In this document: positions 1-64,000 of the stretch, piece by piece
Position numbering within the stretch: the stretch's first letter is position 1
Layout of the letters: every line of letters starts with the position of its first letter
Origin: Ylistrum balloti
Taxonomy: Eukaryota
Length of the DNA stretch: 64,000 nucleotides
Reading direction: 5' to 3'
Assembly (NCBI RefSeq): GCF_031769215.1
Contig: NW_026781956.1
Span: forward strand, 806,001 to 870,000
Made by a program: the position numbers and the translations under genes
Notes under the pieces: generated by a model
What the model was told of the DNA's origin: nothing
Seen by the model: the letters and a program-made list of their open reading frames with translations, nothing else
The model's database searches: none

Positions 1-1028
1 TTTTTTATTGGCTATGCCAGTCTGAAAAGGGTGATGTCATAATATGGACAATGACGGTACGTCATAAATTGAAAAATGGTGTAAGTAAATTGCTACCTTT
101 CTACTCCGCTGTTAACTCTAAAACTTGTCAAATGTAACTTGTGTTTATGTGATTAAAAGATTTTTTTTTTCATTTCATATTACATTTCATTACACGAGTC
201 ATAGAAATTTTTCATTTCTGTGAGCCTTGACGAGCAAAAATAAAAAATATGTAAGGCTCTGAGACTTGTTACAAAATCTCCAATGAAACAAAAACGCATG
301 TGATAAAATACAGTGAATTTGTATATTAACGTTATATTATTTTTATAATAGTTATGCTAATTCACATATATTGTATAAATGAGAACATTTCTGATACATA
401 TATATATATTTTAATTTGAAAGCTGGTATATTTTTACTTATGTTTGTATTGTTTTTTTATTACTTCTACAATCATTCCATCCAAATAAATTGTGATTACA
501 CGAATACTTGTAGCTATTTGTTCTTTAATCATTGACGTGAAATGTGTCAACATTTAATCAATGTGATCACAATATGTCTAGATAGAACTCCGATTAACCA
601 CTTAGAACAATGTGAAGTAAGTAACCTTATATACCTACATCATTTATTTGAAACGATGCATATATCAAACGATATCTTCTCAAATTAACAGTTGACTTGA
701 ATGAATAATGCAAATGAAATTTATGTTTAAAGAGAACGTATATATTGATTATGATTCTATAAAATTATATATGAAAACATTTTCAAATTTATGTAAAATT
801 GACACAACATGGTATATAAATATATGCTACATTGTACCCATGTAAAAGATGTAAACAAATTGACATACTGAATAGGTAATGCTGATATAAGGAACGAAGC
901 TTGTAAAATAACACGTCACACATGTACACATGTATTCAATATAAGTGAGTTTATCATCTTAATAATAAATTCAATGTAAGTATCAGATAAATAAAAATGT
1001 TTTCCTTTTAAAATTTAACAAAATATAT

Positions 1029-1117
1029 TTTAAATTTTTATCTAAATTGTGAAATTTTGTAAAGTTTATTGAAATATTTAACTTTACAAAATTTCACAAT
1101 TTAGATAAAAATTTAAA
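1029..1117. repeat. Perfect 38-bp inverted repeat with 13-nt spacer
   Basis: TTTAAATTTTTATCTAAATTGTGAAATTTTGTAAAGTT (1029-1066) is the exact reverse complement of 1080-1117. Confidence 0.95.
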
Positions 1118-2788
1118 TATAAAAATGGATCTCGTTCAACTTGAAATGGTGTGTGCTAAGTAATTTTTCCCGTTTTTTTCAATTTATTTCTGTCTTTTAG
1201 ATGCTTTCACATGTGGATATTAATACATGGAATAAAAGCAAAACGCCAAAAATTTGATATTTACATGTAAGCAATTATAATACAATTACATAATCATTTT
1301 TAAATTAAATATATTATTGTTGTTTGCTGAAAACTAATAGAGTTCTTAGTGCTGATATATATATGCTAACAGCTGATATCACTGCATCAGGATTTTCACT
1401 TATGCGTTAAACATAAATAAATAAATAGAAATAAGAAGATAAATAGATAAATCCCAACAACACCTTCAAAGCACCTAAACAGACACAGGACACAGTTTAA
1501 ACACATTCAATTAAGATGTATTCAAATTATTGCAAAAATCAATGGAAATGTACCCATGCAAAGATAGAACGCAATTTAAATGTTCCCAGACAAAATACAT
1601 ACAAATAAGGATGTACTCAAATGCAAAACCCAAGTAAAAACAGAAAGCCAGAAAAATAGCAAATTGTTGTTAAATTGTAATCATACAAGTACACTGCTGA
1701 TTCAATGCAAACCATAGTGTAAATAGATAAAGGAAACAGGTAAAGGTAAACACAATTGTCCCTACAACCAGGTATAAACAATGTACCATTAATACGGCAG
1801 ATAGTTTCAAGTACCCAAACAACCTCAAACTTATACTGTAGTAGGCAGAGACGTAGCAATAACGTACACTTGTATACTTCAGCATGCACTCGAGTGAAAG
1901 TGAGTTTTCTGACGTTTGTTTTTACTTTTACTTCGCCCTTAGATCTCCCACCGGGGCTCATGGACCCTCTCTTGAAAACATACACCAGTGTACAAACACA
2001 TACATGTTACTGAACGATAAATATGTGCATCGAATATAAAGAAGTACAGTTTATCGCTGGTGAGCTGAAGATACAGATCTACAATGATATGAAAACTGTA
2101 TGTCTTACTGTATTTTAACTGTAGCACAAAAAACATCCAATTCGACATGGAATTTCTGATTTCGTGATATTTTATTAAAGAAGAGAATAAGTGAGTATTG
2201 CGTTGTTCAACACACCGGAGAACTACTGGCTGTCAGTCCTGTTGAGAGACATCAACCATCTGTACATTTTGTCATGGTACTCTCACGTGACATGTAAATG
2301 CACATTGTATCACTTACCGTCGTAACTAAAATTGGTTTCTTCTGTAATGTAAAAACCTTTTATTCCCATCCAAGACCTCATCTTAGCGACTGCCACGATT
2401 CCCAAATCTTACGGACCCTTAACAACCAGCAGGATGCCCATCCAACATACACAATAACCATCACGTACCTCGATTCTTTGCAAACCCGTGATCTGCTGAC
2501 ATAGAGAAAGTAACTAAACCTGAGAAATTAACAGAAGTGTGGGGATAAGATATTGATTTTGATCCTAAACGAGAATGTTGTGATCATCTGGATGAGTGGA
2601 CGATTCTTACGTTAAATACGATGAAGGTGTCTATGTTTTTATGACCAGGACGAATCAGAAATTTCTACACCAAATACCATGACAAGGTTAAAATATTGAA
2701 GGCAGATCGGTGTAAGCGTAGCGACAGGATTGACTCCTAAGAAATCCAGGAGCAAAAACATGAAATTTATAGGATAACCATGTGTAAT

Positions 2789-4796
2789 TGCTCTCCACCT
2801 CGACTTGTTGATCTCCACACCGGCTTGTTGATGTCCACTTCGTCTTGTTGCTCGGCTTGTTGATCTCCACACCGGCTTGTTGATCTCCACCTCGTCTTGC
2901 TGCTCTCCACCTCGTCTTGTTGCTCTCCACCTCGACCTGTTGATCTCCATCTCGACTTGTTGCTCACCACCTCGTCTTGTTGCTTTCAACTTCGACTTGT
3001 TGATCTCCACCTCGATTTGTTGCTCTCCACCTTAACTTGTTGCTCTCCACCTCGACTTGTTGTTTTCCACCTCGACGTGTTGCTCTACACCTCGACATGT
3101 TGCTCTCCACATCGACTTGTTGCTTTCCACCTCGACTTGTTGCTCTCCACCTCGACTTGTTGCTCTCCACCTCGACTTGTTGCTTTCCACCTCGACTTGT
3201 TGTTTTCCACCTCGACTTGTTGTTTTCCATCTCGACTTGTTGATCTCCATCTCGACTTGTTGATCTCCACCTCGTCTTGTTGCTTTCAACCTCGACTTAT
3301 TGCTCTCTACCTCGACTTGTTGCTCTCCACCTCGACTTGTTGCTTTCCACCTCGACTTGTTGTTTTCCACCTCGACTTGTTGTTTTCCATCTCGACTTGT
3401 TGCTTTCCACCTCGACTTGTTGCTCCCCACATCGACTTGTTGCTCCCCACATCGACTTGTTGCTCCCCACATCGACTTGTTGCTCTCCACCTCGACTTGT
3501 TGCTTTCCACCTCGACTTGTTGTTTTCCATCTCGACTTGTTGCTTTCCACCTCGACTTGTTGCTTTCCACCTCGACTTGTTGTTTTCCATCTCGACTTGT
3601 TGCTTTCCACCTCGACGTGTTGCTTTCCACCTCGACTTGTTGTTTTCCATCTCGACTTGTTGCTTTCCACCTCGACTTGTTGTTTTCCATCTCGACTTGT
3701 TGTTTTCCACCTCGTCTTGTTGTTTTCCACCTCGACGTGTTGCTCTACACCTCGACTTGTTGATCTCCACATCGACTTGTTGCTTTCCACCTCGACTTGT
3801 TATTCCCCACATCGACTTGTTGATCTCCATCTCGACTTGTTGCTCACCACCTCGTCTTGTTGCTTTCAACCTCGACTTATTGCTCTCTACCTCGACTTGT
3901 TGATCTCCACCTTAACTTGTTGCTCTCCACCTCGACATGTTGCTCTCCACATCGACTTGTTGCTTTCCACCTCGACTTGTTGCTCCCCACATCGACTTGT
4001 TGCTCACCACATCGACTTGTTGCTCTCCACATCGACTTGTTGCTCACCACATCGACTTGTTGCTCTCCACCTCGGCTTGTTACTCTCCACCTCGTCTTGT
4101 TGCTCTCCACCTCGGCTTGTTACTCTCCACCTCGGCTTGTTACTCTCCACCTCGTCTTGTTGCTCTCCACATCGACTTGTTGCTCACCACATCGACTTGT
4201 TGCTCACCACATCGACTTGTTGCTCTCCACATCGACTTGTTGCTCACCACATCGACTTGTTGCTCTCCACCTCGGCTTGTTACTCTCCACCTCGTCTTGT
4301 TGCTCTCCACCGCGGCTTGTTACTCACCACCTCGTCTTGTTGCTCTCCACCTCGTCTTGTTGCTCTCCACCTCGTCTTGTTGCTCTCCACCGCGGCTTGT
4401 TACTCACCACCTCGTCTTGTTGCTCTCCACCTCGGCTTGTTACTCTCCACCTCGTCTTGTTGCTCTCCACCTCGGCTTGTTACTCTCCACCTCGTCTTGT
4501 TGCTCTCCACCGCGGCTTGTTACTCACCACCTCGTCTTGTTGCTCTCCACCGCGGCTTGTTACTCACCACCTCGTCTTGTTGCTCTCCACCTCGTCTTGT
4601 TGCTCTCCACCTCGTCTTGTTGCTCTCCACCTCGGCTTGTTACTCTCCACCTCGTCTTGTTGCTCTCCACCGCGGCTTGTTACTCTCCACCTCGTCTTGT
4701 TGCTCTCCACCTCGACTTGTTGCTCTCCACCTCGTCTTGTTGATCTCCACCTCGACTTGTTGCTCTCCACATCGACTTGGTGCTCTCCACCTCGGC
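2789..4796. repeat. 20-bp minisatellite, about 100 copies (TGCTCTCCACCTCGACTTGT)
   Basis: Direct 20-nt periodicity; it produces the many overlapping ORFs on both strands. Confidence 0.97.
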
Positions 4797-7225
4797 TTTT
4801 TGCTCAATCAAGCGTACAATTCTACCTTTTTGAAATCGTGAACATCAGCTGCCTACGTCGGTATATGCCTTGAAAGTATCAAACAATGACAACGTCCCGA
4901 TAAGCAGTATGATATAGGAAATTATTCTAATTCTGATAATTTCAATATTATAAACAACAATTTATACGATATTATAACATTTTGAAACGAAATTCATAAC
5001 TGGAATCGTCGCTTGTTTTTGAAGTAACAATCGACAGTTTTTACTAGAGCAGTCGGTGGCCGTTATAATAGTCAGGTTGTATACAAGTGCTGAAAATGTA
5101 GACTGTGCCGGGGTTTTTCACATTAAGAGTCCAAAATAATTGATGAATGACGCAAAAGTTGACAATCAAAGATGGACACGAGGATTCTTCAAACGTATCA
5201 TATATCTAAATTAAATCTTCGATGTGATCAGTTGTTGTTTCCAAATCGCCTGAATCAAAAGCGTGCACTTTAATTAAATTTGTATTTACGTGTTGACATA
5301 AGGAGTGGAAACTTCAATGACATTTTAGATATTGCATTCTGTTCTTATCCTTTGAAAATGTTTAATTATAAACGCACTTGCTATGTAATGAGAAACAGAC
5401 GTTGTGCTGTAACGACTGTGACGGTATTGTCTTCGCAGTGTTTTTGTCTCCATCAATCGGCTTTTCCATGCAGAAATAATCTATATTCTATCAATGCAAA
5501 GCAATTTTTGATAGTAACGACAAACTGAATGAAAATCTCCAGAAAAAAATCATTAATAGACCTCGCCCAGAAATCACGTGATGCATATCAAACTTGTCAT
5601 TATCTGTAGTTGAGTATACACTCATTCATGCAGATCCATGAATGGGGAGCGCGACCACGTTCAGCACGTTTGTTGGTGGGTAAAGAAGACGTAGCTCTGC
5701 CTATTGATCACCTAGCACATGTGAACTTTTCTACCTTCACGCATTGCGAAGGACATTTTTATTGCTTATTGTGCGTGTTGGCATGGCAACGATCGAACTG
5801 TCCAGTGCATGCATTCTTAGTTCGTTGATGAAATCGACTAGCGTAGTTATGAATGACTCTCCAACCGGTATGTTGATTTCCTGAGAAAAGTTCAAGGCCA
5901 TTCTAACCGTCCACACATTATTGGCCTTCATTGATCTGTATATAAGGTAGCCGTTCATGTTGACTTTAGTTGGAGCTTAAACTCCATTTACTCCGATTAT
6001 TCATTGTAGACACTGTAAGGTTAAGGAGGACAAAAGCAAAGGTTTTAATGTTAAGGTATTTTGTTTTCAAACGAGAATAATTTGACCTGTTTATGTTCAT
6101 TATTCCTCTAAGACTATCTCCACCGGATCACTAATAAGATGGCTGGCTTTGTAACATTATACGTCTCTCTGATGTTTAAGGGGAGGTAACGCATTTAAAT
6201 TACAGTCGTGTATTATAGAAAAGGTGAATGGACCTGAACACGTGATGCAAAATGCATGGACAAGTGTACAATGTCAAGGAATCGTTACCCACAACAACAA
6301 CAACAACAAGAAAAACACAAGAGATTTGTTTCGGTGAACAAAAACATGTATCCCCTTTCAAGCAGATTCGTATATCTGGTGCCCTACTAGGATAGGTGTG
6401 CATGATAAAAATGTTGTTAAATTATTAATTTAATTTGATTGACATTGTGTTACAGTAAACAGTATTGATAAGTTTGGTAGCTATGGAGTAGAGACAAGTG
6501 TATATACTAAATATAGTAGTTAGTGTACAGTATGGTTCTTCATCAGAATTGACTGATAATATTAAAAAAACACACTACTTAATATCAAAACATCAAACAT
6601 CACATTTTATACATATTTGATGAACAAGTGCTTTAACTTATCCTCTATTAGTTTAACTTACCTGATCAGTGTTGAAGCCAGAACACGAGACATCAAACTG
6701 ATGAGACAGAACTTCTCTTGTAAATTAAAATTGCTGGGGTGACTCAACTAACCGTGAAGTCACAGAACATTTAACTGTTACAAAACTCCATAAAAAAGAC
6801 TATAAGGCTGGAGTTCGACAGGGTTCCCAGTAAGGTCATTCCTTGAGTTAACATTCTATCCTCTGAACTTGATATTAAGTGAACTATCACCAGTATACTA
6901 CACATGGATTAGATTATAGAGATGTACACCAACTTTCATTAAGATATCTTTGACGGTTAAAATATAATTGCCCAGACAAGAATTTATTGAGAAATTCGCA
7001 CTTATATGACGTTTTATCTGGAGGTCAAGCTCACAGATACTTTACGACAGTGCACTAAAAGTCGGCTTTGGGTTATAAAGTTGTACAGCAACCGTCATTT
7101 AGAAATCTTTAAGCCCACACAAACAAATTATTAGAAAACTCATAAAAATAGAAGAACCAATGTAAGATATCTCCCACCTTTATTCAAATGAGAGAGATAA
7201 AAAAAAAAAGAACAACAGAAACAAT

Positions 7226-9630
7226 AACAGCATCACATAACAACCGCAACAAGAAATACATCCATACAACAACAGCACCAAGAAATACATCCACACAACA
7301 ACGGCACCTACAACAACAGAACCAAGAAATACATCCCTACAACAACAGAACCAACAAATACATCCCTACAACAACAGCACCAAGAGATACGTACAACAAC
7401 AGCACCTATACAACAACCGCAACAAGAGATACGTCTATACAACAACAGCACCAAGAGATAGGTCTATACAACAACAGCACCAAGAGATACGTCTATACAA
7501 CAACAGCAACAAGAGATACGTCTATACAACAACCGCAACAAGAGATACGTCTATACAACAACCGCAACAAGAGATACGTCTATACAACAACAGCACCAAG
7601 AAATACATCCACACAACAACCGCAACAAGAGATACGTCTATACAACAACAGCACCAAGAAATACATCCACACAACAACCGCAACAAGAGATACGTCTATA
7701 CAACAACCGCAACAAGAGATACGTCTATACAACAACCGCAACAAGAGATACGTCTATACAACAACAGCACCAAGAAATACATCCACACAACAACCGCAAC
7801 AAGAGATACGTCTATACAACAACAGCACCAAGAAATACATCCACACAACAACCGCAACAAGAGATACGTCTATACAACAACAGCACCAAGAAATACATCC
7901 ACACAACACCCGCAACAAGAGATACGTCTATACAACAACCGCAACAAGAGATACGTCTATACAAAAACCGCAACAAGAGATACGTCTATACAACAACCGC
8001 AACAAGAGATACGTCCATACAACAACCGCAACAAGAGATACGTCTATACAACAACCGCAACACGAGATACGAAATACTATACAACAACCAACATACATCC
8101 ATACAACAACAGCACCAAGAAATACACAACAACAGAGATACGTCTATACAACAACCGCAACAAGAGATACGTCTATACAACAACCGCAACAAGAGATACA
8201 TCTATACAACAACAGCACCAAGAAATACATCCATACAACAACAGCACCAAGAAATACATCCCTACAACATTAGAACGAAGACATACATCCATATAACAAC
8301 AGCACCAAGAAATACATCCACACAACAACAGCACCAAGAAATACATCCATACAACAACAGCACCGAGAAATACATCCCTTCAACAACAGCACCAAGACAT
8401 ACATCCATACAACAACAGCACCAAGAAATACATCCATACAACAACAGCACCAAGAAATACATCCACACAACAACAGCACCAAGAAATACATCCATACAAC
8501 AACAGCACCAAGAAATACATCCATACAACAACAGCACCAAGAAATACATCCACACAACAACAGCACCAAGAAATACATCCACACAACAACAGCACCAAGA
8601 AATACATCCCTACAACAACAGAACCAAGAAATACATCCATACAACAACAGCACCAAGAAATACCTCCCTACACCAACAACAGCACCAACAAATACCTCCC
8701 TTCAACAACAGAACCAAGAAATACATCCATACAACAACAGCACCAACAAATACATCCCTACAACAACAGCACCAACAAATACATCCCTACAGCAACAGCA
8801 CCAAGAAATACATCCCTACAACAACAGCACCAAGAAATACATCCCTACAACAACAGCACCAAGAAATACATCCCTACAACAACAGCAACAAAAATACATC
8901 CACACAACAACAGCACCAAGAAATACATCCCTACAACAACAGCACCAAGAAATACATCCCTACAACAACAGCACCAAGAAATACATCCCTACAACAACAG
9001 CACCAACAAATACATCCACACAACAACAGCACCAACAAATACATCCCTACAACAACAGCACCAACAAATACATCCCTACAACAACAGCACCAACAAATAC
9101 ATCCCTACAACAACAGCACCAACAAATACATCCCTACAACAACAGCACCAACAAATACATCCCTACAACAACAGCACCAACAAATACATCCACACAACAA
9201 CAGCACCAACAAATACATCCCTACAACAACAGCACCAAGAAATACATGCCTACAACAACAGCACCAAGAAATACATCCCTACAACAACAGCACCAAGAAA
9301 TACATCCATACAACAACAGCACCAAGAAATACATCCCTACAACAACAGCACCAACAAATACATCCCTACAGCAACAACACCAAGAAATACATCCCTACAA
9401 CAACAGCACCAACAAATACATCCCTACAACAACAACACCAAGAAATACATCCCTACAACAACAGCACCAACAAATACATCCCTACAACAACAGCACCAAC
9501 AAATACATCCCTACAACAACAGCACCAACAAATACATCCCTACAACAACAGCACCAACAAATACATCCCTACAACAACAGCACCAACAAATACATCCCTA
9601 CAACAACAACACCAACAAATACATCCATAC
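7226..9630. repeat. 29-bp CAA-rich minisatellite, about 80 copies (ACAACAACAGCACCAAGAAATACATCCCT and variants)
   Basis: Direct periodicity, with three sequential sub-variants along the array. Confidence 0.96.
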
Positions 9631-10184
9631 AGTAAAATGAAATAATACCTGAATCTGTGAATAAGATTTCGATATTTGAATACAACAGAAAGAAGAAAAA
9701 AACTGCCTAAAGTAACCTGGACAAGTGAAACATTCGAACAGCATTAGGCACAAGAAAAACACCTTAACAGCACAGACAAGAAAATATAAAAACAACAACA
9801 GGGACAACAAAACTATACAAACAACATCAAGGCCAATATTGATATACAAAGAACAATAAGGACAAGGATGACGTAATAACACGGGAACTTAGTAAATAGC
9901 ATTGTAAACTACTTGAATTGATTCTCATGATCATACATCGGACAAAAGCTTGGTATTGAAATAGCGTCTTTGAAATGAATTGTGTAGTATTTACAAAGTC
10001 ATGAAAGAAAATAAATTATGAAACTGTTTTGATTTTCTATGGCTCTTCGATGATGTTCAGAAAAGGGCTATATTGACTTTAGATGTAAAAAAAATTACAC
10101 CGGAAGTTACGTTTACCTCGTTCTAAGTGTACATTGTTTGACGGCTATTTCGTTCTTCTTGCCAAACATCTCAGTCATATACAG

Positions 10185-10425
10185 CATTGACATGCAACTC
10201 GGTCATACACATGCTTGACATACTACTTGGTCATACACAGCTTGACATACTACTCAGTCATACACAGCCTTGACATACTACTCGGTCATACACGGACTTG
10301 ACATACAACTCGGTCATACACAGGCTTGACATACAACTCGGTCATACACGGGCTTGACATACAACTAGGTCATACACAGGCTAGACATACAACTCGGTCA
10401 AAAGTATGCTTGAAATACAAGTCGG
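10185..10425. repeat. 23-24-bp degenerate tandem repeat (CTTGACATACAACTCGGTCATACAC)
   Basis: About 10 imperfect copies. Confidence 0.85.
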
Positions 10426-10744
10426 TTACACAAATGTCCATACCTTACTTTAGTGTATTGCAGCTTATGTATTGATTGACAAGTTGATATATGACCAAGC
10501 GAATGATATTTCTGTTGTACGACGCCTACGCACGTGATACTTCAGTATCAATCTCGGTTTACTGGGTCAAGGGTGCAGAACAGTATCGATCGATTATTCT
10601 GCAGGACCAGGGAAGCAGGAGCTTACATACATTGCAGGACGCCCTCTAGCACTTGGGACGAAGGAAGATGAAGCACAACCCCCTTGCGACACAGAATGGA
10701 GAAAAAATACAAAAATAGTTGGTCACATGGACGGACGAATACAT

Positions 10745-11615
10745 ATTACACCAATGTCTGGAAACAAGGACAGACGAGTACATAACACAATTTCTGGACA
10801 CAGTGACAGCCGAGTACGTAACACAATTTCTGCACACAGGGACAGACGAGTACGTAACACAATTTCTGGACACAGTGACAGACGATTACGTAACACACTT
10901 TCTAGACACGGGGACAGACGAGTATGTAACACAATGGCTAGACAAGGGGAACAGACCAGTACGTAACACAATTTCTGGACACAGGGACAGACGAGTACGT
11001 AACACAATTTCTGGACACAGGGACAGACGAGTACGTAACACAATTTCTAGACACGGGGACAGACGAGAATGTAACACAATTTCTGGACACGGGGACAGAC
11101 GAGTACTCAACACAATTTCTGGACACAGTGACAGACGATTACGTAACACACTTTCTAGACACGGGGACAGACGAGTATGTAACACAATTGTTAGACACGG
11201 GAACAGACCAGTACGTAACACAATTTCTGGACACAGGGACAGACGAGTACGTAACACAATTTCTGGACACAGGGACAGACGAGTACATAACACAATTTCT
11301 GGACACAGGGACAGACGAATACGTAACACAATTTCTGGACACGGGGACAGACGAGTACGTAACACAATTTCTGGGCACGGGGACAGTCGAGTATGTAACA
11401 CAATTTCTGGACATAGGGACAGACGATCACGTAACACAATTTCTGGACACAGGGACAGACGAGTACGTAACATAATTTATGGACACAGGGACAGACGAGT
11501 ACGTAACACAATTTCTGGACAAATGGACAGACGATCACGTAGCATAATTTCTGGACACAGGGACAAACGAGTATGTAACACAATTTCTGGACACAGGGAC
11601 AGACGAATACCTAAC
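10745..11615. repeat. 36-bp minisatellite, about 24 copies (ACAGGGACAGACGAGTACGTAACACAATTTCTGGAC)
   Basis: Direct periodicity; the 12-aa repeat ORFs in several frames derive from it. Confidence 0.95.
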
Positions 11616-12874
11616 ACATTTTCTATTCTACGTGATTAGGGACGAATGAACAAATTAAAACATATTTTGTATAATCGTTACCCGACCTTAAAACGAAATT
11701 ATACGTGAATCTCTGATATAAACAGTCGGTAGAATATCTGTTATTTGAGAGCTTGGCTGAGTCTATATTAGATGTTCTGAGAGATTCTTCCGTAACAAGT
11801 TGTCAAAGAGAGACTGTTTTTCCATTAGTTCAATAGGAAGTTTCTTTGTCATTTCATGTAATAAATTTCATAAAAATCTACATTCCACTTATTCTATGTG
11901 GGGTAAATCGTATTATTAGAGCTAAGAACAGTAGCCACTACTAGATTGGATGCTTGATTAAGTTTCTAGCCAATGGGGTAAACCGTTTTATACGGGTTCT
12001 TGAGCGGTTCATGAAGGCGTCCATTGAAAACGAGACCATTCTTTTGATAGTGGAACTTTTGGTCTTTGGAAACCTGGTAAAATGCAATGATGGAAGTTGG
12101 GAATTTTAAAATTATGAAGTCATTTTATGAGTAAGAAATCTAATACGGTTTTGATCTCGACAACCAGTAAATAGAAATCTTTAGCTGTGATCTCTTCATG
12201 GATAGCCAATCGGGAACCATCGGCACTTTCCGAGGGTTTCCGAGGGTTTCCGATTGCATGGATAGCATGTTGGTTTTTTTTATTACTTTTTTAACCATAG
12301 TTTGATCATGACGGATACTTAATATAATCAAACTTAACAAAATAGGATGGATTGTTGTTTTATCGAGGCTCGTATAAATATGTGATAAAAAAGGGGGGAT
12401 GCAATTACGTCGGTAGAGACTTTCTGTGGAATTCGTATAGTCATAATACCACTGTTCCTGTGCCACCGTTTGTTATGATATCTGTTTATCAAAATGATGA
12501 TAACTTTGGTGTATGGAACAGACAGTGTCGACTGGTACTGGTGTAAATCAGCCTGCATGCTGACCGGTCAGATGTTTCAACTGAAACAGTATACGACATA
12601 GTTCACTAGTTACAGTATGTACCGTCAATAAGATATCTCAGTGATATAAAAGCACAGTACATCCGGTAGTGATCCGAGGTTATAAAAGTAAAGCTGTTTT
12701 TCGAGTATAATTTGCCTCGTTTTGACTTCCTGAAATTCACTTAAAATCAATTATACTGCACTGGAATTGTATTGTCAATTATCTATCCTTCCTAACGTCG
12801 TGAATACTTAACAAATACACACCTGCTAGCATAACAAAAACTCGATTATGTCCTGAAAACTAACCCGAAACACG

Positions 12875-12975
12875 CATACTGATGACGCCACATGTACAAA
12901 CGCCAACGCACAAACACCCTCCTTTGCGTATGTATATAGGTCACAACGTCATTTCCTGAGGGGTGACGTCACTCA
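12875..12975. promoter_or_regulatory. Possible cis-regulatory cluster (CRE/ATF-like and ETS-like motifs)
   Basis: Palindrome GTGACGTCAC at 12963-12972, nearby TGACGCCA and ACGTCATTTCC, in a locally CpG-rich patch. Motif evidence only. Confidence 0.25.
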
Positions 12976-13487
12976 ACCAAAACGATGATATGGCGTTTTT
13001 ACTTTCACCAAGAATGTACAGAGATTCTAGATCAATATTTAAGAGTTCATATACTGGATTCCATTCCTGCAAAAACAATTTGAATAACTTTTCGCAATCG
13101 ATATAATTCCTACAGTATTTCCACTACTGAAGCTCACTTACCTGTTTTCAATATATTAAAATCCTAGCAACAAATAATTTATCTTATTTTTGCTATTGAA
13201 AAAAAAATTGAACAACAAAGTCAAAATTTTATTTCAAATAGACACATCTGGATGTACGCCTCGATATTCCAAATTAGCACACGGTATTTGATCAACGCGG
13301 AGGTTATTTTGTCAAGTCATGTTGGTTATTTACAATGACTTGATGATATTTCTGTTTCACACTATTATACATCATCGCTGGGAGTGATTGTGTCGTTCAG
13401 TTTCCCAGATGTTCTTTGTTTTATGATCAACGGCGAACAGGATATGTCAGTTAATTAACAATTGCGTGAACATCTGAAATGATAATT

Positions 13488-13722
13488 ATGTCTCTCGTCA
13501 CCACGAGTGGTAACATGTCAGGATGTCTCTCGTCACCACGAGTGGTAACATGTCAGGATGTCTCTCGTCACCACGAGTGGTAACATGTCAGGATGTCTCT
13601 TGTCACCACCAGTGGTAACATGACAGGATGTCTCTCGTCACCACGAGTGGTAACATGTCAGGATGTCTCTCGTCACCACTAATGGTAACATGCCTGGATG
13701 TCTCTCATCACCACGAATGACA
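13488..13722. repeat. 35-bp tandem repeat, about 6.5 copies
   Basis: Unit ATGTCTCTCGTCACCACGAGTGGTAACATGTCAGG with an internal ACCAC/GTGGT hairpin. Confidence 0.93.
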
Positions 13723-15399
13723 CTCTCAAAGTATTTCTTTCATAGAGAATAATTGGAATAAAAAATATAGTACAGTCCGTATCTTATTTGGACATAATTC
13801 ATATATTTGTCGGTTAAAAACATTTTTTCATCAAAGGTAAGGTTAACAGTATTTGTCATGTAAAGGTAAATATTGTTTTATGTTAGGTCAGTGCAATAGG
13901 TATTACTGAATCAGTATTCCTGGACAAACTGACGTTAACGAATCTTTACTACAGACGAAGGGAGGCAACTCAATATTACAACGCAAATAATCCAGCTGAT
14001 CTAACAAAATAGGCACCACCAAGTTACGGAAAGGCATAAAGGACAGGTAGAATAGAAGGCTGTTCGAGTTTATTCGTGTTAGTAGTTTGAAATTTTGAGC
14101 TATAATCTCGAAATTTCGATTAAATCATTCCAAATTCGACTTAATAACAAGAGGTTTCGAGATACTAACTCGAGGTTTATAAATAATGTTCATTAAGATA
14201 AAGCTAGTATATCGACATCGGTAAAGTTTAAACAGTGGGCACTGTTTACACTTTACGTGCTACGGAGGTGAAAACATCTCTGCTTCATCGAAGACACAGA
14301 CATGTAAATTTTGGTCAGTCTAGGTAGATAAAGTCATGTTCTCAAAAGTGAAAAAAGTTAAAGAACAGAAACACCTGGCACCAAACTCGTCTAACGTAAT
14401 ACAACACAAGAAAAGATACAATACAGAGAAATACGTAAACATCTACAACCATGTAAATTGTTAAATAACAACTTACGACGTCACAAAATGTAGTCAACGG
14501 CAAATGTTTTACAAAAAGACGATCCCTTTCAGCTGACTCTAGCAGATTTAGATAAATAAAACCAAATGTGTTATTTCCTGTTAATATAACTTTAAATCAT
14601 TATCAGAAGACATTATGTTAATATCAGTAACTTGAATTAAGATTCAAAATTTAAACAACGCCGTGGTAAGTTAATTATATCTGTATTATTTGTATTATAG
14701 AAATATTTGTATGTAGAATATGAGAGTGTATTATTTTGTCGAGTTTGTATACTTCATTTAGTTAAAGGAGTTAATGAAATAACTGAAAACGGATAGATAT
14801 TCATCTCATTTTAGGCCCAATCCAAGAAATGGAAAGTTCTCAAAAATGAGAACCAAGGAAGTAACAACGTTACTATCGAACGTTTTTAAAGGCATCCGAC
14901 TTTTCAATAGAAAGACAACATTTTCCAACGAGATCACATTAAGCATCACAAACATCTCTCAAATTAATGTAAAAAACACAAAAATGTCTTTGTTGTTTTT
15001 TTTAATTGATTGAGTTAACTGAGGTAGAGGAGTTTTGTGAAGTCCGAATTCTCAGGGTAGGATTTATCGACATTACAAAATGAAATTCATTTTTAGATAA
15101 CACATCCCCGGTATATTTAAACAAACATTGTAGGACTTAACAAAGCTTGTATGTAGTGACCACATCCCTATCTGTAATGTGTTTCAGACGTGTATGTAAA
15201 CAGGTGTCATGGTGTTATCTGTTAGATTTACCACATCCCTTAATGTATCAGTGTCTAGACTGAAGGACTGATAAGTATACAGCTCTACTGGTCGACCAAG
15301 GATACGTGATGTTCGAGGTCACCTTATAAACCGTGGTTTGGTGACACTTGAGGTTACCAGCTGGAAACCAGTTGACACCAACGGGATCAAGGTTAGATG

Positions 15400-15680
15400 A
15401 CACTCGAGATCACCAGCTGGAACCGTGATATGTTAACACCTGAAGTCGCCGGCTGAACCATGGTTATGTGACATGATAAGTTACCAGCTGAACCGTGGTA
15501 ACATGACACGATCAGTTACTAGCTGAACCGTGGTAACGTGACATAAGTTACCAGATGAACCGTGGTAACGTGACATAAGTTACCAGATGAACCGTGGTAA
15601 CGTGACATGATAAGTTAACAGCTGAACCGTGGTAACGTGACATGATAAGTTACCAGTTCAACCGTGGTAACGTGACATAA
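15400..15680. repeat. 32-35-bp tandem repeat with palindromic unit
   Basis: Unit CTGAACCGTGGTAACGTGACAT(GAT)AAGTTACCAG with GGTAAC...GTTACC arms. Degenerate copies extend to about 15300-15830. Confidence 0.88.
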
Positions 15681-17399
15681 GTAGATGAAACTCGACTTCA
15701 TCAGCTGGATAGTTGTTAGGTGACACTTGGGGCCACCAACTAGACCATCGTTCGGTGACTTGCCTGGCCACTAACTGGACCGTGGTTAGTTGACACTCAA
15801 TGTCACCAACTGGACCATGGTTAGCTGACAATAACCAGATAAATATTTGTTGGAAATGGAGAAATGAATACACGTGTGACTTAAGGTTCGGTCCCCGGAT
15901 GATCGCTCGTCCAGGAGGTCTTTGTCTAGGGATTCCCTCACGCTATATCCACATACATATTTGTTTGGGGTAAAGAGGTAAATTGTCCCCGATGTAGCAT
16001 GGTACTGTGAAGCATCGTGGAATGAGCAGGGGTCAAAATACTATTATGTTGACATGGACCCTCAAGTGAAGTCACTTTATATTTTGTTTTCAATTGATGT
16101 TCCTACAGTAAATCTTTGATCATGTTCCTCTATATACAATAAAACAAAACAAAAATAACAAGGATGGGGCGGGGAGTAGGGGATAACATTATGATGGCAA
16201 TGGTTACACTATTTTCTTACTAATCAACGTTTTTCATCAAATTGTTTTATAATCACCCTGATTCACTCATATAAACACATACAAAACCAAAAATATGTCT
16301 GGGAAGGGGCTCACTATTATGGTGAAATGAACCTCGGTTCACTTTACCATGGACTTCACTTTATCATACTACACCGGTTCATTCTTCTCCGTGAGGTCTT
16401 TGCCTGGGGTCAAAGCACATGCTTTCAGGATTGACTCGGGTTCAACTCTAGCCCCCTTTGTTTTGTCCCTGAGGTCTAAACCTTGAGATAGTGGAGATAC
16501 CCATCCCATAGATAAAGTTACATTTGTTTGAATGAGGAAATGAATGCACTGATACCGCCAGATTTGACCCGTAGACATTACAGACCTTCTTTGTCTTTTC
16601 TTAGTTGTTGTAACAAGTACACTTATTGTCACACCATTAACATTTGCTTTGATCCAGTAGGACCCTGTAATATTACGGCACCATTCCTCAATAAATTCAT
16701 AAAACTGACTTAGGTATTAATTTCCAATTAGCAAAAAAGGATTCCTGAATATTATAATTCACTTTCCTATTATTTTCTTTTTTCTATGTAATAAAAATGA
16801 CCCCGGATCCTTAGTCTATGTTAAAATGGACTTCAGAATACCATGACACTATTCCCTGGGGAAATAACCAAGTTACGTAACTACAGGCCTATATTTAACG
16901 CCGAAAAAACAAATTTAATTCCACCTATGTGCAGGTTTATGTTCAGGCCAATATAGATATCATCAAAGATCACATACAATATTGGACATAAATTCTTGTT
17001 AATGTTAAAACCAATCCTTTCATCCTTTTGTGACAATGAACACCAGGAAATGTTTGTCAAAATGACAATCGATCTGATATAATTGAGGATGGGACAGAAG
17101 AATATAGGAACGTAGAAGGAGAAGGTTATGACGTAGAATGTGATGAAAGCAATTAAGATGACAACAGGGATGATGATATTTATATTTCTCCAGGGAAAGA
17201 GAACAAAATCCTAGTATTTGGAAGCAAGCAGAATTAAGTCATTTCTTTACTTTTACATGGGGGTTAAAATAGTATTATAAAAGTTTTAAAAAAAGGTGAC
17301 CAGCTTATTGGTCATCAATGCTTATCAATATGGTAGACTTTTAACGGTAAAACAAATGTCCATACGTCAAATTTCAAACTGTCACTCATTCCCATCCAT

Positions 17400-18200
17400 T
17401 TTCAAAGTTCTTTTATTGCGCATAACCAAAACAACGACATATAAGTTAAGGGTCAATGTATCTGTCACCAGAGGTCACAGGCCAAACAAATCTTTATTAT
17501 CAATAAAAAAAAATGCAAAGTTATGTCAAAGGTCAATATATCGGTCACATCAGGTCAAGGAAGTCATCAATGTAAACCAATAATGCATGTCTTTAATTTG
17601 CACATCTTGAGACAAAATAAAGTTATGTCAAAGTTCGGTATAAAGGTCATCAAAGGTCAAAGGTCAAATAAGTTATCAATATCAATTATGATTGTATACT
17701 TTTCATTTGCACGTGTAAAGTTAAAAACAAAGGACCACCAGCCAATCGTGGAAGCAATATTGTATTTTCGATCACAACAGAAGTATCTGAACGGGGTCCA
17801 TTTTCAACAGTCTCTTTTCAGCAGGCTACCCATGGAAAACGGACCCTCTTCCAGGGTTCGTTTCTACAGCAGACTCAGTTTTTCACGGCTAGCCGGTTCC
17901 TTTTTCAACGTTGAAAATGGCCTCCAGATCCGTTTTCAGCAGGGGTTAATTTTCAACATTGCATCCGGAGTTGTGGTTACAATCAAAATGGAAAGTCTGA
18001 TAAGCTTACGTTTAATTTATCCCCGGGGTACATGTTATCGTGCTCACTGTAGACATCGTTTCTAAATCTGGGTAGAATTGTGAAAAAAAAACCTTTTGTA
18101 CACGGGTTGTTTACATGTACAACGATCCACTTTTGAACCAGTGTTGTTTACCTGTTCAGCAATACACTTCTGAACTCTGGAAATTCTTTACCTGTTTTGC
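17400..18200. mobile_element. Cluster of degraded non-autonomous DNA-element fragments
   Basis: Recurrent AAGGTCA motifs (17450-17670) and GGGGTCCATTTTCAAC / TTCAACGTTGAA palindromic motifs (17780-17960), as seen in common bivalve interspersed repeats. Family not identified. Confidence 0.35.
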
Positions 18201-19194
18201 ACCAAACCATTGAACAAATTTATTTCATTTTTGTAGTAATATCCTTTACCTATTTTCCCTCCAAAGAGGATTCAAACTGCACGCGATTTCTACAATCCTC
18301 TCCATTTGTCCAAGGTGGACATTTTGTACAGGTTCCTTGGACATTTGAGTTTTTTTTCTCCTGTACAAAGAAACAACTGTGGTGTATTTTAAGTAAAATG
18401 TGTCCGCTTTACTGTTCCAATAAGCAATGAAAAAAAACATGGCTGGAGTTTGATATCAGGGTAGGCAGTGACTGAGTGTCTGTGTAGCCCAGCACAAAAA
18501 GTTGTCAGCCTGACCTCTGCATGAGGGCTATCAAGTCTCAACAGAACTAAAATGATAACGTGTCAAATTTCAGAAGTTGAGATTTTTTGCTCGGGCGTCC
18601 CGTCAGTGGAGACTAGCCTCTCTCCTGTTTCGCCTTCAGCTCTTCCCTTCAGGAACCAATATATACTGGCTAGAAATGTGGTCGTATTTATACTAGAATT
18701 GTTGATAAACTGATAAAGTAAAATTACACATTACCTAACAGGTAAATATGGATTGAATAATACACCAGTTATTGACATGGTCTTACACACAAATGGCAAT
18801 AGATCCGACTGTTGACAAGATAAGAATACACTGACCTTCATACAGACTACTTAGATGGGCCTTGGGTAATGACATATAACCAGGGAACGAATTTATGTAT
18901 GAACACGTGTATATCAGCAACGACAGAATGAAACATCTGACTTATGTCTAACAAAATTTTGAATAATTGCATCTTACAAACAAACCGGTACTTGAGTTGT
19001 GTAACGACATCTATCTAATTGTTCCGATTATGTCAGAGGGAGTGAACACGTGTTCTGACTTCTCAGTGCTATTGTAAGAGGATCTAACAACAATAAACAG
19101 ACAATGATTGAGCTTGACGACGTTCTATTCTCCAAACAGGAAATATCGACAGGTACGTAGCCTCTAGTTCTCGTTTATATGTATTCAGTCAGGC

Positions 19195-19560
19195 GTTGTA
19201 GTCAGGTGTTCATTAGCTTAGTGTGTTATCAGGTGTTCATAAGCTTAGTATGTTATCAGGTGTTCATTAGCTGTAGTGTGTTGTTATCAGGTGTTCATCA
19301 GCCAAAGTGTGTTGTTATCAGGTGCTCATCAGCTGAAGTGTGTTGTTATCAGGTGTTCATCAGCCAAAGTGTGTTGTTATCAGGTGCTCATCAGCTGAAG
19401 TGTGTTGTTATCACGTGTTCATTAGCCAAAGTGTGTTGTTATCAGGTGTTCATTAGCCAAAGTGTGTTGTTATCAGGTGTTCATCAGCCAAAGTGTGTTG
19501 TTATCAGGTGTTCAATAATTAGTTTGTCTTGTTATCATGTGTTAAATAATGTATGTGTTT
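19195..19560. repeat. 31-bp degenerate tandem repeat (GTGTGTTGTTATCAGGTGTTCATCAGCCAAA)
   Basis: About 11 copies that decay at both ends. Confidence 0.88.
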
Positions 19561-20682
19561 TGTTATCAAATATTCAATAATTGGCGTGTCTTGTCATCAA
19601 ATTTGTGTTCAATGCATATTGTTCCTTGTTATCAGAAGTTCAGTAACAAATTGATCTCGTTATCACATGTTCAAAACAAATGTGTTGTTTCAGGAGATCA
19701 TTAACTCTTGCTTTAAGCAGAACTTGATGTGTCTAAATAACGTGTCTTGTTAATCTAGTGTATCTAGATAAGGTATCTTGTTAAAAAGTGTTGACATGAA
19801 GACATATCGATTGTCTTTTTATCAGATAATATAAAACAAGGTATATACAAAGGTGTTACCAGAATCAACATCTATATCAAAATAACAGATTTACTCCGAG
19901 ACTCGTGGTCAAATATCAGATGTTTTCAGATTCTTGTACAGCTTTCCCCTTCATCGACAATAATTACCACAGACAACACATCAATCCAAGTGACACTGCG
20001 TTATCAGACTACTAAGGTGGTCAGTATTTATAAAACATGACCAATTACCAACTCTTCCTTCTACACGTGTAAATCTTTCTCTATAACTTCGTCAATATGT
20101 ATCCTCCAAACTCCGGTGTCGTATACCCGTGATCTCAAGTCCTCGTGTTTAACTTATATAGCACATTGACACAGTGAATCGTTGCTATCTAAAAACAACA
20201 CGTCATTCATTTGTCTGGATGGCTCGGAAAGGTCATTGAAACCTATTTTGATTACATATGATATATATATGTCTTCGATAACCACAGCCTCGAAATAAAC
20301 AAATAGAATAGAGGAGCACTACATGTGTTCACGTATATGTTAATGAACTTTCCATCAAACGCAACGTCAAAAATATCAACCAGAAATTTAACCAATTTGT
20401 TATTGCGGTAGTCAAACACAATATGCAAAACTATACTTTTGATACTGTCTTCGTTTCTTGGAAAATAAATCAATGAATGAATGCATTCCTTAAGTTTTGG
20501 ACGCGGAACGGTAATGACCAATGTTAAGTAATAATACCATGTTTTATCATTCAGGGATGATCGTTATCATCTAGGTTCGTTAGTACAAGTAAAATGTGTT
20601 CCGACAAGACTTGTCCCTGTTTGCTGTTTTCCAGGTAACTTTATTTTTTGAAAATTTATATGTTGTTTGACTTAAGGGAGGG

Positions 20683-20915
20683 AAACTTTTGATAATTGTT
20701 GTTTTACTTTAGGGGAGTAGACTTTTGATAATTGTTGTTTTACTTTAGGGGAGTAGACTTTTGATAATTGTTGTTTTACTTTAGGGGAGTAGACTTTTGA
20801 TAATTGTTGTTTAACTTTAAGGGAGTAGACTTTTGATAATTGTTGTTTTACTTTAAGGGAGTAGACTTTTGATAATTGTTGTTTAACTTTAGGGGAGTAG
20901 ACTTTTGATAATTGA
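20683..20915. repeat. 36-bp tandem repeat, about 6 copies (GTTTTACTTTAGGGGAGTAGACTTTTGATAATTGTT)
   Basis: Direct periodicity. Confidence 0.92.
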
Positions 20916-21589
20916 TAGAATTATTTGAGACTAATTTATGACATCTGACCATAACCTTATGGCACCAAGTACAGATAGATACCAACCGTAGGTAAAGCCG
21001 TGTCTCTCACTATCAACGTCAAAATATAGCTGGTCATAACTCGTGTTGTGAATGTTTACTTTCTATATCAATGTAAGATATCAGTTTCACACTGAAACAG
21101 ACATACACGTACGATAACAAAATCGGTCGGCCCTGTATTACGACACATGAGACAGCAGTATAAAATGTCGACTTGTTTGGTATAGAATGACGAGTTTTTT
21201 GGCAGCTGGTTTTTAGTGAATCATGGACACAGAACATGAACGATTAATCGTTAAAGAGAAAGGTAGCGAAAATACACATCATTGATTAATAACTGTTGGT
21301 TTAAAAATATCTAGAAATTATTTAGTAAGTTTTGATGTGTTAATTTTTATGTGTTCCTGACGAGTAAATTGCGGATAAGAATGCTCATACTTTCGGAACA
21401 CCAGGCTCTGTTATCTGTCGGAAGTGGAACATTAATGTTTTTAATCATCCATGTCTTCAATGTATATGTCGTGGACTTTCGAAACGTATTGTCTCCTTGT
21501 ATGGACTAATATGTATTGCTGACTTGATGCATTTTATTGTATGTGTTTCTGCTGTGGTATTTTGTGTATTATGTGTTGATCGTTTGAAT

Positions 21590-24500
21590 GGCATATTGTG
21601 TAATATGTTTTAATGGTGTTGTGTATTGTGTAATATGTGTTGATGGTGTAGTGTGTAATGTGTGTTGATGGTGTAGTTTAGTGTGTAATATGTGTTGATG
21701 GTGTAGTTTAGTGTGTAATATGTGTTGATGGTGTAGTTTAGTGTGTAATATGTGCTGATGGTGTAGTGTAGTGTGTAATAAGTGTTGATGGTGCGATATA
21801 TTGTTTAATATGTGTTGATGGTGTAGTGTAGTGTGTAATATGTGTTGATGGTGTAGTGTAGTGTGTAATATGTGTTGATGGTGTAGTGTAGTGTGTAATA
21901 TGTGTTGATGGTGCGATATATTGTTTAATATGTGTTGATGGTGTAGTGTAGTGTGTAATGTGTGTTGATGGTGTAGTGTAGTGTGTAATATGTGTTGATG
22001 GTGTAGTGTAGTGTGTAATATGTGTTGATGGTGTAGTTTAGTATGTAATATGTGTTGATGGTGTAGTTTAGTATGTAATATGTGTTGATGGTGCGATATA
22101 TTGTTTAATATGTGTTGATGGTGTAGTGTAGTGTGTAATATGTGTTGATGGTGTAGTGTAGTGTGTAATAAGTGTTGATGGTGTATTGTGTAATATGTGT
22201 TGATGGTGTAGTGTGTAATTTGTGTTGATGGTGTAGTGTAGTGTGTAATATGTGTTGATGGTGCTATATATTGTTTAATATGTGTTGATGGTGTAGTGTA
22301 GTGTGTAATATGTGTTGATGGTGTAGTGTAGTGTGTAATATGTGTTGATGGTGTAGTTTAGTATGTAATATGTGTTGATGGTGCGATATATTGTTTAATA
22401 TGTGTTGATGGTGTAGTGTAGTGTGTAATATGTGTTGATGGTGTAGTGTAGTGTGTAATATGTGTTGATGGTGTAGTGTAGTGTGTAATATGTGTTGATG
22501 GTGTAGTGTAGTGTGTAATATGTGTTGATGGTGTAGTTTAGTATGTAATATGTGTTGATGGTGCGATATATTGTTTAATATGTGTTGATGGTGTAGTGTA
22601 GTGTGTAATAAGTGTTGATGGTGTATTGTGTAATATGTGTTGATGGTGTAGTGTGTAATTTGTGTTGATGGTGTAGTGTAGTGTGTAATAAGTGTTGATG
22701 GTGTAGTGTAGTGTGTAATATGTGTTGATGGTGTAGTGTAGTGTGTAATATGTGTTGATGGTGTAGTGTAGTGTGTAATATGTGTTGATGGTGTTGTGTA
22801 GTGTGTAATATGTGTTGATAGTGTAGTGTAGTGTGTAATTTGTGTTGATGGTGTAGTGTAATGTGCAATATGTGTTGATGGTGTAGTGTGGTGTGTAATA
22901 TGTGTTGATGGTGTAGTTTAGTATGTAATATGTGTTGATGGTGTAGTTTAGTGTGTAATATGTGTTGATGGTGTAGTTTAGTGTGTAATATGTGTTGATG
23001 GTGTAGTGTAGTGTGTAATAAGTGTTGATGGTGTAGTTTAGTGTGTAATATGTGCTGATGGTGTAGTGTAGTGTGTAATATGTGTTGATGGTGCGATATA
23101 TTGTTTAATATGTGTTGATGGTGTAGTTTAGTGTGTAATATGTGTTGATGGTGTAGTTTAGTGTGTAATATGTGTTGATGGTGTAGTTTAGTATGTAATA
23201 TGTGTTGATGGTGCGATATATTGTTTAATATGTGTTGATGGTGTAGTTTAGTGTGTAATATATGTTGATGGTGTAGTGTAGTGTGTAATAAGTGTTGATG
23301 GTGTATTGTGTAATATGTGTTGATGGTGTAGTGTGTAATTTGTGTTGATGGTGTAGTGTAGTGTGTAATTTGTGTTGATGGTGTAGTGTAGTGTGTAATA
23401 TGTGTTGATGGTGTAGTGTAGTGTGTAATATGTGTTGATGGTGTAGTTTAGTATGTAATATGTGTTGATGGTGTAGTTTAGTATGTAATATGTGTTGATG
23501 GTGCGATATATTGTTTAATATGTGTTGATGGTGTAGTTTAGTGTGTAATATGTGTTGATGGTGTAGTTTAGTGTGTAATATGTGTTGATGGTGTAGTTTA
23601 GTGTGTAATATGTGTTGATGGTGTAGTTTAGTATGTAATATGTGTTGATGGTGCGATATATTGTTTAATATGTGTTGATGGTGCGATATATTGTTTAATA
23701 TGTGTTGATGGTGTAGTTTAGTGTGTAATATGTGTTGATGGTGTAGTTTAGTGTGTAATATATGTTGATGGTGTAGTGTGGTGTGTAATGTGTGTTGATG
23801 GTGTAGTGTAATGTGTAATATGTGTTGATGGTGTAGTGTAGTGTGTAATATGTGTTGATGGTGTTGTGTAGTGTGTAATATGTGTTGATGGTGTAGTGTA
23901 GTGTGTAATATGTGTTGATGGTGTAGTGTGTAATGTGTTGATTGTGTAGTGTGTAATATGTGTTGATGGTGTAGTTTAGTATGTAATATGTGTTGATGGT
24001 GTAGTGTAGTGTGTAAGATGTGTTGATGGTGTAGTTTAGTGTGTAATATGTGTTGATGGTGCTATATATTGTTTAATATGTGTTGATGGTGCAGTGTAGT
24101 GTGTAATATGTGTTGATGGTGTAGTGTGTAATATGTGTTGATGGTGTAGTGTAGTGTGTAATATGTGTTGATGGTGTAGTGTAGTGTGTAAGATGTGTTG
24201 ATGGTGCAGTGTAGTGTGTAATATGTGTTGATGGTGTAGTGTGTAATATGTGTTGATGGTGTAGTGTGTAATATGTGTTGATGGTGTAGTGTAGTGTGTA
24301 ATATATGTTGATGGTGTAGTGTGGTGTGTAATGTGTGTTGATGGTGTAGTGTAGTGTGTAATATGTGTTGATGGTGTAGTGTGGTGTGTAATGTGTGTTG
24401 ATGGTGTAGTGTAGTGTGATTTGATTATGTAATGTAGTGTGTAATATGTGTTGATGGTGTAGTGTGGTGTGTAATTTGTGTTGATGGTATAGTGTAGTGT

Positions 24501-26580
24501 GTAATGTGTGTTGATGGTGTAGTGTAGTGTGTAATATGTGTTGATGGTGTAGTGTAGTGTGTAATATATGTTGATGGTGTAGTGTGGTGTGTAATGTGTG
24601 TTGATGGTGTAGTGTAGTGTGTAATATGTGTTGATGGTGTAGTGTGGTGTGTAATGTGTGTTGATGGTGTAGTGTAGTGTGATTTGATTATGTAATGTAG
24701 TGTGTAATATGTGTTGATGGTGTAGTGTGGTGTGTAATTTGTGTTGATGGTATAGTGTAGTGTGTAATGTGTGTTGATGGTGTAGTGTAGTGTGTAATAT
24801 GTGTTGATGGTGTAGTGTAGTGTGTAATATGTGTTGATGGTGTAGTGTGTAATGTGTTGATTGTGTAGTGTGTAATATGTGTTGATGGTGTAGTGTAGTG
24901 TGTAATATGTGTTGATGGTGTAGTGTAGTGTGTAATATGTGTTGATGGTGTAGTGTAGTGTGTAATATGTGTTGATGGTGTAGTGTAGTGTGTAATATGT
25001 GTTGATGGTGCTATATATTGTTTAATATGTGTTGATGGTGTAGTGTAGTGTGTAATATGTGTTAATTGTGTAGTGTAGTGTGTAATATGTGTTTATGGTG
25101 TAGTGTAGTGTGTAACATGTGTTGATGGTGTAGTGTAGTGTGTATTATGTGTTGATAGTGTAGTGTAGTGTGTAATATGTGTTGATGGTGTAGTGTAGTG
25201 TGTCATATGTGTTGATGGTGTAGTGTAGTGTGTAATGTGTGTTGATGGTGCTATATATTGTATAATATGTGTTGATGGTGTAGTGTATTGTGTAATATGT
25301 GTTGATGGTGTAGTGTAATGTGCAATATGTGTTGATGGTGTAGTGTAGTGTAGTGTGTAATATGTGTTGATTGTGTAGTGTGTAATATGTGTTGATGGTG
25401 AAGTGTAGTGTGTAATATGTGTTGATGGTGTAGTGTAGTGTGTCATATGTGTTGATGGTGTAGTGTAGTGTGTAATGTGTTGATGGTATAGTGAAGTGTG
25501 TAATGTGTGTTGATGGTGTAGTGTAGTGTGTAGTATGTGTTGATGGTGTAGTGTAGTGTGTAATATGTGTTGATGGTGCTATATATTGTGTAATATGTGT
25601 TGATGGTGTAGTGTAGTGTGTAATATGTGTTGATGGTGCTATATATTGTATAATATGTGTTGATGGTGTAGTGTATTGTGTAATATGTGTTGATGGTGTA
25701 GTGTATTGTGCAATATGTGTTGATGGTGTAGTGTAGTGTGTAATGTGTTGATTGTGTAGTGTGTCATATGTGTTGATGGTGTAGTGTAGTGTGTAATATG
25801 TGTTGATGGTGTAGTGTGTAATATGTGTTGATGGTGTAGTGTAGTGTGTAATATGTGTTGATGGTGCTATATATTGTTTAATATGTGTTGATGGTGTAGT
25901 GTAGTGTGTAATATGTGTTAATTGTGTAGTGTAGTGTGTAATATGTGTTTATGGTGTAGTGTAGTGTGGAACATGTGTTGATGGTGTAGTGTAGTGTGTA
26001 ATATGTGTTGATGGTATAGTGTAGTGTGTAATGTGTGTTGATGGTGTAGTGTAGTGTGTAATATGTGTTGATGGTGTAGTGTAGTGTGTAATATGTGTTG
26101 ATGGTGTAGTGTGTAATATGTGTTGACGATGTAGTGTAGTGTGTAATATGTGTTGATGGTGTGTTTAATAATATGTGTTTATGGTGTAGTGTAGTGTGGA
26201 ACATGTGTTGATGGTGTAGTGTAGTGTGTAATATGTGTTGACGGTGTAGTGTAGTGTGTAATATGTGTTGATGGTGCTATATATTGTTTAATATGTGTTG
26301 ATGGTGTAGTGTAGTGTGTAATATGTGTTGACGGTGTAGTATGTAATATTTGTTGATGGTGTAGTGTAGTGTGTAATATGTGTTGATGGTGTAGTGTAGT
26401 GTGTAATATGTGTTGATGGTGTTGTGTAGTGTGTAATATGTGTTGACGATGTAGTGTAGTGTGTAATATGTGTTGATGGTGTAGTGTAGTGTGTAATATG
26501 TGTTGATGGTGTAGTGTAGTGTGTAATATATGTTGATGATGTAATGTAGTGTGTAATATATGTTGATGATGTAGTGTTGA
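21590..26580. repeat. 30-bp GT-rich satellite, about 5 kb (GTGTAGTGTAGTGTGTAATATGTGTTGATG)
   Basis: Direct periodicity with recurring 25-bp and GCGATATATTGTTTAATA variant units. Confidence 0.98.
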
Positions 26581-26678
26581 TGTTTCAAAAATGATGTTTA
26601 ATGCCCAAGAACACAAATAAGTACTATTGCAATGCGAATCTGTCGAAATATCTTCTAATTTGTCTTTTACTCGTGTAG

Positions 26679-29600
26679 GGAAGCCTGATGGGGTGTGGAA
26701 AGGATACAATTCCATGATCAGTGCTTACACCGAGTTAGACTGGCGGAACAGCCCTTTCACTTTGAACCTCAAGGATATCAGCTACACTGTGGGAGAGCGT
26801 CTGGGACAATGGTGGCAGGGTGCATGCTTCAGACCTGTGAGAAAAAAACGGGTACTGGACAACCTCACTGTCCAGTTCGTCAGTGGTCAGCTGACAGCTG
26901 TCCTTGGCAGCTCAGGTACGGCTTGTAATCATCTGGTCAACTTGGAAACCTTGGGTACAATGAATCACAATGGATAAGACAGGTATATCTTGTCACGGTG
27001 GATAAGACAGGTATATCTTGTCACAGTGGATAAGACAGGTATATCTTGTCACGGTGGATAAGACAGGGATATCTTGTCACAGTGGATAAGACAGGTATAT
27101 CTTGTCACGGTGGATAAATGGGGGCACATTTTTACATTTGATAAGACAGGTATATCTTGTCACGTTGGATAAGACAGGGATATATTGTCACGTTGGATAA
27201 ATGGGGGCACATTTTTACATTTGATAAGACAGGGATATCTTGTCACATTGGATAAGACAGGGATATCTTGTCACAGTGGATAAGACAGGGATATATTGTC
27301 ACGGTGGATAAATGGTGACACATTTTTACATTTGATAAGACAGGGATATCTTGTCACGGTGGATAAGACAGGTATATCTTGTCACGGTGGATAAATGGGG
27401 ACACATTTTTACATTTGATAAGACAGGGATATCTTGTCACGGTGGATAAGACAGGTATACCTTGCCACGGTGGATAAGACAGGGATATATTGTCATGTTG
27501 GATAAATGGGGACACATTTTTACATTTGATAAGACAGGGATATCTTGTCACGTTGGGTAAAACAAATATACATTGTAACTTTGGATAAAACAGGTATTCT
27601 TTGTCACATTGGAGAAGACAGATATACCTAATCACATTAGAAAAGACAGGTATACCTTATTGCACTGGATAAGACATATCCATCTTGTCACATTTGATTA
27701 GACAGATAAACTTGTCACATTTGATTAGACAGATAAACTTGTCACATTTGATTAGACAGATAAACTTGTCACATTTGATTAGACAGATAAACTTGTCACA
27801 TTTGCTCAGACGTCATATTGTCACAATGGATAAGACAGGTATACCTTGTCACGTTGGATAGGACATGTCTGCCTTGTCACATTGGATTAGATATGTCAAC
27901 CTTCTCACAATAAATGAAACGTGTCTTGCGATATTGGATAAGACTGACATTTCTGAATTCTAAATCAAACTGAGTAATTTCAGTATGATGTTTTGATAAA
28001 TAAGGACGACATCAAATTAAAAACTTGGGCCAGTAGGTGAAATAGACTCTGTTATAGCAGTTCACTTAACATGTTAATATATAGGCAGAATTTGTAAGCT
28101 ACCTCACAACAGGATGTCGTACTACACGCCAGCGAGTTCTTCAGATTTAACTTGTTAGCTTGCAAATTAACCTTTATTTGATCTCAGCATGAAACATTTG
28201 ACCAAGCCTTAACACATCACACCTTCTAATGACAAACCGGAGGTAAGCAGTCTGGAGGTCTAAATATAACCGTATTGTGAAAACCATCCTGGTCTTGGTT
28301 CAGGGAAACTGCTATACTGCAATTGTAACATAGGTACATTTAATTTACAAAGGACATATAGTTTTAATATCATCACTGGCAGTGAAATCAGACACCGAAT
28401 CCCAATAGATAAACTCTACAACACCATCACATGACATGTACGTCACAAAATTCCGGTGCAGTGTTAGAGCGATTGTGATTTTATAATTTATGTAAATATT
28501 GCAGTTCATATTTGAAATTTAAAAATCTCAACACACATTCTTTAATGAAGCTACCACATTAGCGTCAGAAAATGGAAAATGGTGTTCTACATTGAGCGAG
28601 CCAATTAACGTCGAATTTTCAGAAGTAAGGACAACGAACACCGTGTCTATAAAAGCTTACGGGCCATTTCCGTTGTAATGCGTCAAAACTTCGTCCTCTG
28701 TAAGAACATGCACCGGGATCACGAATGCTATGCTCTTTACTTCAATAATCCATTGACATTAACCTTTAATAAGACCACTTCTCATCTGATTCTGGTCAAC
28801 TTTCCATCAGAATGTCATAAAAATATTTACCAAGAAATTTAAAATGACTTTTTGAACAGCTGTCCTATTGACTAGATTGATTAATGTAAGTTAGACTATG
28901 TGGGTCCTCACTGTGTAACGTCTGTATGTATGTTTTACTGATAAGGTTTGAATGACAAATGTTTGTATACGCACCCCTATCTGACATGGTGCTGCAATGT
29001 AACTCTCACTAGTATATTCTTTACCAGGTTCTGGAAAGACGTCACTACTTGACGTCATAGCACACCGTACAGATGGCGAAGTGACAGGCAAGATGACACT
29101 CAATAAATTTGAATGTACAAAGGATTTTGTACGACAGACAACTGCCTACGTGATACAAACCGATCGCCTGTTACACACACTGACAGTTAGAGAAACACTC
29201 ATGTATGCTGCGCTCTTACGTCTTCCTAGCAAGACAACCGAGAAGGAGAGAAACGATAAGGTACATCGCCGTTGTCATATCATGGTGCAAGCTGGATAGA
29301 CTTCAGTTGTTCCACATGAACACAGTTATAAAAAGCAGTTCGCCTAATAGCATCGTCACTGTGCGATGCGACAACTTGTAGCTAGGTGGGCTTTTAGTCC
29401 TCTCTATCAGTCGTAACCTGCCTGGCTCGTTCTAGTGGCACTGTTCACAATATACACGCGTTCTTCTGAAATAATCACAAATAAGGAATTAAAACTCTGT
29501 TAATTAATGGGACTAGTGTACCACCCTATATGAATTTTGACTTTGTCACATTGAATTTTTTTCAGTCGCGCCCCAGACCTCAACATTTAGGTCTTTAGCA

Positions 29601-32600
29601 TCACTGACGGGTCCTAGAGGGACCAAGTAGCTGTAGGATGTAGTTTGCTTCACTGTTTGGCTTTACTGTGTCAATTCGTCTCAAAAGGCGCATACAACAT
29701 GAAAGATGTTATTTATTAGTCTGTCTTACAACTGACATGTATACGTTTGTCTGAAATTATTTTAGGTAGACACAGTTGTTCAGAGAATGGGTCTGAACCC
29801 TGTGAAGCACTCCAAGGTTGGTGGCCTAATTGACAGGGGAATCTCTGGAGGGGAAAAGAGGCGCGTGACCATTGCTATCCAGCTTCTACAGGATCCAAGT
29901 AAGACTTGTGTTCATCACACTCTGTTCCTTATCATGTCGTGTCAGGTGAGGTATTGAAAGTTTCCAGCAGTATTCATTTTCAGAGTATTTCAGTCTGTTA
30001 AGGACTCAATTCGAGCTAGTCTCGATACAGTTTTAGTAGAATACATCTTTCGAATTTCATTTATACACACTGGAACTAGATCGTGACAAAATGTGGTGCT
30101 TAGGGAGGAAGACAATATTCACAAGTCTAAAGCAGATGCATCAGATATCAGGTTGAGCTGAAGGCACGAATCGTTATTTTTTTTATATTAATTGAATTTA
30201 AATTTAATTTAAAACATGTGGATGAAAACTTTGTTTATAAAGAGCTCTGTAAATTGAATACATCTAAATGTACGGGACTTGATTGTTTGCCAGCTAGATG
30301 TCTCAGAGATGCTGCACCAATTATTAAAATTCACCTCACTTTTCTTATTAATGTGTCAATATCAGAGGGTATTGTTCCAGATAATTTAAAAATAGCCAAA
30401 GTCAAACCACTTTTTAAGAAAAAGGATAGACTTAATGCCGAAAACTACAGACCAGTTAGTATTCTAAGTGTAGTATCTAAAATCCTCGAACGCGCTGTGT
30501 ATAGCCAGTTAGAAACTTTCTTGGTAAGAAATAACTTTATAAACTTCAGTCCGGTTTCAGAAGCAAATATTCTACTGACACATGTTTAATACATATGCTA
30601 GATCACATCAAATCTCAGTCTTCCAAAGGTTTGTTTACAGGTATGGTATTGCTCGACTTGCAAAAAGTCTTTGATACAGTTGACCACAATACTCTATGTG
30701 ATAAGCTCCCTGTTCTCGGAGTGGAATCATTAAAATGGTTTAGACCCTATCTCTCGGGACGGAAACAAATTGTAGATATTAATGGAGTAACATCTGAGTC
30801 ATGTAAGATAAAATGTGGGGTACCTCAGGGGAATTTTATTAGATCCTCCTCTGTTCTTGATATATGTCAATGACATGCAAGTCTGCATTGATTCTAACTG
30901 CATATTGATGTTGTATGCAGACGATTCTGCTATACTTTTTTCCCATCTAAACCCAGCAGTAATATCACAAAAAATGTCTTTGGTGTTAGAGTCCTGTCAA
31001 GAATGGTTAGTGGATAACAAGCTTTCTCTACATTTAGGTAAAACCGAAAGTATTATTTTTGGCCCTTAAAGAAAATTGGATAAAGCAACAAATATGAATT
31101 TAAAATATTTTGTAATAATCATGACATTGAAGTTATGAAGTGTATGAAATATCTTGGTATAGACGTTAACGATTTACTATCAGGTGAAGAAATTGTAGAT
31201 TCCGTTGTTAAAAAGGTAAATCAACGACTAAAAGTTCTCTACAGAAACGAGCAATGTCTATCGTATAGGTCGAGGAAAAATCTTTGCTCGGCATTGATTC
31301 TTTGTCATTTCGACTATGCCAGTTCTGGTTGGTATGAAGGTTTGTCAAAAAAACTAAAACATAAATTACAGGTAGCACAAAACAAAGCCATAAGATTTAT
31401 TTTGAATGTTCAAAATAGGCACAGTATAAGATGCAGTGATTTTTTGCGTACAAACATGTTAGACATTAATTATAGGGTTAGTCAAATCAGAATGAATCAT
31501 ATGTTTAATGTTTTCCATGAAAAGGCTCCAAGCTATTTCCTTTAACAAGAATTCATGTCTACAAAATACTCGATCCTCAGCATATAATTTCAGTCTCCCA
31601 TCAGTACAAGGTAAAGAATTTACAACATTCTACTTGGTTTTTCTGTCTGTCCCTGTAGGTATTCTGCTACTGGACGAACCTACCACCGGACTAGACAGTT
31701 ATACAGCGCGTCACCTAGTCACTAGTCTCGCCGAGCTCGCTCACAAGGGTACGATTGTCATCCTCTCTATCCATCAGCCTCGATCTGACATATTTGGACT
31801 ATTGGACAAGGTGGCGCTGATGAGCACCGGAAGCATGGTATACTACGGCAACACCAACAAACTGGTAGAACACTTTACTCTGGCCGGGTACCCTTGTCCA
31901 CAATACGCCAACCCACTAGATCACTATGGCAAGTTCTTTTAGGTTATTTGATGCCCGTTTTAAGACTGTACATGCTCTTACGTAAATGTATTTAATGTTT
32001 GATCTTCATAGAGTCACACGTAGCTGCTCTTTGAAAGATCTTTCTTTGCCGCAGTGTTATTAGCTGCTCTTTTCGGTAATTTTCTGCCGTCTTTGTTTTA
32101 ATTATTTTCACTGTTTTCCCCAATATAGTTGATGTGGCAAGTGTAGACCGCCGAACAAGAGAACGGGAGATTTTGACAACACAGAAAATCGACAAACTTG
32201 TACAAATATATAAAGATTCACTTATATTTGACGACATGCGACAAGAAGTTTCAAAATTATTGAAACATTCACATAAAAACGTAAGATCCATGGCCGTTAG
32301 TCGACCAAGCAAACCAGGAGTGTTTCGGGTGATGGGCACGCTGCTGAGGTACGTAGTTCTTTACGTAGCGTTATTGCCATCTGTTTAAATATATATATAT
32401 ATCATTACCACTGTCTAATGGAGTAACATAGGAAAGCTTAGCCAAGAATCAAGCTAAGCGAAGATAATAAGGACTTATGTTATGAAGCCCAATAGGCGAC
32501 CGGAAAAAATCCAGAGTAAAACAAAGAAAAGTCAAAACCTAGACGGGAAGGTGCACTTGCCCCATAGTTCAACACATTTCAAAATTTCCATATGTCTGAT

Positions 32601-35600
32601 AAGTTTAGTACAAAAACAAGTACGTTCAGATATCCTGAGCCGTGCCACTATTTGCATGAATATAAACGTGACAGCTCAGCTCAGGGGCTAAAAGTCACCA
32701 GCAGTGTCTGCTACCTGCAATGTCAAAGATTTTACGAAAGATGAAGAAGCGAATATCAACTTTTAATGCAAATTTAGGTAAGATGTAACAAAGCCAAACA
32801 ATGGATTTACCGCACCATACAACTGTTTTGTCCTTCTGATGCCAAGGCCCTAAATTATAAATCCTAATAAGCGACTTAGCAAGTGTTTTGGTGCTGAGGT
32901 TCGATAATAAAACAAATTTCATAATTTTCATATATCTGATAGTCAACATTAGGCGTCAGTGAATATTTTGGACTGTAACACGTGACTGTTTCATATATCT
33001 GATAGTCAACATTAGGTGTCGGTGAATATTTTGGACAGTAAAACGCGACAGATTTCCATATTTAATAGGCCAGACCGTTTGATAATCTATGATTAAGATG
33101 ACTTTTTGAAATTTCAATAATAATAAATTGTATTTGTAAATATCAATTGTTGCATAGGCAAACCTTTAAGCGGCAATTAAATGGATAGGTGTTTAAACCA
33201 GATTCATGTAACTTATTTCTGGTTCATGGATATGAAAACAACACTTGGTTTTTAACTAGATCAGAATAATATGGCGGTTGTACCTACCTAATCAAGAAAT
33301 GCAGGAAAACGAGTGTTTCCTTTTGATTTCAAACAAATGATATACATTGATAACATCCTTCCAAGATGAGTTAGAGGCATTGCGTTGCAAAAGCGATGAG
33401 AATGCAAACAGAGTGTTGATGAGTGTGTGTTTGTGCTTGCCTCCGTTTAAAGGGACATTTTGATGTAATTTTGACACAATTATAAATAAAATTTTAACTT
33501 ATCATTGAAAACTGATGGGTTTTTTCCTTATCGTTGATTTCTTTCTTTCAAACTACATTCTGTCTCAGAGTTTTTGAATATCTCTTGATAATTTACTGAC
33601 CATTTGATTGGTGTGTCGGTATACTTGTCTAAGTAAGGAGGGGGCTCTCATAGCCTGTAGTCCAATTCCTTTCCGTTGACAATAAAATATTCTGAAGCGA
33701 AAAAAGATGATTGTGATAGTATATTATTACATGACGCAAAAATCTTCCGCACTTTTCATGACCTATAGGAATACATCAGGGCGTTTTCTAACTGTTTGAA
33801 GACGAAAGTTCTTTTTACAGTAGCAATACCAAGTAATCTTCCATCCCATTTTATAGAAATCACTATTGACGAAAACGTCTTACTTTTTACCATTAACTGC
33901 TGAATTCTTGGCTCATGTTGCTGACGAGACCACCAGACACATTGGACATTTTGCTTAAAAATTCACCAAGGCGTAAGTCATTTTGCCGGAGAGATTACCA
34001 GACATCAGGCAATTTGTGGCATAGACCACCAGACAAAAGACGTTTTGCCGTGGAGATCACCAGATAACATATATTTACTGGATATGTATGGTGTAGTACC
34101 AGAGGTTTTAGGGTGGTAACAGCCCCCAAACTTTTACTGTAGGGCCAAGATTTCATGTAAGTTACAATTCCCCACTGAAGTGAACACCCAGGTAGGTGTT
34201 TTCTCACTGAAGAATTTTAAGTGGGTACTTTTAAAGGCAAAAACGGTACTGGAGAATTCATTATTGTCATCTGTATGTCAAATATTTGGGATCAAGGAAA
34301 CACGGACTAGATTAAGCTATTTAACGTTGAACCCCTTTCGTTCCAGTCGATGTTACCGACACACAGGGAGGGACCGAAGTATCTACTCTAGCCGTATGTT
34401 CCTGTTGTTTTCCTTTGTGCCTTTCATCTGCCTCTTTCTACTGCAAATGGGCACAGACCAGCGAAGCATTCAAGACCGCGTGGGGCTTATATACCAGGGG
34501 ACAAGTGTTCCCTCCTACATGGGCCTGATGAACGGGTTCTACCTGTGTATGTATACCTTTTCTGCTAACTAACTACCTATAATACCTTGTTGTCAGATCT
34601 ATCCAGTTAATGTTTTCCTCGTTAGTAATTTACCCCATACAAATAACGTTATTAACATGTTACAGTTGAATTTTACAAAAGATATGTATGTGAATTGCGC
34701 CTTTCAGTTATATATCCATAAGCACAATATATAGCGAACGATGAGTAAAACTGTGACATCATTTCGTCCTTCTTGGAATCTTTCTACTTTTCATCCTTCT
34801 CTGACGAAACTTGTACTACCGAGAATGCGCCTTTTGAGACCTGTTCTCGTTGATGTTTAATTTCAGTCCCCCCATTACGGGACCTGTACTACCGAGAATC
34901 CATGGATGGTCTTTACTCTTCCGTTACCTTCGTCATCTCCTACGCATTGTATGTTGCCCCCTTCCACGTGTTCAGCACCTTTCTCTTCAGCATCTCTGTC
35001 TACTGGTCAGTGCATGTCACGTGATAAGTACATTGCGATACTAAGTTACAGACAAATGCTACCTTTTACTGTGATACGGTGATAAAATACCGACTTGCTT
35101 CTGCAGATGATAACGAATCTTTAAATTTTTGACATTGGTTATAAACACAATCTAAACCAAAAACTTTAAAAACAATTTTTTTTCCAACAGGGCGACAGGC
35201 ATGTACAACGATTGGATAAAGTATGCCGTTTTTAATGCCGTTCTCACTATTCTCCAGTTTGTTTATGAGATGCTAACTATAGGTGCTATGGGATTTTTCC
35301 TAGACCCACGCCTAGCAATCAACGTGACTACTCTCATAATGACGTTTGGCTACCTGATCTCTTCTGGACTCATCAGGTACTCAAAGCATGACGTAGCCGT
35401 TGGACTTAAAATAGTAGACTAGTATTTTTAAGATACTAAGCCGATAACTTGTTATAATAATTTTTCTTTTGTCATGTTTTCCCGAAACCCGAAACCAACC
35501 TTACGACAATATATTACTTGTAAAGTATAACCAAGAAATTCGACCTCGTAAATCCTCTCAGTTTCCATGCTTCCCCCTCCCTCCAACATCAGGTTTCAGT

Positions 35601-37395
35601 CTGTAGCTGACATTAAGCTTGTGAAAACTCGCCGTCTCCTTCACTTTGCATTTTCTACTCTATTTATACTGAGTGTGTTATCAGTTGGAATATCATGACA
35701 CACATACATAGTATATTTCATTTTTTTTACCTGATCTTGTTAAAACTTTTGTATAATTTGTTGTTGTCATGGTAACAGGCGCATGGACAACATGCTGGAC
35801 ATACTACAGTGGTTAAGCTACGCCGGAGTACACAAATACGCGTCACAGATAGTTGTCGTCAATGAATTCCAAGACCTGGTGTTTGACTGTACTAACTCCA
35901 GTGAGTATACTGTTGGTAATTTTCGCTACCAGATAAAGTACACATGTAAGAGAAGAGCGAAAAGACTTAAGAAAATCATACCAAAACTGTGTTCCTAGTT
36001 AAATTATCCGTCATTTTAACTGAAGGTAATCGTTCTTTCATTGAACCTGCAGTGATCATCAAATTATACCAAGGTCAACTGTTCTAATTGTGACATACGA
36101 ACTAGGTGTGCAAAGAATAAGACACTTTTAGTCACCGACGACACCCGTCATATCTTGGCCAACTAATGGCTCAGAAACAACGCATTAATTAGTATTATAA
36201 CGTTACATATCATCGTCTTTAGTGAATATTATATTTGTGCAGTGAAAAACGAAATTTTCTTGTTTCAACCAGACATCCAGATTGGCAGTTACGTAGACAA
36301 ATTTGTCCTCGGTTTCAAATTAAGAAGTGTTTACATGGACATTGCTTTTCTGGGTCTGTTTAAAACACTGTTAAGTATAAACTGTAGTATACTTACAAAG
36401 GTCGCTGAGTGTGAGGTAAACAGATTGTCACTCTAGATTTCGGCCTGGTCATTCCTAACGATAGGTCTAGACCAACAAGTATTTGAATCAGATAATAAGC
36501 CTTAGTATATGGTACTTTGCAATATGCATGACTAAATTAAAGGTTATAAAGAGTCTTCCACATATTGTGAAAGTCCTAAGAATCCTTAGTGCTAGATATC
36601 TATATTTCAGAGTTTCACCGTAACTCTGATTGCCACTGGCATATTCTTATCGTAGACATAAGACTTTATAAATATGCATTACACATAATCTTTCTGGTTT
36701 GGTGTAGTTGATAAAGAATGATATATTACACATTTTCTGTCGTTTCTAAGGCATCAACATTTCCGATTGTTTCCTTAATGCCTTACTGACAAGGAGGAAA
36801 CATCTGCATTATGTAAAATTGTAACAATACCCTTACAAAGCCTACATTTTGGCGAGGTTAATATTTTTGCTATTTTCACTTCAGATTATTTCTAAAATAA
36901 CCTTTATTTTACATCATCAGCTGTAATGAGAAGTTGTTACACATATGTATCTAATATCTCCAACATGTTAGATAATGATATCCCAATCTCGTATAAACTT
37001 AGCTTAGTTATTTCTTTAACATGGTTCAATTATTGCTCTCGTTAACATGGTTCAGCTGTTTCTTTAACATGGTTCAGCTGTTTCTTTAACATGGTTCAGT
37101 TGTTTCTTTAACATGGTTCAGTCTTTCTTTAACATGGTTCAGTTGTTGCTCTCGTTAACATGGGTAAGTTGTATCTTTAATATGGTTCGTTGACATTATA
37201 ATGAAGTAAACATTTATATTTGTAGCTACTGACCCCTGTCAGTATCGAAATGGAAGTGCCTTCCTAGACGCCTATTTCCCTGGCGGGGAGGACACAATCA
37301 CCCGTGACGCTGGAATTCTCACTGGTTTCCTCGGTTTCTTCATCCTCCTCCCCATAGCGACGTACACATTCAGGGGTGGGAGGAATCTACACTAG
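26679..37395 (+). CDS. ABCG5: ABCG5-like sterol half-transporter (ABC subfamily G), 10 coding exons, about 624-636 aa
   Basis: Exons 26679-26915, 29028-29260, 29766-29898, 31659-31928, 32129-32348, 34347-34546, 34867-35005, 35191-35376, 35779-35900 and 37226-37395 (TAG) join in phase across AG/GT sites; the donor at 31929 is GC. Motifs: SYTVGERLGQWW (ABCG5-type N-terminus), Walker A GSSGSGKT, Q-loop YVIQ, signature ISGGEKRR, Walker B/D-loop ILLLDEPTTGLD, H-switch SIHQPRSD, CPQYANP, then a TM domain (IQDRVGLIYQ, FPPLRDLYYRESMDGLY, VVNEF). The start is either the in-exon ATG at 26714 or in an upstream exon I could not fix. Confidence 0.92.
26971..27860. repeat. 28-bp tandem repeat with composite higher-order units in the ABCG5 intron after exon 26679-26915
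   Basis: Unit TGGATAAGACAGGTATATCTTGTCACGG, interspersed with GGATAAATGGGGGCACATTTTTACATTT blocks. Confidence 0.92.
30190..31633 (+). mobile_element. 5'-truncated, frameshifted non-LTR retrotransposon (L2/Crack/CR1 group) RT fragment in an ABCG5 intron
   Basis: Consecutive ORF pieces carry RT motifs NYRPVSILSVVSKILER, DLQKVFDTVDH, SGRKQIVDING, GVPQG, LFLIYVND, YADDS, LSLHLGKTE and KYLG. Several frameshifts are present and no 3' tail is visible. Confidence 0.9.
37010..37185. repeat. About 22-bp tandem repeat in the last ABCG5 intron (TTCTTTAACATGGTTCAGCTGT)
   Basis: About 7 imperfect copies ending about 40 nt before the acceptor. Confidence 0.85.
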
Positions 37396-37409
37396 TATCA
37401 TTACATAAC

Positions 37410-37650
37410 GAATGTTATGTGGATGAAATGTGATGAAACAAATGAAGGAATTACTATGACAATATATAAAGAATGTGATGTGGATGAAATGTGATGAACC
37501 GAAGGAAGGAAATACTATGACATTATATAAAGAATGTGATGTGGATGAAATGTGATGAACCGAATGAAGGAAATACTATGACACTATATAAAGAATGTGA
37601 TGTGGATGAAATATGATGAACCGAATGAAAGAAATACCATGACATTATTT
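37410..37650. repeat. 61-bp tandem repeat, 4 copies, just after the ABCG5 stop codon
   Basis: Copies start at 37410, 37471, 37532 and 37593. Confidence 0.9.
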
Positions 37651-38289
37651 AAGGGTAAAAACTTAGTCGTCAAGGACTTTTCATTCAGCAATGGGACCCC
37701 CATCCATAAAAACCCAAACAAAACAAAAACACTCCCATCTACATTGACTTTTTAGTTCTCTTTCACGAATAATGTGTCATATAAAGTATGCAGAGTTAAG
37801 TCCTTGATAAGGATATCGTGAATCACAATTTCTATGTGTTGACCTCACGACTTTAAAATAAATACCTGTGGCGCAGTGAATGTTCACTGGCATTTCAGAT
37901 CAGCCGAGGTATCATGGCTTCATCGGACGTGAAAACATAGATGAAAAAGAAACCTGGTTTCTTTCTCAGTAAGATTACTACGTGGTACCTAAAAGTTGAT
38001 AAAAGCATTTTTGTCACAAACTAAAACTAAACCACCTAGTATTTACTATTTGGTTTACATCATGTATCAATTGATAGCTTGTTTATTCATTTTTCACTGT
38101 GAATATTCATTTCGATATTTATTTTTAAAAACAAAACTTTTTGTTCCTTGTTCGTTGAAAAATTAAACACCAGTCATCAATATTTTCGTCTTCTAGATTT
38201 GTTGAAATGCTGCATGTTGTCAGTTAAAGGCGACTGAAGATATGGCTACTGTCACGGAAAGTTACAGAAAATGAAAGCTGCAGGAAATG

Positions 38290-39300
38290 GTGGTATAACA
38301 GTAGCACAGCAGGAAGTTATACAACAGTAATTCAACAGGTATGTTATAAAACAGTAACACAACGGGGACGTTATACAACAGTAACACAACAGTAAAGTTA
38401 TACAACAGTAACACAACAGGGAAGTTATACAACGTGTTAATACAACAGTAACACAACAGGGACGTTATACAACAGTAATTAAACAGAGACGTTATACAAC
38501 AGTAACACAACAGGGAAGTTATACAACAGTAATTCAACAGGGACGTTATACAACAGTAACACAACAGGGACGTTATACATCAGTAATTCAACAGGGACGT
38601 TATACAACAGTAACACAACAGGGAAGTTATACAACAGTAATTCAACGTGGAAGTTATACAACAGTAACACAACAGGGATGTTATACAACAGTAACACAAC
38701 AGGGACGTTGTACTACAGTAACACAACAGGGACGTTATACAACAGTAACACAACAGTAATACAACAGGGACGTTATACTACAGTAACACAACAGGGACGT
38801 TATACAACAGTAACACAACAGGGACGTTATACTACAGTAACACAACAGGAACGTTATACAACAGTAACACAACAGTAACACAACAGGGACGTTATACAAC
38901 AGTAACACAACAGGGACGTTATACTGCAGTAACACAACAGGGACGTTATAAAACAATGACACAACAGGGACGTTATACAACAGTTACACAACAGGGACGT
39001 TATACAACAGTAACACAACAAGGACGTTATACTACAGTAACACAACAGGGACGTTATACAACAGTAACACAACAGTAACACAACAGGGACGTTATACAAC
39101 AGTAACACAACAGGGACGTTATACAACAGTAACACAACAGGGACGTTATACTACAGTAACACAACAGTAAAGTTATACAACAGTAACACAACAGTAAAGC
39201 TATACAGCAGTAACACAAAAGTAACACAACAGTAAAGTTATACAACAGTAACACAACAGGGACGTTATACAACAGTAAAATAATGGGATATAATACAAAA
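38290..39300. repeat. 27-bp minisatellite (ACAGTAACACAACAGGGACGTTATACA), about 36 copies
   Basis: Direct periodicity with occasional internal ACAGTAACACA sub-duplications. Confidence 0.95.
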
Positions 39301-40779
39301 GTTACACAACGGGGAAGATATAATTAATCACGTGGAAATGAAATCATCGACGTGATATAATCGTTATAAACCAGTATAAGATATATCTTACTAAGTATTT
39401 GATCAGAAATAATTATAAAATCCATCCGATATCAGGACCCTATTACAGTACATCTGTAGATAGCTCGGGGAAGACTAGGTAGATAAACATAGATAAGATT
39501 ACTATGTTGGGTATTTACTATAATGTGATGTCGGAGGAGACATACACCAAATAGTCTACACATTTAGATAGGAGATAGATATCAGTGTTACACGCGCCTA
39601 TGGGAGATATGTATATTCATATACGCATAACGTACAAATGTACATGTAGTTGGATGCATTAGTCGTCAAAAACAGAATAAAGGGACAAAATATTATTTGT
39701 TTTCGACAGAGGTATTCCTGCATCCACGCTTCCCCTACCTATTATTATAGTTACATTTAAAGTTGATTCAATATCCAAGAACTTGTTTCCAAACTCACGA
39801 TCATGAAAGCTAAATCTCACAACAGGAGGATGAAGGTACTGGAGAGGAATTACTGTGATACACCAGGATCAGATGCAGTGTGGTTTCAATGCTGCACGCC
39901 TGGTTCTCATTGAAAGAGTTGACATTACATGAATAGATGTCGTTATGGAGATTTTGAGTTAAGGTTGAGATTCTGTTGAACTGTCGGATATGTTCTTGTT
40001 TTATATTGTACGATGCAGTCTAATTCTTCTTTGGTTCGACTGTATCTTATTCTAAGATTGGATTGGAAAGTGCTGTTCACTTATGTGTTTTTTGTACAGA
40101 CTCCACTTTCCAAGGTAGACCGAAAGTTTCCAGTTCCTTCATAAAGTTGTTGGTCAGTGTATCTACCGTTCGGCGAGAATATAATTAGGTGAATGAGACA
40201 TGGCTATGAAGCCTTTTATTGTGTTTATGTAAAATTGTGTTAACGTATAATTGAATCGCATATATCTAGAGACGACAATTGATCATACCGTCAATGAAGC
40301 CATATTCATAGAAAATCTGAAAACATTGCTCTGGTCCACAGCAAACTTTCTGAACAGAAGTGACAAACACACACCCACACACACCTCCTCCACATTTATA
40401 TCTAACAGGCATTATTCTACAATTTTGTATAAAAAAAATAACAAAATTAATATATATCAGAACAAATAAACCCCGACCTCAAATCCCTCCAGCCAAGAAA
40501 ATACCAACATAGCAACAGAATCATAATTCATGCTACAATTCAGTAAAACTATAGCAAACTATGTACAAAAGGACACGTAGGATATGAGCACATGTTCCGG
40601 AACAGTAAGCGTCTTTTGCTTTATAAACGACACTGACCACGAAAATATTGGTCAATGCGAGCCAATAATGCCACGTTCTCAGATGAGAACAATGTATACA
40701 AGAACGTAACCAACATGCAAACTAACGAGCATCAAATACGTTCAGTTTTATAGCATAAAGGGACATGGTTTATTTCCTA

Positions 40780-41200
40780 ATAAGATCAATATGACAACCG
40801 TTAATCTTCCTCATCATATTCGTCAACCTGCATTTTTCGAAACCCTGTGTTGCCAGTTTTTCAGTAGTCGACACAATTCATAAAATCGTGATATTGAGAA
40901 CAAGCCCTTGAATAACGAATCAACTGTGACATGCAAATATTAGGTAGGGGATGCAGTGATGTTGCTCTCTACAAGCGAAAAAAACCCAAAGCAAAGCATT
41001 AGGGAAATTGAAAACATCACACTTCTCATGCAGCTTGGTGAAAAGTTGTCCATATTGGCTGATGAAAAAGAGTCTGTCGTGTTCTTGATTAACATGAATT
41101 TCGTGAGAAGATGCAGAGACCCCATAACTCTTCACATCATGAACAAGTGTCATAACATCTCTTCTTTGACAGTTTGATAATTTTTAGATACAAAATGTTT
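40780..41200 (-). mobile_element. Penelope-like element RT-thumb relic
   Basis: The minus frame reads QLFTKLHEKCDVFNFP, a degraded form of the TKLYDKRDDFNFP motif of Penelope-like elements that are abundant in bivalves. It is homologous to the copy at 46.8-47.2 kb. Confidence 0.6.
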
Positions 41201-42419
41201 ATTGATTTGTATCACAACTAATTGATAAATAATAACAGAAATATCAAATTATTCATCATACTGCATATGTACTCTTCCGTCTAATAACGCTGCGATTTTC
41301 ACGGCTGGTATAAACATAACTATTATGTGTGAACTACAGTTGTCTCCCTTTGACCACATAGTGTGATGTCTGCTATTTAATACTAATGTGATTGACATTC
41401 AAATGTTATCGGTACATTTAAGTTACCTGTTATGGATAATTTATGGTATTTATCCTCCAAACCTAACTGGTACCCTGTTTCTAAGTGAACCCCATTTCAA
41501 CAGAACAGTTCGATTTTACTTGAACATTCTTATTAAGGATTTTTCATGTGATTTTCCTCTACAGACAATATCGTTGTTTTCCTGTTCGGCTTCTACCAAT
41601 AACATTACCATCCCCGATAGTAAAACTGATGGCGAAGTGATTTGATTGATCTAGAGCGGGTTTCAGGTAATAAACTGACCAATCACAGGCTTATATGCTT
41701 CTTTGAAGAATACAAAGTAACGACACCCAACTTCAAAGCTATTTCAACATACTATCATGCGATCTCGAGATTCGTGTGATATACATCTTATCCGCAATGT
41801 GTCGCATATGGAGCCTTAAATTTTGCATTGAACTGTAGCAGGATGAAGAAAGCGATAATGATCAATACTAGATCAATCGAGGATCGAGGATACAGATGAA
41901 GATTTGATGAAGTAAAAAGACAAACAAACACATTTTATTATCAGTTTAATCATAAATTATTGATTTCATTTCTTGACAAAACAATGCTTTTTATTACGGG
42001 TTTCCTATGATATCACCAAAAAGATTGTAAACAATACGTTTATCTTATGACTTGCTCCAACATTCCTTTTCATAAGACATGATATATAACGGACAATTAT
42101 ATATTATAATTTGCCTACCGCCGTCCCATTACAGTGGTACTAGACAGTCAATGTAATGTCATTACTATTATTATAACTGGTCGCGCTCTATTGTGAAAAC
42201 CTGAAAATAAGTATAGATAATAAGTATATAATGAAGATAAGTTAGTGATATAATTGCAAGATGGCCTTCTAGTAGACCATGAAACTTTAACAGATCTCAA
42301 TGGATTTATCAGTTAAACACTTAACTCTACATAATCAAAATGTTTTTATTGCAATGAGATATGAAATAGAAGAGGACATAACGTATTCTGTTTACCGTAC
42401 CAATATGTGATCTAAATTA

Positions 42420-43445
42420 GTATAAGGGGAGACAACCTACCTTGTTTATTATACAAACATGCGATCTAACAAGTATGAGAATATACAACCTACCTTGTGT
42501 ATTATACCAATATGAAATCTAAACTCGCACGAGGTAAGACAGCCTACCAAGTTTACAGTACAAATATGAGATTATAAGCTAGAATGGGAGCGACAACCTA
42601 CTGTTTACTGTGCCAATATGAGATCTAAACTAGAAGGAAATGAAGGCAACCTACCCTGTTTACTGTACTTATAGGAGATCTTAACTAGAATGAGGGGAGA
42701 CAACCTACCCTGTTTACTATACCTATAGGAGATCTTAACTAGTATGAGGGGAGACAACCTTCCCTGTTTACTGTACCTATATGGACTAAGACCACAATTA
42801 ATTTCACTATATGTTTCATTGTAACATTAAAATTCATAACTAAGTCCCAAAGTTTCATCTGCAAATTTCCATTTCACCTGGCCAAGATCAACATCTGAGA
42901 AGCAAAATGTAAATGTTTCAACCCATCATGTTGGGCATTTTCTGGAGATATACCTCCATGTGTGTCACCAACGTCAATTATATACATCTGGGTCAGGGGT
43001 AAAGGTGAAAACAGGACTTTTTACACCGGATCTTGCAGCACAAAATACATGTTCAATATGAATGATTTACACACTGACAGTTAGATTATCGTCTCTAGAA
43101 CACATCTACATCAAATTTATAGGCAAACATCCTATTCAAAGAGGCATATTATTTTTTTCCCTAATAAACATACATTTTTTAGGGACTTCATTCGTGGGTA
43201 CTGAACCCGGAAGTATTAAATTGTGGTCTTAGTCCATATCAGATCTTAACTACTATGAGGGGAGACAACCTACCTTGTTTACTGTACCTATATCATATCT
43301 TAACTAGTATGAGGGGAGACAACCTTCCCTGTTTACTGTACCTATATGAGATCTTAACTAGTATGAGGTGAGACAACCTTTCCTGTTTACTGTACCTATA
43401 GGAGATCTTAACTAGTATGAGGGGAGATAACATATCCTGTTTACT
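42420..43445. repeat. 54-bp tandem repeat (GATCTTAACTAGTATGAGGGGAGACAACCTTCCCTGTTTACTGTACCTATAGGA) split by a MITE
   Basis: About 7 copies to the left and about 4 to the right of the insertion. Confidence 0.9.
42782..43236. mobile_element. MITE (Tc1/mariner-type, TA target duplication) inserted in a 54-bp tandem array
   Basis: Perfect inverted repeats ATATGGACTAAGACCACAATT (42779-42799) and AATTGTGGTCTTAGTCCATAT (43219-43239). TA flanks both ends and the array unit resumes in register. No ORF. Confidence 0.8.
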
Positions 43446-43489
43446 TTTAAATTCTCAATATTCTTAAAGAATGTTATGCTTTTAACATA

Positions 43490-44522
43490 TAGCTGGTTAG
43501 ATGGTTAGGAAATCATCCCACCTGTTATGTTACATTTATACGGTTAGATGGTTAGGATATAATCCCGCCTGTTATGTTACATTTATACGGTTAGATGGTT
43601 AGGATATAATCCCACCTGTTATGTTACACTTATACGGTTAGATGGTTAGGATATAATCCCGCCTGTTATGTTACATTTATACGGTTAGATGGTTAGGATA
43701 TAATCCCACCTGTTATGTTACACTTATACGGTTAGATGGTTAGGATATAATCCCGCCTGTTATGTTACATTTATACGGTTAGATGGTTAGGATATAATCC
43801 CGCCTGTTATGTTACATTTATACGGTTAGATGGTTAGGATATAATCCCACCTGTTATGTTACATTTATACGGTTAGATGGTTAGGATATAATCCCGCCTG
43901 TTATGTTACATTTATACGGTTAGATGGTTAGGATATAATCCCACCTGTTATGTTACATTTATACGGTTAGATGGTTAGGATATATTCCCGCCTGTTATGT
44001 TACATTTATACGGTTAGATGGTTAGGATATAATCCCACCTGTTATGTTACATTTATACGGTTAGATGGTTAGGATATAATCCCACCTGTTATGTTACACT
44101 TATACGGTTAGATGGTTAGGATATAATCCCGCCTGTTATGTTACATTTATACGGTTAGATGGTTAGGATATAATCCCGCCTGTTATGTTACACTTATACG
44201 GTTAGATGGTTAGGATATAATCCCGCCTGTTATGTTACACTTATACGGTTAGATGGTTAGGATATAATCCCGCCTGTTATGTTACACTTATACGGTTAGA
44301 TGGTTAGGATATAATCCCGCCTGTTATGTTACACTTATACGGTTAGATGGTTAGGATATAATCCCCCCTGTTATGTTACATTTATACGGTTAGATGGTTA
44401 GGATATAATCCCACCTGTTATGTTACATTTATACGGTTAGATGGTTAGGATATAATCCCGCCTGTTATGTTACATTGATACGGTTAGATGGTTAGGATAT
44501 AATCCCACCTGTTATGTTACAT
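43490..44522. repeat. 47-bp minisatellite, about 22 near-identical copies, about 220 bp downstream of the paralogue A stop
   Basis: Unit TACGGTTAGATGGTTAGGATATAATCCCRCCTGTTATGTTACAYTTA. Confidence 0.97.
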
Positions 44523-44743
44523 TCATACACCGATTTATAAATTAGTGAGTTTTATTATGTCACAAGTGGCCGCATTATAACTACACCTGTTTTTAATCTT
44601 AAAGCTATTTCGGAAAAAAATCTATAGTTTAACGTCAGAATGGAATGTAAGTTTGTCATCAGCTATTGTCACTCATGCACATGCTTAGAATTATATACAA
44701 TCTGATTATGCACAATGTAAATCTTTCATTATGAAGTACTGTT

Positions 44744-47700
44744 TTATTCCTCAAGTCTTTGTAATAATTTTACAGTCTGAAAAACAATACAGGTGTTTGC
44801 AGCATTGACGGGAAATGCCCTGATGAATGTTACGAGAGTTCCTTTGAAAAACACTCGTAAACCCTCGGCCTTGAAGCTTTGAACAGCACAGTCTGTTATA
44901 CTTTTGTATTTGCCCACCAAATCACCTTGGTAACGACTTTTGATCACGTCAAACGGCATTCCTATGCCCCAGTTAATGCATCCAGCTAACCCTCCACTGA
45001 TACTGTCGGCTACCAATCCTCGAGAGTCGGTCAGACCCCGATCTTCTAGTTGACGTTTTATCTGATGGAAGTTGACCATGAAGAGCCCACCTAGAGGGAC
45101 CTCACGACACAACATTAACGAAGCCCCTTTGTAAAATCCAAGAAAACCTTGCTGCCTGTACACGTGATGTCCAACAGCCACAGGACCCCGAAAGTATTTT
45201 GTTTTATCATCTGCAAAAAATAACATTAAGAACTCTAAGATCCTCTAAATCACGAGACAGTAGAATTTAAAAGGTTCAGCAGCATTCTATTCTGGATTTC
45301 AATCGTATGGCATTACTAATATAATTTCATACCACTGGGAAAATAATTTGTTAACAATAGTTATCATTCTTGAAGGAAAAAACCCAGAACTTACAAGTTA
45401 GGTCCCTCTGCCACTGCTTTGCTGCTGCTTGTGATTGGAGGATAACTTTAACATGATCTATCGGAATTACAAACGTCATTTCCGCCAAGCTTCCTATACA
45501 TCCGGCGATATATCGGCGTCGAAACTCGACATCTTCTGTGGTGAATCCTTGATTTAACAGATTGAGCGCTGCATTGTTGACTCCCCAGAACACTCCGTTA
45601 GTGAAGAGAATGGAACACAGTGGCCACGAAAGGCCTCTTAATAAACCATCAGACTATAAAATAAACAATGTTAGGTATAATTACACAGTCGGAAAACAAC
45701 ACCTTTTTCTTAGCTTTCGCTATTTACTTTAATATAATCACAGATAAAATCAATGTTGTAATCATTGTAAAACAATTCACTTAACCAACATGATAAATAT
45801 AAAAGACTTACAAGTTTACTTCTGTAGATCGCTGAGAGTATGTCGGGGAGGCGGCCATTTGACCTAGTTTGATGCAGCACCTAAGTAAGAGACAAACTAA
45901 TTCATCAGAAAACGGAAGTTATAATTCAACACTGAAATATAAGACTCGAATCTGTGAACCATCAACAGCAGACATACATCTGTGCGGCAAGTAGATCTTG
46001 TTTGAAAGGTTGTGAGCTTGAAGTAAGTGGCGGATGCACATGGTCGGAGTGTTCTTGAATTCAAACGAACAGATAGTGTGTGGGTGTGGGCTTCATTTTT
46101 TTTATATCTCTGCTATTTGTGGTCCCTAAGGTTTGTCGTGACCTGCATGCTACGTTTTGAATTATTCTAATATTGACAATAACCAGAAATATCTCGATGA
46201 AAATTATGAAATTTTCATGAAGTTCGTGAACATTCTCATCTTGATTTTGACATTTCTTTCGGTCTATTTGGATTTTCTTCAGTCGCCTCCTAGAAGGACG
46301 AAATAGCTGAATGATGCAATTTTATCATTATTTGGTCATGCTGTATCTAATTCTATATTTGTATTACAAAGGTTCTATTCACATGTGTGTCTTTTGTACA
46401 GTCTTTACACTTGCGAATTCTCTTCGTCATATATGGTATTTTCCTCTGCTTTACATGTGATCAAAAATTCTATAATTCTGCAAGGCCTCTTGCACAGAAT
46501 GGAAATGTCAAAGATACCCTTCTTTGCAAAATCGATTGAAATATAAGTTTTCAGTAAATGTCACGTTATAACAATTTCGCTTCCGGTGTGTGCAGTCTGA
46601 GAAATAAAACAGTAAAGAAAATACCAAATTGTCAACAAAAACTGAATTCAAACTCAAATTCGCTGAAAAGACGCCAAACTATTAACAAAAGAAAGAAAGT
46701 GTTCCGGACGGGTAAGCGTTTTCAGTATGGAATGTAATATGTAAATCTTGGCCAATTCAAGTAGCTATTATCATATTCCAGCTTCAGATATATTGATGAT
46801 GTCTGTCTTTAATTAGCAAGAAATTTATTGACCACGTCCCTCGTGAAAATCAGGAAACAGATACGGATAGACTCTTTTACATCAGCTGCTTATCTCGTTT
46901 TTTTCCTACAAAAAACCTACCATCAAGCTGTATAATAAACGTGATGATTTCAATTTTCCTATTGTGATTTTTTAATCTATTTCTGGATAGCAATATCCCT
47001 GCATCTCTAGCCTATTGTATTTGCATGTCACATTTGATACAATATTCAAGGGTCTGTTCCAATTATCATGATTTTCATGCAAGAAGTCGTCAATTGACGG
47101 ACAATCTCGTAACACAAGGGTTCAAAAGATGCAAGTTGATGAAAATTATGGGAAGTTTTATGGGAATCGAACCCCGGTCGGCTAGGTGAAAGGCGAGTGC
47201 GTTACCACTGCGCCATCCGACCACTTTTGAGTATTGTGATATCTTACAAATATCTTCAACCTTAAATAAAAATTAAAAAGACATGAAAAAATTATGAGAA
47301 TGTTTATTGGTGATAAGTGTCCTATAATTAAAAAAATAATGACTCATGTTAGGTTTTTGAATTAACTCTTATTTACCTTTACTGTGTCGAACGGGAAACC
47401 GACGAGAAGTACCGCAACACCTGTAATGTGAAGTCATATATATCTAAATACATATATGTGTAGACAGTTTACTTATTTAAGAAAGATAACGTTTTGTGGC
47501 TAACAACCAGTGAAGTTAGACAAATCAAACATAGTATTGTCAGAATGAACTTGATCTGACAGTGAAACACAAGAAACTGTCAGGGCAGGTACATTACAAT
47601 GGTAACACAAATAAACAAATCACTATTGTACTAAAATGTAATCACATAAAACCTCTGATAGTACAATCTAAACAATATTTACTACAGTGATAAACTGCCA

Positions 47701-48824
47701 CAGGAACAATATAAAAAATTTAACAGTTGATTTGTACATCATTAAGTACTTATAGGCGATGTAATAATATTGATAGCTGTTGTAAACTGTACAATGCCAT
47801 ATACAATGACTCGTCCACGCCCTATGCATTATTTGATATCAGTTCCTCACAATGATCTGATTTTTTCCCATTCTTTTAAGTAGATTTCTAGATGTCCAGA
47901 CGATTTCTTTTAAAGGTATCCAAAATTCCGGTCCCTTGCATCACTGATGTGTCCTAGTCGCCTTTTAGATATCAAGACTTCCGGCCCCTAGCATTACTGA
48001 TGTGTCCTAGTCGCCTTTTAGATTCCAGACTTCTTGCCCCTTACATCATTGTCGTGTCCTAGTCGCCTTTTAGATATCAAGACTTCCCACTATTTGTATC
48101 ACTAACGTGCCCTAGTCGCCTTTTAGATATCAAGACTTCCCACTATTTGTATCACTAACGTGCCCTAGTCGCCTTTTAGATATCAAGACTTCCCACTATT
48201 TGTATCACTAACGTGCCCTAGTCGCCTTTTAGATATCAAGACTTCCCACTATTTGTATCACTAACGTGCCCTAGTCGCCTTTTAGATATCAAGACTTCCC
48301 ACTATTTGTATCACTAACGTGCCCTAGTCGCCTTTTAGATATCAAGACTTCCCCTAGCATTACTATTTGTATCACTAACGTGCCCTAGTCGCCTTTTAGA
48401 TATCAAGACTTCCCACTATTTGTATCACTAACGTGCCCTAGTCGCCTTTTAGATATCAAGACTTCCCACTATTTGTATCACTAACGTGTCCTAGTCGCCT
48501 TTTAGATGTCCTGACACTGTGACGACAATGTACCTGACATTGGAATCACAATGACAACAGTTTTACCAAATCTTGGCACCTTTATTATTTCGATATCGTA
48601 TCTGCTCTGTATCTTCTACGTTATTACGGTATTACGGTTAATGTTTCAGCCAATTTTCCCCCAATATAAGATACTTGTTTGTTAGTTTGTCGCATTTTTC
48701 AGATTGAAATTTTAGCTAGCTTTAATAACAAAAAATGCACAATTTTTTTCCGGTGGAATCGTGAATTTAACGATTTACCTCCGACGGCTCCTCCTATAAA
48801 GCCATGGAAGGAGTTGTCCGCCAT
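44744..48824 (-). CDS. SLC25A45: SLC25A45/47/48-like mitochondrial carrier, paralogue A (294 aa, divergent)
   Basis: Exons 48824-48779 (MADNSFHGFIGGAVG), 47420-47377 (44 nt, GVAVLLVGFPFDTVK), 45880-45812, 45653-45395 and 45210-44744 (TAA). All introns are GT-AG and the total is 885 nt in frame. Three Px[DE]xx[KR] motifs (PFDTVK, PIDHVK, PFDVIK) plus CREVP and RAFPVNA. Which member of the 45/47/48/29 group it matches needs a tree. Confidence 0.88.
46780..47160 (+). mobile_element. Penelope-like element RT-thumb relic in intron 2 of SLC25 paralogue A
   Basis: Reads TIKLYNKRDDFNFPIV, then after a frameshift FLDSNIPASLAY...SRVCSNYHDF...LVTQGFKRCKL. Confidence 0.7.
47162..47222 (-). mobile_element. 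tRNA(Glu)-like SINE head or truncated tRNA pseudogene
   Basis: Minus strand GGTCGGATGGCGCAGTGGTAACGCACTCGCCTTTCACCTAGCCGACCGGGGTTCGATTCCC has an A box (TGGCGCAGTGG), a B box (GGTTCGATTCC) and a CTTTCAC loop (TTC anticodon). The anticodon stem does not pair and the 3' acceptor stem is missing. Confidence 0.65.
47935..48510. repeat. 53-bp tandem repeat, about 10 copies, in intron 1 of paralogue A
   Basis: Unit CCTAGTCGCCTTTTAGATATCAAGACTTCCCACTATTTGTATCACTAACGTGC. Confidence 0.94.
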
Positions 48825-50589
48825 CTCGTGATCCTTGCTGTATATCACTGATCTTCACTTGAGTAGTGGCTCGTTTCTTGATATAGAAATATAACACCTT
48901 AATACTCTGATATCAGATGAACAGATAATTAACTTGGATGTAACTTTGATATACCTACTATTTCGCATACTTCCTCTTTCTACACTTGTGATTTTATTGT
49001 TTTATAATCCTCTGTCACTGTAAATTCAACCAATTTTGTTAAGGATTTATTGGTTGTTTTGTAAAACTTTCTCAGTAGATTTAAAAAACAAAAACAAACA
49101 AAAAATAAAACCACCTTGTCTTAAAACAATACTTACCAGTGTACGACTCTACCCGTCAGTAAGGAGTGTGTTCTACCTAAACAAGCTTTATATATCAAAA
49201 GGATTCAGTCCATTGCCAAATAACTTTCCCTGTCTTTGTTTCGTTTGATTAAAAAGGTGTTCTGACATATGATCTGCGTAAGGGGTATTCATAAAGACCC
49301 GATTATAAATGACACATTCAACAGATACCAACTCGGCATGGTGCCACCCTATCAGGACATATCATCCATGTGTGTTCACGACGTTCATTAATTAAATAGC
49401 ATTGCACTTCATATATTTACACAAGCGTTAATTGTTTTGACAACCAATGGAATCTTTGTAAAAGGCTAAGAAATCCGGGTACTTTTAAATCAATCAGGTA
49501 ACCAATATATATATTGTAATATGGTGCATAGACAGGGAATATAAACAAATACATTTATTTAATAAAAATCTTATTATAGTGAACGGGGGTCAGAGGAATT
49601 TATTCGACAAGCTCAGCGGTATACGGATGACATAAGTGTCTATATTAAGTTGAAACATTGTGTCATGTCATGCTCCCAGAAACCAATAAATGACGATATA
49701 CTTATTATCTTTATTTGAAAACTTTTCAAATAGTTAATCTATAACGTTCATTAAATATCTCCTCGATTGAATAACATCGTGATGCCAACTGCGGGAAGCT
49801 ATCGGAATTAAATCTCCCACAAGGCCTCCCGTCCCGTCGACAAAGCACGAAGAAAACATAATAAAGACAAGATATAATTCTTTGAACCGGCCAAACCCAA
49901 AGGTATAATATCGAAAAACTATTGTACCGGGAGACATCAAATATGAACGGGTGTATGGTCAACACAGTAAATAATTCTGGTGTTTCTCCGTCTGTTAAAA
50001 GACATTGGTTTCGACATTTGAGGGTGCGAACACGGTAATGTAGTGTTTACTTTAAAAACTGAAGAGAGAATAACACAAAATATCCAAAGATTAATGGGGA
50101 TCAGTAAATGCAAAAATGTGGGCAATAAGAAGGTGAATATAAAAGTAAATGGAATTTCTCACCATTTTAAGTACACTACAACTGTCAACCGTTTCTATAT
50201 TTCACAGTATTCTAAAAAACTTTGTTGGTTATTTGAAACTTTTAAATGTTGTGTGGAGTAGCTAATCCATCGGGTTGTTACCTATCAAAAGTGGAAGCTA
50301 GTTTGGTCTACGGATCAATTAGAGTTCGTCCGTCAAGTCAAGATACCACAGGACTAAAATGGACAATCACGTCATGATGTTAAACCGTTAAACCAAGCAT
50401 TGTAGAGGTTAGGATCATTTCATATAAATTTATACTGTTATTACGTACTTGGTTTTCTGTTTATAGATATCAGCTACAGTGAGTACAACAAGTTTTCCGA
50501 ATATAAGATTTCTTTTATACAGGCAATATTTCTATTACTGATATCTTTTTATCTTTTTGGCAGATTATTGCATTTATCATTGTTATCAA

Positions 50590-50900
50590 GAAGTATTTCT
50601 TGACTCCGAATTCGTTTGCTGGATTCAATGGGTTTTTAACATTTATGTTCCACTTCAATGGTCCAGACTATTCCTCTTCTGTCAAGACCGATGCCTCTCC
50701 TGGCTGGGAAACTGGTTACTATTTTGGGTTATTTGTCTGTTTATGTGTATCGGACGCTAGACCATCTATTTGTTTGAAGGGGAAAATTATCCTTAGCATT
50801 ATGTTGTTGGAGCCTTTATCTCAAAAACAAAAGGGTTTTCATAAATTCTGACTACGAAAGTGCAATTAATTGGTTTAAGTAAGGGAACATCTCGATACAT
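50590..50900 (+). mobile_element. Possible DIRS-type (tyrosine-recombinase retrotransposon) RNase H relic
   Basis: The frame reads FAGFNG...SSSVKTDASPGWETGYYFG...IMLLEP, which resembles the FNG...TDAS..G.G.YF...ELF pattern of DIRS RNase H. The match is short and degenerate. Confidence 0.3.
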
Positions 50901-52290
50901 GGTAGCAATGAATATTTGTCGTTTAATGTTTTGTTCACACTCCTGTCAAGCTGCGAATTTAGGGTCGCCTATTTGCCACAAATGTAACACAGTAGTATCA
51001 GACACAGTGTCACAACTTCACAAAGATCTTTGAATTTAACACCTAGAGCCTTGGTCATATTCTTGGTCATGTGACTATTCGATTTCTGTATAGCGGCTGT
51101 CTTGGTATAGTTCTAGGAGCAGTGACTATGCTGTAATTTTGTTATAATTCTAATCATAGCGAAACAGAAAGCATTTTGTCCTCCGTGCAAAAGTACTTGA
51201 ACATCCTTAGTCAAAGGCACAACTCTCCGGCATGCAGTACCCTCCCTCTAATCATCCTCTCAAACGAAATTTGATCAGCGGTACAAGCGGCCTATTCAGC
51301 ACAACAAATATATGATTTCGCGAAGAGGAGGCGACAGCTTGCCTCCTCCATGTTAATTCATTACTATGTCATGTTTTCGATTCAAAGTCACTTCAAGGCT
51401 ATGGTTAAAATGCAGACCATTTACTATCCCTTTCCTGATAAATGATGGCAATGAAGTTTCTTGTCATTGTTTCTGCCGAAAAGTTTCAACTTAATTAAAT
51501 TTTGCTTGTTTTTGGAATATCTTAAATCACAATGATAAACGGCATTCCTTCAGGACAGCGGATACTTCTTGGCACGGTCATCTTAGTGTGGTCTTGGAGG
51601 AGGACATACTAATTATTGGTTACTGAATGTGTCGTGCAGTCTATAGATGTATTGGCCTTAATTTTCCACGGAGCTGGATAACCAGAATGTTTGAACTCTC
51701 TTTAGTTTCAAACAGTGAGTACATATCAAAGTTGATATGAACACACATGCAACTCTTAACTTTTACTACACTCATGTTATCAATGGCATCGCTGCCTGTG
51801 TTGTTTCTATGGTCAGGTGTTTGTCCCTATGTGTACATTGTGTGCGTGATAGTTCATAGGATTTTCATCAATGTGTCCCTATGTGCCCGGAAAGATTAAA
51901 ATAACACACAGATTTTTATGTTTGTGAATATCACATCATGAACCAAGATATTTAAAGTCAGTAAAGGCTATACTGACTTTATAAAGACTGTTGTCAAATC
52001 ACGAATCATCACATTCTCTTGGTGTAAATCGTTACGACTGCACTAATCAGTTACCTGATACTGAATCAATGGGAGGACAGTCATATCTCAGGTGAGTTCT
52101 ATTACTCAAGTAACTTAAATACTTTGTACCTTAACATGAAGCATGATAACAAGAATAAAAATCATCAGGCTTATATCTTCATTTGCTTAAATGACGTTAC
52201 ATTCAACTGGTATTAGAATATCAATTTCATTTTGCACGTTTAAATTTCAATGTGTTAATGTAAAGATATAAATTAACGGCCAGATTGTCA

Positions 52291-55200
52291 TTACCTATTG
52301 TCCAGATATTGTAAAATCTGTGAATAAACCACAAATGTCACAGCGTTAACAGGAAACGCCCGGACACATGTAACAATGCTTCCGCTGTAGAACACTCGGA
52401 GTCCCTCTGCCCTGTAGCTCTTGACTGCACAATCTATGGGTCCCTTGTACTGGCCCACCAGATCGGCTTGATAACGGCTCTTGACAACGTCAATCGGCAT
52501 GACCGAGAACCACGTCATACACCCAGCACAGCCGCCAGCGAAAAAGTCGGCTATGAATCCCTTCGAGTCAGTCCAGCCTTTATTTTTTATGGCTTCACTA
52601 AACGATTCGTAAATCAGAAGATAAAATCCGAAAGACGGGACTTCGCGCCAAAACATGACACCGCCACCCTTGTACAATCCCAACAATCCCTCGGTCCGAT
52701 AGACATGTCTGGCACACTCTATTGGCCCCTTGAAGTAAGGATTCTTGCCTGCTTCGCGCACTGCAATCACAAGAGTAACAATTCTTTTCAAAAGTATATT
52801 TTTATTTATATATCTTTTAAATCTTGACTTAACCCTAGTTTAGACAATGTATAAAGTTTACCATCGTATATAGTTGAGAAAGCAGAAATCTTTAATATGT
52901 TTTACCTCAATTTGTCTAGTTTCTTTTAAGTTTGGCTGTAATTGTGATCTTTCTACCATAAAACGAACAAAAAAGAAGTTAGGATATAACTTCATACTAA
53001 AACTACAAGTAAAAAAACATACCTGTTCCTTTGTTTGCATCTTGGGACAACTGGGACTGTAATACAACTTTAACATAATCGGTAGGTATGGCTGGAATTA
53101 GAGTTGCAGCGCCCCCTACACAACCTGCCAGGTAAATGTTGAGGTAGGACGATTTTTTAGTGTCTTTACCCTTGTCGAGGAACTTAAGGGTGTTCCCGTA
53201 GACGCCGAACAGAAGAGAGTTGACAACACTGTACGACATCAGCGGCCAAGACAAGCCTCGAAAGAAGCCGGCAGTCTGGTCAGGCAAACATAATCATGTT
53301 TAATTGAATCAGCGGAAACATTCTGTTTATTATTGTGGGACACTATACTATCTAAACCAAAACATTCTAGTTTATTTCATTTACAGTTACTTTGCCTTTC
53401 ATTAACATTTTTCTTCCGTTGGGACTAAAGTTTCGTCTCATATATTTTACGCATTTTTCTTTTTCGTTTTCGCGTTTAGTACCCAATACTGCAATATTTC
53501 AACACTTTGAAGTATTTATGATGATAAGGCCTGTTAGATTAATTAAAAAACCCGTTTATTAATCGAACATACACTTTTCTGGTTCTCAGAGGGAAACCTT
53601 ACATACAATTGTTACGACCAGTTTCTATACAAAGGACTATAAAGACAGGATCATAGTAGATATTGTCAATTATAAAAAGAATGTGTTTCAAAGGACTGGA
53701 ACAGGTGGACATATAGAAAGCTCTCTACAGCAGCCTGTCATATTAAGATATAATTTTTGCAGACATTATTTATAAGTTCAAACATAGACTAAACAATATC
53801 TGGAAGAACCATATCACAAATCTTATCCAGATTTATAGTCTTATACATGTGTGTCTACACAAATTGTTATGAAACACACCGTCTAAAGTTCAATATATTG
53901 GCAAAGATCTATGTCATCTAACACTCTAACATTGGGTGTCCCTTACTTAAAGTCCATTAAATGCTTATCCTAGTGTTATACCATATCACATACATCCTAG
54001 ATATATTAATAGTCACTTTTAATATAAACAGCAGACGTTTTGTTATTTTAACAAAGGTAAGTATCTTAACACAGGTTTTCAATGTGTAATCGTTGTGATG
54101 TATTTTCAAGGGTAATAGCATACTATTACTAAAAATATTATTTGGTTTGTTTTGGGAATAACATTATTACACTTGTGAATGTGAATGCTTACCCAGCCTT
54201 GCTTAAAGATGTTTGAAGCCATCGCCAATGTTCCTTTTCGCTGACCTCCATGCTGTGTCTGTAGTTTCACCTAATTTAAGAATATATATAACAACGTTTC
54301 AGTGTACTTGGATGTCTCTGGTATATAATAGCCACCGTATATATGTACTACATTAGCGTGATACTAAAGTGTTCCAAACACATGTCGACAACAAGAGAAT
54401 AATTAACGACAAAACATAGCAAGTATTATATCTCTGTCGTCATGTGATCTCTATTTACTATCTTACATTACGGTATCAAACTTTTATTTTTGTTTACCTT
54501 TGTCGTGTCAAAAGGATGTCCAACCAACAGGCCAGCGGAACCTGAAGTAAAACAGTGTTTATTCACTGTAACAAATCGCTTTCTTTATGTCTATAATTTC
54601 AATGTATTTTACTTCAATTTTCACATGTCGCTGTACTGTACGGATTGGTCAATTACAGTTAACATTACAAGATTATAAACAGATGTAGAAATGAATGTAC
54701 ATGTCGCTGTACTGTACGGATTCGTCAATTACAGTTAACATTACAAGATTATAAACAGATGTAGAAATGAATGTACATGTCGCTGTACTGTACGGATTCG
54801 TCAATTACAGTTAACATTACAAGATTATAAACAGATATAGAAATGAATGTACATGTCGCTGTACTGTAAGGACTGGTCAATTACAGTTAACATTACAAGA
54901 TTATAAACAGATGTAGAAATGAAAGTACATGTCGCTGTACTGTAAGGATTCGTCAATTACAGTTAACATTACAAGATTATAAACAGATATAGAAATGAAT
55001 GTACATGTCGCTGTACTGTAAGGACTGGTCAATTACAGTTAACATTACAAGATTATAAACAGATGTAGAAATGAAAGTACATGTCGCTGTACTGTAAGGA
55101 TTCGTCAATTACAGTTAACATTACAAGATTATAAACAGATATAGAAATGAATGTACATGTCGCTGTACTGTAAGGATTGGTCAATTACAGTTAACATTAC

Positions 55201-55750
55201 AAGATTATAAACAGATATAGAAATGAAAGTACATGTCGCTGTACTGTAAGGATTGGTCAATTACAGTTAACATTACAAGATTATAAACAGATATAGAAAT
55301 GAATGTACATGTCGCTGTACTGTAAGGATTCGTCAATTACAGTTAACATTACAAGATTATAAACAGATATAGAAATGAAAGTACATGTCGCTGTACTGTA
55401 AGGATTGGTCAATTACAGTTAACATTACAAGATTATAAACAGATATAGAAATGAAAGTACATGTCGCTGTACTGTAAGGACTGGTCAATTACAGTTAACA
55501 TTACAAGATTATAAACAGATATAGAAATGAAAGTACATGTCGCTGTACTGTAAGGATTGGTCAATTACAGTTAACATTACAAGATTATAAACAGATGTAG
55601 AAATGATTGTACATGTTGCTGTACTGTAAGGATTGGTCAATTACAGTTAACATTACAGGATTATAACCAGATATAGGAATGATAGTAAAGAAGGATGCAC
55701 TAACCTCCTATAGCACCCGCTATATAATCGTTTATAAGATGGCTAGGCAT
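52291..55750 (-). CDS. SLC25A45: SLC25A45/47/48-like mitochondrial carrier, paralogue B (296 aa)
   Basis: Exons 55750-55705 (MPSHLINDYIAGAIG), 54541-54498 (44 nt, GSAGLLVGHPFDTTK), 54270-54193 (VKLQTQ...KQGW), 53275-53023 and 52760-52291 (TAA). All introns are GT-AG and the total is 891 nt in frame. Motifs PFDTTKVKLQ, PTDYVKVVLQ, PIDVVKSRYQ, WREVPSF and RAFPVNAVTF. Confidence 0.92.
54623..55682. repeat. 76-bp tandem repeat, about 14 copies, filling intron 1 of paralogue B
   Basis: Unit ACATGTCGCTGTACTGTAMGGATTSGTCAATTACAGTTAACATTACAAGATTATAAACAGATRTAGAAATGAAWGT. Confidence 0.96.
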
Positions 55751-55969
55751 GTTGGACTAGGAAAACTGCGGGACGTCGGCCATGTTTGGATGATGAATAG
55801 ATTCCCAATATACCTGTTCCGGGAGAGCAACACAGTACGATAGCTCTTACGGAAGTACAGACCAATGTATCTCTTTAGCGGAAATGCATGTCAGTGGTTT
55901 CCTGAAACACTGGTCACTGTGTAGCCTTCCTGTAAAGTAATCGTGATGTTTAATGTCATATTGATTTCT

Positions 55970-56270
55970 AGAGATATCACATTTCTACAGATATCACATT
56001 CCAAGATATATCACATTTCTACAGATGTCACATTTCTACAGATATCACGGATATTACAGTTCTATCGGTATCACATTGCCACACGTGTGACGATTCTACA
56101 TATATCACATTTCTACAGTTATCACATTCCTACAGATATCACAGTTCTACAGATATCACAATCCCAAACATGTCACATTTCTACAGATATCACATTCCAA
56201 CAGATGTTACATTCCTACAGATGTCACATTCCAACAGATACCATACTTCTACATATGTCACATTCCCACA
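55970..56270. repeat. Degenerate short tandem repeat (ATATCACATTTCTACAG-like)
   Basis: Old, imperfect units of about 17-22 bp, just upstream of paralogue B. Confidence 0.75.
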
Positions 56271-57304
56271 CGTACCATTGGCTATAAATGATCGAATGCC
56301 TGGATTTCAGACAATAATTAACAACTCTATATTAACCATTCAGCTACGTTGTATTTTTATATAATTGGGCGATACACGCTGTTTTCCAAGTGTCACGTAG
56401 GCCAACTGAATTTAGTAAAACTAATTGTGAAATATGAATGTATTTATGTTTTACTAATCAGAAGTGTTTCCAATATATATATATATGTATATATATTGTG
56501 TATATATTATCATATATAGATATATAACATGAGTTGAGGCCTTTTATACAGATTTCAGTCAGCTGTAAGATACAATCAACCTTCCTAGAATGCTATCTAC
56601 ACTATCTATCAAAATCCCCTTAATACCACTTACAAGGTTACGAGAATTTATTACAGAAAGTGAAAAATTAGGTCACCAACACAGCTGTCGTTAATACACA
56701 TATGCATCAATACCTTTCACGGGTGCGGCGAGTCTGTACGTGTTTGTAATTTTTAAGTCAATACCCAATATAAATCTAAATATATCACATCTCTACAAAG
56801 ATAAATCAGCTGAGAGTGAAACTTAAATGTTTAACTGGTCCTATATGTAAGTGACATGTCTGTACTCCGATATAGATATAACTGTTAATAAGCGTCGGCA
56901 GTTCCCGCATGTTATTAATAATTTTCTACTTCATGAAGTACATACCTCGTAGTCATATATACAGTTTACCTGGATCCGATGTCATAGGCAGTTTCCACAC
57001 CGTGAAGTATCATCAGTCATTGTCTTGCGCGGTCAGCATAAGCTAAAGTATATTATCAGGGTCAACCCTACATTATCGGGTAGTACTATCGCCTTCACTG
57101 CACGGGATACCGTTGTATGTTTAGTTTCGTTCTGTTTGTCATTGTATGGACACAGAATTCCTAGGTGTGTATTGATTACTGGCAGAACTAGTTTTCTTTT
57201 GACTCGCATGGGTAATAGCGTGGTAAACGTTTCAGTTTTCGCTCTGGCACTACTTTTGTTTTGCCTGCTCGAAGTAGGCACTAGAAGCATTAGTATCTTG
57301 TATA

Positions 57305-57742
57305 TACAAGAGGTCCAGAGGGCCTGTATCGCTCACCTGGATCTTTATGACCAACATGACTATATCTGTGCATATGTCCCACGTTTAACACATTTGACCC
57401 CTGTGACCTTGACTATGGGTCAATGTCATTTCTTTTACTTTCTTGGACTTCATAAAAGGAACGTACTGGCCAAATATAATGATTCTAGGCTTTTCGATAT
57501 TTCGCAAGAAATTGTTTAAACGTTTCAACACATTTGACTCCTGTGACCTTGAATATTGGTCAAGGTAATTTCTTTTAGCAAACTTTGTAGGACACCATAA
57601 GAGGAACATTATAGCCTAATATAATGATTCTAGGCCTTTCGGTATTTTGGAAGAAGTCGTTTAAATGAAAAGTTGACGGACGCCGGACGGACGGACCGAC
57701 GACGGACGCCGCGCTATGGCCCTTTGGGCCAGGTGAGCTAAA
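57305..57742. mobile_element. Helentron-associated non-autonomous element (HINE/DINE-like)
   Basis: Subterminal inverted repeats GCTCACCTGG (57331) and CCAGGTGAGC (57729), two internal core repeats of about 140 bp, a GACG/GGAC microsatellite-like tract and a 3' hairpin GGCCC-TTT-GGGCC. This is the known architecture of bivalve HINE/pearl-type elements. Confidence 0.75.
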
Positions 57743-58594
57743 TATACCGATAGTTTGTAATTAACACGCCAAATTGCAGGGCTAGAACGTGAAGTAACCA
57801 TGTTCGACGTTAAGGTCATAAGAATCACTTTTGAAAAGAGAATTATTTTTAAAAAATCTAGGGACCTTTGGTCTATATGACACTATTCATAGCAAAAAAT
57901 TACAAAATTCCCATGATATAGCAGTGATTTCCTTTGAAATAAAGTATACATTTAATATTTACCGACATTTACATAGTATGCACAAAATATTCAAATCGAT
58001 GATTTTTAATGTAAAATCTGCGGCCTGATTTTAACAGGAAAACAATAGTTGTTAAGTTTCTTTCAGAAAAAGTGAAAAATATAAAATCCCTCTTGCACAT
58101 GCCCATTTAAAAACAAAAGGCGGAAGAAATCCGTCATAAAAATATCTTGGACAGCAGTTACTGTTGACACACACTGTTTTCATAGAAGTTTCTCATATAT
58201 CTAATAAAAGTGAATGGAGGTGTTGCTATTGTAAGGGACATGTAGCCTATCGTGCTGTTGGTGAAGATACTTGGTGATGTTTCCCTGTCCTCAAACAGTC
58301 ACATATAAATTAGAGAAAGATAATAGTTTCATTCTTATACTAACAGATGACCTGTTCATAGTATTTTTTTCAATTCTTCAGTGCATACAAAATGAGTCGA
58401 ACCGTGTCCTTTTAAGACACAAATGAATTGTTAGGGCCTATGATTGAAAAAGTAGGAAATCAAAATCTGCTATATAATCTAATTATCAAAATCACAACAG
58501 TAACTTATATCTCCTAAATTCTAATCAGAATTCGTAAAATTTCAATACTGAATTATTTCAAAAGGACTTGTTCCTTTCCTTATTTAGTTCAAAC

Positions 58595-59795
58595 TAAGAT
58601 GTTTGAATACAGATCAGCCCTCCATACTAAGATGTTTGAATACAGATCAGCCCTCCATACTAAGATGTTTGAATACAGATCAGCCCTCCATACTAAGATG
58701 TTTGAATACGGAGCAGCCTTCCATACTAAGATGTTTGAATACAGATCAGCCTTCCATACTAAGATGTTTGAATACAGATCAGCCCTCCATACTAAGATGT
58801 TTGAATACAGATCAGCCCTCCATACTAAGATGTTTGAATACAGATCAGCCCTCCATACTAAGATGTTTGAATACAGATCAGTCCTCCATACTAAGATGTT
58901 TGAATACAGATCAGCCCTCCATACTAAGATGTTTGAATACGGATCAGCCCTCCATACTAAGATGTTTGAATACGGAGCAGCCTTCCATACTAAGATGTTT
59001 GAATACAGATCAGCCTTCCATGCTAAGATGTTTGAATACAGATAATCCTTTCATACTAAGATGTTTGAATACAGATCAGCCCTCCATACTAAGATGTTTG
59101 AATACAGATCAGCCCTCCATACTAAGATGTTTGAATACAGATCAGCCCTCCATACTAAGATGTTTGAATACAGATCAGCCCTCCATACTAAGATGTTTGA
59201 ATACAGATCAGCCCTCCATACTAAGATGTTTGAATACAGATCAGCCCTCCATACTAAGATGTTTGAATACAGATCAGCCCTCCATACTAAGATGTTTGAA
59301 TACGGATCAGCCCTCCATACTAAGATGTTTGAATACGGATCAGCCCTCCATACTAAGATGTTTGAATACAGATCAGCCCTCCATACTAAGATGTTTGAAT
59401 ACAGATCAGCCCTCCATACTAAGATGTTTGAATACAGATCAGCCCTCCATACTAAGATGTTTGAATACAGATCAGCCCTCCATACTAAGATGTTTGAATA
59501 CAGATCAGCCCTCCATACTTAGATGTTTGAATACAGATCAGCCCTCCATACTAAGATGTTTGAATACTAAGATGTTTGAATACGGATCAGCCCTCCATAC
59601 TAAGATGTTTGAATACGGATCAGCCCTCCATACTAAGATGTTTGAATACAGATCAGCCCTCCATACTAAGATGTTTGAATACAGATCAGCCCTCCATACT
59701 AAGATGTTTGAATACAGATCAGCCCTCCATACTAAGATGTTTGAATACAGATCAGCCTTCCATACTAAGATGTTTGAATACAGATCAGCCTTCCA
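58595..59795. repeat. 33-bp minisatellite, about 36 copies (TACTAAGATGTTTGAATACAGATCAGCCCTCCA)
   Basis: Direct periodicity; it produces the NTDQPSILRCL and MFEYRSALHTK ORFs. Confidence 0.97.
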
Positions 59796-60431
59796 AATGA
59801 GGCGTTTTCTATACAGATCCAGTTTAATACCTATACCATATTTTGGGTTTAAAACAATAATTGGTGTAACAGTTAAAGTAGTTTGCATAACACATTTGCA
59901 AAAAACAACTTATCGGGAAAGTTTTATAGCAAAATGATCCTGAAAGACCTCCATTAGAGGAGATTTTTTGCCACGATATCTGTTTTCGATAATGCTAGAT
60001 AAACTGTGAAAGTCGGCCGTAAAATAAAGTCATTCACGTGTACTACCTGAGAGGTCATGTCATAAGGCCAGATGTGTTCGTATCAAACAGGTACCATTTT
60101 TCAAGTATAATGCTTGGCTACCGTGTGAATTTAAGGCTACTTCATTTGGGACATTCAAATTTTAGCGCAATTTCGCTTTTTTGACAAATCAGCGTAGTGA
60201 TGAATCAGCACATCCGCTAGGACTGCTATCGTGATAAGATTAAGATATCTTAATATAACGCAATACCTTTACAGCCAAAAATCGCTACAAAAATATTACC
60301 GCTAAGGTATGATTACATAACACAGTAACTGATACTCAGTTCTACACACCGTAGTAACCAGTCCACCGCTAACGTTCCAACCTTTATCAACCAGCGAACC
60401 ATCAATGTAAAAACCAACCCTTGATAACCTT

Positions 60432-60965
60432 GATGACCGAAGAAAAGTCAGGATGTAGATGTCGAGGTGTATTAGCACATACAGCTGACCGGAAGTAATG
60501 TCAGGATCTAGATGTCGAGGTGTATTAGCACATACAGCTGACCGGAAGTAATGTCAGGATCTAGATGTCGAGGTGTATTAGCACATACAACTGACCGGAA
60601 GTAATGTCAGGATCTAGATGTCGAGGTGTATTAGCACATACAGCTGACCGGAAGTAATGTCAGGATCTAGATGTCGAGGGGTATTAGCACATACAACTGA
60701 TCGAAAGTAATGTCAGGATGTAGATGTCGAGGTGTATTAGCATATACAGCTGACCGGAAGTAATGTCAGGATCTAGATGTCGAGGGGTATTAGCACATAC
60801 AACTGACCGGAAGTAATGTCAGGATCTAGATGTCGAGGTGTATTAGCACATACGACTGACCGAAGTAATGTCAGGATGTAGATGTCGAGGTGTATTAGCA
60901 CATACAACTGATCGAAAGTAATGTCAGGATGTAGATGTCGAGGTGTATTAGCACATACAACTGAT
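60432..60965. repeat. 53-bp tandem repeat, about 10 copies, carrying ACCGGAAGT
   Basis: Unit TGACCGGAAGTAATGTCAGGATCTAGATGTCGAGGTGTATTAGCACATACAGC. Confidence 0.94.
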
Positions 60966-61817
60966 AACCAGTACCCATCCCTTGTAATCAGATTATAACC
61001 ACATGATCTGCCTTAATAACAAGTCTGTACACCACCTGCAGTAGATACTTGTATGCTATAGATATCCTTGAGTGTGAAGATATCGGATATAACGGCGCTA
61101 TTACTGACCTGCTCCATGTCATTCATGATAACATCTGAGATAACGTTAGATGTGATTGTCCGACAGTATTATTTCCATTTTAATACACGTATTTCTTATT
61201 AACCGGTATATAGCTGAAAAACTGTTCTAACTTTCTAAATGAAATCTCGGCTTTATTTGATATCAAATGTCAAGAATGTTTAGTATCATCTGCGAAATAT
61301 GAGATGTATTCACTTCAAATAGCAATTAAATTCAGTAAAAAGTAAAATCTTCATTTTGTATGAAGAAAAGTTTCAAGTTCAAATTAAAGTCTAAAAGATG
61401 AGACAGCATGGCTAACCACGCTCTGTTCGGTCCTCTATGAAGCCCATTTTGGAGTTTCATATCCTGTAATGTATATATAGATTCAGGTTATACGTGTCCG
61501 AGGTCAACGTTAATAAAACCAAGGCGATATCAGATCTCTAACCGCATCTGCTGCCCTTATTTTAGTGATGTCGCTTGCAGCGAATATCTTCAGAAATATA
61601 TATCATAGACGATTGACACAGCTTTCACGGTGATATGTTGGTACAGTGAGGACTCGCGAAACAAAGTTTACCTACAGAATCCGGAAGTCTTGGAAACAGA
61701 TAATATGGCAGTCAAGACAACTTTGGTATAAAGCATCGACTTTTAACTTTCAGACGAGGAAAAGGTGCTTCAGAAAACAAAAAAGTTCTCAAACATCAGA
61801 ACATTGACAGAGACGTT

Positions 61818-63981
61818 ATGACCGAGAGGGTGATGGACCACTACGTGGCTGGGGCTTTGGGAGGTAAGATAGACCAATATCATATCCGACGGGGGCTTTG
61901 GAAGGTAAGATAGACCAATATCATATCTGACGGGGGCTTTGGGAGGTAAGATAGACCAATATCATATCTGACGGGGGCTTTGGAAGGTAAGATAGACCAA
62001 TATCATATCTGACGGGGGCTTTGGGAGGTAAGATAGACCAATATCATATCTGACGGGGGCTTTGGGAGGTAAGATAGACCAATGTCTTGCGGGGCTTTGG
62101 GAGGTAAGATAAGCCAATATAATACCTGACGGGGGCTTTGGAAGGTAAGATAGACCAATGTCTTGTGGGAGATTTGGGAGGTAAAATTGACCAATATCTG
62201 ACGGGGACTTTGGGAGATAAGATGGACCAATATCTGACGGGGGCTTTGGGAGGTAAGATGGACCAATATCTGGGGTAGATGAAGGAGGCAAGATTGACAA
62301 ACATCTCGCGGGAAATGAAGGAAATAAGATGGACTGATATATTTTGAATTACAAAGGGGTGTTAGAAAAGGAGATTCCTTATATTTTATTCTATGTGTGG
62401 AATTGTTAAGTGCAGCAATTAAATATAACTCTAACATAAATATAAATAACTCTGAGTATTTGGTAAACCAATTTGCTGATGATACATCTTTTACTCTCTC
62501 AGATTATCTTAATGTATTAGAAACAGTTTTAGGTACTTTTAAAAAAATTGCGGTAGTTTCCGCTCTTAAAATAAATATGGAAAAAAACACAAGTCATATG
62601 GATTGGGTCAAGACGGGGTTGTGGGACGGAAATTCTTCCACATAGAAATTTATTTGGAATCACCAGGGGAAATTCAAATTACTTGGTGTTACTTATAACT
62701 TTCAAAAAGAAAATATATATGAGGATAATTTCATAGAAAAAGTGCAGTCTATAAAATAACTACTGGGTAATTGGTCTTTTAGGAATCTTTGAAGAGTTAT
62801 TGTTATAAAATATTTAGCCTTAATACAGACTTTATCTGTTCTTCCAGATCCACCAAAACATATCTTTAATGATATACAGTCGACATTTTTTTAGATTTAT
62901 ATGGAAGGGAAATATTGATAAGATTAATAGAAATGTTATGTATGGTGACTATAATGAAGGTTGATTACATGTTCCTCACGTGAAGTCTTTTTGTCATGCA
63001 CTGAAACTCTCCTGAATTAAAAAACTATTAAAACCCATCCATTGCTCTCCTTGGAAAACTTTCGTTTTGGATAAGATAGAATTATTTGGCGGGGACAATT
63101 TTTCAGAATGACAAAAGAAGGGTTGACTAGTGTTTCCAATTTTTCAACACATTTTGGAAAGAAGTACTGTGTATATGGTCATCTTTGGTCGAAAATTCAC
63201 CTCCCACAACCCCTCAACAAATAGTTTCTCAACCAATTTGGTATAATGATTGTGTAAAAATAGATAGAAACCCTATATTTTACAGGCATTGGTGTTTAAA
63301 AGGAGTTTTTTTAATCAATGACATTTTTTTAATTTTTGAAATGTTTAAAGAAAAATATAATATTGATACGTCTTTTGTTAAGTATTATGGCATGATAAAT
63401 GCCATACAAAGAGAATGCAAAAGGATTACAAGAGAGCAAAATGATGTACCTATTCAAACTATTACTTCCAAAATTATGGCATTCATTGTGGAATGATGTT
63501 TTGCAGATCAATATGACTGATGAAGTATGGCGAACTTATTATTTATCCCCTAGACTTATCACTGATGATACTAACCTTCAGAATTTTCAGTTTATTAAGA
63601 TTTATTCAAGATATTGCACAATATTTTATGCACTAATGTTAAACTAATGCAAGCTAAATTGGTTGAATTAGAAAGTGAAAATGGAAGAGAAAAAATGTAA
63701 CATTTATTTTGGGATTGTTGTTATATTAAGGCTTTTTGGTCGTCATTCTTTAATCCTTTGAAAACAAAACATGGTATAGAACTACCTTTTGATTCTCAAT
63801 CCATACTTTTTGGGATTGGTGCTGCTAAATTTGATTACGAGGTAAACTTTTAATTGCTTCTCTTGAAACTAGTGTGGAAATTACATTTCATATTCTAATT
63901 AAACACACGCTTACCTGTGCTTATGCTGCCTTTTCAGGAACCGCCGGTTACTTTGTGGGGTACCCTCTAGATACAATAAAG
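61818..63981 (+). CDS. SLC25A45-like mitochondrial carrier, paralogue C (5' part only; continues beyond window)
   Basis: Exon 61818-61863 (MTERVMDHYVAGALG, 46 nt, donor GAG|GTAAGA) and exon 63938-63981 (GTAGYFVGYPLDTIK, 44 nt, acceptor TTTTCAG, donor AAG|GTAGAG). The 46 and 44 nt sizes and the phases are identical to exons 1-2 of paralogues A and B. Confidence 0.85.
61851..62300 (+). repeat. 41-bp minisatellite made of the exon 1/intron 1 junction of paralogue C
   Basis: Unit GGGGCTTTGGGAG|GTAAGATAGACCAATATCATATCTGACG, about 11 copies that degenerate towards the 3' end. Confidence 0.95.
62345..63860 (+). mobile_element. Degraded L1/Tx1-like non-LTR retrotransposon (RT C-terminus to C-terminal zinc-knuckle region) in intron 1 of SLC25 paralogue C
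   Basis: Fragments QFADDTSF, ALKINMEK, KFKLLGV, QPIWYN and HLFWDC (near 63700), with many stops and frameshifts. Confidence 0.75.
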
Positions 63982-64000
63982 GTAGAGTATGTGTAACTAT

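What the first reader, a model, noticed from the sequence alone, without database searches (positions are those of the whole stretch)
61818..62300. Minisatellite built from a 5' splice site: nine tandem extra donors and an alternative in-frame start
Seen: the 41-bp unit is exactly the last 13 nt of exon 1 plus the first 28 nt of intron 1 of SLC25 paralogue C. Intact GT donors follow the authentic one (61864) at 61905, 61946, 61987, 62028, 62069, 62104, 62145, 62181 and 62253. Three of them (61905, 61987, 62145) read AAG|GTAAGA, a closer match to MAG|GTRAGT than the authentic GAG|GTAAGA. From ATG 61818, donor 61905 shifts the frame into a TAG within exon 2, and all later donors include the TAG at 61911-61913. 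One shortened unit has an ATG at 62082 that reads MSCGALG and meets donor 62104 in the correct phase, giving MSCGALG-GTAGYFVGYPLDTIK. Inference: copy number of this VNTR could act as a dial for unproductive splicing/NMD. It could also give an N-terminally altered carrier by re-initiation after the resulting uORF.
Basis: partly seen in the sequence, partly recalled or inferred. Interest (0 to 1): 0.8.

Follow-up and report, generated by a model that had tools for sequence, protein, structure and literature searches.

The report
Splice-donor minisatellite in scallop carrier gene
The first intron of a scallop mitochondrial-carrier gene begins with about a dozen tandem copies of the end of exon 1 plus its splice donor; this repeat type is already known from lancelets and human genes and is common in this genome, so it is most likely a tolerated by-product, not a regulatory device.

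Summary
A 41/36-bp minisatellite (61851-62334) starts inside exon 1 of an SLC25A45-like gene of Ylistrum balloti. The frame claims and the ATG at 62082 also hold.

Three points change the picture:
- The unit copies about 32 nt of exon 1, not 13. This includes the Met6 codon, so a second in-phase start (ATG 62222 with donor 62253) was missed.
- Minisatellites cover 32% of the window, so one junction-spanning array per window is about what chance gives.
- The orthologous junction in Mizuhopecten yessoensis also has a 41-bp x5 donor array. Pecten maximus and Argopecten irradians have none.

The NCBI protein model uses the first donor, and that donor position is shared by both paralogues and three orthologues. 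No RNA run was available, so donor usage is untested.

The kind is known: amphioxus "mirages" and the human F7, CBS and 6-16 boundary VNTRs. This scan has already reported it many times on other DNA of this genome.

The "NMD dial" idea has a human precedent in CBS but no support here. The distal donors are decaying, and the array is absent from two related scallops.

Verdict: a new member of a known kind, of modest interest.

The parts
61818..61863 (+). Coding part of exon 1 of SLC25A45-like paralogue C (MTERVMDHYVAGALG plus the first base of a Gly codon; phase 1).
   Evidence: Sequence. Identical to residues 1-16 of NCBI protein P0122 of Ylistrum balloti. The locus L006 is identical to the window.
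61864..61869 (+). Authentic 5' splice site GAG|GTAAGA. It lies at the same codon and phase as in paralogues A and B and in three orthologues.
   Evidence: In Argopecten the homologous junction is seen in 7 transcript contigs.
61832..61867 (+). Inferred founding 36-bp segment: the last 32 nt of exon 1 (from the Met6 codon) plus GTAA. Its tandem duplication would give the array.
   Evidence: Alignment of the 36-bp unit with exon 1, 27 of 32 exon positions identical. This is inference.
61851..62270 (+). Main minisatellite: 41-bp units (five near-identical proximal copies), then shortened 35/36-bp units.
   Evidence: TRF period 41, 10.8 copies, score 560. Unit table.
62254..62334 (+). Degenerate 36-bp tail of the array (oldest copies). 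Donors lost here: GC at 62288, AT at 62324.
   Evidence: TRF period 36, 73% matches. Identity to the consensus falls to 26-27 of 41.
61905..62150 (+). Seven intact pseudo-donors with GTAAGA, at 61905, 61946, 61987, 62028, 62069, 62104 and 62145.
62181..62186 (+). Weakened pseudo-donor GAG|GTAAAA.
62253..62258 (+). Last intact pseudo-donor GAG|GTAAGA.
61911..61913 (+). TAG that ends read-through from ATG 61818 when any donor after 61905 is used.
62082..62103 (+). ATG reading MSCGALG, in phase with donor 62104. Poor start context (C at -3, T at +4).
62222..62252 (+). ATG reading MDQYLTGALG, in phase with donor 62253. It is a copy of the exon's Met6 codon, in a good start context (A at -3, G at +4).
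63938..63981 (+). Exon 2 (TAGYFVGYPLDTIK), with acceptor at 63937|63938 and donor GT at 63982.

Best explanation
This is a 'mirage'-type minisatellite: a tandem array whose first unit is the authentic exon 1/intron 1 boundary of an SLC25A45-like mitochondrial carrier gene of the scallop Ylistrum balloti.

**Origin (inferred).** A 36-bp tandem duplication covered the last ~32 nt of exon 1 plus the first 4 nt of the intron. Slippage or unequal exchange then expanded it. One variant with a 5-bp insertion (41 bp) spread recently through the proximal half. The distal copies are old and decaying.

**Consequence (inferred).** It is a tolerated by-product of a genome in which a third of the DNA is minisatellite. 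The spliceosome uses the first, cap-proximal donor, which is the only one that keeps the reading frame from the conserved start codon. The downstream copies are silent or give minor transcripts with early stops. The in-phase ATGs inside the array are relics or accidents of the copied coding sequence, not starts in use.

**What is shown.** The anatomy, the gene identity, the conserved donor position, a length difference between individuals, and the presence or absence of the array in related species.
For: **Structure and frames.**

**Locus and protein model.** The window is Y. balloti JAUZWB010000301.1, and the NCBI protein P0122 starts with exon 1 spliced at the first donor.

**Conserved donor position.**
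- It lies at the same codon and phase in paralogues A and B.
- The same holds in M. yessoensis, A. irradians and P. maximus.
- Seven Argopecten transcript contigs show the homologous junction, and show that exon 1 is the first exon.

**Repeat-rich genome.** There are 30 arrays covering 32% of the window. Between 0.25 and 0.76 junction-holding arrays are expected per window.

**No sign of conservation.**
- Distal units have lost or weakened donors (62181, 62217, 62288, 62324).
- There is no array in Pecten or Argopecten.

**Length and sequence variation.**
- All four other individuals carry one more 36-bp unit.
- Two of them share the same A>G change at +6 of units 1 and 2, which looks like exchange between units.

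**Structure does not explain donor choice.** Predicted RNA accessibility does not set the first donor apart, as in F7.

**Precedent.**
- Amphioxus mirages do not disturb splicing (PMC3087553, PMC3902484).
- In F7 IVS7 only the most upstream donor is used, even against improved pseudo-sites (PMC1557585).
Against: - No RNA of this species could be laid on the locus. First-donor use rests on an annotation model and on reading-frame logic.
- The donors here are strong, with 7 contiguous pairs to U1, unlike the weak F7 site. In F7 itself, pseudo-sites made perfect were used 70-90% of the time (PMC1557585, section 9).
- In human 6-16 and CBS the proximal pseudo-sites are used (PMC1557585, section 4).
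- Classical in-vitro work, recalled from memory and not checked here, found that among several strong donors the one nearest the acceptor can win.
- A donor array at the same junction in a second scallop genus could hint at more than accident.
Confidence: 0.7

Rival explanations
1. The extra donors are used at a meaningful rate and give transcripts with early stops that NMD removes. Array length would then tune the output of the gene. Re-initiation at ATG 62082 or 62222 would give a carrier with an altered N-terminus.
For: - Eight pseudo-donors are as strong as the authentic one.
- All but the first donor lead to a stop from ATG 61818.
- There are two in-phase ATG/donor pairs.
- Array length differs between individuals.
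- Human 6-16 and CBS use proximal pseudo-sites, and the CBS VNTR is reported as associated with reduced activity (PMC1557585 section 4; reference title in PMC2630376).
Against: - The protein model uses the first donor.
- F7 and amphioxus show no pseudo-site use (PMC1557585, PMC3087553).
- The array is absent from two orthologues, and the distal donors decay.
- In other individuals the last ATG-bearing copy has GGG changed to GAA in the conserved glycine motif.
- A start at 62222 would lie behind three upstream ORFs.
Confidence: 0.15
2. The array acts as a promoter-proximal cluster of U1 snRNP binding sites that raises transcription or protects the nascent RNA. Its effect would not depend on which donor is spliced.
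For: - Ten U1-complementary sites lie within about 450 nt of the start of the first intron.
- Exon 1 is the first exon in the Argopecten orthologue.
- Promoter-proximal 5' splice sites are known to stimulate transcription. This is general knowledge, not tested here.
Against: - There is no conservation: the array is absent in Pecten and Argopecten.
- Paralogues A and B have unrelated arrays without donors in the same intron.
- The distal donors decay.
Confidence: 0.05
3. The array is an assembly artefact: a collapsed or inflated repeat.
For: Short-read contigs break inside the array, and all four runs differ from the assembly by one 36-bp unit.
Against: Contigs of four other individuals from two studies enter the array from both sides with the same units. 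An independent assembly of another genus has the same kind of array at the same junction.
Confidence: 0.02

Closest known systems
Human F7 intron 7 37-bp VNTR (PMC1557585)
   Same: The first monomer spans the exon-intron boundary, so the authentic donor is followed by several identical pseudo-donors. It is length-polymorphic. The unit size is similar (37 against 36/41 bp).
   Different: - F7 copies only 4 nt of exon, in an internal exon with a weak donor (TGG|gtgggt).
- Here about 32 nt of exon are copied, in the first exon, with a strong donor.
- First-donor use is shown by experiment in F7 and is only inferred here.
Human CBS exon 13/intron 13 31-bp VNTR (c.1444_1467+7; PMC2630376, PMC1557585 section 4)
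   Same: The unit is 24 nt of exon end plus 7 nt of intron, almost the same layout as here (28-32 nt plus 4-8 nt). There are many copies.
   Different: In CBS two pseudo-sites are reported as used, and copy number is reported as associated with enzyme activity. Neither is known here.
Amphioxus 'mirage' minisatellites (Adh3, globins, TnC, PGBD5; PMC3087553, PMC3902484)
   Same: - Tandem duplication of an exon-intron boundary.
- Splice signals repeated.
- Regular splicing not disturbed.
- Length instability and concerted evolution, with the boundary units excluded from homogenisation.
   Different: The phylum differs (mollusc). The amphioxus globin units are longer (about 150 bp). Splicing has not been checked by RT-PCR here.
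[quoted passage not shown]
   Same: The authentic donor is followed by many pseudo-donors.
   Different: [quoted passage not shown] Here nothing is known about their use.

Membership tests
Exon-intron-boundary minisatellite ('mirage'; F7/CBS-type VNTR) | Head-to-tail array of short units (tens of bp) | tested here: met
   TRF period 41, 10.8 copies, score 560, plus a 36-bp tail.
Exon-intron-boundary minisatellite ('mirage'; F7/CBS-type VNTR) | The outermost unit is the authentic exon-intron boundary (the array starts inside the exon) | tested here: met
   The array starts at 61851 at the latest (61832 by the diverged homology), inside exon 1, which ends at 61863. The exon is confirmed by P0122.
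Exon-intron-boundary minisatellite ('mirage'; F7/CBS-type VNTR) | The splice signal is repeated in the units | tested here: met
   Nine further GT donors, eight of them GTAAGA.
Exon-intron-boundary minisatellite ('mirage'; F7/CBS-type VNTR) | Length variation between individuals | tested here: met
   One extra 36-bp unit in contigs of all four other runs. Caveat: these are contigs, the 41-bp part cannot be counted, and an error in the reference is not excluded.
Exon-intron-boundary minisatellite ('mirage'; F7/CBS-type VNTR) | mRNA is spliced at the authentic (outermost) site | tested here: inconclusive
   The NCBI model P0122 uses it. No RNA run holds the stretch.
Mitochondrial carrier family (SLC25, Pfam PF00153), SLC25A45/47-like branch (the host gene) | Mito_carr repeats; best named relatives are SLC25A45-like | tested here: met
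   Pfam Mito_carr in paralogues A and B. P0122 carries PF00153 and is named SLC25A45-like.
Regulated unproductive splicing coupled to NMD | A stop-containing isoform is seen in RNA and rises when NMD is blocked | not testable with these tools
   No RNA run.
Regulated unproductive splicing coupled to NMD | The alternative sites are conserved among related species | tested here: not met
   No array in the P. maximus or A. irradians orthologues. The M. yessoensis array has different intronic unit sequence. The distal donors decay.

The most novel reading that the evidence does not exclude
The donor array is not neutral. The same exon 1 junction has carried a tandem donor array since before the Chlamydinae-Pectininae split, or it is a recurrent hotspot, and the array is kept uniform by exchange with the exon. 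Measurable use of pseudo-donors followed by NMD, or U1 recruitment next to the promoter, would make array length a heritable tuner of carrier expression in scallops.
Probability: 0.1. Interest if true: 0.6.

Novelty: new member of a known kind. Interest (0 to 1): 0.3.

Why it matters
If the best reading is right, this is one more example of a repeat class that is known from lancelets and a handful of human genes and is very common in this scallop.

Its value is as material. It is a natural series of ten nearly identical strong donors in a first intron. The orthologues include one with five copies (Mizuhopecten) and two with none (Pecten, Argopecten). That makes a ready-made comparative test of how 5' splice sites are chosen among identical neighbours outside mammals.

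It also shows how copied exon ends leave in-frame ATGs and a dated trail of old exon states inside an intron.

Tried and rejected
**RNA reads.** The single run search (kind 'any') returned only DNA contig runs, so junction counting was impossible. Laying the four DNA runs gave polymorphism only.

**Mizuhopecten protein and transcripts.** I looked for the full protein of the C orthologue, to fetch its transcript contigs. Only a partial model lacking the N-terminus is in the protein collection (P0174).

**Outgroups.** Pinctada and Mytilus have a single SLC25A45-like gene and no C orthologue. Ostrea P0012 is not on record.

**Secondary structure.** Masking of the pseudo-donors by RNA structure is rejected. 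Mean unpaired probability is 0.39 for the authentic donor and 0.24-0.64 for the others.

**'AAG is a better donor than GAG'.** Rejected as a meaningful difference, because both pair with U1 from -2 to +5.

**Dating the array.** Both arrays carry lineage-specific exon states, which fits either independent origin or ongoing exchange with the exon. On the published tree, (Mizuhopecten,(Ylistrum,(Argopecten,Pecten))) (PMC11354973), one gain plus one loss and two gains are equally parsimonious. The question is left open.

Phases were worked out exon by exon, and full-length proteins came from the database.

Full report
**What is there**

The window is part of Ylistrum balloti assembly GCA_031769215.1, contig JAUZWB010000301.1. 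Locus L006 is identical to window 59818-64000.

At 61818 a gene for an SLC25A45-like mitochondrial carrier starts on the + strand.
- Exon 1 is 61818-61863 and reads MTERVMDHYVAGALG plus one base. It is followed by GAG|GTAAGA.
- Exon 2 is 63938-63981 and reads TAGYFVGYPLDTIK.
- The NCBI protein of this locus (P0122, 296 aa) begins with exactly these 30 residues.

Tandem Repeats Finder reports an array at 61851-62270 (period 41, 10.8 copies, 83% matches, score 560). A degenerate 36-bp continuation runs to 62334.

- Read-through from ATG 61818 ends at TAG 61911.
- Read from its first base, as after a phase-0 donor, exon 2 meets a stop.
- ATG 62082 reads MSCGALG and meets donor 62104 in phase.

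**Corrections to the anatomy**

The unit is not just 13 nt of exon plus 28 nt of intron.
- The 36-bp units near the 3' end align without gaps to exon 1 from the Met6 codon onward. 27 of 32 exon positions are identical, followed by GTAAGAT.
- The simplest origin is therefore a 36-bp tandem duplication of 61832-61867.
- The 41-bp form is this unit plus a 5-bp insertion.

The array shows an age gradient.
- Five proximal 41-bp copies are 39-41 of 41 identical to the consensus.
- Identity falls to 26-27 of 41 in the last copies.
- The distal donors have decayed: GTAAAA at 62181, AT at 62217, GC at 62288 and AT at 62324.

Because the unit contains the exon's Met6 codon, one unit still has ATG at 62222. 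It reads MDQYLTGALG and meets donor 62253 in phase, in a good start context. In most units that ATG has become ATA. The in-phase starts are thus a trivial result of copying coding sequence. In Mizuhopecten every pseudo-donor is preceded by an in-phase ATG for the same reason.

**Surroundings**

Two further SLC25A45-like genes lie on the minus strand and carry Pfam Mito_carr.
- Their exon 1 ends at the same codon and phase: GAG|GTAAAT in A and GAG|GTTAGT in B.
- B's N-terminus equals that of the annotated Mizuhopecten protein P0002 and of transcript-derived P0001.
- Each has its own unrelated minisatellite in intron 1, neither of which copies the donor.

In the whole window, 30 arrays cover 32% of the DNA. 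Suppose founding duplications fall at random. Then 0.25-0.76 arrays per window would contain a whole splice site, for 20-60 junctions. One such array here is about what chance gives in this genome.

**Other individuals**

No RNA run holds the stretch. Contigs of four DNA runs from two studies cover exon 1 plus the first one or two units, and also the 3' part of the array. All four carry one more 36-bp unit than the assembly. Sequence variants include:
- Ala13Val in exon 1.
- A>G at +6 of the authentic donor in two runs.
- The same A>G change at +6 of unit 2 in the same two runs, which suggests exchange between neighbouring units.
- GGG to GAA in the last ATG-bearing copy.

The array is therefore real and variable.

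**Other species**

Synteny C-B-A is kept in Mizuhopecten yessoensis.
- There the orthologous exon 1 (MSKRSVDHYVAGAMGG) is also followed by a donor array.
- It has five 41-bp units of 28 nt of exon end plus GTAGGTGGGACCG, each with GAG|GTAGGT.
- Pecten maximus and Argopecten irradians have the same exon and donor position but no array.
- Seven Argopecten transcript contigs show the homologous exon 1-exon 2 junction, five exons in all. They also show that exon 1 is the first exon, with at least 230 nt of leader.
- Pinctada and Mytilus have a single gene and no cluster.

The published tree is (Mizuhopecten,(Ylistrum,(Argopecten,Pecten))) (PMC11354973). On it, one gain plus one loss and two gains are equally parsimonious. 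The units of each species carry that species' own exon states, which fits independent origin or continued exchange with the exon. I leave this open.

**Mechanism**

The best reading is a tolerated boundary minisatellite with splicing at the first donor. Four points support it.
- The donor position is conserved in five related genes.
- It is the only donor that keeps the frame from the conserved start.
- The distal donors are decaying.
- The array is missing from two related species.

Predicted RNA structure does not single out the first donor.

The closest experimental model is human F7 intron 7. There, five to nine identical donors follow each other and only the most upstream is used. Pseudo-sites become active only when the upstream ones are destroyed. 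Pseudo-sites improved up to a consensus value of 91 do not compete (PMC1557585). Amphioxus 'mirages' likewise do not disturb splicing (PMC3087553, PMC3902484).

There are three reasons for caution.
- The F7 paper lists 6-16 and CBS as cases where two proximal pseudo-sites are used.
- Perfect pseudo-sites did compete in F7.
- The donors here are strong.

**Comparison and novelty**

The structure meets the defining features of the boundary-minisatellite class (see the membership table). The layout is almost that of the human CBS 31-bp VNTR, which has 24 nt of exon plus 7 nt of intron (PMC2630376).

Earlier follow-ups of this scan reported the same class many times on other pieces of this genome. 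One note says that such arrays sit at the same donors in related scallops. I found the same for this gene in one of three other scallop species.

It is a new member of a known kind. Its particular points are the first-exon position, the recorded decay series, and the 10/5/0/0 copy series across four scallops.

**Limits**

Donor usage was not measured. 

Noticed in passing
window 54623-55682 (minus-strand gene B, intron 1): Intron 1 of paralogue B is almost entirely a 76-bp x 13.9 minisatellite (96% matches). It starts 22 nt after the donor and does not copy the donor.
   Followed up: partly
window 47936-48507 (minus-strand gene A, intron 1): Intron 1 of paralogue A holds an unrelated 53-bp x 10.7 array. 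All three tandem paralogues thus have a different minisatellite in the same intron.
   Followed up: partly
window 26917-27891: An exon of the ABCG5-like gene ends ...GCTCAG|GTACGGCTTGT. About 50 nt downstream a 28-bp array begins whose unit holds GACAG|GTATATCTTGT. This may be an old, shifted donor-derived array, or it may be chance.
   Followed up: no
window 62397-63850: The rest of intron 1 is a decayed multi-copy element. There is a weak reverse-transcriptase match below Pfam's threshold (RVT_1, E 0.024, with a FADD motif). Summed contig word depth is up to about 15 times that of the flanks.
   Followed up: partly
window 61855, 61815, 61869/61910: Variants in other individuals:
- C>T at 61855 gives Ala13Val in the carrier.
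- G>T at 61815 is at -3 of the start codon.
- The same A>G change occurs at +6 of the authentic donor and of unit 2, in the same two runs.
   Followed up: partly
L001 2683-2892 (Mizuhopecten yessoensis, minus strand): The orthologous exon 1 donor carries its own 41-bp x 5 donor array. Each pseudo-donor is preceded by an in-phase ATG GGA G.
   Followed up: yes
window 21597-26577: A 5-kb array of about 170 copies of a 30-bp G/T-rich unit lies just upstream of the ABCG5-like exon at about 26680. GC skew there reaches +0.66.
   Followed up: no
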